Part shown: piece by piece, positions 1 to 64,000 of the stretch | Numbering within the stretch: the first letter of the stretch is position 1 | Layout: every line of letters begins with the position of its first letter | Source of the DNA: an uncultured Actinomycetota bacterium | Lineage (GTDB): Bacteria; Actinomycetota; Actinomycetes; CAVWCF01 | NCBI GenBank assembly: GCA_963753435.1 | Contig: CAVWCF010000005.1 | Coordinates: 153,373 to 217,372, forward strand | Direction: 5' to 3' | Length of the DNA: 64,000 nt | Position numbers and translations under genes: made by a program | The notes under the pieces: generated by a model | Told to the model about the DNA's origin: nothing | What the model saw: the letters and a program-made list of their open reading frames with translations, nothing else | Databases searched by the model: none

Positions 1-1
1 T

Positions 2-160
2 CCGGCGGGTGCGGGGTCGGTCTTCGTGTGGTCGGAGGATCTGGAGATCCCGATGGGGGCGATCGGTCGAGCCGGCTGGCCGCTGGTGCGCCCCGCGTTT
101 GCCGCGGCCGTGCAGTCGTCGCTGCGCAAGATGGCGGTCATCGCCGAGTCCCGTGTCTGA
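2..160 (+). CDS. 3' end of a probable SRPBCC (polyketide cyclase/START-like) family protein, truncated by the window edge
   Basis: Frame 2 is open from the window start: PAGAGSVFVWSEDLEIPMGAIGRAGWPLVRPAFAAAVQSSLRKMAVIAESRV*. The stop at 158-160 overlaps the GTG of tag, and the C-terminal strand-plus-helix pattern is SRPBCC-like. Confidence 0.55.
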   Translation, partial: PAGAGSVFVWSEDLEIPMGAIGRAGWPLVRPAFAAAVQSSLRKMAVIAESRV

Positions 161-737
161 CCTGGACATCGGCGCGGACGGTCGGTCCCGCTGCTCCTGG
201 GCCGGGTCAGCCCCCGAGTACGTCGAATACCACGACCGCGAGTGGGGTCGGCCTGTCCACGGCGACGAGGCTCTCTTTGAGCGACTCACGCTGGAGGCGT
301 TTCAGTCGGGACTGTCCTGGCTCACGATCCTGCGCAAGCGGGAGTCCTTTCGGGCGGCATTCGCCGGGTTCGAGATCGACGCCGTTGCCGCGTTCACGGA
401 CGCGGACCGCGACCGACTGCTGGCCGACCCGGGGATCGTGCGCAACACCGCCAAGGTCAACGCCGCCATCGCCAACGCCAGGGCGGCTGCCGCGCTGCTA
501 GACACCGACGGCGTCGGTGCGCTGGATGCGCTCGTCTGGTCGTTTCAGCCCAGTGCTGGCCCCGCGCCACGGCGGTTGGCCGACCTCCCAGCAGCGGTGC
601 CGGAATCGGCCGCGCTCGCGAAGGAGTTGAAGCGGCGTGGGTTCGTGTTCGTCGGACCGACGACCATGTACGCGTTGATGCAGGCGGTCGGCATGGTCAA
701 CGACCACCTCGAGGGCTGCTACTGCCGAGCCGGCTGA
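153..737 (+). CDS. tag: DNA-3-methyladenine glycosylase I
   Basis: RCSW...YHDREWGRP, LFERLTLEAFQSGLSW, IVRN, FVGPTT, NDHLEGC motifs. GTG at 153 is chosen over the track start at 9. Confidence 0.95.
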   Translation: MSDLDIGADGRSRCSWAGSAPEYVEYHDREWGRPVHGDEALFERLTLEAFQSGLSWLTILRKRESFRAAFAGFEIDAVAAFTDADRDRLLADPGIVRNTAKVNAAIANARAAAALLDTDGVGALDALVWSFQPSAGPAPRRLADLPAAVPESAALAKELKRRGFVFVGPTTMYALMQAVGMVNDHLEGCYCRAG

Positions 738-745
738 CGGGGTCA

Positions 746-782
746 GCCCCGGGTCAGGAGTGACCGCCCCGGGTCAGGAGTG
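746..782. repeat. 17-bp direct repeat GCCCCGGGTCAGGAGTG x2 (period 20)
   Basis: Copies at 746-762 and 766-782. The second copy contains the stop codon of the minus-strand MetE-like gene. Confidence 0.85.
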
Positions 783-1871
783 CCGTGCGCGCAAGGTCGC
801 CGCAGCGGCTTCCATCGCGGTGATCTTGCCCAGCGCGGTCTCGCGGGGCAGGAACCACATGCCGCAGTCAGGGGCCAGGGCCAGTCGCCGCACGCCCAGA
901 ACCTCCAGCGCCGGTTCGGCGATGCGGAGTACGTCCGCCTCCGTCTCGACCGCGGCTTCGGTGTCGAGGTTCAGGACCCCCACGGCAACGCGCTTGTCCC
1001 CGGCTCGCTGCAGCAGGTCCGCGGAGTGGCCCGGCTGGGCGAATTCCAGCGAGATCTCATCGGCGGCCGTGCCCGCCAACAACTCCAGGGCGTCCCCGTA
1101 CACGGGGGTGCTGCGCTTCTCGGCGATGTTGCGCGAGTACCCGTAGCACATGTGCACCGCCGTCTCGCATTCCACGCCCGCCAGCGCCCGGTCGATGGCC
1201 TCGACGGCGAAGTCGGCAACTTGGCTGTACCGGAAGTGCACCTCCGGCTCGTCCAGCTGCACGACCGCAACCCCGGCCGCGGCGAGTGCACGCAACTCGG
1301 CGTTGATGGCGTCGGCGACCGCGAACGCCAACTCGGCACGGGACCCGTAGTGCTCGTCGACCAGCCGCAGCGACAGGGTGACCGGACCGATGGCGGTCAC
1401 CTTTGCCGGCCGGTTGGTGTGGCTGAGGAGGAAGTCGGTCGCTTCACCGAGCAGCGGCCCAGGCCACGTGATTGGCCCGGTCACCCGGGGCTGGGTGAAC
1501 TTCGGCGGCGGCGCCGGCTTTCCCTCAGCATCCGACGTCACCGCCCGCTGCTTCATCTTCAGGTAGCCGGTGACGTCGCTGCTGAAGTCGGTCACCTCGC
1601 CGGGGTGAGCAACATCGATGCCGCCGAGTGCGTAGAAGTACCCGGAGAAGGACTGTCGGCGCTGTTCACCGTCGGTGACGCGGGTGAGCCCGGCCCGCTC
1701 CTGGTCGTAGACCGCCAGGCGTACCGCGTCGTCGAGAGCCTCCGGCAGGCGTTCGGCGGGCAGGCGCCACCACGAGCCCTCCGGGCCGTAGGCGAGGTCG
1801 TGGTCGGCCAACCATTGCGGCTTGCACCAGGAGCCAACGAGTTGCGTGGGGATCAGGTCGGGACCGGACAT
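774..1871 (-). CDS. Cobalamin-independent methionine synthase II family protein (catalytic-domain-only, Meth_synt_2)
   Basis: LVGSW, TDGEQRR, QLDEP, Zn ligands HMC ... E ... APDCG. ATG 1871 is preceded by a TAGGGT -10 box. Confidence 0.85.
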   Translation of the reverse strand: MSGPDLIPTQLVGSWCKPQWLADHDLAYGPEGSWWRLPAERLPEALDDAVRLAVYDQERAGLTRVTDGEQRRQSFSGYFYALGGIDVAHPGEVTDFSSDVTGYLKMKQRAVTSDAEGKPAPPPKFTQPRVTGPITWPGPLLGEATDFLLSHTNRPAKVTAIGPVTLSLRLVDEHYGSRAELAFAVADAINAELRALAAAGVAVVQLDEPEVHFRYSQVADFAVEAIDRALAGVECETAVHMCYGYSRNIAEKRSTPVYGDALELLAGTAADEISLEFAQPGHSADLLQRAGDKRVAVGVLNLDTEAAVETEADVLRIAEPALEVLGVRRLALAPDCGMWFLPRETALGKITAMEAAAATLRARHS

Positions 1872-2004
1872 GGGCGGTGACCCTAGCGGCGAACCGGGTG
1901 CCGAATGCGGCCGCACCCGCCCGCGTCGCATCCGGGGTGCGCGATCAGGGATAATGGTTGTCCGCGCTCGCTCCGGCGACGCTGACGCACCGAAAGGGGA
2001 CAGC

Positions 2005-2172
2005 ATGGCCGCCATGAAGCCTCGCACCGGGGACGGTCCGATGGAGGTCGCTAAGGAGGGGCGTGGCATCGTCATGCGCGTCCCGCTGGAGGGCGGCGGG
2101 CGCCTGGTCGTCGAGCTCAACGCCGCTGAGTGCACCGAGTTGAGCGAGTTGTTGGCGGCAGCCGTCAACTGA
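2005..2172 (+). CDS. DUF3117 domain small protein (55 aa)
   Basis: MAAMKPRTGDGPMEVAKEGRGIVMRVPLEGGGRLVVEL, a highly conserved actinobacterial sequence. RBS-like AAAGGGG upstream. Confidence 0.92.
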   Translation: MAAMKPRTGDGPMEVAKEGRGIVMRVPLEGGGRLVVELNAAECTELSELLAAAVN

Positions 2173-2184
2173 ACCGCTGACTGC

Positions 2185-2209
2185 AGGGGTGCCCGTGTCG
2201 GGCACCCCT
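2185..2209. terminator. Hairpin between convergent genes (putative terminator)
   Basis: AGGGGTGCCCG-TGT-CGGGCACCCCT, a perfect 11-bp stem just after the DUF3117 stop. Confidence 0.7.
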
Positions 2210-2248
2210 TAGTCGTGTCCTGTCTCGGTTAACCGGCTCGTGGGCGGT

Positions 2249-2872
2249 TCAGCGCAACCGCGACACCAAGAGACCGGCACCAACTGGCAACAAGGTCGAG
2301 TCGAAGCGTTCGTCAACGAGCAGATCGCGAACCAACTCCCGCACCGCGACAGTGTCGGCGTCGCGTTGCGCCGGATCGGGGACCCGGTCGTGCCAAAGCG
2401 CATCGTGGGTGATCAACAGGCCCCCGGGCTTGAGCAGCCGAACCGATTCGGAGACGTAGTCGGCCATCGCCCGCGGATCCCGATTCAACAGAACCAACTC
2501 GTAGCCGGACGCCGTGAGGCGCGGTAGCACCTCGGTTGGCCGACCGGGGATCAGGCGGGCGCGACGATGCGTGATGCCGGCTCGGTCGAAGGCCGCGCGC
2601 GCGACTCGGTGATGCTCGGCCTCCGGGTCGATGCTGGTCACGACGCCGTCCTCCCGCATCCCGGAAAGCAGCCAGAGGGCGGCCATGCCGGAACCAGTGC
2701 CCACCTCCACGACGTTTCGGGCATCCACGAGGAGGGCGAATAGGCGCAGGGCCGCCCCCACCGAGGCGGACACGACGGGGAGGCCACTCTCCACCGCATC
2801 CGCTCGAGCGGCCGCGATTGCTTCGTTCTCCGGGATCGACTCGTCAGCGAATCCGCGCACGTCTGTGATCAC
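2249..2872 (-). CDS. O-methyltransferase (Methyltransf_3 family)
   Basis: VEVGTGSG SAM-binding motif, TSIDPE, LKPGG. Conserved position upstream of htrA. Confidence 0.9.
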   Translation of the reverse strand: MITDVRGFADESIPENEAIAAARADAVESGLPVVSASVGAALRLFALLVDARNVVEVGTGSGMAALWLLSGMREDGVVTSIDPEAEHHRVARAAFDRAGITHRRARLIPGRPTEVLPRLTASGYELVLLNRDPRAMADYVSESVRLLKPGGLLITHDALWHDRVPDPAQRDADTVAVRELVRDLLVDERFDSTLLPVGAGLLVSRLR

Positions 2873-2991
2873 CCGCGCAGCGTAATCGGGAAGGGTTAGG
2901 TGTTTGTGCGGGTTGTGTTCGGAAGCGGCCTCAGCAGATTCGCGATCGCCACAGTCATGGGAGCATTGGGTTCGTTGCAGAGAGGTGACCG

Positions 2992-4545
2992 ATGAACGAC
3001 GAACGAGCTGAGCCGCAGGTTCCGATCGGGTCCGCTGCGGGCCTGGGGGTTGACGTACCGGCCGACGAAACGGCTGCGGTGGCTGAGCCGACCGCAGACG
3101 TGGCCGCTGGCGATGCCCCTAGCGAGGACGTGCCCGCACCGGCGGCGGCGCCCGCCGAGGAACCGCGCCCGAGCTATCCGCAGCCGCCCGTAAGCGGCTA
3201 CGGCTACACGGGTGCGTATGCGACTTCAGACGTAGACGGTGGCCTGGCCGCTGACGTCTACGGCCGCCCCGCTGTCAACGACGGCTACGCGTCGGGCGGC
3301 GGATACGGCCCCGCCGCGGGTTCAGGCGGCGACACCGCCGTTTACGGATCCGCGAGCGACACCTCCGTTTACGGAGCCCCCGGTTTCGCGCCACCCACCC
3401 CGCCCGGCACCTACGGCAACTACGGCGGTGCATTCGGCCCGCCGCCGGCGACCCCGGCCACCACGGCGACGCCATGGGGACGCGTGATCGGCGTCTCCTT
3501 GATTGTCGCGCTCCTCGCGGGCTTGCTCGGTGGTGTCGGCGGATACCTGTTCGCGCGGGCCGCCGACGACGCGACAGTCACTAACTCCGGTATTGACCTC
3601 GGTTCGCCCACCTCGGGAGTGACCACGCGACCGCCGGAGTCCGTCGCCGGCATCGCCGCGGCTGTTTCCCCCAGCGTGGTTTCCATCGAGGTGTCCAGCT
3701 CCAGCGGTGGTAGCACCGGTTCCGGATTCGTCATCGACTCCAGCGGATACCTGCTGACAAACAACCACGTGGTCGCCTCTGCGGCCAGCGGCGGCAGCAT
3801 CGAAGTGTCCTTCGCCGACGGCACGCAGGAGTCCGCCGAGATTGTTGGCCGCTCGGCCTCCTACGACCTGGCGGTGCTCAAGGTGGACCGGGACGGGCTT
3901 CCCGAGGCGACTCTGGGCGACTCCGATGCCGTTGTGGTCGGTGACCCGGTGGTGGCCATCGGATCCCCGCTCGGCCTGGAAGGCACCGTCACGTCCGGAA
4001 TCATCAGCGCGAAGGACCGACCCGTTACCGCGGGTGGCGGAGACGGTACGGATCGATCATTCATCTCGGCGCTGCAGACGGACGCTGCCATCAACCCCGG
4101 TAACTCCGGCGGGCCACTGGTCGACTCCGCTGCAGCCGTCGTGGGTATCAACTCCGCCATCGCCACGCTCGGCGGGTCCGGCAGCACCGCAAGTGGGTCG
4201 ATCGGTCTGGGATTCTCGATCCCGATTAACCAGGCACGCCGAGTGGCGGAGGACTTGATCCGCACCGGCACCGCTTCCTTCCCGGTCATCGGGGCCACAG
4301 TGGACGGGGCCTACCAAGGCAACGGTGCCCGGGTTAGCGAAGTCACCGCCGGTGGACCCGCGGCCAGCGCCGGTCTGCGCGCCGGCGACGTGATCGTCGC
4401 GGCCGACGGACAGGCGATCAACGGCTCGGACGATCTGATCGTCTACATCCGATCGCAGAACCCGGGTGATGTGGTGACTTTCGACGTTCAGCGCGGCGGG
4501 CAGACGCAAGAGATCCCGGTGACTTTGGGTTCCGCAGAAGGCTGA
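2992..4545 (+). CDS. htrA: HtrA-like membrane-anchored trypsin serine protease with PDZ domain
   Basis: Disordered N-terminus, TM helix, TNNHV, DLAV, TDAAINPGNSGG catalytic motifs, C-terminal PDZ. Confidence 0.92.
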   Translation: MNDERAEPQVPIGSAAGLGVDVPADETAAVAEPTADVAAGDAPSEDVPAPAAAPAEEPRPSYPQPPVSGYGYTGAYATSDVDGGLAADVYGRPAVNDGYASGGGYGPAAGSGGDTAVYGSASDTSVYGAPGFAPPTPPGTYGNYGGAFGPPPATPATTATPWGRVIGVSLIVALLAGLLGGVGGYLFARAADDATVTNSGIDLGSPTSGVTTRPPESVAGIAAAVSPSVVSIEVSSSSGGSTGSGFVIDSSGYLLTNNHVVASAASGGSIEVSFADGTQESAEIVGRSASYDLAVLKVDRDGLPEATLGDSDAVVVGDPVVAIGSPLGLEGTVTSGIISAKDRPVTAGGGDGTDRSFISALQTDAAINPGNSGGPLVDSAAAVVGINSAIATLGGSGSTASGSIGLGFSIPINQARRVAEDLIRTGTASFPVIGATVDGAYQGNGARVSEVTAGGPAASAGLRAGDVIVAADGQAINGSDDLIVYIRSQNPGDVVTFDVQRGGQTQEIPVTLGSAEG

Positions 4546-4611
4546 GCCACGACTACGGTGGTTTTCATCGTGTTGCCACCGCCGCCAAGTCGTAGGGAAT
4601 GAGGGAGCCGC

Positions 4612-4908
4612 ATGTTCGACGTCGGGCTCGGCGAGTTGCTCGCCCTCGGCGTGGTGGCTCTTCTCGTCTTCGGCCCCGACCGGCTGCCGGCGATCGCCGC
4701 TGATGCCGGCAAGTGGCTGCGTGAGTTGCGCGGAATGTCCACCCGAGCCCGCAAGGAGTTGTCCGATGCGGTCGGCCCGGATGTGGCCGACCTCGCCCTC
4801 AACCCGCGCGACTCGGTTACGCGAATCCTGAACCCGATCACCGAAGAGGCCACCGACGCCAAGCGCACGGTCAAGGACGCGGCCCGCTTCGACGAGGACG
4901 CGACCTGA
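4612..4908 (+). CDS. tatB: Sec-independent translocase subunit TatB
   Basis: MFDVGLGELL...FGPDRLP and C-terminal FDEDAT. Follows htrA as in other actinobacteria. Confidence 0.9.
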   Translation: MFDVGLGELLALGVVALLVFGPDRLPAIAADAGKWLRELRGMSTRARKELSDAVGPDVADLALNPRDSVTRILNPITEEATDAKRTVKDAARFDEDAT

Positions 4909-4963
4909 TCAGGGATCTGGACTGCCCGGTCGAAGTTCTGACCCGCGGGACCGACCCGAGTCG

Positions 4964-6094
4964 TCAGCGGCCGGCGGGAGACAACCCGAGCGAGCGCCCG
5001 GCCAGGCCGCGTTCCCGGCGACCAAGACGCACGGCGACCGCCTGTAGGGCCTGAGCGGCAGGAGCCTCGGGGTCGGCCAGCACCAGCGGGACGCCGTCAT
5101 CGCCGCCTTCGCGGACACGTGGATCCAGCGGCACCTGGGTCAGCAGGGGCACCGGTGCGCCCATGGTGGTGCTCAGTGCCTCGGCCACCCGTTGCCCGCC
5201 GCCGGAACCGAACAACTCCACCGGCTCACCGCAGTGCGGGCAGGCGAATGCCGACATGTTCTCGATGACGCCGGCAATGCGCTGATGGGTCTGCAACGCG
5301 ATGCTGCCGGCACGCTCGGCCACCTCGGCCGCCGCCGCTTGCGGAGTCGTGACCACCAGGATCTCTGCGCTCGGTATCAATTGCGCCACCGAAATCGCTA
5401 TGTCTCCGGTGCCTGGCGGCAGGTCGAGCAGCAGGACGTCCAAATCCCCCCACCACACGTCGGCCAGGAACTGCTGCAGCGCACGGTGCAGCATCGGTCC
5501 GCGCCAAACGACCGGCTGGTTGCCGGGCGTGAACATGCCGATCGAGATCACCCGGACGCCGTGTGCGGTCGGCGGCATGATCATGTCCTCGACCTGCGTC
5601 GGGCGACCCTGCACCCCCAGCATCCGCGGCACCGAATGGCCGTAGATGTCCGCATCCACGACCCCGACGTTCAGTCCATCGGCTGCCATGGCCGCCGCCA
5701 GGTTGACGGTCACCGATGACTTGCCGACGCCGCCCTTGCCGCTGGCGACTGCGAACACCCGAGTGAGGGACTGCGGCTGGGCGAACGGGATCTCCCGCTC
5801 CGGTGCCCCGCCGCGCAACTGCTTGGCCATGTCTTGACGTTGCTGGTCGGTCATCACGCCCAGGTCGACGCCTACCTCTTCGACACCATCCACTGCCTGC
5901 ACGGCGTCGGTTACGTCGGTGACGATCTTGTCCCGCAGGGGGCACGCCGCCACCGTCAGCAGCACCCGGACGTCGACGCGCGATTCGGTGATCGTCACGT
6001 CCTCGACCATGCCCAGTTCGGTGATGGGCCGGCGGATCTCCGGGTCGAGTACCTGGCTCAGCGCTGCGTCAATCTGCTCACGGGTGGGGGCCAT
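4964..6094 (-). CDS. mrp: Mrp/NBP35 family Fe-S carrier ATPase
   Basis: N-terminal DUF59 (DPE...ACP), ASGKGGVGKS, WRGPM, DLPPGTGD, ENMS, CPHC. Confidence 0.95.
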   Translation of the reverse strand: MAPTREQIDAALSQVLDPEIRRPITELGMVEDVTITESRVDVRVLLTVAACPLRDKIVTDVTDAVQAVDGVEEVGVDLGVMTDQQRQDMAKQLRGGAPEREIPFAQPQSLTRVFAVASGKGGVGKSSVTVNLAAAMAADGLNVGVVDADIYGHSVPRMLGVQGRPTQVEDMIMPPTAHGVRVISIGMFTPGNQPVVWRGPMLHRALQQFLADVWWGDLDVLLLDLPPGTGDIAISVAQLIPSAEILVVTTPQAAAAEVAERAGSIALQTHQRIAGVIENMSAFACPHCGEPVELFGSGGGQRVAEALSTTMGAPVPLLTQVPLDPRVREGGDDGVPLVLADPEAPAAQALQAVAVRLGRRERGLAGRSLGLSPAGR

Positions 6095-6136
6095 GAACGG
6101 CAGGCTACGTCAGCGCTGCAGCCGCGGCGCTGCGGA

Positions 6137-6721
6137 TCAAAGCTGCGGGTCCGGCTCCTGGCTCTGGAGGTCCTGCAGTGCCTCCTCGGCGGCCCGGCGC
6201 CGCTTGCGCTCCTTCTTCGCCCGACGCTCCGCTGCTGTTCGGCCGGCGTCGAGCTCGTCGAGCAGGTCACCGATCTCGCCCCGGATGAAGTCGCGCGTCG
6301 CTACCTCGCCGATACCGGCGCGCAACGCGGCGAGCTCTCGAGCCAAGTACTCGGAGTCGGCGACGAGGCGCTCGCCCCGGTCCCGATCAGCTTGGTACTG
6401 AACGCGGTCGCGGTCCGTCTGCCGGTTCTGGGCCAACAGGATGAGGGGTGCCGCATACGACGCCTGAATGCTCAGCACCAGGGTCAGGAAGATGAATGGG
6501 TAGTCGTCGAAGCGCAGATCAGTCGGCCCGAAGGCGTTCCACGTCAGCCAAATGAGGATGAACGCGGTCATGTAGCCGATGAACCGCCACGAGCCGAGGA
6601 ACCGCGCGATCGCCTCGCTCAGGCGACCCGCTGCCTCCTGGTCCACACTCGGCACCGAGATGCCGCGCCGGCTGTCGGAGGGGACGTCAAGACGCGGGCC
6701 GCGGTCACGATCGCGTGCCAT
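6137..6721 (-). CDS. DUF1003 membrane protein
   Basis: FDDYPFIFLTLVLSIQASYAAPLILLAQNRQ signature. Confidence 0.92.
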   Translation of the reverse strand: MARDRDRGPRLDVPSDSRRGISVPSVDQEAAGRLSEAIARFLGSWRFIGYMTAFILIWLTWNAFGPTDLRFDDYPFIFLTLVLSIQASYAAPLILLAQNRQTDRDRVQYQADRDRGERLVADSEYLARELAALRAGIGEVATRDFIRGEIGDLLDELDAGRTAAERRAKKERKRRRAAEEALQDLQSQEPDPQL

Positions 6722-6748
6722 GTCTGCTCCTCTCCTGTCCTCGATCGA

Positions 6749-7996
6749 CTACGCGGTTGCGCCGTCGACGGGTCGTTCGCGCCAGTCCTCCGGCAGCATG
6801 TGGTCGATCACGTCATCCACGGTTACCGCACCGAGCAGGTGGTTGTGCTCGTCGACCACCGGTGCGGCGGCCAGGTTGTAGGTGGCGAAGTAGCGCGTGA
6901 CCTCCGACAGCGTCGCCTCCGGGCCGATGGGCTCCAACCGCTCATCCAGGACGCCGCTGACCAGTGTCGCGGGCGGTTCGCGCAGAAGGCGCTGGAAGTG
7001 CGCGGCCCCCAGGTAGCGGCCGGTCGGCGTCTCTGTCGGCGGCCGGCAGATGTACACCTGCGAGGCCAGCGACGGCGTGATGTCGATGTTGCGGATGTGG
7101 GCCAAGGCATCGGCGACGGTGCCGTCCGGGCCCAACACGATTGGCTCGCTGGTCATCATGCCGCCGGCCGTTGCGTCGTCGTAGACGAGGAGTCGCTGTA
7201 CATCGGCTGCTTCTTCCGGCTGCATCAGCGACAGGAAGTGCGCTGCAGATTCCGGCTGCAGGTCGCCGAGCAGGTCCGCGGCGTCATCGGGATCCATCGC
7301 CTCCAGCACGTCCGCGGCCCGGTCCTCGTTGAGGGCTTGCAGGATGGAGACCCGGTCGTCGTCGGGGAGTTCCTGCAGAACGTCGGCCAGGCGCTCGTCA
7401 TCCAGCCCTTGGGCCAGCACCGCACGCCGATTCGGGCTCAACTGATGAAGTGCCGTTGCCACGTCCGCCGGCTTGAGCGTTGCATAGGAGGCAAGCAGGC
7501 TCTCGGTGTCAGCGGCTGCCTCGTTGAGGGTCATGCCGTCGATCGTGCCGATTTCCAGATCCACTGCCTCCCCGCGCCTGAGGCCCCGGCCGCCGCGGCG
7601 GACGTGCACCATGGACAAGTCCCAGTCCTTGGTCCGCGTTCGATCCATGGCGACGTCAACCGCCGTCCCAACCGGCATGCCGTCGCTGCGCACCGGGCGG
7701 TTGAGGATCTGCTCGGCGACGAGTCGCTCCGTCGGGCGTATCTGGAACCGGCGCAGGTTCACAGTGCCGGTGGAGACCACGTGGCGGGCGTCAAAGTCGG
7801 TCACGCGGCTCATCGGCAAGAAGATTCGGCGCTTGCCGGGCACCTCGACGACGAAACCCAGCACGCGCGGCGGCAGCCGACGAGCACGCATGGAGATGAC
7901 GACGTCGCGGACGCGCCCAAGGGGATCGCCGTTGGGTTCGAAAACCTCCACGCCGATCAGGCGGCGCAGGAAAACACGATTCGGGCCGCCGGTCAT
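6749..7996 (-). CDS. MgtE N-terminal/CBS/PRC-barrel domain protein
   Basis: PRC-like N-terminus, MgtE_N repeats (DDAADLL), TAGGMMT, CBS pair (GAVTVDDV). Confidence 0.9.
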   Translation of the reverse strand: MTGGPNRVFLRRLIGVEVFEPNGDPLGRVRDVVISMRARRLPPRVLGFVVEVPGKRRIFLPMSRVTDFDARHVVSTGTVNLRRFQIRPTERLVAEQILNRPVRSDGMPVGTAVDVAMDRTRTKDWDLSMVHVRRGGRGLRRGEAVDLEIGTIDGMTLNEAAADTESLLASYATLKPADVATALHQLSPNRRAVLAQGLDDERLADVLQELPDDDRVSILQALNEDRAADVLEAMDPDDAADLLGDLQPESAAHFLSLMQPEEAADVQRLLVYDDATAGGMMTSEPIVLGPDGTVADALAHIRNIDITPSLASQVYICRPPTETPTGRYLGAAHFQRLLREPPATLVSGVLDERLEPIGPEATLSEVTRYFATYNLAAAPVVDEHNHLLGAVTVDDVIDHMLPEDWRERPVDGATA

Positions 7997-8072
7997 GGGC
8001 AGGAGCGTAGCGAGACGTTGCTCGGTACCCGGCGCACGAAAGGGGTCCGGAGCGAGATGTCCCGGATGCGGC

Positions 8073-8591
8073 TCAGGTCAGCGGTGGGGTCCGCCGTGGC
8101 CGTCGATGCACTGTGAATGGGGGTACCGGTGCCGTAGCGGCGTTCGTCGGCGCCGGGACGGCGGCGTGCGCGACCGGCTCGAAGGACCCCGGCAGCTCCA
8201 GCGCCTCTAGCGGTTCCAGCCGAAAGACCTCGCTGGACTGCCGCCACTGGTCTGTCGAGTCCGGCGTACCCGCGTTGAGTCGGGCCGCCGCCAGCGCCGC
8301 GGCCGCATCCTCGTAGCGGGCGTCCGCCGGCGGGAGGAGTTGCACGGCTGCACGTACTCGCACGATTCGGGATGAGTTGTCCTTGCTGCGGACGGTTACT
8401 TCGACGGCTTCCAGGTCGGCCAGCCCCGGCAGCGGCTGCTCGATACCGCCGCCGACAACGTGCAATGCCCCGTCGTGCCACACGTGCCAGACCGCCCGCG
8501 GGGTGCTGAGCAACGGCAACGTCAGCCAACACATCCCGGACTTGCCCGCGGCCTCAGCCAGCAGGGCCTGCTCGACAGTCGACAAACTCAC
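8073..8591 (-). CDS. Conserved actinobacterial hypothetical protein (possible split-barrel/PNPOx-like fold)
   Basis: EAAGKSGMCW...RAVWHVWHDG...EQPLPG...VRSKD pattern. GTG 8591 is chosen to avoid overlap with the divergent EamA gene. Confidence 0.7.
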   Translation of the reverse strand: MSLSTVEQALLAEAAGKSGMCWLTLPLLSTPRAVWHVWHDGALHVVGGGIEQPLPGLADLEAVEVTVRSKDNSSRIVRVRAAVQLLPPADARYEDAAAALAAARLNAGTPDSTDQWRQSSEVFRLEPLEALELPGSFEPVAHAAVPAPTNAATAPVPPFTVHRRPRRTPPLT

Positions 8592-8628
8592 CGGACCACT
8601 CTGGCATGGCAGTGCGAGGCTGTCCCGG

Positions 8629-9567
8629 ATGTCCGGCCAGCCAACGACTCCGACCTCCGGGCTGAGCGCCGTCCCCAGACCCCCTGGCCGTGACCTGATC
8701 CTGATCGCGGTGGGGGTCGTGGCCGTTTCCACGTCCGCGCCCCTGATCGCCGCTACTGCCGCCTCGGGACTGGCGATCGCGTTCTGGCGCAGCGCCCTCG
8801 GCGCACTGTTCACGGCTCCGGTCGTGCTCGTCCGCCGGTGGGCGGAACTGCGGTCAATGAACCGGCGGCTGGTGCTGGTGTCTGCTGCTGCCGGCGCGCT
8901 GCTGGCCGCACACTTCGCTACCTGGGTTCCGTCGCTGACCTACACGTCCGTGGCCTCCTCAACCGCGTTGGTTGCCACACAACCGTTGTGGGCGGCGCTG
9001 ATAGCCCAAGCCCGTGGCCAGCATGTGCCGCGGCGGGCTTGGCTCGGCATGGCTGTGGCTTTCGCTGGTGTGCTGGCCATCACCGGTGTCGACTTCGCGG
9101 TCTCCGCCGAGGCGCTGTTCGGCGACATCTTGGCCCTGGTCGGGGCCGTGTTCGCTGCCGCGTACGTAACCGTCGGTGCTGAAGCGCGGCAGCACCTGAG
9201 TACCGGCAGCTACACGCTCATCTGCTACACCGTCTGCGGACTCGTGCTGCTGCCGGTCGGTCTGGTCGCGGGCGTCCCACTGACCGGGTTCGCCGCGGTC
9301 ACCTGGTGGCAGATTCTTGCGCTGACGCTGGTCGCGCAACTACTGGGGCACACCGTGCTGAACAGCGTCCTGCGAACCACATCGCCGACGGTGCTGAGCC
9401 TGGCGATCCTCTTCGAGATGCCCGGCGCCACGATCATCGCCGCCGTCGCCATCGGGCAGCTTCCCCCGGCCGGCGTCATCCCGGCAGCCGCGCTGTTGCT
9501 GGTCGGGATCGCCCTGGTGGTGTTCGGGCAGGGACGTGATGTGCCCCCCTCGATTCCGGCCGAGTGA
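8629..9567 (+). CDS. DMT/EamA family transporter
   Basis: About 10 hydrophobic helices in two EamA repeats. HFATW...TSVASST, QLLGH motifs. Confidence 0.9.
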   Translation: MSGQPTTPTSGLSAVPRPPGRDLILIAVGVVAVSTSAPLIAATAASGLAIAFWRSALGALFTAPVVLVRRWAELRSMNRRLVLVSAAAGALLAAHFATWVPSLTYTSVASSTALVATQPLWAALIAQARGQHVPRRAWLGMAVAFAGVLAITGVDFAVSAEALFGDILALVGAVFAAAYVTVGAEARQHLSTGSYTLICYTVCGLVLLPVGLVAGVPLTGFAAVTWWQILALTLVAQLLGHTVLNSVLRTTSPTVLSLAILFEMPGATIIAAVAIGQLPPAGVIPAAALLLVGIALVVFGQGRDVPPSIPAE

Positions 9568-9621
9568 CGTCGGGCGGTTAGCCTTCCGGAGCACTGATCG
9601 GTCGATCTCCCGGAGTACCTC

Positions 9622-10590
9622 GTGAGCCTTGCCCGTGCCGAACGCCCGCGTCGTTCCTGCCTGGCCGTGCCAGGTAGCAACCCGAAGATGCTCGAGAAGG
9701 CCAAGGGCCTCGCCGCCGACCAGATCTTCTGCGACCTGGAGGACTCCGTCGCGCCGTTGGCCAAGCCGGACGCGCGTAAGAACGTTGTCGCAGCGCTCAA
9801 CGAGGGCGGCTACGGGGACAAGACCCGCGTGGTACGCGTGAACGATCTGACCACGGAATGGACCTATCGCGACGTGGTTGAGGTCGTCGAAGGTGCCGGG
9901 GCCAACCTCGACTGCATCATGCTGCCCAAGGTGCAAACGGCCGACCAAGTCGCCTGGCTGGATCTGACGCTGACTCAGGTCGAGAAGACCATGGGATACG
10001 AGGTAGGTCGAATCGGCATCGAGGCGCAGATCGAGAACGCGCTAGGCCTGGTCAACGTTGATGCGATCGCCCAGGCGAGTCCACGCGTGGAGACCATCAT
10101 CTTCGGCCCGGCCGACTTCATGGCCAGCATCAACATGAAGTCGCTGGTGGTCGGCGAACAGCCACCCGACTACGACGTGGGTGACGCCTACCACTACATC
10201 CTGATGCGGATCCTGATGGCCGCCCGCGCCTACGACAAGCAGGCGATTGACGGGCCCTACCTGCAGATCCGGGACGTGGACGGCTTCCGCCGGGTGGCTG
10301 GGCGTTCGGCCGCACTGGGCTTCGACGGCAAGTGGGTGTTGCACCCGGACCAGATCGCCGCCGCCAACGAGGTCTTCAGCCCGCGCCAGGAGGACTACGA
10401 CCACGCCGAGTTGATCCTCGACGCCTACGAGCACTACACGTCCGAGGCCGGCGGCAAGCGCGGTGCAGTGATGCTCGGCGACGAGATGATCGACGAAGCC
10501 AGCCGCAAGATGGCGTTGGTGATGGCGGCCAAGGGCCGTGCCGCGGGCATGCAGCGCACCAAGACGTTCCAGCCGCCGGCGGACTCCTGA
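9622..10590 (+). CDS. CitE-like CoA ester lyase (HpcH/HpaI aldolase/citrate lyase family)
   Basis: RRSCLAVPGS, DLEDSVAP, VRVN, QIE, FGPADF, GFDGKWVLHP, MIDEA. Confidence 0.92.
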   Translation: MSLARAERPRRSCLAVPGSNPKMLEKAKGLAADQIFCDLEDSVAPLAKPDARKNVVAALNEGGYGDKTRVVRVNDLTTEWTYRDVVEVVEGAGANLDCIMLPKVQTADQVAWLDLTLTQVEKTMGYEVGRIGIEAQIENALGLVNVDAIAQASPRVETIIFGPADFMASINMKSLVVGEQPPDYDVGDAYHYILMRILMAARAYDKQAIDGPYLQIRDVDGFRRVAGRSAALGFDGKWVLHPDQIAAANEVFSPRQEDYDHAELILDAYEHYTSEAGGKRGAVMLGDEMIDEASRKMALVMAAKGRAAGMQRTKTFQPPADS

Positions 10591-10637
10591 ATCGTTGGCG
10601 TCGCCGGGAGCGCGCCTCCCGGCTGTCCGCGCGTGGC

Positions 10638-11339
10638 ATGGGACTGCTGTCCCGGGTCGAAGTGCTGGATGCGGAGCGGTTGCCCACCGTCGGCCCGGCG
10701 ATCATTGCGGTACAGCACACCGCGTTGATGGATGTCCCGTTGGTGCTGTCAGTCTTGGCCGCGCAAGGCATCGTTGCCGCACCCCCGTGTCGGACGCCCT
10801 GTCAGCACCGCGGCCATGTTCGAGTGTTGGCGATCGCGGAGTTGTGGAGCTACCCGGTGATGCGCGGGATGGTTCGGGGTGCCGGGGTCATTCCGGTGCA
10901 CCGGCAGGACTTGCGCGGGCTGGAAGCCTTCAGGGATGCGGCCAGCGCACTACGCCGCGGCGAGGTGGTGTTGCTTTATCCGGAAGGCAACGTCCGCGCC
11001 GATGCCAGTGGCGCGCCCCGCCGGGTCCGTTCGGGCGCGGTACGACTGGCACGTGAACACGGCGCACCAGTGGTGCCTGTAGCGCATTGCGATGTCCGGG
11101 TCTTGGGCGACTCATCGATTCGAAGCAGTCTGCTTCGTTCCGCGCAGGCTCTGTTCACCCGGCCACGAATCGTGGTTGCCGTCGGTCCGCCGGTTTCGCC
11201 GAGCGATCTTGGGGGGCTGAGCACGGCGGCGGCCGGGGACTTGTTGCGGCAACGTCTGACTGATGCGTGGCAGCGGGCGACCGCAGCCCACTGCACCCGC
11301 GCGCCGAGCCGAACTGTTGCTCCTGGTTCAGCTACCTAG
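10638..11339 (+). CDS. Lysophospholipid (PlsC-like) acyltransferase
   Basis: HTALMD (HxxxxD), IPVHR, YPEG, PVVPVA motifs. Start is uncertain. Confidence 0.8.
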   Translation: MGLLSRVEVLDAERLPTVGPAIIAVQHTALMDVPLVLSVLAAQGIVAAPPCRTPCQHRGHVRVLAIAELWSYPVMRGMVRGAGVIPVHRQDLRGLEAFRDAASALRRGEVVLLYPEGNVRADASGAPRRVRSGAVRLAREHGAPVVPVAHCDVRVLGDSSIRSSLLRSAQALFTRPRIVVAVGPPVSPSDLGGLSTAAAGDLLRQRLTDAWQRATAAHCTRAPSRTVAPGSAT

Positions 11340-11912
11340 GAGACCGGCCGCTTGGGCCGCGGTCAGTCCGCTTCGGGCCCGGCTACGTTCGGGCGCGCGG
11401 CCATGAGCCAGCCAATAGGCCATCACCGGTCCGGCGATCAGGTTCACGGTGTCCTCAAGTGCGGCAGCGCTCAACGGTGGATCCACTTGCCGCACGGCAG
11501 CCCGAAGTGGCTGCAACAGGCCAGCGATGTAGCGATTGCGCCGCGCCGCCACCCGTTCGTCGCCGACCGGTCCCGCCATCAAGGACCCGAGGAACGAGGC
11601 CACCGGACGGTTTCGCAGCCGCCAGAGCAGGTGCTCCAGCGCCGCCTCGATGTCGGCGGTCACCTCCCCCGTCGGTGTCGGCGCCTCGGTCTGTTCGGCC
11701 ACGTCCAGGAGCGCGTCCACCAACGCGTCGGCATCGGGCCAGTGTCGGTACACGGTGGACCTGGCCACGCCGGTCACCTCATGCAGGCGCTGCGGGGTCA
11801 AGGCGGACGCACCTTCATTCAGCAGCAGATCGAGGGCCCCGCGCAGAACCGTCTCGCGGGTAGCGGTCGAAGGGCCGGCGGGTCGCCCGGGCCCGGGCTT
11901 GGTGCGAGGCAT
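11328..11912 (-). CDS. TetR/AcrR family regulator
   Basis: HTH GVARSTVYRHWP. ATG 11912 is preceded by a TACGGT -10 box. Confidence 0.88.
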   Translation of the reverse strand: MPRTKPGPGRPAGPSTATRETVLRGALDLLLNEGASALTPQRLHEVTGVARSTVYRHWPDADALVDALLDVAEQTEAPTPTGEVTADIEAALEHLLWRLRNRPVASFLGSLMAGPVGDERVAARRNRYIAGLLQPLRAAVRQVDPPLSAAALEDTVNLIAGPVMAYWLAHGRAPERSRARSGLTAAQAAGLLGS

Positions 11913-11961
11913 CGGCTGACCGTAGCCGGGCCAACCTGCGAACACGTCCAGCCGCCGGGAA

Positions 11962-11973
11962 TACTGCGCAGTA
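11962..11973. promoter_or_regulatory. Palindromic operator TACTGCGCAGTA (TAC-N6-GTA)
   Basis: Perfect 12-bp palindrome between the divergent TetR and the acyl-CoA dehydrogenase, just before the GGAGGAG RBS. Confidence 0.6.
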
Positions 11974-11989
11974 ACAAGTAGGAGGAGTA

Positions 11990-13198
11990 ATGGGCCGATT
12001 GGCGCGGACAGCGGGTTTGAGCGATCTGCAGGAGGAGATTCTGCAGGCGGTTCGCACCTTCACCGACAACGAGATCATCCCGGCGGCCCAGGAGCTCGAG
12101 CACACCGACACCTATCCGGAAGACATCGTCGAAGGCCTCAAGGCGATGGGCATCTTCGGACTGATGGTGCCGGAGGAGTACGGCGGGCTTGGGGAGTCGC
12201 TGCTTACGTATGCGCTCTGCGTGGAGGAGATCGCCCGCGGCTGGATGAGCGTGTCGGGGATCATCAACACCCACTTCATCGTGGCCTACATGCTCAAGCA
12301 GCACGGCACCGATGAGCAGAAGGAGGCACTGCTGCCGCGCATGGCCACCGGCGAGGTTCGGGGGGCCTTCTCCATGTCGGAGCCGCACTGCGGCTCCGAT
12401 GTGTCGGCGATCAAGTCCAAGGCCGTTCGGGACGGCGACGAGTTCGTTCTCGACGGCCAGAAGATGTGGCTGACCAACGGCGGCACGTCGACGTTGGTTG
12501 CGGTGCTGGTCCGCACCGATGACGAGACCCCCGACGCCAAGAGCGTGTACAAGCGGATGAGCACCTTCCTGGTCGAGAAACCGGCTGGGTTCGGTGAGGT
12601 CCTTCCCGGTCTGACCATCCCCGGCAAGATCGACAAGATGGGCTACAAGGGCGTCGACACCACCGAGATGGTGATGGACGGCTTCCGCGTCGGCTCCGAC
12701 CGATTGCTAGGTGGCGAGCCGGGCCGGGGCTTCTACCAAATGATGGACGGTGTCGAGGTCGGCCGCGTAAACGTCGCTGCCCGCGCCTGCGGCGTCGCCA
12801 TGCGGGCGTTCGAGCTGGGAATCGAGTACTCCCAGCAACGGGAGACCTTCGGCAAGCAGATCGCCGAGCACCAGGCGGTCGCGTTCCGCCTGGCGGACAT
12901 GGCGACCAAGGTCGAAGCCGCGCACCAGATGATGGTGATGGCGGCCCGCCTTAAGGACACCGGCGCTCGCAACGACCTCGAAGCCGGCATGGCGAAGTAC
13001 CTGGCCAGTGAGTACTGCAAAGAGGTCGTGGAGGACTCCTTCCGTATTCACGGCGGGTACGGGTACGCCAAGGAGTACGAGATCGAACGGCTCTACCGTG
13101 AAGCACCGATGCTGATGATCGGTGAGGGCACGGCCGACATCCAGCGAATGATCATCGCGCGCCGCCTCCTCGAGGACTACGCATCGGTGAACCGCTGA
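11990..13198 (+). CDS. Acyl-CoA dehydrogenase
   Basis: FSMSEPHCGSD, GQKMWLTNG, RETFGKQI, IHGGYGY, GEGTADIQR. Strong RBS. Confidence 0.95.
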   Translation: MGRLARTAGLSDLQEEILQAVRTFTDNEIIPAAQELEHTDTYPEDIVEGLKAMGIFGLMVPEEYGGLGESLLTYALCVEEIARGWMSVSGIINTHFIVAYMLKQHGTDEQKEALLPRMATGEVRGAFSMSEPHCGSDVSAIKSKAVRDGDEFVLDGQKMWLTNGGTSTLVAVLVRTDDETPDAKSVYKRMSTFLVEKPAGFGEVLPGLTIPGKIDKMGYKGVDTTEMVMDGFRVGSDRLLGGEPGRGFYQMMDGVEVGRVNVAARACGVAMRAFELGIEYSQQRETFGKQIAEHQAVAFRLADMATKVEAAHQMMVMAARLKDTGARNDLEAGMAKYLASEYCKEVVEDSFRIHGGYGYAKEYEIERLYREAPMLMIGEGTADIQRMIIARRLLEDYASVNR

Positions 13199-13267
13199 TC
13201 GCATAGAACTGGAGTTTCGGTGCGCAGTTGGCTTGACGCTGACGCCAACGGGTAGCACGGTCGGGCC

Positions 13268-13894
13268 GTGGCTGATCATCGAATGACATGCCCGCGGTGC
13301 GGCGCGGAACTCGCCGCACCGGGGGTCTGGTCCAACGAATACCAGTGCGTCGAGCACGGTGCCGTGGTTCCAGTCCGAGCGCCGGCGCACCAGACCCCCG
13401 AAGCGCTCTGGGCCGCCGTCGGCGACAGTGGCGTTCCGGTGTGGGCCCCATGGCCGCTTCCGCCCGGCTGGTTGATAACTGGCATTCGGCTGGCCGGTGA
13501 TTCTCGCGAGGCGGCGCACGCCGCAGTCCTGGCCGCCAGTGGTCCGGCTCCTTTGGGCGGGGCGGCGGATCTGCTGCTGGTATCGGAGGAACCGGGAGTG
13601 GGCTGGGGTGCGCGCCTGGCCGGTGTCGCCGGCCTGGACCCGGGGGCCGGCCTCGCGGACCGCCCAGCGGCCACGAAGGTCGCCATCGATGGACACGAGT
13701 GTGCGATGTGGGAGGTGGACGGGCCCCAGGAACGCTCGGTCTATGTCGGCGAAGCCGACGCGCGATGGCTATGGGCGATCAGCTGGCCGCAAACGTCCGG
13801 GCTGCTCCTGCACGACCATCTGCAGTTGATGGACTTGCGCGGTACGGACTTCGATCTTCCGGTGGGAGCCATCTCACCGCGCCTCGCGGACTAG
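13268..13894 (+). CDS. Conserved actinobacterial protein (DUF6758-like) with N-terminal CxxC...CxxH
   Basis: TCPRCG...CVEHG, PVWAPWPLPPGW, EEPGVG, YVGEA..RWLW. Confidence 0.75.
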   Translation: MADHRMTCPRCGAELAAPGVWSNEYQCVEHGAVVPVRAPAHQTPEALWAAVGDSGVPVWAPWPLPPGWLITGIRLAGDSREAAHAAVLAASGPAPLGGAADLLLVSEEPGVGWGARLAGVAGLDPGAGLADRPAATKVAIDGHECAMWEVDGPQERSVYVGEADARWLWAISWPQTSGLLLHDHLQLMDLRGTDFDLPVGAISPRLAD

Positions 13895-13939
13895 GTGCTC
13901 GCAGCGGCTCAAGTCCCACCCCCGACCTAGGCTCGCGGC

Positions 13940-14857
13940 ATGCGCGCGGACCTGCACACGCACTCCACGGCGTCAGACGGCACCACGCCGCCCGGCGAAC
14001 TGCCGGCGCTTGCTGCCGCCGCGGGGCTGGACCTGATCGCCCTGACCGACCACGACGGCTACGGCGGCATCGCGGCAGCTGACGAGGCCGCACGGCAGGC
14101 CGGGGTGCGGTTGCTGCCCGGGGCGGAGTTGTCGTGCGCATCCGGCGCAGGCGTCCGGCTGCATCTGCTCGCCTACGGCGCCGATCCTCTTGACCCCTGG
14201 TTGGCCGAACACGTGGCGGCGGTCCGCAACGACCGGATCCCGCGAGCGCATCGGATCGTCGACCGGATGCGTGCCGCTGGCCTCCCGATCACCTGGGACG
14301 AGGTCGCCGCAGCAGCCGGCGCCAACGCCAGCATCGGTCGCCCCCATTTGGCTGCGGTCCTGGTGGCCAACGGCGCAGCGGCCGACATTGCGGATGCCTT
14401 CAACCGGTTCCTGGCCGATGACGCGCCGTACTACGCCGGTCATCTGACGCTCGACGCGACCGCGGCGGTCGGCGCAGTCCGCGCCGCGGGCGGGGTACCG
14501 GTACTGGCCCACGCACGTGCCAAGCGCGGCCCGCAACTTAGCGAGGACGAGATCGTTGGCCTGGCCGACGCCGGTCTCCTCGGTCTGGAAGTGGACCATC
14601 CCGACCACGACGAAGCCGACCGGGCCCGGCTGCACGTTCTCGCCGAACGCCTGGGCTTGTTGACGACTGGCAGCAGCGACTTCCACGGTGCGCATAAGGA
14701 AGGTTTGGCGCTCGGTGCCAACACCACTGACCCGGGGCAACTGGCTGCGCTCTTGGACCAGATCTCCGGCGCCCCACTGCTTGGCTACGGATCGCCGCCG
14801 GACGCCGCTGCTGCTTTCCGGGATCCGCGGGCGCCAGGTGTCGGGGCCGCTGACTGA
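13940..14857 (+). CDS. PHP domain phosphoesterase (TrpH/YciV-like)
   Basis: DLHTHSTASDG, LTDHD, GRPH, LAH, GSSDFHG. Confidence 0.92.
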   Translation: MRADLHTHSTASDGTTPPGELPALAAAAGLDLIALTDHDGYGGIAAADEAARQAGVRLLPGAELSCASGAGVRLHLLAYGADPLDPWLAEHVAAVRNDRIPRAHRIVDRMRAAGLPITWDEVAAAAGANASIGRPHLAAVLVANGAAADIADAFNRFLADDAPYYAGHLTLDATAAVGAVRAAGGVPVLAHARAKRGPQLSEDEIVGLADAGLLGLEVDHPDHDEADRARLHVLAERLGLLTTGSSDFHGAHKEGLALGANTTDPGQLAALLDQISGAPLLGYGSPPDAAAAFRDPRAPGVGAAD

Positions 14858-15720
14858 TGAGTCTGCAAGAGCCGGGGTCTGGATCGGACGGGACCGCACA
14901 GCGGTCGGATCCGACGATGCTGCCTGGGATGCCCAAGCGGCTACTGAAGGTGACGCCGGCCGCTACGGACGCTTGGTTGACCTGTCCGCGCAAGTACCGG
15001 TTCCGCTATGTCGACCGGCCGGCTCCGGCTCCCGGGCCGGGCTGGGCGCACCAAACGGTCGGGGCGGCGGTGCACAACGCGCTGCTGCACTACTACGAAC
15101 AGGAACCGGCGGATCGCAACCCCGACCAGATCGAGCAGTTCATCGCTGCTGCCTGGAGTGACGTCGGCTTCCGGGACTCCGAGCAGAGCGAGCAGCACCG
15201 CGGGCGCGCAACCCAATGGACCCGGGGCTACCTGGCCACCCAGGAACCGGAGTTGCGGCCCCTGGCGTTGGAGCGGACCGTTTCGTGCAAAGACGATCGC
15301 GCCGTCTACAGCGGCCGCGTGGACCGCATTGATCTGCGCGACGACGAGTTGGTGATCGTGGACTACAAGACCGGGCGCAAGCCGCCGACGGACGCCGAGG
15401 CCAGGTCCAGCCCCGCGCTGGCGCTGTACCTGGTGGCAGCACGGGAGACCCTTCGCTGTCCCGGGGTCCGCGTGGAGTTGCACCACGTACCGACGGGAAC
15501 GGTTGCGACGGCGACGCACTCCGCACAGTCGCTGACACGGCATCGGGACCGCCTGGTGGACCTCGCCGCGGAGGCCGCTGCCGCCAGCGTCGACTCGACG
15601 GATGGGTTTCCGCCAAACCCCGGCCCGATGTGCGGATGGTGCGACTTCTACGCCCACTGCGCCGAGGGTCGGCGGGCGGTTCCGGACCGACCGGTTTCGT
15701 GGGCTGGTCTCGCGGACTAG
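14857..15720 (+). CDS. Stand-alone RecB-family PD-(D/E)XK nuclease with four Cys (Cas4/AddB-like Fe-S staple)
   Basis: CPRKY, GAAVH, LE, GRVDRID, DYKTG, CGWC...C. TGATG overlap with the PHP gene. Confidence 0.88.
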   Translation: MSLQEPGSGSDGTAQRSDPTMLPGMPKRLLKVTPAATDAWLTCPRKYRFRYVDRPAPAPGPGWAHQTVGAAVHNALLHYYEQEPADRNPDQIEQFIAAAWSDVGFRDSEQSEQHRGRATQWTRGYLATQEPELRPLALERTVSCKDDRAVYSGRVDRIDLRDDELVIVDYKTGRKPPTDAEARSSPALALYLVAARETLRCPGVRVELHHVPTGTVATATHSAQSLTRHRDRLVDLAAEAAAASVDSTDGFPPNPGPMCGWCDFYAHCAEGRRAVPDRPVSWAGLAD

Positions 15721-15756
15721 TTGCCTGCGTCCACGGCTGAGAGCCGAGTTCAGCGG

Positions 15757-16647
15757 CTAGGGCTTGGCCACCGAGTGCAGGAAGGCAAGCAGCGCTGTGG
15801 CGGTCGCGGTCGGGTTCTCCGCGGCAGGGGAGTGACCGGCGTCTGGCACCGACACGGCCACGACGCCTAGCCGGGCGGCCATCTCGGCCTGCACCGGCGC
15901 TGGCCAGGCGTCCTCGTCCACTCCGTGGATCACTGCGAGCGGGATCCCAGTGGCCAGCAACGATTCCGTTCGGTCGGGGGCGGCCAGCAACGCCTGAGCG
16001 CAACCGGCGTGATGAGCGGCACGGGTCGTCAACCAGCGCCGGCGCTGAAACGCCGCAGTCTGAGAATCCGGCGGCGGCCAGGTGCCCTCTGCCTTGCGGA
16101 CTTCGACCACCAACTCCCACGACTGCTGCGGCGTAAGGCTCATCGCCGAGTCCGCCAACGCCTGGGTCAGGTCGCGGCGCCGGCCCGGCGGCAGCGCGCT
16201 CGGACCGGAGTCCAGCAGGGTCAGGGACGCCACTGGCGGATCCGCGCCGAGCCTGCTGGTCACGGCCTCCTTGGCCACGAGGCCGCCGAAGGAGTGGCCC
16301 ACCAGGTGAATTGGCTGCGGCAGTGTCGCGATCACATCCGTGAGGTCGGCCGCCAACGCCGCGAGGGTGTAGTCGGCGGGGTCGTCGGTGCCATCTGACT
16401 CCTGTTGCCCGAACAGGTCGATCGCGACAGCGCGCCATCCAGCAGCAGCCAGCGTGGGCAGCACCGGCGCGAAGTCCTCCTTGCCCCCGGTCAGTCCGGG
16501 GACCAGCAGAACGGCGGAGTCCGGGTCGGCTTGGCCAGCAGGAACCGGCTCGGCCGTCAGTGCGGCGAGTTGGCCACGTCGGGTCGTGAGGCGAATAGCA
16601 GTCGCGGAGGTGCGGCTCGCGCCTGCCGCGGGGTCTGTTGCTGGCAC
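15757..16647 (-). CDS. Alpha/beta hydrolase
   Basis: PGLTGGKEDF, GHSFG nucleophile elbow, D and GHSP triad residues. Confidence 0.88.
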   Translation of the reverse strand: MPATDPAAGASRTSATAIRLTTRRGQLAALTAEPVPAGQADPDSAVLLVPGLTGGKEDFAPVLPTLAAAGWRAVAIDLFGQQESDGTDDPADYTLAALAADLTDVIATLPQPIHLVGHSFGGLVAKEAVTSRLGADPPVASLTLLDSGPSALPPGRRRDLTQALADSAMSLTPQQSWELVVEVRKAEGTWPPPDSQTAAFQRRRWLTTRAAHHAGCAQALLAAPDRTESLLATGIPLAVIHGVDEDAWPAPVQAEMAARLGVVAVSVPDAGHSPAAENPTATATALLAFLHSVAKP

Positions 16648-16739
16648 CTGGCAGAGGCTAGGGTCAGCCCTACTTCCTCACGCGCCGCCCCTTCCCCTTG
16701 CACCATCGCCGTAATGACGTTCGACGCTTCGGAGTGCTC

Positions 16740-17528
16740 GTGTCTCACATAGTCGCCGTCGCCAATCAGAAGGGCGGCGTGGCCAAGACCACCACGGTCG
16801 CGTCTATCGGCGCTGCGCTGTCGGAGTCCGGCGTCCGTGTGCTGTTGGTGGACCTGGATCCACAGGCCTGTTTGACGTTCTCGCTGGGTATCGACCCTGA
16901 TGACATTCCGCTTTCAGTCCACGATGTGCTGCTCGGGCGGGTTGGCATTCGGCTGCCGATCGTGTCGACTCAGGACGGACCAGACCTCTTGCCGGCCACG
17001 ATCGATCTCGCAGGTACCGAGGTCATGCTCAACACCCGAGCCGGTCGCGAGTTGGTGCTGAAGCAGGAGCTGGCGGAGTTGTCGGACTCCTACGACGTCA
17101 TCCTCCTGGACTGTTCACCGTCGCTGGGGGTGCTCACCCTGAACGCGCTGGCCGCGGCCGATGAGGTGATCGTGCCGTTGCAGTGCGAGACGTTGAGCCA
17201 TCGCGGTGTCGGGCAGTTGCTGGACACCATCGGCGAGGTGCGCCGGGTCCTCAACCCCGGGTTGGACCTGCACGGGGTGCTGCCGACGATGTTCGACAGC
17301 CGAACCACGCACGCCAACGCGGTGTTGGGCGATGTTTCCGAGCGATACAACGTGGCGGTCTTGATGCCGCCCATCGCGCGCAGCATCCGCTTTGCCGAGG
17401 CCCCGGCGGTGGGCCGGTCGGTGCTGAGTACCGCCAAGGGCACGCCCGGCGCGCACGCCTATCGAGAGCATGCCGCCGCGCTGGCGATTCGCGCGGGAAT
17501 TCGTCCCCGTTTGGTCGTGGGCGAATGA
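16740..17528 (+). CDS. Orphan ParA/Soj family ATPase
   Basis: ANQKGGVAKTT deviant Walker A, DLDPQ, DCSPSLG, RFAEAP. GTG 16740 follows a GGAG RBS. No parB nearby. Confidence 0.92.
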   Translation: MSHIVAVANQKGGVAKTTTVASIGAALSESGVRVLLVDLDPQACLTFSLGIDPDDIPLSVHDVLLGRVGIRLPIVSTQDGPDLLPATIDLAGTEVMLNTRAGRELVLKQELAELSDSYDVILLDCSPSLGVLTLNALAAADEVIVPLQCETLSHRGVGQLLDTIGEVRRVLNPGLDLHGVLPTMFDSRTTHANAVLGDVSERYNVAVLMPPIARSIRFAEAPAVGRSVLSTAKGTPGAHAYREHAAALAIRAGIRPRLVVGE

Positions 17529-17860
17529 GCAGCAAGCAGAGCTTCGACCGATTGCGCAAACGCGACGCGTGGGCGCAGACCACCGATGAGGTGTCCACCC
17601 GCCGTTCCGACCCCGCCGGCAAGCAGGCCCTCTACTCGGTCAATCGCGCCCAGGGGGACCAGGTCCGCAACGGCGCTGGACCGCGGCTGGACATCAGTTG
17701 CTCCGAGTGCGGCGTGACGTCCGCGGTCGATCCGCTGTCGGCGATCGGCCTGTTGATCCCGTCGCTGCACCTGCCTGTCATCAAGCGGGGCGCGGCCAGT
17801 TGGATGAAGTGCCCGGCGTGCCGCAGCCGGACCTGGGTAAGCCTGTCCGTGCACATCTGA
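17525..17860 (+). CDS. Hypothetical 111-aa protein with CxxC...CxxC zinc ribbon
   Basis: ATGA overlap with the parA stop. CSEC and CPAC pairs. Confidence 0.78.
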   Translation: MSSKQSFDRLRKRDAWAQTTDEVSTRRSDPAGKQALYSVNRAQGDQVRNGAGPRLDISCSECGVTSAVDPLSAIGLLIPSLHLPVIKRGAASWMKCPACRSRTWVSLSVHI

Positions 17861-17953
17861 CGTCCCCGACGCTGGCTGCGAACAGAGCCGCTTCGAACAC
17901 GTGTCCGGACGCCGGTCACGGTCTGGTCAAGGACTGCGGACACGCCTGCGTCG

Positions 17954-18604
17954 GTGCTTGATCAACTGCACCGCGACCGAGAACCTGTGCCACGCTCCTC
18001 GGGCCGACCGGCCCGCTTCCCCAGGAGGCTTGGCTTGTCGTTCTTGGCACTGGCTGTTCCAGCCCGGGCGCTTATCCCGATCGCGTTGCTCTTGGCCTTC
18101 GTCGGCGGCATCGCCCTCGGCGGGCTCGGCCGAACCGTGGCCTCGGCCGACAGCGGGATGCCGACCTGGGACGAGGTGGTCCCGACCGCTCAGCGCAATC
18201 TGGGTGTCAGCCCTGCGGCGCTGCACGTCAGTCCGGTCGCCGCCGAGGTCCAGTCCAGCGGCGCACCGCTGCCGGAAGACTCCGGGGCGGGGCGACGGAT
18301 CGTGGTCGCGGCGTCCGCTGATCACGTCTGGCTGGTTAACGCAGACGGGTCCGTGGCCGCTGACCTGCCGGCCTCGGGAACTCCCGATTGCCTGCCCGGC
18401 GGCACCAGCACCGTGATTTCCTCCGCACCGGCAGCCCGGATCGGGGCGGCCGGTGAGGTCTCTTGGTTGGTGCGAGTGGGCGTCAGCGGCGAGGGGTTTC
18501 ACTCAGCGGTAGCCGGCGGTGGATGCATCGGGCTGGCCGAAGACCATGCCCGAGCCGTGTACGAATGGGCGTCCCCAGGGACCGCTGTCGTAGCGCTGGC
18601 CTAG
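17954..18604 (+). CDS. Membrane-anchored L,D-transpeptidase-like (YkuD) protein, divergent
   Basis: TM helix, SGAGRRIV...VWLV, FH...GGCIGL...VYEWASPGTAVV C-terminus typical of YkuD. Start is uncertain. Confidence 0.65.
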   Translation: MLDQLHRDREPVPRSSGRPARFPRRLGLSFLALAVPARALIPIALLLAFVGGIALGGLGRTVASADSGMPTWDEVVPTAQRNLGVSPAALHVSPVAAEVQSSGAPLPEDSGAGRRIVVAASADHVWLVNADGSVAADLPASGTPDCLPGGTSTVISSAPAARIGAAGEVSWLVRVGVSGEGFHSAVAGGGCIGLAEDHARAVYEWASPGTAVVALA

Positions 18605-20142
18605 TCGGCCTGCGTGCCACCCTGGCTGCCGCCGGAGCGACGACGTCGGCGCCGTCGGCGGGGCTGACCGGCCTCGGACTTGGGTTCGCTCCCGGTCGAA
18701 CTGGATGCGCCCGCGGCCTCTTCGCTACCACGGTGGCTGGAACGCTGCCGGGATCGGTTCGGCCCGCTGCCGTGACCGCTCTCGTGGTGACGGTGTTCGC
18801 CCTTCTTGCGCGAGCCCCCGGACCCGCTGGATTTGCGGGTTTCGGCGGACTTGCCGGTCTTCTTGCCGGTTTCCCCGACGTCCTCAAGGGTTTCCGCAGC
18901 CAGTCCCTCGCGCACCCGGCGGTCGCGGGGCAGCTTGCCCTTGGCGCCCTCCGGGATACGTAGCGCCGCATACAACTCCGGCGAGTTGGAGTACATCTCC
19001 GGCGGATCGGCCAGTTCCAGCTCCAGCGCCTTGTTGATGAGGTTCCACTTGGGCACGTCATCCCAGTCGATGAAGGTGACTGCGATTCCGGACTTGCCGG
19101 CTCGGCCGGTGCGGCCGATGCGGTGCACGTAGGTGGCGTCGTCGTCGGGGCACTGGTAGTTGATCACGTGGGTCACGTCGTCGACGTCCAGGCCACGGGC
19201 GGCAACGTCGGTGGCGACCAGCACGTCGATCTTGCCGCTGCGGAAGGCACGCAACGCCCGCTCGCGTGAACCCTGGCCCAGGTCACCGTGGACTGCGGCC
19301 GCGGCGAATCCACGGTCCTCCAACTCCTGGGCGACCTTGTCGCATGTTCGCTTGGTTCGGCAGAAGACGATGGTCAGGCCTCGTCCGTCCGCCTGCAGGA
19401 TCCGCGCAAGCATCTCGATCTTGTCCATCGCGTGGGCGCGGAAAGCGTGCTGCTCGGTGGTCTTGACCGTGGCGCCGTAGTCGGCGGGGTCGTGCGCGCG
19501 GATGTGCACCGGCTTGGTCAGGTAATGCCGCGCCAGGCCGAGTACCTGCGACGGCATGGTGGCGCTGAAGAGCAGCGTCTGCCGGGTCAGCGGAGTCTGG
19601 GAGATCAGCTTCTCCACGTCGGGCAGGAAGCCCAGGTCGAGCATCTCGTCGGCCTCATCCAGCACCAGCACTCGGATGTGCGACAGATCCAGGTGGCCTT
19701 GGGCGCACAGATCGAGCAGTCGCCCTGGCGTGCCGACGACGACCTCGACACCGGTTGTCAGCGCCTTGACCTGCGGCTCGTAGGCCCGCCCGCCGTACAC
19801 GGTGGTGACGCGGACGAAGCGCTTGGCGCCGGCCTCGGCGATGTCTTCGGCTACCTGCATCGCCAACTCGCGGGTGGGGCAGACCACCAGCGCCTGAGGC
19901 TTGCCGGTGGCCGCACCCATGCTGTCGTGGTCGGGATCCGACGGCGCGACGATCCGCTGCAGAATCGGGACACCGAACGCCAGGGTCTTTCCGGTGCCGG
20001 TCTTTGCCTGGCCGATTACGTCGGTGCCGGCGAGGCCGAGCGGGATGGTCTGCTCTTGGATTGGGAAGGGTGTGGTGATGCCCTTCTCGGTGAGCGCCTC
20101 AACGGTTGCGGGCAGGACTCCGAGTTCACTGAAACTGGACAA
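18601..20142 (-). CDS. DEAD-box RNA helicase
   Basis: Q motif, AKTGTGKT, PTRELA, TPGR, DEAD, SAT, ARGLD, HRIGRTGRAG, basic C-tail. TTG start at 20142 is inferred. Confidence 0.95.
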   Translation of the reverse strand: MSSFSELGVLPATVEALTEKGITTPFPIQEQTIPLGLAGTDVIGQAKTGTGKTLAFGVPILQRIVAPSDPDHDSMGAATGKPQALVVCPTRELAMQVAEDIAEAGAKRFVRVTTVYGGRAYEPQVKALTTGVEVVVGTPGRLLDLCAQGHLDLSHIRVLVLDEADEMLDLGFLPDVEKLISQTPLTRQTLLFSATMPSQVLGLARHYLTKPVHIRAHDPADYGATVKTTEQHAFRAHAMDKIEMLARILQADGRGLTIVFCRTKRTCDKVAQELEDRGFAAAAVHGDLGQGSRERALRAFRSGKIDVLVATDVAARGLDVDDVTHVINYQCPDDDATYVHRIGRTGRAGKSGIAVTFIDWDDVPKWNLINKALELELADPPEMYSNSPELYAALRIPEGAKGKLPRDRRVREGLAAETLEDVGETGKKTGKSAETRKSSGSGGSRKKGEHRHHESGHGSGPNRSRQRSSHRGSEEAAGASSSTGSEPKSEAGQPRRRRRRRRSGGSQGGTQAD

Positions 20143-20370
20143 TTGGTGCCTTCGTTCAGGCGCGAGTGCGCCCGGACTCCGGCGCAACTGATGCAATAAC
20201 AGCCGCGCGGGTCACACGAGGACTCGCGACAATTCCGTGTTCCACCCCGGATGGGGTGACGACAGCCTACCGGTCATACCTCGATTCCTTGGCCCGAGGC
20301 GCCTGCCGCGGTTCTTGTTTCGGCGGCTCGTCCGGCTGACACTCCGGTCTCGACCTCTACGATTCGGCCA

Positions 20371-21045
20371 ATGAACGCTCCCCAGCCGGACCGGACTGAC
20401 GCGGTCGTCGACCTGCTCGGTGTGCTCGCCTACGGCGAGTTGAGCGCATTCGACCGCCTTGCGCGGGATGCGGAGTTGGCGCCCACGTTGGCCGACCGCT
20501 CGGCGTTGTCAGCGATGGCCACCGCTGAGTTCCACCACCACGAGCAGTTGATCGAACGCCTGCGCGAGCTGGGCGTGGACCCGTTTGCGGCGATGGAGCC
20601 GTTCGTCAGCACCTTCGATTCCTTTCACGAGTCCACCGCCCCCAGCGGCTGGTTGGAGAGCGTCGTCAAGGCGTACGTGGGCGACGGGATCGGCACCGAC
20701 TTCTACCGCGCGGTCGCGGAGTACCTGGACCCGCGGACCCGCGACCTGGTTCTGGAGGTGTGTGCCGACACCGGCCACGCCGACTTCGCCGTCGACCGGG
20801 TGCGGGCGGCAATCGCGAAGGACCCGGCGGTCGCCGGTCGGCTCGCGCTCTGGGGCCGTCGACTGGTTGGGGAGATGCTCAGCCAGGCCCAGCGGGTAGC
20901 GGTAGAGCGCGACGCATTGGCCGATCTGCTGGTTGGCGGCGGTGGCGATGGATCCGGGATGGACCTGGCCGCGCTGACGAAGATGTTCGGCGAGCTGACC
21001 GAAAGGCACGCGGCCAGGATGAAGGCGCTGGGCCTGTCCGCGTAG
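20371..21045 (+). CDS. Ferritin-like (MiaE-like) fold protein
   Basis: LLGVLAYGELSAFDRLA, EFHH, KAYVGDG, RLALWGRRL. Conserved divergent neighbour of the DEAD helicase. Confidence 0.88.
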   Translation: MNAPQPDRTDAVVDLLGVLAYGELSAFDRLARDAELAPTLADRSALSAMATAEFHHHEQLIERLRELGVDPFAAMEPFVSTFDSFHESTAPSGWLESVVKAYVGDGIGTDFYRAVAEYLDPRTRDLVLEVCADTGHADFAVDRVRAAIAKDPAVAGRLALWGRRLVGEMLSQAQRVAVERDALADLLVGGGGDGSGMDLAALTKMFGELTERHAARMKALGLSA

Positions 21046-21054
21046 GTTCCGCCT

Positions 21055-22032
21055 ATGGCATGGGTGGTGACCGGCGGTGCCGGGTACATCGGATCTCATG
21101 TTGCTGCGGCGCTGCTGGACGCAGGGCACCGCGTGGTCGTACTCGATGACCTGTCCAGCGGTCACGAGGTATTCGTCCCGCAATCGGCAGACTTCGTACG
21201 AGGTTCCATCCTGGACAACCAGGCCGTTCTCACGGCGCTGTCGACAGCGACTGGCCCGGAGTCCGGAGTAATCCACCTGGCCGCCACCAAGTACGCCGGG
21301 GTATCCGTGCGTGAGCCCTTGCGGACCTATCAGATCAACGTCGAGGGGACGCGTTCGCTGCTTGCGGCATGCGAGGCAGTCGGGATCCGGAATTTCGTGT
21401 TCTCCTCGTCCGCGTCCGTCTACGGATCGGGCGCCGTTGACACGGTGATCGAGGCTGCACCGCTCAGGCCCGAGTCCCCCTATGGAGAAACCAAGCTCAT
21501 CGGGGAGTGGCTGACGCGCGACGTTTCGAGGGCGCTAGCGCTATCCGGTTCTGCAACTCCGATGGCTCACGTCGCCTTGCGGTATTTCAACGTTGTGGGC
21601 AGTGGTCTATCCGGAGTCCGGGATGTCTCCCCACACAACTTGTTCCCGCTGGCGATCGCTGCGCTGGTCCGCGGCGAGGCGCCGAGCATCCACGGCACGG
21701 ACTACGACACGCCGGATGGAACCTGTGTTCGTGACTACATCCATGTTTCGGACGTTGCCGAAGCGCATTTGGCCGCTGCTACTGCGCTCGTAGAGGGCCG
21801 TGAACTGCCCGGAGCCTTGAACTTGGGTCGCGGGGAGGGCTACTCGGTGAGGCAGGTTCTTGATGCGTTGATCGCTGAGTCCGGGCTGGCCCTCTCTGCC
21901 ACCGAGGGCCCGCGCAGGGCTGGCGATCCCGACAGGATCGTGGCCGATCCCACGGCGGCTCAGGCGACGCTGGGTTGGCGGGCGGAGCGCGATCTGCAGG
22001 AGATGGTGCGATCCGCCTGGGCCGCGCGCTGA
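21055..22032 (+). CDS. galE: UDP-glucose 4-epimerase
   Basis: TGGAGYIGSH, FSSSASVYG, YGETK, LRYFNV, DGTCVRDYIHV, RRAGDP. Confidence 0.9.
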   Translation: MAWVVTGGAGYIGSHVAAALLDAGHRVVVLDDLSSGHEVFVPQSADFVRGSILDNQAVLTALSTATGPESGVIHLAATKYAGVSVREPLRTYQINVEGTRSLLAACEAVGIRNFVFSSSASVYGSGAVDTVIEAAPLRPESPYGETKLIGEWLTRDVSRALALSGSATPMAHVALRYFNVVGSGLSGVRDVSPHNLFPLAIAALVRGEAPSIHGTDYDTPDGTCVRDYIHVSDVAEAHLAAATALVEGRELPGALNLGRGEGYSVRQVLDALIAESGLALSATEGPRRAGDPDRIVADPTAAQATLGWRAERDLQEMVRSAWAAR

Positions 22033-22049
22033 CCACCCGCTAATCGCCG

Positions 22050-22274
22050 TCAGGCAGTGGCGAAACCAACACGGCGTTGCGCAGCCTCGCCCATTTCGAC
22101 GAAGGCGACCTTGGCCGCGGGGACCGCGATCTGTCGGCCCTTGGCGTCGGTGAGCACGAAGACGCCTCCGGTGCTGACCGATTCGCGCAGTGCCTCCATC
22201 ACCTCATCCGCCGACGCATCGGTGTCGACAACCAGGTCCCGAGGGGTGCCCTCGACTCCGACTTTGACCTCCAC
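22050..22274 (-). CDS. DUF3107 small protein
   Basis: MEVKVGV...LTDAKGRQIAVP..KVAFVEMG...RRVGF. Confidence 0.9.
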   Translation of the reverse strand: MEVKVGVEGTPRDLVVDTDASADEVMEALRESVSTGGVFVLTDAKGRQIAVPAAKVAFVEMGEAAQRRVGFATA

Positions 22275-22396
22275 GTGGACTCCTTCTCCGATTGGGGCAA
22301 ACCTAACCGGCGGGCGTTGTTGTCGCCGCGCCTGCTCGCTGGCGGCGTAACTTCGGGGCCGGCTAGGCGGCAGTTGGGGGCTTAGCCGTGGGGTGA

Positions 22397-23014
22397 TCAG
22401 GGCTGCTGCGGGAAGCCGCGGATGCCGCGCCACGCGAGCCGGGAGATCAGTGCGACTGCGGTATCGCGGGGCAGCCGATCCTCGCGGCCGAGCCAGTAGC
22501 GAGCACTCACCTGTGCCATGCCGGTGACGGCCACGGCCAAGAGGTGTGCTTCTTCGTCGCCGAGGCCGGCGTCCTCAGCGAACGCCTTGCTGATCAGTTC
22601 CGCGCACTCGGTCAGCGCCGCGTCGACCCGATCGCGGACAAGTGGCTCATTGGTCAGGTCCGACTCGAACACCAGCCGGAAAGCGCCGTCCTGATCGTCG
22701 ATGAAGTCGAAGAACGCACCGATGGTTGCCGGCACCCGCTGTTTGTTCTCCGTTGTGGAGGCCAACCCCTGGCGCACGGTGTTGACGAGACCTTCGGCTC
22801 CGTCCTCCAGCAGGGCCAGGTAGAGCTCCCGCTTGCCGGGGAAGTGCTGGTAGAGGACTGGCTTGCTGACTCCGGCGGCTGTTGCGATGTCGTCCATGGA
22901 CGCGGCGTGATAGCCCTCCGCCACGAATACCTGCCGGGCCGCGCTTAGCAGTTGTGCGCGCCGCTCCTCCCGGGGTAGCCGTACCCGGGGCGCGGTCGAG
23001 TCGGCCAGGGTCAT
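22397..23014 (-). CDS. TetR family regulator, syntenic with mycobacterial Rv3208/FasR
   Basis: RLPREERRAQLL, GYHAASMDDIA..AGVSKPVLYQHFPGK, FRLVFESDL, AWRGI. Adjacent to DUF3107 and the ferritin-like/DEAD genes. Confidence 0.92.
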   Translation of the reverse strand: MTLADSTAPRVRLPREERRAQLLSAARQVFVAEGYHAASMDDIATAAGVSKPVLYQHFPGKRELYLALLEDGAEGLVNTVRQGLASTTENKQRVPATIGAFFDFIDDQDGAFRLVFESDLTNEPLVRDRVDAALTECAELISKAFAEDAGLGDEEAHLLAVAVTGMAQVSARYWLGREDRLPRDTAVALISRLAWRGIRGFPQQP

Positions 23015-23045
23015 GCCGACGGCCCGCACGCGATCATGGGCGAAG

Positions 23046-23061
23046 GCTACCCGCCGGTAAC
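23046..23061. promoter_or_regulatory. Operator-like GCTAC-N6-GTAAC overlapping the minus-strand -10 box (TAGCCT, 23049-23044) of the TetR gene
   Basis: Sequence GCTACCCGCCGGTAAC; same TAC-N6-GTA core as the sites at 11962 and 57097-57127. Confidence 0.55.
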
Positions 23062-23086
23062 CCCCGTCATTGGGTAGGCGCCGGAT

Positions 23087-23314
23087 CTACCGGTACTCGT
23101 CCTCGTCACCCTCAACGATCAGGTCCTGCTCCTGCGCATCGGCCGGGTTGGCTTCCAAGTCGCCGAGATGGCTGCGGGACCGGCCGTGTTCGGGGGTCGT
23201 AGCGCGATGCTGCTCCTCGGCATCGGCGACGGGGACCTCGGAGTCGGTCTCAACCAGTTCCTCGGTCTCGGTCAACTCGTCGATCTCGTCTTCGCGAACG
23301 TCCTCATCGGCCAT
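23087..23314 (-). CDS. Small, very acidic hypothetical protein (75 aa)
   Basis: MADEDVRE...EDEYR with 28 of 75 residues D/E and an internal ADAxEQ repeat. TACGGT -10 box 6 nt before the ATG. Confidence 0.75.
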   Translation of the reverse strand: MADEDVREDEIDELTETEELVETDSEVPVADAEEQHRATTPEHGRSRSHLGDLEANPADAQEQDLIVEGDEDEYR

Positions 23315-23340
23315 ACCCCCACCGTAGCCCTGGGCGGCGG

Positions 23341-24264
23341 TTAGTTGGGCCTTGGCAACTCTGGTGCTGCGGGACCGCCGCCTTCGGTGGCCCGAGTCCA
23401 ATCCAGTAGATCTCCGTCCGAAGCCACCCTGGCCAGTACCTGGTGCGGTCCGAATCGAAGCTCCGCTGCCTCCCGGCAGGCAGCCACCTCCCGCCAAGTG
23501 ATGGGCGTCGAAACAGTGGGCGCGGCGGCACCGCGCAGCGAATACGGCGCGATCGTGTTCTTGGCGACATGGTTCTGGCTCCAGTCGACGAAGACGCGGC
23601 CCTTGCGCAGGTCACGATCCATTCGATCGACGACGAGATCAGGTAGTGCCAGTGCCAACTTCGCCGCGAGGCGTCGGGCGTACTTGGAGGTGTCGTCCGC
23701 AGCGCTGGACCGAACGGGTGCGAGCAATTGCAGACCCTTGCCTCCGGATGTCTTGACTGCGGGGTGTAGCCCGTCAGCGACAAGGAGTTCACGGGCGAGC
23801 AGTGCCACCTCGCAGCACTGCACCACGTCCGCCGGCGGGCCAGGGTCCAGGTCAACAACCAGTCGATCCGGTAGTTGCGCGCCGCCGGCATCAACCCGCC
23901 ACTGGGGTACGTGGATTTCCAGTGCGGCCAGGTTCGCCAAGAACACCAACCCGGCCACGTCGTCGACCAGTCCGGCCTCGACGGTCGAACCGGACTCCGA
24001 ACCGGTGGGAACGATCTCGCGGCGCAGCCAGTCCGGTGCATGCGGTGGCACGTTCTTGGTGAAGAAGGGATCCGCTTCGACGCCATCGGGCCACCGAGTC
24101 AGCGTCAGCGGACGACGCTCAAGGTGCGGCAGCATCGCCGGGGCGATCCGCGTGTAGTAGTCGATAACCTCGGCCTTGGTGAAGCCGGTTTGTGGATACA
24201 GCACCTTGTCCAGGTTCGTCAGCCGCAGCCGCCTGCCGGCGACATCTACGGTGACTGCATCCAC
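23341..24264 (-). CDS. ligD: NHEJ LigD polymerase (primase-polymerase) domain protein, no ligase domain
   Basis: LTNLDKVLYP, YY, RWPDG, FFTKN, DLDP, KTSGGKG, VFVDWSQN, PYSLR, VSTP. Confidence 0.9.
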   Translation of the reverse strand: MDAVTVDVAGRRLRLTNLDKVLYPQTGFTKAEVIDYYTRIAPAMLPHLERRPLTLTRWPDGVEADPFFTKNVPPHAPDWLRREIVPTGSESGSTVEAGLVDDVAGLVFLANLAALEIHVPQWRVDAGGAQLPDRLVVDLDPGPPADVVQCCEVALLARELLVADGLHPAVKTSGGKGLQLLAPVRSSAADDTSKYARRLAAKLALALPDLVVDRMDRDLRKGRVFVDWSQNHVAKNTIAPYSLRGAAAPTVSTPITWREVAACREAAELRFGPHQVLARVASDGDLLDWTRATEGGGPAAPELPRPN

Positions 24265-24317
24265 TGGCGCTCCGTTCGGTCAGTGCCACCATTGAGGCCA
24301 ACCGTCAGGAGGATGGC

Positions 24318-25124
24318 ATGCGCACGGTCTGGAAAGGCGCAGTCGGCTTCGGCATGGTCACCATTCCCGTTCGGCTGTACTCGGCCACGCAAGAGAAGGA
24401 CATCCAGTTTCACCAGGTGCACCGTGATGACGGTGGTCGCATCCGCTACAAGCGCGTGTGCAGCATCGACGGTGCGGAGGTGTCGTACGCCGATGTCGCC
24501 AAGGGCTACGACCTGCCTACCGGCGAGATGGTGATCCTTGACGACTCCGACTTCGCCGGGCTGCCGCTGAGTAGCAGCAAACAGATGTCGGTGCAGCAGT
24601 TCGTCCCGCTGGAGCAGGTCGACCCGATCCTGTTCAACAAGTCCTATTTCCTTGAGCCCGACGAACTCAGCGTGAAGCCGTACCTACTGCTCCGCGACGC
24701 GCTGCGGAGGTCGGGGCTGGTGGCGCTGGTCAAGGTGGCGCTGCGGCAGCGCGAGGCGCTCGGTTGCCTGCGGGCACGCGACGACGTGCTCGTCCTGGAG
24801 ACGATGTTGTGGCCGGATGAGATCCGAACCCCGCAGTTCGACGTGCTGCAGACCGAAGCGGAGTTGACCGAGGCGGAGACGGCAATGGCCGATGCCCTGG
24901 TCGCCACCCTTGCTGGCGACTTCGACCCGGACGAACACACCGACGCCTACCGCGAAGCGCTGCAGCAGGTGATCGAAGCCAAGATCGCCGGTGACGAGAT
25001 CGTCCCCGCTCCGGAGCAGGAGGGTTCGGGCACGGTGGTCGACTTGATGGCGACGCTGCAGGCCAGCATCGAAGCGGCCCGCCGAGCGCGCGCGGAAGCC
25101 GCGCAGGAAGCGACCGGGACCTGA
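24318..25124 (+). CDS. ku: NHEJ DNA end-binding protein Ku
   Basis: MRTVWKGAVGFGMVTIPVRLYSA, RIRYKRVC, KGY, YFLEP, WPDEIR, D.YRE, VVDLMATLQAS. AGGAGG RBS. Confidence 0.95.
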   Translation: MRTVWKGAVGFGMVTIPVRLYSATQEKDIQFHQVHRDDGGRIRYKRVCSIDGAEVSYADVAKGYDLPTGEMVILDDSDFAGLPLSSSKQMSVQQFVPLEQVDPILFNKSYFLEPDELSVKPYLLLRDALRRSGLVALVKVALRQREALGCLRARDDVLVLETMLWPDEIRTPQFDVLQTEAELTEAETAMADALVATLAGDFDPDEHTDAYREALQQVIEAKIAGDEIVPAPEQEGSGTVVDLMATLQASIEAARRARAEAAQEATGT

Positions 25125-25229
25125 GGCGGGGGCGGCCCCGCGCACAGTTCCGGCAACTGAAGCGGCCGTTCGGGTGAATTACAGCCGCGGCATGGCATCA
25201 CGGCCGCCCCATTCGTCACAATCGCCACT

Positions 25230-25942
25230 ATGACCGGTCCAGACCCGGCAGCCATCGAGGCTGCCTTGGGGCGGTCCCGGGGGTGGCCGGGGCGGAGGTT
25301 CACCCCGACACTGCTGCCCCCGGCGGCCCGGGCATCCTGCGCCTGACCCTTGGACCGGACGCCGATGAGGCCACCGTCGCCGCCGCCGTGGCCCAGGTGC
25401 TCAGTCGAGATTTCGACCTGTCCGTCGACGCCGCCGGGGTACGCGCGGCGAGCGCGGCAGCTCCGTCGCGCGGCCGCCACGCGCGGCCGGAGTCCGGTTC
25501 GCGCCTGCGGCTAGTACGCGACCAGATGCCGGCGCCCGCTCCGGCGCCGGAGCCCGCGCCTTCGGCGCGGATCCGGATTGACCGCTTCGGGGTGACGACC
25601 ACCGGCCTGGACGTGACCGCGGAGGTGGTCCTCAGTGGTCCCGGTGGCCCCGCGACTGGGGCCGCGACTTGCCCCGCGACTCCGTCGGGGGTGCTGCGCG
25701 CCGCCGCGGAAGCCACGTGTGAGGCCCTCGGCCGGCTTGGCCCGGTGCGCGTCGGGCTGGAGCAGGTGCTGGAGTCGGTTTCCGGTGCGGCTCGCTACGT
25801 GCTGGTCGACGTCGTCATGCTCACCGAGGGCAGTCAGGTCGCACTAGTCGGAGCAGCGCGAGTTCGCGACGACGCCCGGCAGGCGGCGGTAAGGGCCGTG
25901 CTGGCGGCAGTGAACCGCCGCATGGACACTGTGCTTTTGTGA
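25230..25942 (+). CDS. Hypothetical protein with C-terminal LeuA-allosteric-like domain; apparent frameshift near 25268-25271
   Basis: Main ORF is 25283-25942. An upstream ATG at 25230 (MTGPDPAAIEAAL) lies in another frame and has a CACAAT -10 box. The C-terminus RAAAEATCEAL...LVGAA...AAVRAVLAAVNR resembles the isopropylmalate synthase regulatory fold. Confidence 0.6.
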
Positions 25943-26931
25943 ACCGTGCCGATTCTGCGAACCGTGCTCGTGCCAACCGTGCTGTTGTGACCGCGGCCGG
26001 TGGCGAATCGGACCGAGCCGCTTCGATCGACTCACCGGTGGATCCAGCCTGGGAGCCAGTGCCGGGGGAGCGGGTGGAACTGGATGGATGGACGCTGAAC
26101 GTTCGGCGGCTCTCCGTCGGCGCATCCGATTCACCGGTTCTGTACGTGCACGGCCTGGGCGGGTCCGCACTCAACTTCACGGCCCTGATGCGGTCGATGG
26201 GGGACCGCGACCAGATCGCACCCGACCTGCCCGGCTTCGGCTACAGCCCGCCCCCCGATGACGGTGACTACACGCCCGCCGGTGCGGCGCGCGCGATCGC
26301 AGCCTTGCTGCAGCGACTTGTCCCCGGTCGTGCCGTACACCTGGTCGGCAACTCCATGGGTGGGGCGGTCGCCGTCGTAATGGCTGAGCAGCATCCGGAC
26401 CTGGTGCGATCGCTGACGCTGCTGTCGCCGGCTCTTCCTGATCGGCGCCCGGGCGTAATGCGGGCGCAGGTCGGGTCGGTGGCCCTGCCGGTGCTGGGGC
26501 CACGGCTGGCCCGAGCGGTCTTGCAGATGGATGCCGATCGCCGGGTTACCGCGATGCTGCAGATGCTCTACGGCGATCCGACGACGGCTACTCCGGGCGA
26601 ACGGGCCGCCGCCGCTGCGGAGTTTCGCCGCCGGGCCAAGCTGCCGTACGCGGAGGACGTGCTGGTCAGCGCGACCCGGGGGATTGTCGCTGCCTACTTG
26701 GAGACCGGGCCGAACTCCCTTTGGCGCCGGGCGGCCCGCATCGACGTCCCGACACTGCTCGTCTACTCCCGCCACGACCGAATCGTCGATCCCCGGCAAG
26801 CTCAACGGGCGTATGCGACGTTCCCGAACGCAACAGTCCGTGTGCTCTCCGGAACCGGACACGTGGCGCAGATGGAGCGTCCACGGCTGGTCGCCGGACT
26901 CCTACAGCGGCATCTGGCTTTGGCTGACTGA
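25939..26931 (+). CDS. Alpha/beta hydrolase
   Basis: VHGLGGS, DLPGFG, GNSMGG, D, GHVAQME. Confidence 0.9.
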   Translation: MNRADSANRARANRAVVTAAGGESDRAASIDSPVDPAWEPVPGERVELDGWTLNVRRLSVGASDSPVLYVHGLGGSALNFTALMRSMGDRDQIAPDLPGFGYSPPPDDGDYTPAGAARAIAALLQRLVPGRAVHLVGNSMGGAVAVVMAEQHPDLVRSLTLLSPALPDRRPGVMRAQVGSVALPVLGPRLARAVLQMDADRRVTAMLQMLYGDPTTATPGERAAAAAEFRRRAKLPYAEDVLVSATRGIVAAYLETGPNSLWRRAARIDVPTLLVYSRHDRIVDPRQAQRAYATFPNATVRVLSGTGHVAQMERPRLVAGLLQRHLALAD

Positions 26932-26937
26932 GCGCCG

Positions 26938-27840
26938 GTGTCGACGTCGGAAACGGAGATCCGCCGACTCCTTACGGAATGGTCGAACCTGACCCCGAGT
27001 TTGGCCACGGCGACGGTCACGCCGCTTCCTGGTGGGACCGCACGGCGGTCTTTTCTGGTTCGAGCGACCGGTATCGACGCGGTACTGCGGCTACCGCGCC
27101 CGGGCCCGGCGCCGTCGCTGGCAGCCGAGGCGGCCGCGGTGCGCGCCGCGGCTGCAGTGCACGCAGGGCCGCTGTTGCTGGCGGAGTCGAACATGGGCCT
27201 GCTGATCGCCCACCAGCCCGGCCGAGCGCTCACCCCCGCGGACCTGCGCGACGCGGAGGTGCGCCACCGGCTTTGCGCTGCGTTGGGCCGCTTGCACACC
27301 GCCACTCCGCCGGCGCCCCGACTCGACCTGGCCGGTTGGACCGGGGCGTACCGCCGCGAATTGGCGGACGCCGGGATCTCCGAACCTGCCGGATACGCCC
27401 AGGTCGTGTCCGACCTCAGCCCGATAGCCCGCGCACTGGCGGAAACTGCAGCACCGGAAGTGGCCGCGCACGGCGACGCCGTTACGGACAACTTCGTCGA
27501 CGACGGCGAACGAGTGCACGTGATCGACCTGGAGTACGCCGTCCGGGCCGAACCCTGGTTCGACCTGGCCGCCCTCCTGGACTCCGCCGACCCGACCTCC
27601 GATGCCGGCGCCCTCGCGGCCGATCTAGTCCACGCCTACTCGCCGTCAGGCCGTCACGGGGACGCCCTGGTGGCCCGAGTCCGGGCCTGGCGGCTCCTGG
27701 CGCGGGCGGCCTGGTGGCCGTGGGCGATGCTGCCGGCGCAGCGGTCCAACCCGCGGGCTGAGCGTTGGCGGGATTGGCCGGCCTTGCGCGAGCTGGTTGC
27801 CCAGGAGTTGCCCGGGTTGGCCGCGGAACTGGTCGGTTGA
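26938..27840 (+). CDS. Choline/aminoglycoside phosphotransferase family kinase
   Basis: LPGG, HGDAVTDNF (Brenner motif), VIDLEYA, FDLA. Confidence 0.8.
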   Translation: MSTSETEIRRLLTEWSNLTPSLATATVTPLPGGTARRSFLVRATGIDAVLRLPRPGPAPSLAAEAAAVRAAAAVHAGPLLLAESNMGLLIAHQPGRALTPADLRDAEVRHRLCAALGRLHTATPPAPRLDLAGWTGAYRRELADAGISEPAGYAQVVSDLSPIARALAETAAPEVAAHGDAVTDNFVDDGERVHVIDLEYAVRAEPWFDLAALLDSADPTSDAGALAADLVHAYSPSGRHGDALVARVRAWRLLARAAWWPWAMLPAQRSNPRAERWRDWPALRELVAQELPGLAAELVG

Positions 27841-27922
27841 CGTCGACACCCTCGCGCCAGGAATGCGCGGCGGTCTGAGACCGTTATGCGCTTAGCACCC
27901 GGAACACTCACAGGAGCAAGAC

Positions 27923-29113
27923 GTGTCTTTGCCGCCATTGGTCGACCCGGCCGCTGACCTGTCCGTAGACGAGGTCCGCCGCTACAGCCGTCACTTGATC
28001 ATCCCGGATGTCGGGATGGACGGGCAGAAGCGGCTGAAGAACGCGCGCGTCCTGTGTGTGGGCGCCGGGGGTCTGGGCAGCCCGGCGCTGATGTACCTGG
28101 CGGCTGCTGGCGTGGGGACCCTGGGGATCGTCGAGTTCGACGTCGTGGACGAGTCCAACCTGCAGCGGCAAATCATTCACGGCCAGTCCGACGTGGGCCG
28201 GTCCAAGGCCGAGAGCGCGCGCGACTCCGTCAAGGAGATCAACCCCTACGTCAACGTCGAAGTACACGAGACAAGACTCGACACCGACAACGTGCTGGAA
28301 CTGTTCGGGCAGTACGACCTGATCGTCGACGGCACTGACAACTTCGCCACCCGATACTTGGTCAACGACGCCTGCGTGCTTTTGGGCAAGCCCTACGTCT
28401 GGGGCTCTATCTACCGATTCGAGGGACAGGCCAGCGTCTTCTGGTCCGAGCACGGGCCGTGCTATCGGTGCCTTTACCCCGAGCCGCCGCCGCCGGGCAT
28501 GGTTCCGTCCTGCGCCGAGGGCGGCGTCCTCGGTGTGTTGTGTGCGTCCATCGGTTCGATTCAGGTGACCGAGGCGATCAAGGTGCTCACCGGCATCGGC
28601 GAACCACTCGTTGGTCGGCTGATGACCTACGACGGCCTGGAGATGGCCTATCGCCGGATGAACGTGCGCAAGGACCCCAACTGCGCCGTTTGTGGCAATA
28701 ACCCGACGGTGACCGAACTAATCGACTACGAGGCTTTCTGTGGCGCGCTGTCGGAGGAGGCGGCCGACGCAGTCATCGACTCAACGATCTCGGTGAAGCA
28801 GCTCAAGGAGATGCTCGATGCCCGGGACGCCGGTGCCGAGGATTTCGTGCTCATCGACGTTCGCGAGCCGAACGAATACGACATCGTCGCCATCCCCGGC
28901 TCGGTCCTGATCCCCAAGAACGACTTCCTGCTCGGATCGGCGTTGGAAGGGCTGCCGCAGGACAAGCGCATCGTCCTGCACTGCAAGGTCGGCGGTCGGT
29001 CCGCGGAGGTGCTGGCAGTGGTCAAGGGCGCGGGCTTCGCCGACGCTGTCCACGTGGGCGGCGGGGTAGTCGCGTGGGTCAACCAGATCGAGCCGCACAA
29101 GCCGGTTTACTGA
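27923..29113 (+). CDS. moeZ: Adenylyltransferase/sulfurtransferase MoeZ (MoeB + rhodanese)
   Basis: RYSRHL, GAGGLG, SNLQRQ, DGTDNF, CYRC, CAEGG, rhodanese CKVGGRS. Confidence 0.95.
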   Translation: MSLPPLVDPAADLSVDEVRRYSRHLIIPDVGMDGQKRLKNARVLCVGAGGLGSPALMYLAAAGVGTLGIVEFDVVDESNLQRQIIHGQSDVGRSKAESARDSVKEINPYVNVEVHETRLDTDNVLELFGQYDLIVDGTDNFATRYLVNDACVLLGKPYVWGSIYRFEGQASVFWSEHGPCYRCLYPEPPPPGMVPSCAEGGVLGVLCASIGSIQVTEAIKVLTGIGEPLVGRLMTYDGLEMAYRRMNVRKDPNCAVCGNNPTVTELIDYEAFCGALSEEAADAVIDSTISVKQLKEMLDARDAGAEDFVLIDVREPNEYDIVAIPGSVLIPKNDFLLGSALEGLPQDKRIVLHCKVGGRSAEVLAVVKGAGFADAVHVGGGVVAWVNQIEPHKPVY

Positions 29114-29134
29114 CGGTTCGGGTTCAGGGCCGGT

Positions 29135-31504
29135 TCACAGCGCGCCCTTGCGCTGCAGGTACCCCAAGGACAGGTAGCCCGGCGGCACTGGCAGCCAGAA
29201 CGTGACCAACCGGAACAGCAGTACGCCGGGCACACTCACCGCGGACGGGATGCCAACAGCCGTCAAGCCGGCCACCAGTGCGGCCTCGACAGCGCCGAGA
29301 CCGCCGGGAGTCGGCGCGGCCGAACCCAGCGCAGCGCCGGCGAGATAGACCACCGCAACTGCTGACAGCGGTGCCGACACCCCGAACGCCTGCAACGACG
29401 CGTAGAGGCAAAGGATGTAGGCGATATTCAGGAGCAGATTCCCCCCGAGGCCCAACGTCAGCTTCTTCGGGGTCTGCGCGACATCGAGCAGGGCTGGGAT
29501 CACCTGCTGCAGCAAAGGCTGAACCAGTCCGACCACCCGTCGGCGGATTGGGGGCAGCAGGAACAGGAAGATGGTCAGCCCGAGCAGGATCAAGCCGACG
29601 AACAGAACGCGCTCGCTGGGCACCAGTTCGCTGCCGGTGTTGACCCCGGTCACGACGATGGCGATAGCCAGCAGCGCCAGGTGCACGACGAACTGACCCA
29701 CCTGGGCGACGCCGACCTGAGCCGAGGCGACGGAAACCGGCGCACCGGCGCGATTGACGTACCGCACGTTCACGGCCAGCCCGCCGATGGCGGGTGGGGT
29801 AACGAGGGACGTGAAGGAGGCGGCCAACTGGGCCAGGAACGTCCGGCCCCAACGCAGCGGCACGGAGACAAAGCCCATCAGGATCATGGTTGCGGCCAGA
29901 TAGGTGACTAGCGAGAAGAGCAGCGCCACGCCGCCCCAGGCCCAGTTGGCTGCGGTGATGACCTCGACCAGGTCCACCGAGCCCAGCTGCGACAGCAGTA
30001 CGTACGCCCCCAGCGCGCCTGCGACGGCGATGAAGACTGTGCGCGGCGACAGTCGCTCCAATTGGATTTCGGGCACGTCGGCCGACGGCACCTGGCCGCG
30101 GATCTGATCGCGCAACTGACCGAGCAGTTCCCGTCGACCCTTGAGGTCGGCACGGTTGGCCGAACTCAGCGCGATCGGCTGCAGCAAGGCCGTGGCCCGC
30201 ACAACCGGCGCCTTGCCGAGGACTCGTATCGCCGAGTCGACGGCTCGCTCCGGGCCCACCCGTAGCCCGCACGTGACCAGCAGTTCCGCAACGTCAACGT
30301 CACGCCGCAGCCGGCTGCTGGCCACTTCGCCCGCGTCCCACCCGATCAGGTTCACGTGTCGGCCATCAAGCAGCACGTTGCGGGCGGCCAATTCCCCGTG
30401 GGCCAATCCCGCTTCGCGAACATGCCGCAGCTCGTCCCAGATGGCGTCCAGCTGGGCGTCGCTGACGTCGGTCGTCTCGCTCAACGGCACGCCCTGCACG
30501 TGTGTCAGCAAGGTGACGATTGCGTCGTCATCGACCTCGCGGGCAGCCAGGAGCCGGGGTGTGCTGACCCCGGCCCTTTCGGTGGCCAGCGACATCAGGC
30601 TGGCGCGGTCGACTGCCTGGCGCATGGTCCGGGGGACTGGGCGCTGGATTGCCTCGCGCACCCGAATCGCCCGCCAGGCGGCTGGCAGCAGTCCGACACC
30701 TTCGCGGTCCCGGTCGTAGACCCGCACATCCAGGGGCCCGCCCGGCGTCAGCGCCGAGTAGGTGCGCACCTGATCGTCACTGACCAGCGCGAGCCGGCTT
30801 GGTGGGAATCCGGCACCAGCCAGCGTTGCTGCGATCTCTTCTCCGGTGGGGCGCAGATTCGGAGTCCCAAGCGCGAACCGGGTGGCCATGCCCACGCTGC
30901 GGCCCAGCAGCAGCGTCAAGATCATGGAAAGCGCGGTGGCTCCGGACAGCACGTTGGCTATGACACCCAGGCCCACCGCAATCCAAATGAGTCCGCGGAT
31001 TCGCGGTCGCGAGCGGGTTTCGACCACGCTGAACAAGGCGATACCGCCGGCCAGGAACGCGGGCACGGCCGCACTGTCCGCCGTTCCCACCAGCGAGCGG
31101 CGCAACTCGTCCGTGGCGCCGTTCTGGATCCACCACTCCAGGCCGAACGCGATGACTGCAGTCACGGTGAACGCAATGAGCCCGTGCACGAACTCCCGGA
31201 ACTGACGGCGTACCCCGGCGTCGACGGCGAGCACGATCGGCAACACCAGCGCCGCCAGCGTCGTGATGAAGGCCGCAACCGGCAGGAACAGCGTCGGCAG
31301 CAGTCCCGCCGCCTCCTGCACGTCGCTGTCGATGCCCTCAGATGTTGAGGTGGCGAAGCGGGCCAGGAGCAGGACGAGAACGACGCCGATGCCGGCCAGG
31401 ACCGCGCGGGCCAGGTCCACCCGCCGATGCACCTGCCCGGGCTGGTCCGGTTCCTCGACCACGCAGCTAACCGAGGCGCCGGTCGGCGCCATCTGCTCGC
31501 TCAC
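29135..31504 (-). CDS. Lysylphosphatidylglycerol synthase TM (flippase-like) protein with central kinase-like domain
   Basis: N-terminal TMs, central HGELAARNV segment, C-terminal PTPGGLGAVE...LFRLVTFWLP. Confidence 0.85.
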   Translation of the reverse strand: MSEQMAPTGASVSCVVEEPDQPGQVHRRVDLARAVLAGIGVVLVLLLARFATSTSEGIDSDVQEAAGLLPTLFLPVAAFITTLAALVLPIVLAVDAGVRRQFREFVHGLIAFTVTAVIAFGLEWWIQNGATDELRRSLVGTADSAAVPAFLAGGIALFSVVETRSRPRIRGLIWIAVGLGVIANVLSGATALSMILTLLLGRSVGMATRFALGTPNLRPTGEEIAATLAGAGFPPSRLALVSDDQVRTYSALTPGGPLDVRVYDRDREGVGLLPAAWRAIRVREAIQRPVPRTMRQAVDRASLMSLATERAGVSTPRLLAAREVDDDAIVTLLTHVQGVPLSETTDVSDAQLDAIWDELRHVREAGLAHGELAARNVLLDGRHVNLIGWDAGEVASSRLRRDVDVAELLVTCGLRVGPERAVDSAIRVLGKAPVVRATALLQPIALSSANRADLKGRRELLGQLRDQIRGQVPSADVPEIQLERLSPRTVFIAVAGALGAYVLLSQLGSVDLVEVITAANWAWGGVALLFSLVTYLAATMILMGFVSVPLRWGRTFLAQLAASFTSLVTPPAIGGLAVNVRYVNRAGAPVSVASAQVGVAQVGQFVVHLALLAIAIVVTGVNTGSELVPSERVLFVGLILLGLTIFLFLLPPIRRRVVGLVQPLLQQVIPALLDVAQTPKKLTLGLGGNLLLNIAYILCLYASLQAFGVSAPLSAVAVVYLAGAALGSAAPTPGGLGAVEAALVAGLTAVGIPSAVSVPGVLLFRLVTFWLPVPPGYLSLGYLQRKGAL

Positions 31505-31564
31505 CGGGCAATCGTGGCAGAGGATCAGCCCGCAACCGGTCCCGGTCGTGGCCACAATGCCCAC

Positions 31565-31912
31565 ATGGGCACGGCTGCGGACTCCGCCGGGAGTCCCACG
31601 TCAGGGCCCGACGCGGTTGCTGCTGGCGGTCCGCCGGTCTGGGTGGAGCAGGTCCTGGACGCGGTGGATGCCATTCCGGCCGGGTCGGTCAGCACCTATG
31701 GCGACATCGGTTCGGCGGTCGGTTGCGGTCCGCGCCAGGTGGGCAGCGCGCTGTCTCGTTATGGGTCCGGGGTGGCTTGGTGGCGTGTGCTGCGCGCTGA
31801 CGGCACGTTGGCATCGGGGTTGGCGGTGGAACAGTCGCTGCGATTGGCCAAGGAGGGTGTGGTGGTGGTCGGTGCCACCGTGGACCTGTCCCGGTATCGG
31901 GTCGGCGGGTGA
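31565..31912 (+). CDS. Alkyltransferase-like (Atl/MGMT family) DNA-binding protein
   Basis: IPAGSVSTYGDI, PRQVG, WWRV (Trp replaces the catalytic Cys of Ogt). Confidence 0.85.
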   Translation: MGTAADSAGSPTSGPDAVAAGGPPVWVEQVLDAVDAIPAGSVSTYGDIGSAVGCGPRQVGSALSRYGSGVAWWRVLRADGTLASGLAVEQSLRLAKEGVVVVGATVDLSRYRVGG

Positions 31913-32001
31913 GCAGTTCGCCAGGGCCAGCGGCTCGGAGTGGAGAGCTCCGGGCGCGGCACCAGCGGCGCCATGTCGGCCCCATCTGATTGGTTACCCG
32001 A

Positions 32002-35000
32002 GTGTCCGTCGCCGCCGACTTCCGCCTGCTGCCGCCCGCCGCGCTGCCGGCGGTGCCGAAACTGGACGCATCGCAGCAAGCCGTCGTTGATCGCGTCGCC
32101 AAACCCGGGTGCGGCCCGCTCGTGGTCTTGGCCGGTCCGGGTACGGGCAAGACCACGACGATCGTCGAGGCGGTGGCAGCCCGAGTCGAAGCCGGAACCG
32201 ACCCAAGTCGCATTCTGGCTCTGACCTTTTCCCGCAGGGCCGCGTACGACCTGCGGGAACGGCTCAGCACCCGGCTGCGGATCACCACGCAGGGACACCT
32301 GGCGTGGACGTTTCACGGATTCGCATTCGGGCTGTCGCGGCAACTGGCCGCCGCCGAAGGCGACGCCGTGGGTGTCCTGACCGGTCCGGACCAGGACGCG
32401 ATGTTGCGGGACCTGCTGGCCGGGAACCTTGCCGGCGAAGGATCAGTCGTGTGGCCGGAGCACTTGCGGGCGGCCCTCACGACGGTTGGGTTTGCACAGG
32501 TGCTGCGCTCGTGGCAATCGCGGGTCCGCGCTTTGGGTCTGTCACCCATGCAGCTGCAGCCGGGCGATCCGGGCGCTGGTGCTGCGGAGACGGAGATCTG
32601 GCGGGCCGCGGCGGAATTCTTCACCGAGTACCTGGACGTTCTGGATGCGCGCGGTCTCTTGGACTACCCCGAGATGGTCCACCGCGCGGCGCAGTACGCC
32701 GACACCTCGGCGGGGCGGCGGCACTTGCGCGGCACGTACGAACTCGTCGTTGTGGACGAGTACCAGGACACCGACCCGGGTCAGGAGCGGCTACTACAAG
32801 CGCTGGCCGGCGACGGTCGCGATCTCGTGGTGGTCGGGGATCCGGATCAGTCCATCTACGGGTTTCGGGGAGCCGACGTGACCGGGTTGCTGCAGTTCCG
32901 TGACCGGTTCCGATCCGCTGACGGCGATCCCGCCGATGCGTTGACCCTCGGGGTGTGTCGTCGCTTCGGCGCCAACCTGTTGGCCGCTTCGCGGTCCGTG
33001 GCTCGGGCCCTGCCAGCAGCCGGCGCCGGGCTCGTCGATCTCCTGCGGCAGCACCGGGACCTGGAACCTGGACCCGGGGTGGACGTCGGCCAGGTGCAGG
33101 CCAGCACCTACCCGTCCGCATCGGCGCAGTGGTCAGGGATCGCCGACATGCTGCGGCGGGAACACCTCGAAGCCGGCACGCCGTGGGATCAGATGGCCGT
33201 GCTGGTCCGCAGCGGGGTGCGCTCCCTTGCCACTGCGCGGCGCATCCTGGGCGCCGCGGGGGTGCCCGTCGAGGTGGCCGGTGACGAGGTCCCGCTGGCG
33301 GCGGAGCCAGCGGTCGCGCCCCTGCTGACCGCTGCCCGCTTCGTCCTTGATCCGGGTTCGATCACGCCGGAATCGGTGCAGGCCGTGCTGGTATCCCCGC
33401 TCATCGGCGCGGATGCGACGGCGGTTCGGCGGTTGGGCCGACGCCTGCGCCAGGAGGAGCGCCTGGTCGATTCGCGGTTGCCGCGGCCGTCAGACGAGCT
33501 GATCCGGGAGGCGGTGCTGGACCCTCGGGACATCTCAACGATGGAGGAGGGATTGGTTTGGCCGGCGCAGCGTCTGGCCGACCTGCTCGAGCTGGGTCGC
33601 AAGGCGGTTGACGAGGGGGGAACTGCTCATGACCTGCTCTGGGCGCTGTGGGCGGCGACGGCGTGGTCACGCCGGTTGGAAGAGACCGCATTGGGCGGCG
33701 GACCGGACGCCCGAGCCGCTCATCGGGACCTGGATGCCGTTGTCGCACTCTTCGACGCCGCCGCCCGGGACAGTGAGACCGGAGTTCACCGCTCGCCGTT
33801 GGTGTTCCTCGACGCCCTGGTCGCACAGGAGATACCAGGCGGTCCGACCGAGGAGCGCGGTATCTCCGGTGGCGGGGTTCGCCTACTGACCGCCCATCGG
33901 TCGAAGGGCCTGGAGTGGGACGTCGTCGTCATCGCGGACGTGCAGGCCGAGGTCTGGCCGGATGTCCGGATACGCGCCCCCCTTCTGCATGCCCACCGGC
34001 TGACTTCGTCCGGTGTAGGCGAACCACCCACGGTGGCGGCCTTGCTGGCGGAGGAACGGCGGTTGTTCTACGTAGCGGTGACCCGGGCGCGGCGGCGCCT
34101 GGTGGTGACCGCCGTGGACTCCCGTGAGGATGACGGCGTCCGGCCCTCGCGCTTCCTCTCCGAACTCGGCGTCGACATCAAGAGCGCAGACGCCAACGCG
34201 CGCCGGGAGTTGACCGTTGCCGCGTTGGTCGCCGAGCTCCGCTCGGTCGTCGTGGATGACAGCGCCGATCCGGACTTGCGCCAGGCCGCGGCATTGCGCC
34301 TGGCTCGATTGGCTCAGCAAGAGGTAGGGGCGGGCGCGCTGGCTACCACCGCCGATCCCGACAACTGGTGGGGTGTCCGTGATTACAGCGAGTCGGTGGT
34401 GCCCATGTACCCCGAGGGCGCGCAACTGCGGCTGTCTGCGTCGACCCTGTCGGCGGTCGAGGACTGCGGGCTGCGCTGGTTCCTGGACCACGAGGTTCAC
34501 GCCGAATCGGCAACATCGGAAGCGCAGGGTTTCGGTCGCTTGGTGCACGCCGTGGCCGCCGACGTAGCTGAAGGCGGAACTGGGTCGGACGCCGACCTGA
34601 TTGACGGTGTCCTGGACCGCGTCTGGGACGCCTTGGCCTTCGGATCCCACTGGCAGTCCCAGCGTGAGCGCACCGAAGCCAGACAGGCGCTGGCGCGATT
34701 CCTGGCCTGGCATCACGCTGAGGTAGCGGCCGGCCGCAGGCTCGTAGCCGCAGAGGCCAAGTTCCAGGTCGAGTTCGAAGTCGGCGGTCGCCCCGTCGTG
34801 CTTCGCGGTGCCGCAGACCGCGTCTCCGTCGACGCCGACGGTCGGGTCGTGATCGCCGATCTGAAGACGGGTCGTAACAAGCCGCGAAACGACGACATCC
34901 CGCAGCATGTGCAACTGGGCACCTACCAGTGGGCGGTACAGCACGACGGCCTGTCGGACGTGCTACCGGAGGAACCAGCGGGAACGGCGGCGGAGTTGGT

Positions 35001-35217
35001 CCACCTGCGGTTGGGCCGGGATTTGCCCGCCGTGCAGGCCCAGCCCGAACTGACGCCGGACGAGTTGGGACGTTCCTGGGTGGACGGGCTCATCGAATCG
35101 GTGGTCGCGGCGATGGAGTCGGAGACCTTCGTCGCCAAGCCAAGCGATTACTGCCGGATCTGCTCCTTCAAGTCCGTTTGCCCGCTCATGGACGAAGGCC
35201 GGCAGGTGATCACATGA
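32002..35217 (+). CDS. adnA: AdnA helicase-nuclease subunit (UvrD-like + Fe-S RecB nuclease)
   Basis: GPGTGKT, VDEYQD, GDPDQS, HRSKGLEW, EERRLFYVA. C-terminal C...D..DLKTG...CRIC...C. First of a tandem pair. Confidence 0.9.
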   Translation: MSVAADFRLLPPAALPAVPKLDASQQAVVDRVAKPGCGPLVVLAGPGTGKTTTIVEAVAARVEAGTDPSRILALTFSRRAAYDLRERLSTRLRITTQGHLAWTFHGFAFGLSRQLAAAEGDAVGVLTGPDQDAMLRDLLAGNLAGEGSVVWPEHLRAALTTVGFAQVLRSWQSRVRALGLSPMQLQPGDPGAGAAETEIWRAAAEFFTEYLDVLDARGLLDYPEMVHRAAQYADTSAGRRHLRGTYELVVVDEYQDTDPGQERLLQALAGDGRDLVVVGDPDQSIYGFRGADVTGLLQFRDRFRSADGDPADALTLGVCRRFGANLLAASRSVARALPAAGAGLVDLLRQHRDLEPGPGVDVGQVQASTYPSASAQWSGIADMLRREHLEAGTPWDQMAVLVRSGVRSLATARRILGAAGVPVEVAGDEVPLAAEPAVAPLLTAARFVLDPGSITPESVQAVLVSPLIGADATAVRRLGRRLRQEERLVDSRLPRPSDELIREAVLDPRDISTMEEGLVWPAQRLADLLELGRKAVDEGGTAHDLLWALWAATAWSRRLEETALGGGPDARAAHRDLDAVVALFDAAARDSETGVHRSPLVFLDALVAQEIPGGPTEERGISGGGVRLLTAHRSKGLEWDVVVIADVQAEVWPDVRIRAPLLHAHRLTSSGVGEPPTVAALLAEERRLFYVAVTRARRRLVVTAVDSREDDGVRPSRFLSELGVDIKSADANARRELTVAALVAELRSVVVDDSADPDLRQAAALRLARLAQQEVGAGALATTADPDNWWGVRDYSESVVPMYPEGAQLRLSASTLSAVEDCGLRWFLDHEVHAESATSEAQGFGRLVHAVAADVAEGGTGSDADLIDGVLDRVWDALAFGSHWQSQRERTEARQALARFLAWHHAEVAAGRRLVAAEAKFQVEFEVGGRPVVLRGAADRVSVDADGRVVIADLKTGRNKPRNDDIPQHVQLGTYQWAVQHDGLSDVLPEEPAGTAAELVHLRLGRDLPAVQAQPELTPDELGRSWVDGLIESVVAAMESETFVAKPSDYCRICSFKSVCPLMDEGRQVIT

Positions 35218-38200
35218 AACAGCTTCGGTCGCCGAACGATCTAGCCGACCTGCTAGCCGAGGGTCTGCCGTCGGGTCGCGGGTTCCGAATGACCGAGGAG
35301 CAGTTGCAGGCGGCGACAGCGCCGGTCACGCCGTCCGTTGTGATCGCCGGTGCCGGGTCCGGCAAGACGACGGTGATGGCTGCCCGCGTGCTGTGGCTGG
35401 TGGGTTCCGGCCGATTGAACGCCGGCGCAGTGCTCGGGCTGACCTTCACCAACAAAGCCGCCGGGGAGTTGGCGGAGCGAGTCCGGACGCTGCTGGAACT
35501 GCTTGGGCCCGCGGCCGACGGTGACGGCACAGGGTTGCCGACAGTTGCCACCTACCACTCTTACGCGGCCCGACTGCTACGCGACCACGGCATCCGCCTC
35601 GGGATCGAGCCGCATGCCCGATTGTTGACCGACGCGGGTCGCTACCAACTGGCCGAGCGGGTGCTGCGCCGGGCGCGGGGGCCGTTCGAGTACTTGTCGA
35701 CCCATCTGCCGACGACGACTACGTACCTGCTTGCCCTCGACGCGGAACTGAACGAACACCTGGTGGAGCCGGCGGACGCCATGACTGCGTGCGGTGACTT
35801 GATTGCTCGGATCGACGGCCTGGCCAAGACGACAGCAAAGATCCGCGACCTGCGCACTGTTACGGCCCGACGGCTGGAATTGCTGCAACTGGTCGGCGAG
35901 CTCCGCAGGGCCAAGGAGGCTCGGGATCTGGTGGACTTCGGCGACCAGATGGCAGCAGCGGCACGGCTGGCGCGAGACCACCCGGACGTGGCGCGGGCCG
36001 AGTCGGCGCAGTACGAAGTCGTTCTGCTGGACGAGTACCAGGACACATCGGTCACACAGAAGGAGTTGATGCGGGGCCTGTTCGGCGGCGGGCACCCGGT
36101 CACGGCGGTGGGCGACCCCTGTCAGGCCATCTACGGCTGGCGCGGCGCCTCGGTGCGCAACCTCGGCCGGTTCCAGCAGGAGTTCCCGACTTCTGACGGC
36201 CGCCCCGCGCTGCGCTTCGACCTCACGCAGAACAACCGCAGTGGTGGACGACTCCTTGACCTCGCCAACGAGATGTCCAGCCAACTGCGCACCCGCCACG
36301 ACGTGCTGAAGTTGGCACCTCGTCCGGACGCTGCCGACCAAGGCGACATCAGCTGCGCCCTGCTGGAGTCCTACGCCGACGAAGTGGACTGGGTGACCAA
36401 GCAGGTCTCTCGCGAGATCGCCTCCGGCGCGAACCCAAGAGACATAGCGGTGCTGGTTCGACGACGCAGCGAGTTCGCCGCCTACTTCGACTCCTTCACC
36501 GCTGCCGGGATTCCGGTAGAAGTTGTGGGACTGGGTGGCCTGCTGAGCCTTCCCGAAGTCGCCGAAGTCGTGGCGACGTTGCGCGTCATCGACGAACCGA
36601 CCGCCAACGCGGACCTGGTTCGGCTGCTCAGCGGCCCCCGATGGCGCGTGGGCCCGCGAGACCTGGTTCTCCTCGGCCGCCGGGCGGCAGCCTTGGCCCG
36701 CTCCGTCCGCGACCACGAACACGATTCCGATCCGGCGTCGGTCGGGGAGTCCGACCCGCTGGCCGATGCTGTCGCCGGGGTGGATCCGGTCGACGTCGTG
36801 GCGCTGTCGGAGGCATTGGCGGATCCGGGCAACGGCCCCTACTCGGCTGCTGCGATCCAGCGTTACGCCGCGCTTGCTCAAGAACTCCAGCAGCTGCGCC
36901 GGCACGCCGGTGAGCCGCTGCTGGATCTGGTGCACCGAGTGGTGGCCACGTTGGGATTGGACGTGGAGATGTCCGCGACACCGCGGGCGCTGACAACACA
37001 GCGGCCCGCGGGACTAGCGGCGTTCACGGACGTCGTCGCCCAGTTCGCGGACATCGACAATCGAACTGGGATCCGGCCATTCCTCGCCTACTTGGACGCG
37101 GCCGTCGAGCAAGAGCACGGATTGGACACAACAGCGCCGAGCGATTCCGACACGGTCAAGGTGATGACGGTCCACAAGGCCAAAGGGTTGGAGTGGGACG
37201 TTGTGGTCCTACCCGCCTTGGCCGATCGGGTGTTCCCAGACCCCAAGGGCCGGGCCTCGTGGCTGACTCAGGCTCAGGTCCTGCCGTTCGCGTTGCGCGG
37301 CGACGCCGAAGACTTCCCGGCCGAGCCGGACCTGAACAACAAGGGCATCGAAGCCTTCGCAGCGCAGATGAAGCAGATGTCCGGCATCGAGGAGGATCGG
37401 TTGGGCTACGTGGCGGTGACCAGGCCGAAGCGGCGGCTGATCGCCTCCGCGCACTGGTGGGGCCCCGACCAGGTGAAGCCACGCGGCCCGTCCGCCTTCC
37501 TCGCGCTCATCCGCGAGCACCTGAACGCGCGCGGGCTGGCACCGGACGTGTGGGCCCAACCACCCGGTGACGGTGCCAACAACCCCGCTCGCGAAGCGGT
37601 GCAGCGCACCGCGCAGTGGCCGCCGCCAGCCGACCCCGCGGGGGAGTCGGCTCGGCGTGCGGGTGCGGACCTGGTGCGTGCGGCTCTGCGCGGCGAGATC
37701 CCCGAGGCAGGCTTGGAGTTGGCGAGTGATCTGGCGGAGCGGGTCGCGGGTTGGGACGCGGACCTGGAGGTGCTCGTGGCCGAGGCGGTCGCCGCGCACG
37801 CGCCCGTGCGCGAGGTCGTGCTGCCGCGATCCTTGTCGGCGTCGCGCTTGGTGACCTTGGCTGCCGACCCGCAATCGCTTGCCAAACAGTTGTATCGCCC
37901 GCTGCCACGCCGTCCGGCGCCCGCCGCCCGCCGAGGCACGCGCTTCCACGCCTGGGTGGAGTCGCTGTTCGGCGAGCAGCCACTGCTCGATGTCGACGAC
38001 GTCGGTGGGTCCGCCGATGACGCGCTGAGCGATGACGAGATGGCCGCGCTGCAGCAGGCCTTCTTGAGTGGCCCCTTCGGGGAACGGCGACCGCACGGCG
38101 TCGAGGTCCCGTTCCGGTGGTTGCTCGGGAACCATGTGATCGCCGGGCGAATCGACGCGGTTTACGCCGAGTCCGGCGACGAAACCGCATCAGCTCCGCG

Positions 38201-38465
38201 GTCGGCCGGCAACGAGGCCGATGGCCGCGTCAAGTGGCTGGTCGTGGATTACAAGACCGGCCGCAGCTCGGCGGACCCACTGCAGCTGGCGATCTACCGC
38301 GCCGCCTGGGCCGAACTGGCCGGGGTGCCGTTGCAGGAGGTGGGCGCGGCCTTCTACTACGTGGCGTCAGGCGAAGTAGTTCATCCAGCGGACCTGCCCG
38401 ATCCCGCTCAACTTCGCGACTTGCTCACCGCGCAACCCCTACCGCGAGTACGCACCGGGTCCTGA
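35214..38465 (+). CDS. adnB: AdnB helicase-nuclease subunit
   Basis: ATGA overlap with adnA. AGAGSGKT, TFTNKAA, LDEYQD, HKAKGLEW, GRIDAVY, VDYKTG, QLAIY. Confidence 0.9.
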   Translation: MKQLRSPNDLADLLAEGLPSGRGFRMTEEQLQAATAPVTPSVVIAGAGSGKTTVMAARVLWLVGSGRLNAGAVLGLTFTNKAAGELAERVRTLLELLGPAADGDGTGLPTVATYHSYAARLLRDHGIRLGIEPHARLLTDAGRYQLAERVLRRARGPFEYLSTHLPTTTTYLLALDAELNEHLVEPADAMTACGDLIARIDGLAKTTAKIRDLRTVTARRLELLQLVGELRRAKEARDLVDFGDQMAAAARLARDHPDVARAESAQYEVVLLDEYQDTSVTQKELMRGLFGGGHPVTAVGDPCQAIYGWRGASVRNLGRFQQEFPTSDGRPALRFDLTQNNRSGGRLLDLANEMSSQLRTRHDVLKLAPRPDAADQGDISCALLESYADEVDWVTKQVSREIASGANPRDIAVLVRRRSEFAAYFDSFTAAGIPVEVVGLGGLLSLPEVAEVVATLRVIDEPTANADLVRLLSGPRWRVGPRDLVLLGRRAAALARSVRDHEHDSDPASVGESDPLADAVAGVDPVDVVALSEALADPGNGPYSAAAIQRYAALAQELQQLRRHAGEPLLDLVHRVVATLGLDVEMSATPRALTTQRPAGLAAFTDVVAQFADIDNRTGIRPFLAYLDAAVEQEHGLDTTAPSDSDTVKVMTVHKAKGLEWDVVVLPALADRVFPDPKGRASWLTQAQVLPFALRGDAEDFPAEPDLNNKGIEAFAAQMKQMSGIEEDRLGYVAVTRPKRRLIASAHWWGPDQVKPRGPSAFLALIREHLNARGLAPDVWAQPPGDGANNPAREAVQRTAQWPPPADPAGESARRAGADLVRAALRGEIPEAGLELASDLAERVAGWDADLEVLVAEAVAAHAPVREVVLPRSLSASRLVTLAADPQSLAKQLYRPLPRRPAPAARRGTRFHAWVESLFGEQPLLDVDDVGGSADDALSDDEMAALQQAFLSGPFGERRPHGVEVPFRWLLGNHVIAGRIDAVYAESGDETASAPRSAGNEADGRVKWLVVDYKTGRSSADPLQLAIYRAAWAELAGVPLQEVGAAFYYVASGEVVHPADLPDPAQLRDLLTAQPLPRVRTGS

Positions 38466-38466
38466 G

Positions 38467-39315
38467 TCAGGTGAGAGCGAGGTCCACCGTCAGACCGCAG
38501 TGGTCAGACACCGGCAACTGCATCGAGCGCACCTTGCGGACTTGCGCGAGCGCGAGGCCTTCGGCCAAGACGTGATCGAACTGGATGCGGGCCCGCCAGG
38601 AAGGGTAGGTCGGCGTCCGGGCCAACTGGTTGAAGCCGGTCAGCCACGCAGGCACCGCTCCCGGGAGGTTGAAGTCGCCCAGCAGCACCAGCGGTCTGGG
38701 CCAACCGGCCAGCCAACGACGGGCGGCGCGTAGTTGGCGGGCGTTGACCACCGGCACGAACGACAAGTGAGCCGTCGCCACCGTCATCGGGCCGACTTCG
38801 GTGGACACGACCGCAGCCAGCACCGAACGCGGCTCGTCGGGCACTCGCACAACCTGCGGCTTCGGTTCTGCGGGCACCAGCAGCGGCAGACGCCCCTTGG
38901 CCGGCGGGAACCGGAGCACGTCCCACCTGAGGACCGGCAGCCGACTCGCCAGGCCGATTCCGTAGCTGGGGCGACCAGGCTCGCTCGCCAACTCCGAGCC
39001 GTCGCCGTCGGCGGCCACCCAGTCGAAACCTGGCGTCCCGTGCAGCGCGGGGAGGAAGCGGTGATGCGGCGCCGCCATCGCTTCGGCCACAAGGGCGGTC
39101 TGATCCACGTTGCCAGAACGCGGCTGATGGCGATCCACCTCCTGCAGCCCTAGGACGTCGGCGTCCAAAGCGGTCGCCGCCTGGCGCAGGTCGTCGACGT
39201 TCGTGCTTCCGTCGCGCAGCGACCGGCCATGCAGCAGATTGAAGGTGCCCACCCGAATTACCGCGCCGGGGGAGGCAACACCTGCCGCAGGCTCGCCCGG
39301 GTCGCCAACACTCAC
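38467..39315 (-). CDS. Endonuclease/exonuclease/phosphatase (EEP) family protein
   Basis: TFNL, LQEVD, HLSF, GDFN, FDHV, SDH motifs. Start is uncertain. Confidence 0.88.
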   Translation of the reverse strand: MSVGDPGEPAAGVASPGAVIRVGTFNLLHGRSLRDGSTNVDDLRQAATALDADVLGLQEVDRHQPRSGNVDQTALVAEAMAAPHHRFLPALHGTPGFDWVAADGDGSELASEPGRPSYGIGLASRLPVLRWDVLRFPPAKGRLPLLVPAEPKPQVVRVPDEPRSVLAAVVSTEVGPMTVATAHLSFVPVVNARQLRAARRWLAGWPRPLVLLGDFNLPGAVPAWLTGFNQLARTPTYPSWRARIQFDHVLAEGLALAQVRKVRSMQLPVSDHCGLTVDLALT

Positions 39316-39425
39316 GGGATGATCCTCGCGCATTTGTTCCCCCACGCAGAATTGACCGTCCCACAATCGCTCTGGCCGGTCGACGCCGTCCCCGGGCATG
39401 CAGCGTTGCTCAATACAGTCAGCAG

Positions 39426-40307
39426 GTGACTGGGGACCTGATGCCGCTGGGACAGCCGGTCCACGACCGGCTCAATCAGCACCGCAGCGACGAGGACTGG
39501 TTGCGTCGCGCCTGGGACCGCCCGGACACGCTCGTCCTGCCGCTGCGTTCGGGCGAGGTTTGGGTGCACGACTCGACCGATGCGCTGTGCTGGCTTGCGC
39601 CAGCGGACATCCCCGCCGGCGCCGAGCGGCTGCTGCTCGGGGCGGTCTCATCGGGCACGTTGCGCTTCGCGGCGCTGGTCGACGACGAGTTCAGTCTGTC
39701 GCAGGCCCACCCCGTCGGCCTACGGGCGCTTGGGGAGACCCTGGTAGCCGCCGACGCTGGCCTGCTGCTGCATGCGTTGGCGCTGAGTAACTGGCACGAA
39801 CAGCACCAACGTTGTCCACGATGTGGTGGGCCGACAATCGCCGCACTAGGTGGCCACGTGCGTCGTTGCGGTGACGGCTCAGAGCATTACCCGAGAACTG
39901 ACCCAGCGGTAATCGCCTTGGTTCTTGACGGTGACGATCGGGCGCTCCTGGGACACCAGGCGCGTTGGCCGGACCGCTGGTTTTCCACGTTGGCTGGCTT
40001 CGTCGAAGCGGGTGAATCCGCCGAACAGGCGCTGGTCCGGGAGATCGAAGAGGAAGTGGGCATCCGCATCGACTCGGCGAAGTACCTCGGCAGCCAACCG
40101 TGGCCCTTTCCCTCTTCGCTGATGCTCGGCTACACCGCGGCGGTGGCTGGCACGGGCCTGAAGCCGCAACCGGACGGGCTGGAGATCGTCGAAGCCCGTT
40201 GGTTCAGCCGTGCCGAGTTGCGCGCGGAAGCGGAAGCAGGTCTGGTGCGCCTACCTCCGGGGCTGTCCATTGCCCGCAGACTCATCAACGGTTGGCTGGA
40301 CGGTTGA
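39426..40307 (+). CDS. nudC: NAD(+) diphosphatase
   Basis: CPRCG, YPRTDPAVI, Nudix box AGFVEAGES...REIEEE, SQPWPFPSSLM. Confidence 0.95.
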   Translation: MTGDLMPLGQPVHDRLNQHRSDEDWLRRAWDRPDTLVLPLRSGEVWVHDSTDALCWLAPADIPAGAERLLLGAVSSGTLRFAALVDDEFSLSQAHPVGLRALGETLVAADAGLLLHALALSNWHEQHQRCPRCGGPTIAALGGHVRRCGDGSEHYPRTDPAVIALVLDGDDRALLGHQARWPDRWFSTLAGFVEAGESAEQALVREIEEEVGIRIDSAKYLGSQPWPFPSSLMLGYTAAVAGTGLKPQPDGLEIVEARWFSRAELRAEAEAGLVRLPPGLSIARRLINGWLDG

Positions 40308-40318
40308 GTCGCGACCGT

Positions 40319-40552
40319 TCAGGCGGCCAGGCGGCTCTGCACCTCGGCCAGGGACGGGTTCGTCACCGCGGACCCGTCGGGGAAGACCACCGTCGGGACG
40401 GTCTGGTTGCCGCCGTTGACGCTCATTACATAGTCGGCCGCGCTCGGATCGGCCTCGATGTCTATCTCGACGAAAGGGATCCCCGCGCGCTGCAACTGGG
40501 CCTTCAGCCGCACGCAGTAGCCGCACCAGGGGGTCGTGTACATCTGGATCAT
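40319..40552 (-). CDS. mrx1: Mycoredoxin (glutaredoxin-like)
   Basis: MYTTPWCGYC, NGGNQTVPTV, TNPS. Located between nudC and uvrD2. Confidence 0.9.
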   Translation of the reverse strand: MIQMYTTPWCGYCVRLKAQLQRAGIPFVEIDIEADPSAADYVMSVNGGNQTVPTVVFPDGSAVTNPSLAEVQSRLAA

Positions 40553-40662
40553 CTGGGTCCTCCGCGCGGGACGGTACGTGGCAGACACGCCGTTCGCACG
40601 TTGGCGCCGGCTGGGGCCGAGCAGCAGGGAATCGGTGCATGCTGGGCTGACAGGATCCGCGG

Positions 40663-42348
40663 GTGACGCCTGACGAAGTGTTGGCCACCCTGGACCCGGA
40701 CCAGCGGGCGGTGGCGACCGCGCCATCGGGACCGGTGGCGGCGCTGGCCGGGGCGGGTTCGGGAAAGACCCGCGCGTTGACGCACCGGATCGCGTACCAG
40801 GTGCTGTCCGGTCAGGTGCGCGCAGATCGGGTGCTCCCCGTGGCGTTCACCACGCGTGCCGCCGGCGAGATGGCCGCCCGGTTGCGCGGGCTCGGGGTCG
40901 CCGAGGCGCGGCCGCGCACCTTCCACGCCGCGGCCCTGGCTCAGGTGCGCTTCTTCTGGCCGCTGGTGGCCGGTGGCCAGCCGCCGCGGCTGCTGCCACG
41001 TAAGCGCGATCGCTTGGCGGAAGCCGCTCGCACCGCCGGGTTCAGCCCCACCGGCGCGGACCTGTCCGCGCTGGGGTCGGCAATCGAACGCGCCAAGGTG
41101 ATGCAGGTCGCGGCCGAGGACTACCCGGCCGTCATGGCACCGGCCGAGCCAGGGGACGCGACAGCGGACCGGCAGTGGTCATCGACGGAGGTGGCCGCGG
41201 TGTACGCCGCCTACGAAGCGGCCAAGGAAGCCGCTGGCGAGATGGACTTCGAGGACTGCTTGCTGCTGGCGGTTGCTCTGCTGGAGGAAGACCAGCGCGC
41301 CGCCGAGCGCGTGCGCGAGTCGTATCGGAGTTTCGTCGTAGACGAGTACCAGGACGTCAACCCGTTGCAGCAGCGCTTGCTGGAGGTATGGCTCGGTGAT
41401 CGCGACGACCTGTGCGTCGTGGGGGACGCGGCGCAGAGCATCTACTCCTTCACCGGCGCCACCCCGCAATTCCTACTTGCGTTTAGGCAGCGGTATCCGA
41501 ATGCGACCGTGCTCAAGTTGGAACGCGACTACCGCTCCACCCCGCAGATCGTGCGGTCGGCGAACCGGTTGTTGCGCGGTTCGACCGTGCTCACACTGCG
41601 GTCGGAGCGTGCCGCAGGACCCGAGGTTGCGTTTGTCGAGTACGAGGACGAGGCCGCGGAATTGGCGGGGATCGCCGAACAGCTCGCGGACAGATCGGGC
41701 GCCACTGCGGCTGAGACGGCCGGGGCGGCGGTCCTGTTGCGCACCAACGCGCAGGTGGACCGAGCGGTTGAGGCGCTACTGAGTCGAGGCATTGCGGTGG
41801 CCCCGAGCGGAACAGAACGTTGGTTCAACCGACCGGAGATTCGTCGGGCGCTTATCCGGCTGCGCGGGCTGCGGCTGACGCAGCCGGATTTGGCTGCCGC
41901 TGCCGCCGCCCTGGAGGCGCTGCTCGCTGACGGCTACAGCGAGCAGCGGCCGCAGGGGTCTGGGCTGGAGGTTTGGTCGGTGCGGACCGCATTGCTGCGC
42001 CTGGCCGACGGGCTTGGACCCGATGCTGGGGTCGATGACCTGATAACCGAGTTGGAGTACCGCGACGAGCAGGACGCACCGCCGCCGGCCGAGGGCGTGG
42101 CCGTGTTGACGCTGCACGCGGCGAAGGGGCTTGAGTGGGAGAAGGTCTACTTGCCCTCGCTGGTTGACGGCGTGATGCCTGCCGCCCAGGCCAAGACGCC
42201 CGAAGCGGTGGCGGAGGAACGGCGACTCCTCTACGTCGGGATCACCCGGGCGCGCACCCAACTGCAGCTGTCCTGGTGGACCCGTCGAGGACCCGGGGCC
42301 CCTGATCGACAGCGCTCTGGTTTCCTCGCCGACCTGCTGACTGACTGA
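40663..42348 (+). CDS. uvrD2: UvrD2-type ATP-dependent DNA helicase lacking C-terminal tetracysteine/HRDC region
   Basis: AGAGSGKT, RTFHAAA, VDEYQD, YRSTPQI, HAAKGLEW, EERRLLYVGITRAR. Ends at 561 aa just after the RxxSxFL motif. Confidence 0.88.
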   Translation: MTPDEVLATLDPDQRAVATAPSGPVAALAGAGSGKTRALTHRIAYQVLSGQVRADRVLPVAFTTRAAGEMAARLRGLGVAEARPRTFHAAALAQVRFFWPLVAGGQPPRLLPRKRDRLAEAARTAGFSPTGADLSALGSAIERAKVMQVAAEDYPAVMAPAEPGDATADRQWSSTEVAAVYAAYEAAKEAAGEMDFEDCLLLAVALLEEDQRAAERVRESYRSFVVDEYQDVNPLQQRLLEVWLGDRDDLCVVGDAAQSIYSFTGATPQFLLAFRQRYPNATVLKLERDYRSTPQIVRSANRLLRGSTVLTLRSERAAGPEVAFVEYEDEAAELAGIAEQLADRSGATAAETAGAAVLLRTNAQVDRAVEALLSRGIAVAPSGTERWFNRPEIRRALIRLRGLRLTQPDLAAAAAALEALLADGYSEQRPQGSGLEVWSVRTALLRLADGLGPDAGVDDLITELEYRDEQDAPPPAEGVAVLTLHAAKGLEWEKVYLPSLVDGVMPAAQAKTPEAVAEERRLLYVGITRARTQLQLSWWTRRGPGAPDRQRSGFLADLLTD

Positions 42349-42448
42349 CGCAACGCCGCAGCCTGGCCACCCTTGCGAGCACACTCGGCGCGCCGTCTCG
42401 ACTCCGCGCGCCCGCGGCCTACCTTGGGCCCGTCGAGAGGAGCCGACC

Positions 42449-42604
42449 GTGGCGACCTGCGCCTGGTGTGGCACGTCAGAACCAACAGCCCCGATTACGT
42501 GGACCTTGACCCGGGAGCGGGGTCGGCATCAGTACCTTTGCGATCGCTGCAGCCGGGATCAGCTACGCGACATCGAAGCGCGGTTGGACGCCCTTTCCGG
42601 ATAG
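42449..42604 (+). CDS. 51-aa CxxC-x23-CxxC mini-protein (resembles the Rv3196A-type family)
   Basis: Not in the ORF track. GAGAGGAG RBS, then GTG: MATCAWCGTSEPTAPITWTLTRERGRHQYLCDRCSRDQLRDIEARLDALSG*. Confidence 0.8.
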   Translation: MATCAWCGTSEPTAPITWTLTRERGRHQYLCDRCSRDQLRDIEARLDALSG

Positions 42605-42626
42605 GTCAGCGCGCGGCTGGTGACGC

Positions 42627-43937
42627 TCAGGCGGTGAACCCGGGCACCCAATCCTCCATCTCCTGTCGGATGGGGATACGCGCGCCAAGTTGGCACAGCA
42701 CCGCGACGCCGCCCAGCCAGACGCGATGGATCAGCAGGTAGTCGGCGGGCAAGTTGAGTTTGAAGCCGACGCTGTAGCCGTCCGACCGCGGGTCACTGAT
42801 CCGGGCGAACTGTCCCCGCATCCATTCGCGGCTGAACTGAAACGTTTCGGATCGCGCAGGTTCGACGAACGGGCCGAGGTACTGCATCAGGACTTCCGGG
42901 TCCACCTTCACCCCGGCCTTGATGAAGCCTTCCTCGGCCAGTCCGGCTTGCACCGCCTCGGCATCCCCGACCAGCGCCAGACTCAGCAGGCGACCCAGAG
43001 CGGGAGGCAGCCCGTCGGGCAGTCGGTTGACCGCTCCGAAGTCCAGGACGCCCAGCGCCCCATCACTGGTCAGCCGGTAGTTGCCCGGGTGCGGGTCGGC
43101 ATGAAGCAGCCCGGCTACCGACGGCCCGGAGAAGAGGAACCGCAGGTACAGCAGTCCCGCGGTGTCCCGATCCTCCTGGGTTCCTTCGCGGATGATCGTG
43201 CTCAACGGCGTGCCCGCCAACCACCGCGAGATCAGGACGCGCGACGTCACCGCGAGCGGTTCGGGAATGCGCACGTCGGCACTGTCGGCGTAGCCGGCGG
43301 CGAAGTCGGCCTGGTTGCCGGCTTCGAGTGTGTAGTCGAGTTCCTCGAGCATTCGTTCCTTGACCTCGGCCACCAGTGGCTTGATGTCCAGGCCGGGGAC
43401 CAGGGAGCCGAACGTGCGCCCGAGTCGGGAGACCTGTGCCAGGTCGGCCAGCAGCGCGTCGGCCGCACCCGGGTACTGGATCTTGACGGCGACTTCGCTG
43501 CCGTCCTTCCAAGTCGCGCGGTGCACTTGACCCAACGACGCCGCAGCCGCCGGTACGTCGTCGAAAGCGGCGAACTGGTCACGCCAGTCGGCCCCCAACT
43601 CGCGCTGCAGCACCGCGTGTACCTGCTCGGCGGGTAGCGCCGGCGCCGCCTCCTGGAGTTTGGTCAACGTGGCCCGGTACGGACCTGCCAGTTCTTCCGG
43701 GAACGCCGCCTCCAGGACGGAAAGGGCCTGACCGACTTTCATCGCGCCGCCCTTGAGCTCGCCGAGGACGCTGAACAACTGCTCGGCGGTGCGGGCCTTG
43801 ATCTCCTCAGCGACCGCCTCCGCCGGACGGCCGCCCAGTCGCTTGCCGACCCCTAGCGCGGTACGTCCGGCAATGCCCAGCGGCAGCGTGGCCAGCCGGG
43901 CCGTCCGCTGCACTGCCCGGCGCGGGACGTCGCTCAC
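42627..43937 (-). CDS. ABC1/AarF/UbiB family atypical kinase
   Basis: KGGAMKVGQ, AAASLGQVH, VAVKIQYPG, EELDY, HADPHPGN, LDFG. Confidence 0.93.
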   Translation of the reverse strand: MSDVPRRAVQRTARLATLPLGIAGRTALGVGKRLGGRPAEAVAEEIKARTAEQLFSVLGELKGGAMKVGQALSVLEAAFPEELAGPYRATLTKLQEAAPALPAEQVHAVLQRELGADWRDQFAAFDDVPAAAASLGQVHRATWKDGSEVAVKIQYPGAADALLADLAQVSRLGRTFGSLVPGLDIKPLVAEVKERMLEELDYTLEAGNQADFAAGYADSADVRIPEPLAVTSRVLISRWLAGTPLSTIIREGTQEDRDTAGLLYLRFLFSGPSVAGLLHADPHPGNYRLTSDGALGVLDFGAVNRLPDGLPPALGRLLSLALVGDAEAVQAGLAEEGFIKAGVKVDPEVLMQYLGPFVEPARSETFQFSREWMRGQFARISDPRSDGYSVGFKLNLPADYLLIHRVWLGGVAVLCQLGARIPIRQEMEDWVPGFTA

Positions 43938-43973
43938 CCGGTCATTGTCACAGTCCTGCCCGCCAAATGCGCA

Positions 43974-45062
43974 TCAGGCGGCGGGCTGCATGTACCAGGA
44001 ACAGCCGCACATCGGGTGTTGGTTCAACCGTCGGCGGACCGGGTCGTCCGTGGCGTTCAGCAGCCAGGCCACCTCGGCGGGCCGGATCAGGCCGGGCGCG
44101 TCGAGGTGCGCCAGCGCGGCTGCTGCTGCCAGGCCTGCGGCGATCGCCACTGCTGCCCCGGCCACGGCGTTGCAGGAGGTGTAGGCCAGTTGGGTGGTCA
44201 ACGTCGGCCACGCGGGGTCGTCGTCGGTACGACTGTGGGCCCAGCAGTACAGGCACGCGGTCCTTGTTGGTACGACCAGGGGCCCAACCTGCAGGTGATG
44301 GGCGCGGGCGGCCAGGACCAGGTGTGGTGTTCCGGTGCGCATCAAGGCGTCCACCGTGGCCGGATCCAGGTCGGACCCGTCCGCCAGGACCACGAGGTCC
44401 CGGTCGCCTTCGGGCCCAAGTAGCCGCACGTCGGCGCCGGCCGCCATCGCGGTTTCGGCTGCGGTCCTCCCGCGCGCGTCGCCGGTGGCTTGGATCGCGC
44501 CCGGGAAGACATCGGCATCGGTTGCCTCGTCGGCGTCGACCACTCGCAAGCGCCCGATCCCGGCTGCCGCCAGCAGTGATGCCAGCAGGGCCGCCCACCG
44601 CATGCCACCGCGAATCTCGACTGCGCTGCGACGCCGACGCGCAAGGATCTTGCTTGCGCTTGCTGCGCCGGACTGTGCGACGAGCCAGTCTCGCTCCGCG
44701 CCAAGCGCGGCATGCGCTGCCGGCGATAGCACCTTCAGGTCGTCAGGATCGGAGTGCGACTTGTCCAGTACGCCGGCGCCTAGCAGTTCCTCGAACAGCT
44801 GCTGCGCTTTCGCCGGATCCGGTGCGGCCGCGCCCCCAGCCGGATCTGCGTCCGCTATCAACAGGTCGTGCGCGGAAGCATTCGGCACGATCCAAGTCGG
44901 ACCAGGGAAGAGACCTACCTGTAGGCCGCCGTCGGGTCGGGTGAGCAGCGGTTGGCGGATGCGGCGGACTCGCAAGGGCACCTCCGTCGTGACGGGCAAG
45001 GCTGGGACAGCGGCGGACTCAACCATCCCTAGGCGTGGCGAGTCGGGTTCGTCCACAAGCAC
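43974..45062 (-). CDS. ThiF-like / TOMM leader-binding-like protein (Rv3196-type)
   Basis: LQVG, LAAAGIG, PHL, VGPLVVP..TACLYC, D.DPAWP, HPMCGC. Start is uncertain (45026 or later is possible). Confidence 0.75.
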   Translation of the reverse strand: MLVDEPDSPRLGMVESAAVPALPVTTEVPLRVRRIRQPLLTRPDGGLQVGLFPGPTWIVPNASAHDLLIADADPAGGAAAPDPAKAQQLFEELLGAGVLDKSHSDPDDLKVLSPAAHAALGAERDWLVAQSGAASASKILARRRRSAVEIRGGMRWAALLASLLAAAGIGRLRVVDADEATDADVFPGAIQATGDARGRTAAETAMAAGADVRLLGPEGDRDLVVLADGSDLDPATVDALMRTGTPHLVLAARAHHLQVGPLVVPTRTACLYCWAHSRTDDDPAWPTLTTQLAYTSCNAVAGAAVAIAAGLAAAAALAHLDAPGLIRPAEVAWLLNATDDPVRRRLNQHPMCGCSWYMQPAA

Positions 45063-45082
45063 AGCCGGCGCGGCTGAACATG

Positions 45083-45116
45083 CGAAAAGGGCGACCCCGA
45101 AGGGTCGCCCTTTTCG
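45083..45116. terminator. Intrinsic terminator (bidirectional-type) downstream of the DUF5679 gene
   Basis: CGAAAAGGGCGACCC-CGAA-GGGTCGCCCTTTTCG, a perfect 15-bp inverted repeat with A/T tracts. Confidence 0.88.
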
Positions 45117-45133
45117 AATGGGTCAGTGCAGGC

Positions 45134-45292
45134 TCAGGCCTTGCCGAGGATCCGGTTCAGCTTGGTGCCGCAGACCGGGCAGATGCCCTTGGCCATGCGG
45201 CGGCCGGAGTCGCTCACCTCAACGTGGCCGGTGAACTCGCGCTTCTCCTTGCACTTCACGCAGTAGGCCTCGCCCGTGTACTCCTCGGCCAT
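45134..45292 (-). CDS. DUF5679-type 52-aa zinc-ribbon protein
   Basis: Not in the ORF track. GAAGGAGGAG RBS; MAEEYTGEAYCVKCKEKREFTGHVEVSDSGRRMAKGICPVCGTKLNRILGKA*. Has its own TAGGCT -10 box at 45344-45339. Confidence 0.9.
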   Translation of the reverse strand: MAEEYTGEAYCVKCKEKREFTGHVEVSDSGRRMAKGICPVCGTKLNRILGKA

Positions 45293-45454
45293 GCCCTCCT
45301 CCTTCGATCGCTCGGCGTGCTCCGCCGGATTGCGCGTCAGCCTAGGCCCTGCGGGGCTTGGATTCGCTGCATCGTCGTGGTCGTGTCGCGCGGAGCGTCA
45401 GACCTTTTGCCGGCGTTCGTCGTCGGTCATCGGTCTGAAAGTGGCCACCGGTCG

Positions 45455-45546
45455 GACGAAAGATACGAGGCCCCCGGCTGTCCCATCGGATCCGTCCGCC
45501 TTCCCCTTGCGAACGGCTCCGGTGGTAGGGCCGGGGGCCTCGGTGC
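45455..45546 (-). ncRNA. Candidate ~90-nt hairpin sRNA
   Basis: Perfect 13-bp closing stem (45466-45478 with 45530-45542), nested inner stems, AAGGGGAAG loop, pyrimidine-rich tail. Begins about 7 nt after a canonical promoter. Confidence 0.5.
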
Positions 45547-45551
45547 GCCGG

Positions 45552-45581
45552 ACGGTAGGCGGGTTAGGTGGGCGCGGTCAA
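45552..45581 (-). promoter_or_regulatory. Housekeeping-sigma-type promoter TTGACC-N18-TACCGT
   Basis: -35 at 45581-45576 and -10 at 45557-45552 on the minus strand. Confidence 0.6.
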
Positions 45582-45599
45582 CGGCATCTCGACTTGGCT

Positions 45600-45779
45600 T
45601 GTGGACAACCTGTGGATTCCCCTGGGGACCAGTCGGCGAGGCGTTGTGGACAACCTTCGAGAAGCCTGGGGAAACGCTGGGGAGTCGTCCCGGATTAGGC
45701 CGTTGACCTGCGGCAACGTCATCCACCGGGTGTGGACTCAAATGGTTACGGGAATCTGAACACCTGGCCAATATCCACT
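45600..45779. promoter_or_regulatory. Cluster of DnaA-box-like 9-mers
   Basis: Two exact TGTGGACAA (reverse complement of TTGTCCACA) at 45600 and 45645, plus degenerate copies at 45611, 45623, 45667, 45678, 45719, 45731 and 45771. Confidence 0.6.
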
Positions 45780-45830
45780 GCCCCCTTCTGGCTGCGGGGA
45801 GTTGTCGGCTGCTCCGCCTAGCCTGCTTTC

Positions 45831-46412
45831 GTGTCCGACCAGACTTCCGCAATAGATCGCCCGGTTCCCTTGGCCAACCCGCCCGTTGAGGTGCGGCGGT
45901 CCAAGCGCCGCAAGCGCACGGTCTCGGCTCACCGCGAAGGCGACACCATCGTGGTGAACATCCCGGCGCGCATGACCAAGGCCGAAGAGCGCGAGTGGAT
46001 CGGCCTGATGGTGGAACGGATCACCGCCTCCGAACGCCGCCGCCGGCCTTCGGATGAGCAACTCTTCGACCGGGCCATAGAGCTGTCTGAGCAGTACCTG
46101 GATGGCCAGGCACGGCCGCGATCGGTGCGTTGGGTCGACAACCAGCGGTCCCGCTGGGGCTCGGCGACGCCGGTTGACCGAACCATTCGGATCAGCAGCC
46201 GCTTGCGGGGAGCCCCTTCCTACGTCGTCGACTACGTGCTTCTGCACGAACTGGCCCATCTGCTGCGCGGTGACCACAGCAAGGAGTTCTGGTCGCTGCT
46301 GGCCGGGTATCCACAGTTGGAGCGGGCCAAGGGATTCCTCGAAGGAGTCGATGCTTCGGCCAACGGCGACCTGGCCGAAGTCGGCTCGGCTGCGACCGAC
46401 GACCAGGGGTAG
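45831..46412 (+). CDS. M48/YgjP (DUF45)-like zinc metallopeptidase domain protein
   Basis: VEVRRSKRRKRTVSA, RWGS, DYVLLHELAHL, H...FW. Confidence 0.88.
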   Translation: MSDQTSAIDRPVPLANPPVEVRRSKRRKRTVSAHREGDTIVVNIPARMTKAEEREWIGLMVERITASERRRRPSDEQLFDRAIELSEQYLDGQARPRSVRWVDNQRSRWGSATPVDRTIRISSRLRGAPSYVVDYVLLHELAHLLRGDHSKEFWSLLAGYPQLERAKGFLEGVDASANGDLAEVGSAATDDQG

Positions 46413-46479
46413 CCAGATCGACCGGCCCCGGCAGACTGCCGCCCCGAGCAGGTTGAGATAGACGCCGGGGCGGTGGCGG

Positions 46480-47730
46480 CTACTGCAGCCCCGACAGGTC
46501 GTCGGGCACCTCAACCGGGCCGACGCGGTCCACGAACTCGGCGGGATCGTCGAGATCGGCGGAGGTCGGCAGTAGGTCCGGGTGCGTCCACACGTCCTCG
46601 CGCGCAGCCAAACCGTGGCGGAGGCCAAGTTCGGTCCACAGCGCGGAGGACTGGCGGACACGTTGCGGACTCAGGTCCAGTCCGACCAACTCCGAGAACG
46701 TGCGGGCCGTGGACTCCGCCGATGCGCGCCGCCTCAGGGTGGATTCCGACAGGGCCGCAGCGTGCGGCAGGCGTTCCCCGGCTGCCTGGGCAACGACCGC
46801 GTCCACCCATCCGGACGTCAGGGCCAGCAGTGCCTCCAGTCGCGCCAAGGCGGTGCGTCGTTGCGGGGTGTCCTCCGGCTGCAGCAGCCCACCGCTGAGC
46901 GCGCGCTGCATGGCCGCGCTGTCGCTTGGGTCGAGCCCACCCAGTAGGTCTCCGAGCGACTCGGTGTCAACCTGCACTGTCTCGGCCGCTGCAACCATTC
47001 GACGGGTCATCTCGTCGGCGAGCCAGTCGACGTGTCCGAACAAGCGCATCCATGCGGTCTCGCGAAGGGCTTGGTAGAGGCGCACTTCATCTGCGGGGAT
47101 CTGGTGCTCGGCGGCAAACTCGTCGATCGCACCGGGCAGCAGAACAGCGGTGTGGTCCGGCCCGATCGGCAATCCCACCTCCCGGCCGGTCAGCACAGAT
47201 CCGGCCAGTCCGGCCAGACCCTGACCCAGTTGGGCGCCAAGCATCACCGAGCCCAGTTGGCGCATCATCTGCGAGAGCGGGCCCGCCATTTCGCGTACCT
47301 GCTCCGGCAGCGCATCCAGTTGGGCGGCGGCCATTCGTTCCGCCACCGGGTCGATGACACGACGCCATGTCGGCATGGATCCGGTCACCCACTCCTGCCG
47401 GCTCCAGGCAACCCCGGAGGTCGCCGTGGCGGCGAACGCGGTCGCCGGGTCCAGCCACATCTCCGCCAACCGAACGGCTTCGGCTGCGGCCTCGCGTTGC
47501 TCCGGCGAAACCGGGCTGGCCCCGGAGGCGCTGATGGCTTGCTGCGCGGTCTCCTCGGCCAGCTGCCAGTTGACTGGGCCGTCGCCGCCGGCGGACATCA
47601 TGCGGCCCAGCTGCTGCAGCATCTGACCCAGGTCGGCACCGCCCAACGCTGCGAACGGATCCATGCTTGGGCCGTTCTTGCCTTCGGGATCGTCGTCAGA
47701 CTCCCCGAAGCCGAAAGGAAGATTGTTCAC
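46480..47730 (-). CDS. Zinc-dependent metalloprotease-like protein (DUF2342, Rv3195-type)
   Basis: GPVNW, AWSR.EW, EVRLY.ALRE, LARLE..LAL..GWV, W.HPDLLPT. Confidence 0.85.
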   Translation of the reverse strand: MNNLPFGFGESDDDPEGKNGPSMDPFAALGGADLGQMLQQLGRMMSAGGDGPVNWQLAEETAQQAISASGASPVSPEQREAAAEAVRLAEMWLDPATAFAATATSGVAWSRQEWVTGSMPTWRRVIDPVAERMAAAQLDALPEQVREMAGPLSQMMRQLGSVMLGAQLGQGLAGLAGSVLTGREVGLPIGPDHTAVLLPGAIDEFAAEHQIPADEVRLYQALRETAWMRLFGHVDWLADEMTRRMVAAAETVQVDTESLGDLLGGLDPSDSAAMQRALSGGLLQPEDTPQRRTALARLEALLALTSGWVDAVVAQAAGERLPHAAALSESTLRRRASAESTARTFSELVGLDLSPQRVRQSSALWTELGLRHGLAAREDVWTHPDLLPTSADLDDPAEFVDRVGPVEVPDDLSGLQ

Positions 47731-47844
47731 GCCTACTCCTTTCGGCCACTGACAGCAGGGCGGTCGCAGGAACCCCACGGTAGTCGCGATGACATACGCT
47801 TCCTTTGCTGCCGATCAACAAGCACTCCGGTCAGGAGATTCCAC

Positions 47845-48141
47845 ATGCAGGCGCTGGCGTGGTGGGCGATTCCGATCATCGCCACCTCGGTGGCGATCGT
47901 CTGGGCGATCTTCGCGGCGCGGCCCAAGGGTCCGGCCGACGCGCACCGAACCGTCGCTGAACACTTGGCGTTCCGGTCAGCGCTGCAGGCGGGGCACGTC
48001 CGGGTGCAACCCAGTCAAGAGCCCGGTTCCATGGGCCCAGACGCAGCCGAGGCTGGCGAAGTCGATCAGCACAGCGAGGGCTCGACTCCCCAGCCGAGCC
48101 CGGACTCCCAGCCCGGTCGCCCATCGCCGCGAACCAACTGA
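47845..48141 (+). CDS. Small single-pass membrane protein
   Basis: AGGAG RBS, MQALAWWAIPIIATSVAIVWA TM helix, disordered tail. Directly upstream of the PDZ-Lon gene. Confidence 0.7.
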   Translation: MQALAWWAIPIIATSVAIVWAIFAARPKGPADAHRTVAEHLAFRSALQAGHVRVQPSQEPGSMGPDAAEAGEVDQHSEGSTPQPSPDSQPGRPSPRTN

Positions 48142-48145
48142 CGAG

Positions 48146-49198
48146 GTGCGCCTGTCGGCACGTGCGGCGGCTCAGGCCGTCGCGGCAACCACCTTCGCGG
48201 CCTTGCTTGTGACCGCAGCGTTGCTGCCCGTGCCGTACGTGCGGCTCAGCCCCGGGCCGACCATCAACGTCCTGGACGAGGACCGCGACCCCCCGCTGAT
48301 TCAGATCACCGGAACCGCGACCTTTCCCACCGACGGAAGGTTGGACCTGACCACGGTTTCGGAGCTGGGTGGACCGCGAAGCAACGTGAGCCTCATTGAG
48401 GCGTTCTTCGGATGGGTCGCTGCCGACGTGGCAGTGGTCCCGGAGAGCCTGCTTTACCCCGATGACGTCACCGGGGCGGAAGTCGAAGAGGCCGACCAGC
48501 AGGCGATGGAGTTGTCGCAGGAGAGTGCGATCGCTGCCGCCGTGAACTACCTGGACATCGATGCCGACACGGTGGTGGTGGTTCAGGAGGTCTCCGCGGA
48601 CTCCCCGGCGGACGGGGTGTTGGAGCCCGGCGACGAGATCCTGGCGGTGGACGATCGCGAAGTTACCGATCCCGCCCAAGTCCGCGACATCGTTCGCGAG
48701 CGGTCCCCTGGAGAGGCAGTGGAGTTGACCATCCGCCGGGACGGGGAGCAGCAGTCGGTGACGATCACCACCGGCGAGTCGTCAGTGGACGCCGGGGAAC
48801 CGTTCATCGGCATCGTCCCCGGCGTAGTGGTCGATCCGCCGTTCGAGGTCGACATCTCCCTGGATGAGGTCGGCGGTCCATCAGCGGGGCTGGTGTTCGC
48901 GCTCGGGATCGTCGACCGGCTGACGCCGGAGCAGGAGACGGGGGGCCGCTTTGTCGCCGGCACCGGCACCGTGAGCGCGGACGGAATGGTCGGACCTATC
49001 GGGGGTCTGCCGCAGAAGTTGGCGGCGGCGCGCGACGCCGGCGCAGCGGTCTTCCTGGTCCCGGGGGACAACTGCGCGGACGCCGCCGGCGTGGACGTGG
49101 GGGACATGCGGTTGCTGCGCGTCGACACGTTGGCCACGGCGGTGGAGGCGCTGGCCGCGCTGGACGCGACCGGGGCGGAACCAGTCGGCTGTGGGTGA
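48146..49198 (+). CDS. PDZ + Lon (S16) protease domain protein (YlbL-like)
   Basis: PVPYV..SPGP, PDZ (SPADGVL..GDEI), GGPSAGL catalytic Ser, IGGLPQK catalytic Lys. Confidence 0.9.
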   Translation: MRLSARAAAQAVAATTFAALLVTAALLPVPYVRLSPGPTINVLDEDRDPPLIQITGTATFPTDGRLDLTTVSELGGPRSNVSLIEAFFGWVAADVAVVPESLLYPDDVTGAEVEEADQQAMELSQESAIAAAVNYLDIDADTVVVVQEVSADSPADGVLEPGDEILAVDDREVTDPAQVRDIVRERSPGEAVELTIRRDGEQQSVTITTGESSVDAGEPFIGIVPGVVVDPPFEVDISLDEVGGPSAGLVFALGIVDRLTPEQETGGRFVAGTGTVSADGMVGPIGGLPQKLAAARDAGAAVFLVPGDNCADAAGVDVGDMRLLRVDTLATAVEALAALDATGAEPVGCG

Positions 49199-49242
49199 CA
49201 TCCCATCAGGACGCTACGCAGGACTCTGGATAGGTTGACCAC

Positions 49243-52161
49243 GTGAGTTTCGAGATGCCCCCCGAGCCAGGTGTCGCGACGGCCGAACCCAAGCGTCGCG
49301 GCGCGCTGATCCCCACGTTGATCGTGCTGGGGGTTCTCGCGATCATCTTCCTGTTGTTCGTTGGCTTCTACAGCGAGTGGCTCTGGTTCGACTCAGTCGG
49401 GTTCACCTCGGTGTTCACCCGCACCCTGCTGGTGCGCGCGGCGCTGTTCCTGCTCTTCGGCCTGCTGTTCGGCGGCCTTGTTGGCCTGAACGTCTGGCTT
49501 GCGTATCGAAACCGGCCGGCCTTCCGGGGCATGAGCCCGGAGCAGGCGGGCCTGGAGCGCTACCGCGTGAGCCTGGAGCCGCTGCGTACCCCGCTGCTGA
49601 TCGGCATAGTCGTCTTCCTGGGGCTGCTGGCCGGGGGTTCGGCGGCGGCGGAGTGGCGAACCTTCCTCTTGTGGCGCAACTCCAGCGATTTCGGCCGCAC
49701 CGACCCCCAGTTCAACGTTGACGTGTCGTTCTACATGTTCGACCTGCCCTTCTGGCGCTTCCTGGTCGGGTTCGGGTTCGGCATCGTCATCGTTTCGCTC
49801 ATCGCGTCTGCCGTCACCCACTACCTGTACGGCGGGATCAAGCTGCAGGGCCCCGGTGAACGGATTACGCCTTTTGCTACGGCGCACTTGTCCGTCTTGC
49901 TGGCGGCGTTCGTTCTGCTCAAGGCAGCTGCCTACTGGTTGGACCGCTACGGGCTCGTCGTAAAGGACGGGACGCTGTTCACCGGCGCCGGCTTCACGGA
50001 CGTGAACGCGGTCCTGCCGGCCAAGAACATCCTGGTCTTCGTGGCCTTGGCATGTGCGGTCCTGTTCGTCGTGACCGCTTTTCGGCGCCAGTGGCGGCTG
50101 GCCTTGCTCGGCTTGGGCCTGTTGATCGTGTCGGCGGTCGCGGTGGGGGGCATCTACCCCGCGATCGTGCAGCAGTTCCAGGTTCGACCGGCTGAGCCGA
50201 GTCGGGAGCAGGACTTCATCGAGCGCAACATCAGCGCTACCCGCGAGGCCTACGGCCTCGACAAGGTCGAGGTGGCCGAGTACAACGCGCAAGAGGTTCC
50301 CGATTCGGAGAACCTGGGTGCGGCCCTGGGGACCATCGAGAACATCCGCCTCCTGGACCCCACGCTGGTAAGCCCCACGTTCAATCAGTTGCAGCAGATC
50401 CGCGGTTTCTACGCATTCCCGGACGCCCTGGACGTGGACCGCTACCAGATCGAAGGGGACACTCGCGACGCCGTGATCGCGGTACGCGAGCTGACCCTGG
50501 ACGGCTTGCAGGAATCCCAGCGCAACTGGGCGAATGACCACTTGGTCTACACGCACGGGTTCGGTTTCGTCGGCGCGTTCGGCAACGAATTGCAGAGCAA
50601 CGGCCGGCCGCTGTTCTTCGAGTCGGACATCCCGCCGGAAGGCTCCCTGGACATCGAACAGCCGCGCATCTACTTCGGTGAGCGGTCCAGTCAGTACTCG
50701 ATCGTGGCCAGTCAGCAGCCGGAGTTCGACTTCCCCGACGACGCGTCCCCGAACGGGCAGGCCAACACGACCTACGACGGCGACGGTGGTGTCAACGTCG
50801 GGTCCTTCCTGAACCGGGTGGTCTTCGCGACCAAGTTCCAGGAGGGCAACATCTTGTTGTCGCGCCTCATCGACGCCGACTCCAAGATCCTCTGGGATCG
50901 CACGCCGCGCGAGCGTGTCGAGAAGGTCGCCCCTTGGCTGCAGACAGACGGCGACCCGTATCCCGTCGTTGTCGACGGCCGGGTGAAGTGGATCGTGGAC
51001 GCGTACACCACCTCCAACCAGTACCCGTACAGCGAACGCACCGCGCTTACCGAGGCGACCTCGGACTCGGTGACCGCAACGCGGGCTGCGGTGGTGGAGC
51101 AGCAGTCGCAGCGGGCCAACTACATCCGCAACTCGGTCAAGGCCGTGGTGGACGCGTTCGAGGGCGACGTGGTCCTTTACGAGTGGGACACCGAAGACCC
51201 CGTGCTGCAGACGTGGCAGAAGGCGTTCCCGGGGACGGTGACCGCCCGCGAGGACATCCCTGCCGAAGTTCTGGCCCAGATGCGCTACCCCGAGGACGTC
51301 TTCAAGGTGCAGCGCAACATCTACAGCCGCTACCACGTCACCGACCCGCAAGCGTTCTACGGCGGTCAGGACTTCTGGAAGCTGCCGGATGACCCGACCC
51401 GGCGTACGGCTGGTCAGCCGCAACCGCCGTACTACTTGACGCTGCGCATGCCTGGAACGGCGGTGGAGTCCTTCTCGTTGACGACAGCCTTCACGCCAAA
51501 CCGACGCGAGACTTTGGCGGCGTTCATGGCGGTCAATGCCGATCCGGGGGAGGACTACGGCACCATCCGGGTGCTGCAGTTGCCCCGGTCGACCACAATC
51601 CCTGGCCCGAGTCAGGTACAGAACAACTTCGAGTCCGACCCCTTGGTCGCCAGTGAGTTGACGCTGCTGCGTCGAGGCGGCGCCGACGTTGAGCTTGGCA
51701 ACCTGCTGTCGCTGCCCGTGGCCGGTGGGCTGCTGTACGTGGAGCCGGTGTACGTGCGCGCAACGTCTGGGGCCTCGTTCCCGCTGCTGCGCAAGGTGCT
51801 CACCTCCTACGGCAACCGCGTCGCGTTCGAGGACACGCTGCAGGAGTCGCTGGAGGCGTTGTTCACCGGTGGCGGCTCGACAGTGGCTCCGCCTACCGAT
51901 CCGGAGGCGCCGGTCGATCCCGATGTCCCGGTCGATCCGGAGTCCCCACCACCGACGTCAACCGATCCGCTGACTCAGGCGCTCTTGGATGCCGAGCAGG
52001 CGCTGGCGGACGCTGAAGCGGCTTTGGCCGCCGGCGACTTCGCCGCCTACGGGGAGGCTCAGGAGCGACTGGCGGATGCCATCGCCCGTGCCGCCGCCGC
52101 GGCCGGAGTCGATGAGGCGCCACCGGTAGTCGAGCCGGCCCCCGAGGAGCCCGTCGCCTAG
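49243..52161 (+). CDS. UPF0182 family membrane protein
   Basis: WLWF.SVGF, DPQF..DVSFY, ATREAYGL, YTHG, YPYS, NYIRNSVKA, RYPED.F, GNLL.LP. Confidence 0.95.
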   Translation: MSFEMPPEPGVATAEPKRRGALIPTLIVLGVLAIIFLLFVGFYSEWLWFDSVGFTSVFTRTLLVRAALFLLFGLLFGGLVGLNVWLAYRNRPAFRGMSPEQAGLERYRVSLEPLRTPLLIGIVVFLGLLAGGSAAAEWRTFLLWRNSSDFGRTDPQFNVDVSFYMFDLPFWRFLVGFGFGIVIVSLIASAVTHYLYGGIKLQGPGERITPFATAHLSVLLAAFVLLKAAAYWLDRYGLVVKDGTLFTGAGFTDVNAVLPAKNILVFVALACAVLFVVTAFRRQWRLALLGLGLLIVSAVAVGGIYPAIVQQFQVRPAEPSREQDFIERNISATREAYGLDKVEVAEYNAQEVPDSENLGAALGTIENIRLLDPTLVSPTFNQLQQIRGFYAFPDALDVDRYQIEGDTRDAVIAVRELTLDGLQESQRNWANDHLVYTHGFGFVGAFGNELQSNGRPLFFESDIPPEGSLDIEQPRIYFGERSSQYSIVASQQPEFDFPDDASPNGQANTTYDGDGGVNVGSFLNRVVFATKFQEGNILLSRLIDADSKILWDRTPRERVEKVAPWLQTDGDPYPVVVDGRVKWIVDAYTTSNQYPYSERTALTEATSDSVTATRAAVVEQQSQRANYIRNSVKAVVDAFEGDVVLYEWDTEDPVLQTWQKAFPGTVTAREDIPAEVLAQMRYPEDVFKVQRNIYSRYHVTDPQAFYGGQDFWKLPDDPTRRTAGQPQPPYYLTLRMPGTAVESFSLTTAFTPNRRETLAAFMAVNADPGEDYGTIRVLQLPRSTTIPGPSQVQNNFESDPLVASELTLLRRGGADVELGNLLSLPVAGGLLYVEPVYVRATSGASFPLLRKVLTSYGNRVAFEDTLQESLEALFTGGGSTVAPPTDPEAPVDPDVPVDPESPPPTSTDPLTQALLDAEQALADAEAALAAGDFAAYGEAQERLADAIARAAAAAGVDEAPPVVEPAPEEPVA

Positions 52162-52255
52162 GGAGATCGTGCGGTGGTCCGCAGCGATACTCGGCCTGCC
52201 TGGCAGTCCCGATTTGTTGGGCCAGGTAAGACTGACGTACCCTGTCGACTCACGA

Positions 52256-52332
52256 CGCGGGGTGGAGCAGTTCGGTAGCTCGCTGGGCTCATAACCCAGA
52301 GGTCGCAGGTTCAAATCCTGCCCCCGCTACCA
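52256..52332 (+). tRNA. tRNA-fMet (CAT), initiator
   Basis: CGCGGGGTGGAGCAGTTCGGTAGCTCGCTGGGCTCATAACCCAGAGGTCGCAGGTTCAAATCCTGCCCCCGCTACCA. C1:A72 mismatch, GGG/CCC anticodon stem, encoded CCA. Confidence 0.97.
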
Positions 52333-52357
52333 AGAGGCCGCAGGTATGCGGCACACG

Positions 52358-52388
52358 GAGAGGCCCGGACTCAGGTCCGGGCCTTTCT
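52358..52388 (+). terminator. Intrinsic terminator after the tRNA
   Basis: AGAGGCCCGGAC-TCAG-GTCCGGGCCTTTCT hairpin. Confidence 0.8.
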
Positions 52389-52479
52389 GCTGTCACGGAG
52401 GAGTCGCACATTGGTCCGGCCGAGCACTGGTTCCTAGAGTGGTGCTGGTGGTAGGCCTGGCAACTATGCGAGCGGACTT

Positions 52480-53007
52480 GTGGACCCGTTCGACCTGACC
52501 GACGGCGTGGTGTTCTTGACCAGGCCGTCGGAGGTGGACATCGACCGCATCTTCGAGTTGTGCCAGGACGCGGAGATCCTGGAATGGACGGCGGAGTTGC
52601 CGTCGCCATACACGCGTAGCGACGCCGAGTTCTTTGTGCACGAATTGGTGCCGCGGGCGTGGCGGGAGAACCGACCTGTCTGGGGCATTCGCGATGCCAC
52701 CACGACGACCTTGCACGGCATGGTGAGCGTGGATTTGGCCGCCGGTGGCGAGGTCGGCTATTGGATGGGTGCTGAGTCACGCAACCGTGGCTGGACCACG
52801 CGGGCACTGCGACTCGTCGCCAAGGCTGCGTTTCAGGACGAAGCCGACCAGTTGAGATGGCGGGCTTTCGTCGGCAACGCGGCGTCCCGAAGGGTTGCGA
52901 TCAAGGTCGGTTTCAAGATGGAGGGCACGGCTCAGCGAGCTTTGTGTCAGCGGGGAGTGTGGCGCGACGCCTGGGTGGCCACGCTCCTTCCGGGCGAGGT
53001 GCGCTGA
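52480..53007 (+). CDS. GNAT N-acetyltransferase (RimJ/RimL family)
   Basis: EVGYW, RNRGWTT, NAASRRVA.KVGF..EG. Confidence 0.88.
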   Translation: MDPFDLTDGVVFLTRPSEVDIDRIFELCQDAEILEWTAELPSPYTRSDAEFFVHELVPRAWRENRPVWGIRDATTTTLHGMVSVDLAAGGEVGYWMGAESRNRGWTTRALRLVAKAAFQDEADQLRWRAFVGNAASRRVAIKVGFKMEGTAQRALCQRGVWRDAWVATLLPGEVR

Positions 53008-53171
53008 GTCTTCGCGGGCCATCTCCAAATCAGATGTGCCACGAGCGCTGGACCCGGCTGCCGATCGTGCGATCTCGACGAATGCTTCACGCCGTGTCAG
53101 CGCCCCAAAGGAAGCCGAGCCGTCCTAGGCTCCTATTCGTAAACCTGACCGTCGGCTGAAAGGGTTTCGAA

Positions 53172-53567
53172 GTGATCCGATTCCTCGTGCGTGCGGCCAT
53201 CTTCTTCGCCTCGTCGGCCGTCGGTCTGATCGTCGCCAACGCGTTGCTCGATGGCATGACGATCGACTCATTGACGTCGTTCCTCTGGGTCGTCGTGATC
53301 TTCACCGTGCTGCAGTCACTGTTTGCGCCGTTCCTGACGAAGGTGACCGCAAAGAATGCCTCGGCGCTGGTGGGTGCAGTCGGACTGCTCAGCACCTTCC
53401 TCGCGCTGCTCGTGGCCGCCAGCATCAGCGATGGGCTGTCCATCGACGGGGCCTCCACATGGCTTTACGCCTCGCTCATCGTGTGGTTGGTCACCATGCT
53501 CGCCACGCTGCTGATCCCCGTGATCCTGGTGAAGATGGGTGTGCAGGCAGCCCGCAATTCCGAGTGA
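53172..53567 (+). CDS. Four-TM 'phage holin family' (superfamily IV/DUF360-like) membrane protein
   Basis: Four hydrophobic helices, MIRFL...GL+STF.ALL...GLSI.G..TW pattern. No phage genes nearby. Confidence 0.7.
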   Translation: MIRFLVRAAIFFASSAVGLIVANALLDGMTIDSLTSFLWVVVIFTVLQSLFAPFLTKVTAKNASALVGAVGLLSTFLALLVAASISDGLSIDGASTWLYASLIVWLVTMLATLLIPVILVKMGVQAARNSE

Positions 53568-53624
53568 CTCGACGCTCACTTGCAGTCTCGAGCGGCCACG
53601 CCCGCGACTTGTGTATCGCGCGGG

Positions 53625-53909
53625 TCAGACTTCGAGAGCCACCCGAGTTGGTTGAGTGGCAACCGGCATAGCCGACGTGCTGTCCGCGTTGGCGACCCGT
53701 CGAGCCAGCACCGCGAAGCCGCGCTCTCGGGCGATGGCCGGTTCGGTTGGGTCCAGCAGGAGCCCGATCACGTCCTCCGAGCATCCGAGCGCCCTTGCGG
53801 TCCTGGCCAGCGCGAGGAGCGCGTGGTGATCAGTGTCGATGCCGCGATCGAGAATCACCTCGGTCAAGGCCTTGAGTTCTTTCTGGCTGATGTGTGCAGT
53901 CCTGGTCAT
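53625..53909 (-). CDS. Small hypothetical protein divergent from LysR
   Basis: 94 aa with a strong AGGAGG RBS and LLDPTEPAIARERGF motif. Confidence 0.75.
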   Translation of the reverse strand: MTRTAHISQKELKALTEVILDRGIDTDHHALLALARTARALGCSEDVIGLLLDPTEPAIARERGFAVLARRVANADSTSAMPVATQPTRVALEV

Positions 53910-53947
53910 GTCGTACCTCCTGACCAGGACGCTAGAGAAACTTGGAG

Positions 53948-53994
53948 ATTAGTAAAAGCGATAGATATCGATGGTAGTCATTAGCTAGTCTGAT
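53948..53994. promoter_or_regulatory. LysR-type T-N11-A boxes in the AT-rich divergent promoter
   Basis: ATTAG-TAAAA-GCGAT (53948-53962) and ATTAG-CTAGT-CTGAT (53980-53994, overlapping the LysR start). Confidence 0.6.
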
Positions 53995-54928
53995 GCCCAT
54001 GAACCTCGACCAACTAGAGTTCCGCCAACTTCGGGCGCTCCTGGCAGTAGTGGATGAAGGATCTTTCGCGCGTGCTGCGCAACGGCTTGGGTTCACGCAG
54101 TCGGCGATCAGCCAGCAGGTGGCCGCGCTGGAGCGGGCGGTGGGGTCGCCGGTTCTGGACCGGCCGAAGGGGCCGCGCAAGTCCGAACTGACCCGTGTCG
54201 GTGCCGCGCTGGTGGTGCACGCCCGAGCCGTCGTGGATCGCCTGGACGTCGCGGCCGGTGAGATCGAGGCGATGCTCGCGGGGACTTCGGGGCGCCTGAC
54301 CGTGGGGACGTTTCAGAGCGTGTCGGTGAAGGTCCTCCCGGAGATCGTGGGCGAATTCATGAAGGCCCTGCCCGGTGTGGACGTCCGCCTCTTTGAGTCC
54401 GAAGACAACGACGACCTGCAGGACCGCCTGCTGACCGATGAACTGGACATCTCCTTCGTCGTCGGACCCGTCGACGATGAACGTCTGGAACTCATCGAGG
54501 TCGCTCGGGACCCGTTCGTGGTGGTGTGTCGGGCCGCAGACATAGCTGAACGTGGTCCGGTGCCCATGCACACCCTCACCGACCAGGCGATGGTCGGCCA
54601 ACAGGGCTCGGCGTGCCAGGACATCATCGATCGCGGGCTGGCGCAGCAAGGAGTGATTCCCCGGTACTCGTTCCGGTCCAACGACAACGGGGCGGTGCAG
54701 AACATGGTCAAGGCGGGCATGGGGTCGGCGATCATGCCGCTGCTGGCCGTGGATGCCGCCGACCCCGGCATCGTCATGCTTGCGCTGGATCCGCCGATCG
54801 AGCCGCGCAGCATCCTGCTCGCCGTCCGGCGCCGGCGAACGCGACTGCCGGCGGCGCAGACATTCATCGACTTGGCGCTTGCGGCATTTGCGCGTAAGCA
54901 GGAATCGGTGGAACTAGTCACTACCTAG
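53993..54928 (+). CDS. LysR family transcriptional regulator
   Basis: GSFARAAQRLGFTQSAISQQVAALE HTH and a substrate-binding domain. Confidence 0.95.
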   Translation: MPMNLDQLEFRQLRALLAVVDEGSFARAAQRLGFTQSAISQQVAALERAVGSPVLDRPKGPRKSELTRVGAALVVHARAVVDRLDVAAGEIEAMLAGTSGRLTVGTFQSVSVKVLPEIVGEFMKALPGVDVRLFESEDNDDLQDRLLTDELDISFVVGPVDDERLELIEVARDPFVVVCRAADIAERGPVPMHTLTDQAMVGQQGSACQDIIDRGLAQQGVIPRYSFRSNDNGAVQNMVKAGMGSAIMPLLAVDAADPGIVMLALDPPIEPRSILLAVRRRRTRLPAAQTFIDLALAAFARKQESVELVTT

Positions 54929-54937
54929 GGTCACGGC

Positions 54938-55669
54938 CTAGCGGATGTGTCCGACGAAGAGGGTTCTGGCGTACTCGTCGTGCTGGTCCAGCGCGGTCGG
55001 TTCGAACCCGGCGGCCCGGAGCAGTCCCATCCAAGTGGCTTTGGTGAAGAGACCGAAGCGGTGTGTCTCGGTCTTCGTCGTTATCTGGCCGTCGGGTTTG
55101 CGCAGCACAAGCACGAAGACGGTTTCGAACCAATCCCGGCCAGGCGGGATTGGCAGCGGCCACTCCAGGTATCGGGCAGAGCGGCCGTCGGGGGCATCGG
55201 ATCCGCCGTGGTCGGTGCTCGGCTGGTAGGTGTCGGCAACGTGGTCCGGGGCGAAGACCGCGACGCCACCTGGGCGCAGGTGGGCCGCCGCGGTGGCGAA
55301 GACCGCCTGCAACTGTGACTCGGCAACCATGTAGTCGATTGCGTCATGGACCAACACGGCATCAAACGAGCGATCAAGGCGCAAGGTGCGCATGTCACCG
55401 CGGACATGTTCACACTCGGGGTTGAGGTCCCGGGAGACCTGCAGCATCGACTCGGATTGATCGACCAGCGTCAACTCGAACTCGTGGCGTAGGTGCGAGG
55501 CGTTATTGCCGCCGCCGCTGCCCAGTTCGAGCACGTCGCGTACCGGCCGCGTTGCGGTGCGGAGCAGGCCGGCGAGTAGCTCGGCCTCGCCGGCGTACTC
55601 CGCGGGTGGAGAGACGACCGGCCACCAGTCGGCGAGTTCGCCGTACATGGCGGCTGGCGCTTCACTCAA
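54938..55669 (-). CDS. Class I SAM-dependent methyltransferase
   Basis: LELGSGGG, VDQS, GDMR, FDAV..HDA, LRPGG. Start is TTG 55669 or ATG 55648. Confidence 0.88.
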   Translation of the reverse strand: MSEAPAAMYGELADWWPVVSPPAEYAGEAELLAGLLRTATRPVRDVLELGSGGGNNASHLRHEFELTLVDQSESMLQVSRDLNPECEHVRGDMRTLRLDRSFDAVLVHDAIDYMVAESQLQAVFATAAAHLRPGGVAVFAPDHVADTYQPSTDHGGSDAPDGRSARYLEWPLPIPPGRDWFETVFVLVLRKPDGQITTKTETHRFGLFTKATWMGLLRAAGFEPTALDQHDEYARTLFVGHIR

Positions 55670-55952
55670 ACCAGTTGCCGTCGATCCAGGTTGGCTCACC
55701 GTCGAGCCGCGGCAACAGTTGTGTCGTGTACCACTCGTGCTGGCCGGGGTCGTCGGCCATGGCCTCGTACTGCTCCTTGCTCGCAAAACGAACCGCCGAG
55801 ACGACCTGGGTTCCGTCCTCAGTCAGGAGCAGGTGGGTGTCGACGAAACCGGGTCGATCGGGGCGTTCCTGACGCCAGTTGTTGAGTGAGTCCCGCAATT
55901 CCTCACCCGCAGTTTGGTTCTTCAGGCGGGCGATCATGACCGTGCCGTACAT
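55662..55952 (-). CDS. Dimeric alpha-beta barrel (ABM-like) small protein
   Basis: MYGTVM, PGF, VRF.SKEQY...DDP.Q.EWY...LDGEPTW. GGAGG RBS; overlaps the methyltransferase start. Confidence 0.7.
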   Translation of the reverse strand: MYGTVMIARLKNQTAGEELRDSLNNWRQERPDRPGFVDTHLLLTEDGTQVVSAVRFASKEQYEAMADDPGQHEWYTTQLLPRLDGEPTWIDGNWFE

Positions 55953-56066
55953 CGTGTCCTCCAGGGTTTGGGCCCCCGTGGCAGGAAACGAACGTAGCGC
56001 TGATCCGGACGGCGCCGACGGGCATTGACGAAGATGCGCGCCGGGTCCGGATAGGCCCCATGGCGA

Positions 56067-57008
56067 TCAGCCGGCCGCAGCCGCCAGAAGCGTCAGCGAA
56101 GCGGCGACTATCTCCTCCTGAGCTTGCTCGCGAGAGATGCTCGGCTCGCCATCGCGCGGTTGCCTGCCGTAGTCGCCGAAGTGACTGTGGACTGCACCCT
56201 CGACCCTGGTGAACACGGTGTCGCTGGGCAGCAGTTCGCGGGAGTCCTCGATGTCCGACGGAGTTGTCAGCGCGTCGTTGGAACCGGATACCGAGGCGAC
56301 CGGGAATTCGATCGACGAAACGTCGCTGAGTGGGTAGGCGGCCCAAAGCAGCAAACCGGCGAAACCGTTGCCGCTGGCGGCGGCGTCGCGGGCTGCTTCG
56401 GTGCCACCAAGGCTGTGGCCGCCGACCACCCAACGCCCGTCCCCGGCGGCTCGCTCCGCGGCGCCGCCGCACAGCAGGGCCAGGTCCAGCGGGCACTTCA
56501 GGACGACGACCTGGTGTCCGGCCTCCGCCAGGTCCCGAGCGAGCACGGAGTACGCGCGGGGATCGACCAAGGCTCCGGGGTAGAAGGCAAGGCTCGCCCC
56601 GGTCTGAGTCGCCGGCTGGAATCGAAGTTCAGCGCGAGATTCGGTGACGGCCACGGCGGAATCGGACTCCATCGCGGCGATCGCGACCGGTTCGGCGGAC
56701 AGCGGGCGCAACCACACGAGCAACGCCGCGACGCCGGCCGCGGCGACGAAGCCGGCCCATCGCCCGATGGTCGACAGTCGGCCCGAGGCCTTGCCGGCGG
56801 CCCGACCCGTTAGCAGGAGCACGACCCCCACGACGAGGGTCGCCAGCAGCAACAAGGGGTAGGCGGGGTGGTTTGCGAGCAGAGGGGACCAAGTGGTTGC
56901 GGCGATCAGCAAGGCGACGGCGACCCACAGGGCACCGGCGAGCAGCCGTGGCCAGGACCTCGTCGGGGCCTCATCCGGCTCGTTCGCCGGGATGTCGGGG
57001 CTGCTCAC
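56067..57008 (-). CDS. Membrane-anchored alpha/beta hydrolase (Abhydrolase_5-like)
   Basis: Three N-terminal TMs, FYPGALVD, GGHSLGG, GSND, HSHFGDYG.Q..D. Confidence 0.85.
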   Translation of the reverse strand: MSSPDIPANEPDEAPTRSWPRLLAGALWVAVALLIAATTWSPLLANHPAYPLLLLATLVVGVVLLLTGRAAGKASGRLSTIGRWAGFVAAAGVAALLVWLRPLSAEPVAIAAMESDSAVAVTESRAELRFQPATQTGASLAFYPGALVDPRAYSVLARDLAEAGHQVVVLKCPLDLALLCGGAAERAAGDGRWVVGGHSLGGTEAARDAAASGNGFAGLLLWAAYPLSDVSSIEFPVASVSGSNDALTTPSDIEDSRELLPSDTVFTRVEGAVHSHFGDYGRQPRDGEPSISREQAQEEIVAASLTLLAAAAG

Positions 57009-57096
57009 GGCGGGGAGTCTGCCCAAGTCCACCCGCCGCCGCGCACCGGCTCGGTTTCCGCTCCGTCACTCTCGGTATCCGGCGGTGGACAACAAA

Positions 57097-57127
57097 CCTA
57101 CGGTTCCGTAGGCTACTGGCCAGTAGC
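57097..57127. promoter_or_regulatory. Tandem palindromic operators CCTAC-GGTTCC-GTAGG and GCTAC-TGGCCA-GTAGC
   Basis: Two abutting TAC-N6-GTA inverted repeats, offset by 15 bp, between divergent hydrolase genes. Confidence 0.7.
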
Positions 57128-57184
57128 AAGTCCTCCGCCAGGCCCTTGGTTCGGTCGCGGCGGCTTAGGTGCAGGGAGGTGGAC

Positions 57185-58066
57185 ATGGCGCAGGTGGCAG
57201 GTGAGCCCATCCGCCGCGACAGTGGCTTCGTCTGGGAGAACGCCGCCCTGCACGGTCGCGACGTCGCTTATCAGCACCGACCCGGCTCCGGTCCGGCCCT
57301 GCTGCTGGTTCATGGAGTCGGATCGAGCTCACAGTCTTGGGCCGAAGTCCTGGAACACCTGAAGCCTGGCGAAGAACACATCATCGCCGTAGACCTGCCC
57401 GGCCACGGTCGCTCGGACAAGCGGCGTGGTGACTACAGCCTCGGCGCCTTGGCCTCGACCCTGCGCGACCTGTTGGACCACCTCGGCATTGCGAGCGTGA
57501 CTCTGGTCGGCCACTCCCTTGGTGGCGGCATCGCGATGCAGTTCGCCTACCAGTTCCCGCAGCGCACCGACCGGTTGGTGCTCGTGGCATCCGGCGGTCT
57601 TGGTGAGGAGACGTTCCCACTGCTGCGGGCCGCGACCCTGCCCGGCTCGGAACTGGTGATCCGGGGGCTGACACATGAGCGGACTCTGGGCGCGCTGGAC
57701 CGACTGGCCGGCGGCCTGCAATCGCTGCGCATCCGCAATGACTTCGTGTCTGACGACACCCGGACCATCCTGCGCGGCCTGAACGAGTCACAGGCGCGCT
57801 CGGCGTTCCTCAGCACCCTTCGTAGCGTCGTCGACGTCTCCGGGCAGCGAGTGTCCGCCGTGGACAAGCTCTCCGCCGCCGCCGCATTGCCGACGTTGCT
57901 GATCTGGGGGGACCGGGATCCGATCATCCCCCTTGAGCACGGACAGCGTGCCGTCGAGTTGCTGCCTCAGGGCCGGCTGGTGGTATTTCCCGGGGCCGGG
58001 CACGAGCCACACCGCTACGACCCGATCAGGTTCGCCGACCTGGTGCGGGATTTCACCGCGAAATAG
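57185..58066 (+). CDS. Alpha/beta hydrolase
   Basis: GGAGG RBS. VHGVG, DLPGHG, GHSLGGG, WGDRDPIIP, GAGHEPH. Confidence 0.9.
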   Translation: MAQVAGEPIRRDSGFVWENAALHGRDVAYQHRPGSGPALLLVHGVGSSSQSWAEVLEHLKPGEEHIIAVDLPGHGRSDKRRGDYSLGALASTLRDLLDHLGIASVTLVGHSLGGGIAMQFAYQFPQRTDRLVLVASGGLGEETFPLLRAATLPGSELVIRGLTHERTLGALDRLAGGLQSLRIRNDFVSDDTRTILRGLNESQARSAFLSTLRSVVDVSGQRVSAVDKLSAAAALPTLLIWGDRDPIIPLEHGQRAVELLPQGRLVVFPGAGHEPHRYDPIRFADLVRDFTAK

Positions 58067-58078
58067 CGCGACCCGGCT

Positions 58079-59329
58079 TTACGGGCCGGTGCTGTCATCC
58101 GGTGGCGCACCCGTGGCAGCGAGTTGATCTCGTGGCGCAGCTCGCTCGAACCAAGTTGCGAGTGGGCCCGCGGATAGGCCGTGGGCGATCACCGACATGG
58201 CGACGGTGATGGCCATAGCCGCTGCCACGACCCCGCCGTCGGGTTCGACCAGCAGGTCCAGCGCGAGAATCCCGAAGACGATCGAGGCCAGCCCTCTAGG
58301 TCCGAGCCAGCCGATGAGCACCACGGTGCGCCAGTTCAAATTCGTCCCAAGCAACGCCAGGGCGACCGGAACCATGCGCAGGACGGTCAAAGCCAGGGCG
58401 GCGAAGACGACCGTCTGCCAGGTGAGGTTCACCAGCGCAGGTTCCAGGACCGCAATGCCGAACACGAACCACACCGCAAACCCCAGCAGCAGTCCGACTC
58501 GGTCGGTGAAGGAGATGACGTGGTTGGGGCGATGGCGGGCAACACCGCTCCCGAAGCTCAGGCCGCAGACGAACGCGGCGACGAAGCCGTTGCCCCCAAG
58601 AGCCACTGTGCCGAAGTAGACGCCCAGTGCCAGCGCGAAAGGCGCAATCGGCTCAAGTACTTCCATCGAATAGGCCCGCAGGTGCGCTGCTGACAGGGCG
58701 GCGCCACCCAGCCGGCCGGCACCAGCACCGACGACCAAGGCGATCCCGAGTTCAACTAGGACCTCGATCAGCGGATTGCCCCGAACCGCGCCTTCGGTGG
58801 CCAGCGCGCCGGCAGCGAAGAACAGCAGGATCGGCGACGCCAGCCCGTCGTTGAGTCCGCTCTCGACGTTGACCAAGTCGCGCAGCCGCTGCGGAACCCG
58901 CTCGTTCTCAAGGATCGACGAACTCAGCGCGGCGTCGGTGGGCGCAACGGTCGTAGCCAGGACCGCCGCCACCCACAGGCTCGTGTCACCGAAGAGCCAA
59001 TGTGAAGCCGCGATGCCGCCCAGAATGGTTAGGGGAAGGCCGAGCAAGAGCAGCCGCCCGGCCAGCGCGCCGTTTACCTCCAACCTGGCGATGGAGATTC
59101 GCGAGGCATCGGTGAAGAGGATCAGCGCAAGGGTTACCTCGATCAACAACCGGAACTGCTCGGTGTCCAAGTCGATGCTGATCCCGTCGGTGCGGGCCAG
59201 GAGCAGCCCAGTGACCATGAGCACGATCGGTGCGGTGACGCTTCGTGCTGACAGTCGGCGGGAAACCAAGACCCAGGCCAGCACCAGGGCGAGGAAAAGA
59301 ACAACGCCCCACTCGCCGACCTCGGACAT
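58079..59329 (-). CDS. Cation:proton antiporter (CPA1/NhaP family)
   Basis: ILFTDA, APTDAAL, VESGLNDG, GWLGPRGLAS, S...HG.S. Confidence 0.9.
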   Translation of the reverse strand: MSEVGEWGVVLFLALVLAWVLVSRRLSARSVTAPIVLMVTGLLLARTDGISIDLDTEQFRLLIEVTLALILFTDASRISIARLEVNGALAGRLLLLGLPLTILGGIAASHWLFGDTSLWVAAVLATTVAPTDAALSSSILENERVPQRLRDLVNVESGLNDGLASPILLFFAAGALATEGAVRGNPLIEVLVELGIALVVGAGAGRLGGAALSAAHLRAYSMEVLEPIAPFALALGVYFGTVALGGNGFVAAFVCGLSFGSGVARHRPNHVISFTDRVGLLLGFAVWFVFGIAVLEPALVNLTWQTVVFAALALTVLRMVPVALALLGTNLNWRTVVLIGWLGPRGLASIVFGILALDLLVEPDGGVVAAAMAITVAMSVIAHGLSAGPLATWFERAAPRDQLAATGAPPDDSTGP

Positions 59330-59389
59330 GGCACTACCTCCGGGGCGAACCGTAGAACTTCCGCTGATATCTCGCGGCATGATGCGACC

Positions 59390-62347
59390 GTGAATGGGGC
59401 GGATTGGTTCGGGGCGGTAGATCTGCCCGGTCCGGATGTGTCGGCCGATCAGGCGCGGCTGTGGGCTGAGCAGTTGTACGGCATTGTCGGAACCGTCTCC
59501 GAACTTGGGAGTGCCCAGGACGCCAACTTTCGCATCCGGTCCGCCGATCGCGACTACGTCCTGAAGGTGGCAAACCCGGGCTTCGGCCCGGAGTTGCTGC
59601 AGCTCGAAGACGCGGTGATGCGGCACCTGGCGTCCAGGCTGTCCCATCTGCAAGTCCCCGAAGTGGTGCCCGCGCTGGATGCCGCCGCCATCAGCCGGGT
59701 CGACGTGAATGGTCAACCGCACCAGATCCGGGTCACCTCCTGGCTGGGGGACTCGACGTTGTCCGACTTCGGGTATCTGCCCGAGTCAGTCGTTCGAGGT
59801 GTGGGTGCGACCGCGGCCAGGTGCATCCAGGCGCTGTCCGACTTCGCGCATCCGGCCCTGAATCGCGCCTCGCAGTGGGACAACCGGCTGGCGGTGGAAG
59901 TGGTGGAGGCGCTCGCACCGGCCATTGCCGACGCCGCTTCGCGGGCTCGGGTACTAGACCTGGCTCACCAGGCGGAGTCGCTTCTTCGCCCAGTAGTCGC
60001 TGACTTGGGCCAGCAACCCATTCATGGCGACCTGGCCGACTACAACTTGATGGCCGCGGCCGATGCAGCCGGTCGACCGGTCCTGACCGCGGTCATCGAC
60101 TTCGGCGACGTGATGAGTTCCTGGCGAGTGGGGGAATTGGCCACCGCAGTCACGTCGCTGTTACGGCGAGACCACCGCGCCCCGGTGCGGGAAGCAGCGT
60201 TGGCGGCGTCCGGGTTTCACGAAGTCGTTGAGATGACCGAGGCCGAGGCGGTCGCCCTGTGGCCCCTGATCCTCCTGCGTGCCGCCGTTCTGACGGCCAG
60301 CGTTGAGAAGCAGTTGGCGATCGACCCGGGCAACGACTACGCGGCGGCCGAGCGCCGACTTGACTGGCTCATCCTCGAGCGCGTCGCCGCCGTTCCTCCG
60401 GCCCTTGCCGAGGAGGTGATCCGTGCAGCCCTGGCGCTGCCCCGGTCGCCCCGGGCGATCGCCACGAACGCCTGGGTGCGGGATCGCCAGCCCTACGGGG
60501 TGCGACCGCTGAACTACCGGCGCAGCCGCGCAGTGGATCTTTCGGTGACCTCACCAGATCTTCACGAAGGCAATTGGCTGACCGCCGCCGGACTGGCGGT
60601 CATGTTTGATGTCGACGCTTACTGCCTGATCGGTCGCCATGGCGAGGCCCGGTTGCATCGGGCTACTGCTGATATCGCCGCGGAGCCCGCGGGGATCCAT
60701 GTGGGGGTGGACCTTTTCGCGCCCGCCGGGACTTCGGTGCACTCCCCGATCAGCGGGCTGGTCGTGGCCAGCGCCGACGATGGCCTACGGCTGCGGGACG
60801 GCGGCGTCGACCTGCTGTTGCGTGGGGTGACCGCCGAGGTGGCTGTCGGGGCCGCCGTTACCGCCGGTGATCCGCTGGGACAGATCGCCTTGACGTCCCC
60901 GGACCCGCCGCTGCCACCGCACGTGCACGTTCAGGTGCTCCCCGAGGGCGCGGAATTGGGGATGTATCTGCCGCAGTGGGCACTGCCGGCGGCGGCGCTG
61001 TCGCCGGATCCGGGCCCGGTGCTCGGCGGACTGGTCACGGCCGAATCGGCGGCGCGAACCGACCCGGAGGAACTGCTGCAACAGCGGGATCGGTTCGTCG
61101 CACCAGTTCAGGAGCACTACTACTCCAGGCCGCCGGTGATCGGCCGCGGCTGGCGCCATCACCTGTTCGACGAGTCCGCCCGCTCCTACCTGGACATGGT
61201 CAACAACGTGACCGTCCTCGGGCACAGTCACCCGGCCGTCACCGCGGCGGCCATGAGGCAACTGCGACTGCTGAACACCAACAGCCGGTTCCACTACGAG
61301 CCGCTGGTGCAGTTCGCGCAACGGCTGGTGGGCCTGATGCCCGCCGGGTTGGAGTCGGTGCTGTTCGTCAACAGCGGCAGCGAGGCGGTGGACCTTGCGC
61401 TGCGCCTGGCCCGCGCGGCGACTGGCCGGCGCGACGTGATCGCGTTGCGCGGCGGGTACCACGGGTGGACCACGGCGACGGATGAGATCACCACCGCGCT
61501 CAACGACAATCCCAACGCGCTGCAGACCCGGCCACCGTGGGTGCATCTGGCCGAGATGCCGAACACGTACCGGGGCCAACATCGGGGGGCCGACGCCGGG
61601 TCCCGCTACGCCGACGATCTGCGTGAGTTGGTTGCCGGCATGGTTGCCGAGGGCATACCGCCGGGAGCCTTCGTGGCCGAAGCCCTGTCCGGCAACGCCG
61701 GTGGCGTCTTGTTGCCGGATGGGTACCTCGGCGCCGCCTACGCGGCGGTGAGGTCGGCCGGCGGTCTGGCCATCGCCGACGAGGTCCAGGTCGGCTACGG
61801 GCGGACCGGAGCGCACTTCTGGCACTTCGAGGCGCACGGCGTGGTTCCCGACATCGTCACGGCGGCCAAGGCGGTCGGCAACGGCTACCCGATCGGCGTC
61901 GTCATCACGAGGCCGGAGATTGCGGCGGCGCTGGGCTCGGAAGGCTCGTTCTTCTCCTCCGTTGGGGGCAGCCCGGTCTCGTGCGCGGTCGGGCTGGCGG
62001 TCCTGGACACCATCGAGTCGGAGCAGTTGCAGGCCAACGCGGCCAAGGTCGGGGAACACTTGCGTCGCCGGCTGGAGTCACTGCGGGACCGGCACGAGTT
62101 GGTTGGCGCGGTCCACGGCGTGGGGCTGTACCTGGGGGTGGAACTGGTGCGCGACTCCGACACCCGGCAACCAGCCACTCAGGAGGCGTACGCCATCTGC
62201 GACCGGCTGTTGGAACTTGGGGTGATCTGCCAACCAACCGGTGACTACTCCAACGTGCTCAAGGTCAAGCCGCCGCTATGCATCACGCAGGAGTCCGCGG
62301 ACTTCTTCGTCGACATGCTCGATCGGACGCTGACCGAGGGCTGGTAG
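59390..62347 (+). CDS. Phosphotransferase-M23-like-class III aminotransferase fusion (hydroxylysine kinase/phospho-lyase-like)
   Basis: LGSAQDANF, HGDLADYN, IDFGD kinase motifs; HVGVDLF and PHVHVQ M23 motifs; LNTNSRF, NSGSEA, DEVQVGYGR, TAAK (PLP Lys), KVKPPL. Confidence 0.88.
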   Translation: MNGADWFGAVDLPGPDVSADQARLWAEQLYGIVGTVSELGSAQDANFRIRSADRDYVLKVANPGFGPELLQLEDAVMRHLASRLSHLQVPEVVPALDAAAISRVDVNGQPHQIRVTSWLGDSTLSDFGYLPESVVRGVGATAARCIQALSDFAHPALNRASQWDNRLAVEVVEALAPAIADAASRARVLDLAHQAESLLRPVVADLGQQPIHGDLADYNLMAAADAAGRPVLTAVIDFGDVMSSWRVGELATAVTSLLRRDHRAPVREAALAASGFHEVVEMTEAEAVALWPLILLRAAVLTASVEKQLAIDPGNDYAAAERRLDWLILERVAAVPPALAEEVIRAALALPRSPRAIATNAWVRDRQPYGVRPLNYRRSRAVDLSVTSPDLHEGNWLTAAGLAVMFDVDAYCLIGRHGEARLHRATADIAAEPAGIHVGVDLFAPAGTSVHSPISGLVVASADDGLRLRDGGVDLLLRGVTAEVAVGAAVTAGDPLGQIALTSPDPPLPPHVHVQVLPEGAELGMYLPQWALPAAALSPDPGPVLGGLVTAESAARTDPEELLQQRDRFVAPVQEHYYSRPPVIGRGWRHHLFDESARSYLDMVNNVTVLGHSHPAVTAAAMRQLRLLNTNSRFHYEPLVQFAQRLVGLMPAGLESVLFVNSGSEAVDLALRLARAATGRRDVIALRGGYHGWTTATDEITTALNDNPNALQTRPPWVHLAEMPNTYRGQHRGADAGSRYADDLRELVAGMVAEGIPPGAFVAEALSGNAGGVLLPDGYLGAAYAAVRSAGGLAIADEVQVGYGRTGAHFWHFEAHGVVPDIVTAAKAVGNGYPIGVVITRPEIAAALGSEGSFFSSVGGSPVSCAVGLAVLDTIESEQLQANAAKVGEHLRRRLESLRDRHELVGAVHGVGLYLGVELVRDSDTRQPATQEAYAICDRLLELGVICQPTGDYSNVLKVKPPLCITQESADFFVDMLDRTLTEGW

Positions 62348-62374
62348 CGGCATGATCGGCTGCGGAGGTGGGCG

Positions 62375-64000
62375 ATGAGCGATGGACGCGGCCCGATCCG
62401 GGCGGCTCGGGGAACGAAACTGACTGCGCGCGGGTGGCAGCAGGAGGCCGCGTTGCGGATGCTCATGAACAACCTGGACCCGGAAGTCGCCGAGCATCCG
62501 GAGGAGCTCATCGTCTACGGCGGCAGCGGCAAGGCCGCGCGAGACTGGGCCTCGTACGACGCGATCGTGCGCACACTCACCACCCTCGCCGACGACGAAA
62601 CATTGCTCGTTCAGTCAGGCCGGCCGGTCGGGGTCATGCAGACGCACGAGTGGGCCCCGCGGGTACTCATCGCCAACTCCAACCTTGTCGGTGACTGGGC
62701 TAATTGGGATGAGTTCCGGCGACTGGAGGCACTCGGTCTGACCATGTACGGGCAGATGACCGCCGGTTCGTGGATCTACATCGGCACCCAGGGGATCCTG
62801 CAGGGCACGTACGAGACGTTCGGCGCGGTCGCGGCCAAGCGCTTCGGCGGCAGCCTCGCCGGCACGGTGACACTGACCGCTGGTCTTGGCGGAATGGGTG
62901 GAGCGCAGCCCCTGGCGGTCACCATGAACGACGGTGTGGCCATCTGCGTGGAGTGCGACCCGTCCCGCATCCAGCGCCGGTTGGAGACGCGCTACCTGGA
63001 CGTGGCCGCCGAATCAGTGGACGAGTGCTTGGCGTTGGCTCAACAAGCACGTTCGCAACGCCGCCCGCTGTCTATCGGTCTGCTCGGTAACGCCGCTGAC
63101 ATCGTGCCGGACCTGCTGGCACGCGGTGCCGAGATCGACATAGTCACCGATCAGACTTCCGCGCACGATCCGCTGCGCTACCTGCCGTCCGGGGTCGCGT
63201 TCGAGGACTGGGATGCCCAACGGGACAAGGACCCGGTGGGGTTGACCGCCATGGCGCAGGAGTCGATGGCCCGACACGTGGAGGCGATGGTCGGTTTCGC
63301 TGACGCCGGCGCGGAGGTGTTCGACTACGGCAACTCGATCCGGGACGAGGCCCGCAAGGGTGGATACGCACGCGCCTTCGACTTCCCCGGTTTCGTGCCC
63401 GCCTACATCCGGCCGCTCTTCTGCGAGGGCAAGGGCCCCTTCCGTTGGGCGGCACTGTCCGGTGACCCCGCCGATATAGCCAAGACCGACGCCGCGGTGC
63501 TGGACCTCTTCAGCGACAACGAACCGTTGACCCGCTGGATCAGGATGGCGGGGGAGCGGGTGGCCCAACAGGGACTGCCGGCACGAATCTGCTGGTTGGG
63601 CTACGGCGAACGGCACCTGGCCGGCGAGCGGTTCAACGAGATGGTGGCCAGTGGCGAGTTGTCCGCGCCCATCGTCATCGGCCGCGACCACTTGGACTGC
63701 GGGTCCGTCGCTTCGCCCTACCGGGAAACCGAGGCAATGCTCGACGGCTCGGATGCCATCGCGGATTGGCCGCTGCTCAACGCCATGGTCAACGTGGCAT
63801 CGGGAGCTTCCTGGGTTTCCATCCACCACGGCGGCGGTGTGGGCATCGGCAGGTCGATTCACGCCGGGCAGGTCAGCGTTGCCGACGGCACCGCGCTGGC
63901 GGCGGAGAAGTTGCGCCGGGTCCTCACCAACGACCCCGGGATGGGAGTCATCCGGCACGTGGATGCCGGCTACGAGTTGGCTGATTCGGTGGCTGCCGAG
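62375..64000 (+). CDS. hutU: Urocanate hydratase, truncated by the window edge
   Basis: [72 protein letters not shown]. Open to the end of the window. Confidence 0.96.

Follow-up and report, generated by a model that had tools for sequence, protein, structure and literature searches.

Between a DUF5679 gene and a divergent YgjP-like gene of an uncultured actinobacterium lies a long inverted repeat behind promoter-like hexamers: is it the gene of an independent small RNA, and if so, what would drive it and what would it act upon? The locus belongs to a 64,000-nt stretch of DNA (the window), to which positions refer unless a locus (L) or contig (C) is named. The coordination of replication with segregation and division, to which the answer led, is poorly understood in actinobacteria.

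Results

Fold and strand of the hairpin

The initial annotation had described a minus-strand hairpin with 13-bp arms and nested stems behind a promoter TTGACC (45581-45576)-N18-TACCGT (45557-45552), and all of these features were found at those positions, the fold being as described and the promoter being supported by its conservation (Table 1). The minus strand was predicted to form a single long hairpin (−65 kcal/mol, z −3.9) with an open 9-nt loop (probability unpaired ∼1.0). The plus strand folded equally well or better (z −5.7), so the strand is not given by folding alone and the orientation rests on comparison, namely on the conserved promoter, on a covariance model score of 76 bits for the minus strand versus 38 bits for the other, and on the excess of G-U/U-G over A-C/C-A cells (70 versus 31) in the alignment read as minus strand. 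The ends given for the RNA are predictions from the spacing to the −10 element, the distance from −10 to stem being 8–12 nt in 91 homologues. The pyrimidine-rich tail after the stem received no call in a terminator scan; among the homologues the T fraction was 0.21–0.55 over the first 9 nt past the stem versus 0.11–0.14 at positions 10–12.

Table 1. Features of the hairpin locus and of a candidate target in the same window.
Feature	Position	Strand	Remarks
Predicted sRNA, ∼85–89 nt	45457..45545	minus	outer 13-bp stem, variable middle, inner 8-bp stem, 9-nt loop
Outer-stem arms, 13 bp	45542-45530 and 45478-45466	minus	
Hairpin loop AAGGGGAAG	45508-45500	minus	9 nt
Seed GGGGAAG inside loop AAGGGGAAG	45500..45506	minus	in 92/93 homologues collected without use of the loop; predicted unpaired
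Pyrimidine-rich tail TATCTTTC after outer stem	45465-45458	minus	likely a weak intrinsic terminator
−35 element TTGACC	45576..45581	minus	promoter pattern in 23/23 loci found by a model without promoter term
−10 element TACCGT	45552..45557	minus	homologues TA(G/C)(C/G)GT-like
Seven DnaA-like boxes, head-to-tail	45600..45739	minus	24, 35, 47, 69, 91, 102 and 155 bp from −35
Perfect TTGTCCACA boxes	45608-45600 and 45653-45645	minus	
DUF5679 gene, downstream	45134..45292	minus	own −10 TAGGCT (45344-45339) and RBS; not an obligate part
YgjP-like (M48) gene, divergent	45831..46412	plus	Pfam PF01863; shares the intergenic region with the RNA
Predicted target site CCTTCCCCTTGC, leader of ParA-family ATPase gene	16690..16701	plus	predicted unpaired, P 0.83
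ParA/Soj-family ATPase gene, candidate target	16740..17528	plus	within the same window as the RNA

A covariance search of the hairpin against Rfam 15 gave no family at gathering score, the sole match being mir-341 with 18.2 bits versus 90, which agrees with the initial judgement that it resembled no known RNA family. No second copy was found in the 2.17-Mb genome (G000), and the hairpin being single-copy, a dispersed repeat, named beforehand as an outcome that would overturn the proposal, was ruled out. A small peptide was rejected as well, as a start codon lay 3–12 nt past the loop in only 36 of 91 homologues and no conserved ORF was indicated.

Assembled RNA contigs covered the locus patchily, at depth 2–18 in 8 of 24 listed runs, and contigs of this sort cannot show transcript ends. 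One of them spanned from 45561 through the hairpin to 45329 and one crossed the promoter; in one study a contig of depth 17.7 ended at 45561 next to an upstream contig of depth 4, which is no evidence of a start. A contig of a relative had 15 listed differences in 45359-45460, whereas 45461-45561 had none, as would be expected from selection on the hairpin.

Conservation and distribution

Among 30 loci fetched by likeness to the region, promoter, hairpin and loop were present together in 19, and two more were recovered by the covariance model; of the remaining nine, two were truncated at a contig border. In an alignment of 47 copies all 21 pairs showed changes on both sides, and 89.6% of cells were paired; none of 500 shuffles reached its covariation score, and slid controls dropped from 0.41 to 0.05–0.16. 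For the inner stem taken over divergent and paralogous copies the values were 0.75 versus 0.22. Both stems therefore covary across homologues, as the check suggested by the initial annotation had asked. Since most sets had required the loop, a loop-free scan was run on the promoter and outer arm only. It yielded 112 distinct full-length matches, 93 of them with a complementary arm, and the single departure from GGGGAAG among these 93 was CGGGAAG.

With the covariance model, 73 of the 141 genomes of the class, among them all eight of 1.4–1.5 Mb, gave one copy each and no more; as the scoring took in only 32 candidates per genome, misses are weak evidence. Searches by pattern and by synteny brought in 12 more copies, divergent ones, and together with four genomes that hold only the paralogue described below, the RNA or its paralogue occurred in 89 of 141 genomes. 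Named carriers include Nocardioides, Marmoricola, Frankiales, Sporichthyaceae and a Nitriliruptorales genome. No copy turned up in a named Streptomyces or Nocardiopsis genome or, among the families searched, in f28 (large genomes), f46, f47 (F6-bearing) or f55; these labels, like f38 below, are codes, and any taxon name put to them would be a guess. Retention in the streamlined 1.4–1.5-Mb genomes argues for an important role. The RNA was not found in f28, in a named Streptomyces genome or in f47, and studies of model actinobacteria may for this reason have overlooked it.

Several further groups of matches were discarded. None of 66 pattern matches on viral contigs was confirmed by the model, matches in three f28 genomes proved to be the ribosome-binding site before an ORF whose start we take to be that of an HU-family protein, and folding and synteny checks led to the removal of most of the 121 matches of a first loose scan of the collection as chance ones. 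In G092 a short hairpin linked to a promoter (L609:1488-1521 minus) has a GGGGAAG loop; it may be a minimal copy and was left uncounted. Unpublished genomes entered the analysis as follows: L016 (G032) in alignments A1–A4 and the models, L014 (G036) in A1 and the count of convergent genes, G044 in the counts over 141 genomes, in that of dnaA leaders and in the paralogue set, and G030 in the 30-locus tally alone; no conclusion hangs on them alone. In a literature search that covered article listings and the main text of PMC11109978, no description of the RNA was found. The hairpin is almost certainly a real, so far undescribed and widely conserved actinobacterial small-RNA family.

A second RNA family was noticed with the same promoter type and the GGGGAAG loop (L545, L554 and L565-L578, for example L570:1470-1545 minus). 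Its internal loop is conserved and different (GAGUAGAYAAC / GGHACCAAAG), and its locus adjoins genes for an ANTAR response regulator, an ABC-ATPase and tRNAs. This paralogue is present in G004, G125, G074 and G107, among others, and missing from the genome of the window; its own pattern detected it in 14 of 141 genomes. Rfam had no match for the paralogue or for the divergent copies.

Independence from the DUF5679 gene

The YgjP-like gene was linked to the RNA in most homologous loci. A riboswitch or leader of DUF5679 would always lie 5' of this same co-oriented gene, and this was not so: in L007 a convergent enoyl-CoA hydratase gene stands directly after the hairpin, between it and DUF5679, the same arrangement was seen in L008, L014, L024, L026 and L030 as judged by sequence likeness, and in family f38 (e.g. 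L029) the RNA unit is inverted away from DUF5679. The RNA is therefore not a DUF5679 leader. Covariation and the convergent gene of the relatives support the original proposal of an independent RNA of ∼90 nt with its own promoter, and what was found, a stand-alone gene with its own promoter and a conserved structure, is what is expected of a trans-acting small RNA.

Promoter and upstream boxes

The promoter, with its 18-nt spacer, matches the E. coli consensus at only 8 of 12 positions and was not reported by a generic promoter scan; its TTGAC/TAnnnT pattern is conserved upstream of the homologues. Beyond it lie the boxes, termed DnaA-like for their likeness to the DnaA-box consensus. The array that had been annotated as one of DnaA boxes consists of two perfect TTGTCCACA boxes and of five degenerate TCC(A/C)CA boxes, all on one strand. 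It is the only such array in the genome. Across 95 homologues, TCC(A/C)CA boxes peaked at −24, −36, −47, −58, −69, −79, −91 and −102 from the −35 element, a spacing of ∼11 bp or one box per helical turn. Head-to-tail arrays of 11-bp period are what DnaA filaments use at origins. At least three same-strand boxes were present in 85 of 94 loci; the array was lost in the other nine, and the RNA was retained where the boxes were lost.

This phased array in the homologues makes the DnaA control suggested initially a likely one, and we consider that the RNA gene is quite probably regulated by DnaA. A cluster of DnaA boxes adjoins the promoter, as in regulation of the sda type, and as their position, on the upstream side of the core promoter, is that found at Bacillus subtilis sda, we infer activation rather than repression. 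Two other motifs were recorded nearby. CAGGTC (45705-45710, minus, starting at 45710) lies in the gap of the array and is also conserved in homologues at about −121 to −132 from −35, with 40 of 94 loci in one bin. A DnaA-like box (45049-45057) is also found just 3' of DUF5679, before a ThiF-like gene, and likewise in L012 and L020.

Complementary sites in the genome

The exact complement of the loop sequence GGGGAAG is CTTCCCC, which occurs 258 times in the genome, 56 times in non-coding DNA, with 36 sites listed near gene starts. Twenty-three downstream genes, picked before annotation by closeness of the site to the start or to a −10 element with ORF lengths in view, were annotated, and ten proved to be genes of replication, segregation, division or the cell wall (dnaA, dnaE, ftsZ, smc, ftsK, a ParA-family ATPase, glmU, an LCP ligase and two NlpC/P60 hydrolases); four were others and nine were without match. 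CTTCCCC was the commonest of its 21 permutations in upstream windows (31 matches) and occurred five times just after a −10-like hexamer versus 0–2 times for the other permutations. In the dnaA-rpmH region it follows the dnaA −10 element by 12 nt. Outside the RNA gene, the genome holds no 12-nt perfect complement of the loop region other than the site CCTTCCCCTTGC, which by itself is a modest finding, as ∼0.5 such complements are expected genome-wide from an estimate by composition.

Predicted duplexes of the loop with the 13 mRNA sites tested had energies of −15.9 to −26.2 kcal/mol, with a seed of 7 nt, which is short; the corresponding values were −14.5 kcal/mol for the 6C RNA and −7.7 kcal/mol for the anti-SD. 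The sites at mraW, parA, the LCP gene and one hydrolase gene were open in predicted folds, those of dnaA and dnaE mostly paired (P unpaired 0.09 and 0.12). The distance from the predicted start is ∼25 nt or less for most sites, and these are often far from the ribosome-binding site. Other meanings of the motif were set aside: as regards pairing with the tRNA-Gly anticodon, tRNAs hold CUUCCC or CUUCC and not the full 7-mer, and a degenerate DnaA box is disfavoured by the free 3' base (C14 A9 G7 T6) and by the placement on one strand. The predicted fold of the dnaA leader was not a preformed hairpin with its loop open, and Rfam has no family for this leader.

Some peculiarities of this genome were also noted. 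The dnaA leader has a second CTTCCCC, next to a real box, and this one may be a degenerate DnaA box. Thirteen called genes, some apparently leaderless, have CTTCCCC in the first 45 coding nt and are further candidate targets (among them C1:40135-41649 minus and C1:840299-841426 plus). The ftsZ gene is called at 135 aa only, and a single 821-aa frame seems to join glmU with prs; both entries (L402/L415; C1:101541-101948 and C5:46493-48958) are likely assembly frameshifts.

A CUUCCCC loop was also present in a match to the mraW motif between mraZ and mraW (47.7 bits versus a gathering score of 50). The published alignment of this motif (RF01746) has the same CUUCCCC loop, and the motif was listed as probably cis-regulatory with an ambiguous riboswitch call (PMC2864571). 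The motif with this loop is retained in G049 (77 bits), G094 (64.8), G055 (40.8) and a C. glutamicum control; a promoter-linked GGGGAAG hairpin was searched for in G049, G094 and G055 and none was found.

Co-occurrence of sites and RNA

In 145 dnaA-rpmH regions a site after a −10-like hexamer was seen in 34 of 93 carriers versus 2 of 52 others, while in family f38 the site was in the rpmH leader instead (8/8). In these f38 genomes of 1.4–1.5 Mb (L224-L230, L233) CUUCCCC has thus shifted out of the dnaA leader, where a DnaA-like box is found, into that of the divergent rpmH, and the RNA was without a box array in the two loci tested.

A first panel comprised 17 model-positive and 13 model-negative genomes, in which the site was found upstream of dnaE in 13/17 versus 2/12, of smc in 10/17 versus 3/13, of ftsK in 9/17 versus 2/13 and of ftsZ in 4/17 versus 0/13. 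The prediction that negatives bearing sites hide the RNA was borne out in three of five (G012, G111 and G091), the RNA not being found by targeted search in the remaining two (G005 and G043); G004 and G125, also with a dnaA site, have the paralogue with the same loop. With carrier status updated and a 130-nt window upstream, the proportions in carriers versus non-carriers became 15/20 versus 0/9 for dnaE, 12/20 versus 0/10 for smc, 10/20 versus 1/10 for ftsK, 6/20 versus 1/10 for dnaA and 4/20 versus 0/10 for ftsZ, three genomes having been moved to the carriers after their sites were seen. Non-overlapping permuted motifs scored 0–3 of 60, and as the panel genomes are related and not independent, p-values overstate the difference. 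Three of the 20 carriers (G039, G133 and G031) had no site in any of the five genes. The ftsK site fell in the first codons (about codons 4–6) of an apparently leaderless message in most positive genomes, so that position relative to the 5' end matters.

A conserved, predicted unpaired seed thus goes together with conserved complementary sites in mRNAs, as in trans-acting small RNAs. As the loop is invariant, there was no compensatory change between RNA and target to exploit. The suggestion that the loop pairs with C-rich RNAs gains support from these comparisons, which point to CUUCCCC near the 5' ends of cell-cycle mRNAs and within the mraW motif as the partner; the resemblance of the loop to an SD sequence appears incidental. 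Pairing of the loop with the CUUCCCC sites is, on this evidence from sequence, probable, and the link between the GGGGAAG RNA and these sites is new.

Two conserved elements of a different kind were met in the same upstream regions: TTGACATAAC...CCTC.A.TTGAGG upstream of ftsZ (L420-L449), strongly conserved in most genomes and probably a regulator site, and, in f38, a palindrome related to it, CCCTCAAGTTGA, that precedes smc (L461, L467).

Discussion

The reading that we favour, which as a whole has in our estimation a little better than an even chance, is that of a DnaA-driven small RNA which would pair with cell-cycle mRNAs and dampen them. DnaA would assemble on the phased upstream boxes and activate the promoter, as for B. 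subtilis sda, and a small RNA of ∼85 nt would be made. Its exposed GGGGAAG loop would then capture CUUCCCC near the 5' ends of cell-cycle mRNAs, perhaps as the transcripts emerge, and the output of the dnaA, dnaE, smc, ftsK, ftsZ, parA-like and mraW messages would be dampened. The result would be a feedback checkpoint in which a build-up of free DnaA leads the RNA to lower initiator, replicase, segregation and division proteins together. As for the negative sign, we lean towards it because of the leaderless ftsK site at about codons 4–6, where pairing would block the ribosome.

That no independent RNA exists, and that the hairpin is instead a DnaA-titration site with a palindrome acting as DNA, a terminator or the 5' leader of DUF5679, is highly unlikely. 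The plus strand folds too, the outer stem resembles ordinary terminators and one RNA contig runs through the hairpin from 45561 to 45329, but such explanations do not account for the one-strand excess of G-U pairs, for an invariant loop inside covarying stems, for the convergent gene directly after the hairpin in several relatives and the inverted unit of f38, or for the persistence of the RNA where the boxes are lost; the hairpin is almost certainly a real RNA. Hardly more credit can be given to a loop that titrates an RNA-binding protein of the CsrA type or pairs with 6C or with the 16S anti-SD, suggestive as the GGA in the exposed loop, its SD-like look and the 6C gene of the same genome may be. 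RNAs titrating CsrA/RsmA have several GGA-loop hairpins, and here there is a single loop; csrA (PF02599) was detected in 30 genomes of the 141, with no match in G000, in most carriers or in any genome of five families in which all carry the RNA (0/8, 0/8, 0/6, 0/5 and 0/5). The protein titration offered in the initial annotation thus finds no support. Pairing with 6C and the anti-SD was rejected, as 6C was found in 0/8 genomes of f38, which all carry the RNA, and both duplexes are weaker than all 13 mRNA sites.

The same RNA and the same pairing could also act with the opposite sign, the loop capping, protecting or opening mRNA 5' ends in a DnaA feed-forward that raises replicase, SMC and division proteins. 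Stabilisation has a precedent in FasX, which stabilises ska mRNA, and would suit both the placement of most sites near the predicted start and away from the ribosome-binding site and the folded-back dnaA and dnaE sites, which pairing could open; at the first codons of the leaderless ftsK message, however, pairing should hinder initiation, and we regard this alternative as unlikely. Rather less likely still, CUUCCCC might be read mainly by a protein or another factor, with the GGGGAAG RNA as a masking modulator or one of several readers. This would explain why lineages that gave no RNA still have the mraW motif and why some carriers are without sites in the genes tested, but outside mraW the sites are nearly confined to carriers (smc, dnaE and ftsZ leaders, 31/60 versus 0/29), they predicted RNA copies that had been missed, and no such protein was identified.

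With the RNA, the mraW motif gains a specific candidate reader, and a seven-base code, a list of targets and DnaA as the input from upstream come with it. It is conceivable, with a chance just short of even, that the RNA is a DnaA-sensing riboregulator of the cell cycle throughout the class. A DnaA filament on the array phased at 11 bp would then drive one short RNA, and its invariant 7-nt loop would be the trans ligand so far missing for the mraW motif and for a CUUCCCC regulon of dnaA, dnaE, smc, ftsK, ftsZ, a parA-like gene and the cell-wall operon. In that case replication initiation would be coupled to segregation and division, and the paralogue near the ANTAR/ABC-transporter locus would feed a second signal into the same sites.

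Among known systems, B. subtilis sda has a DnaA-box cluster away from oriC with positive control of the downstream gene (PMC3245932), but its output is a protein and not an RNA. The mraW motif (RF01746) has a conserved loop CUUCCCC that exactly complements that of the RNA and is present in the same genome, but it is a cis element, here a candidate target, which also occurs where the RNA was not found. F6 (RF01791) is likewise a single actinobacterial hairpin of similar build, but with a C-rich loop, at another locus and without a box array; the hairpin did not match RF01791, and identity with F6 was ruled out. The 6C sRNA (RF01066) is actinobacterial and chaperone-independent, and pairs through exposed G-C-rich loops with targets including dnaB (PMC6486639), but it has two hairpins with C-rich loops of opposite polarity, in contrast to the one hairpin and G-rich loop found here. 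The 6C of this genome is a separate gene with a different distribution (L152:1501-1574, that is C1:1500874-1500947); at 44.8 bits it falls just under the gathering score, and its second stem resembles the outer stem of the RNA. CcnA of Caulobacter, a non-coding RNA linked to the replication cycle, also pairs with cell-cycle leaders, but is origin-encoded, presumably CtrA-activated, directed at ctrA and gcrA, and from a different phylum (PMC8959179). EcpR1 of Sinorhizobium meliloti acts in trans and independently of Hfq, and its conserved GC-rich loop pairs with cell-cycle mRNAs including dnaA; it is alphaproteobacterial, has two stem-loops and a C-rich loop UCCGCCGCAUCU, is induced by stress and the stringent response, and is reported with neither a phased DnaA array nor a class of 5'-end sites in the sections of PMC4414408 covered. 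The RNA described here would act like EcpR1, CcnA and 6C, yet belongs to none of these families.
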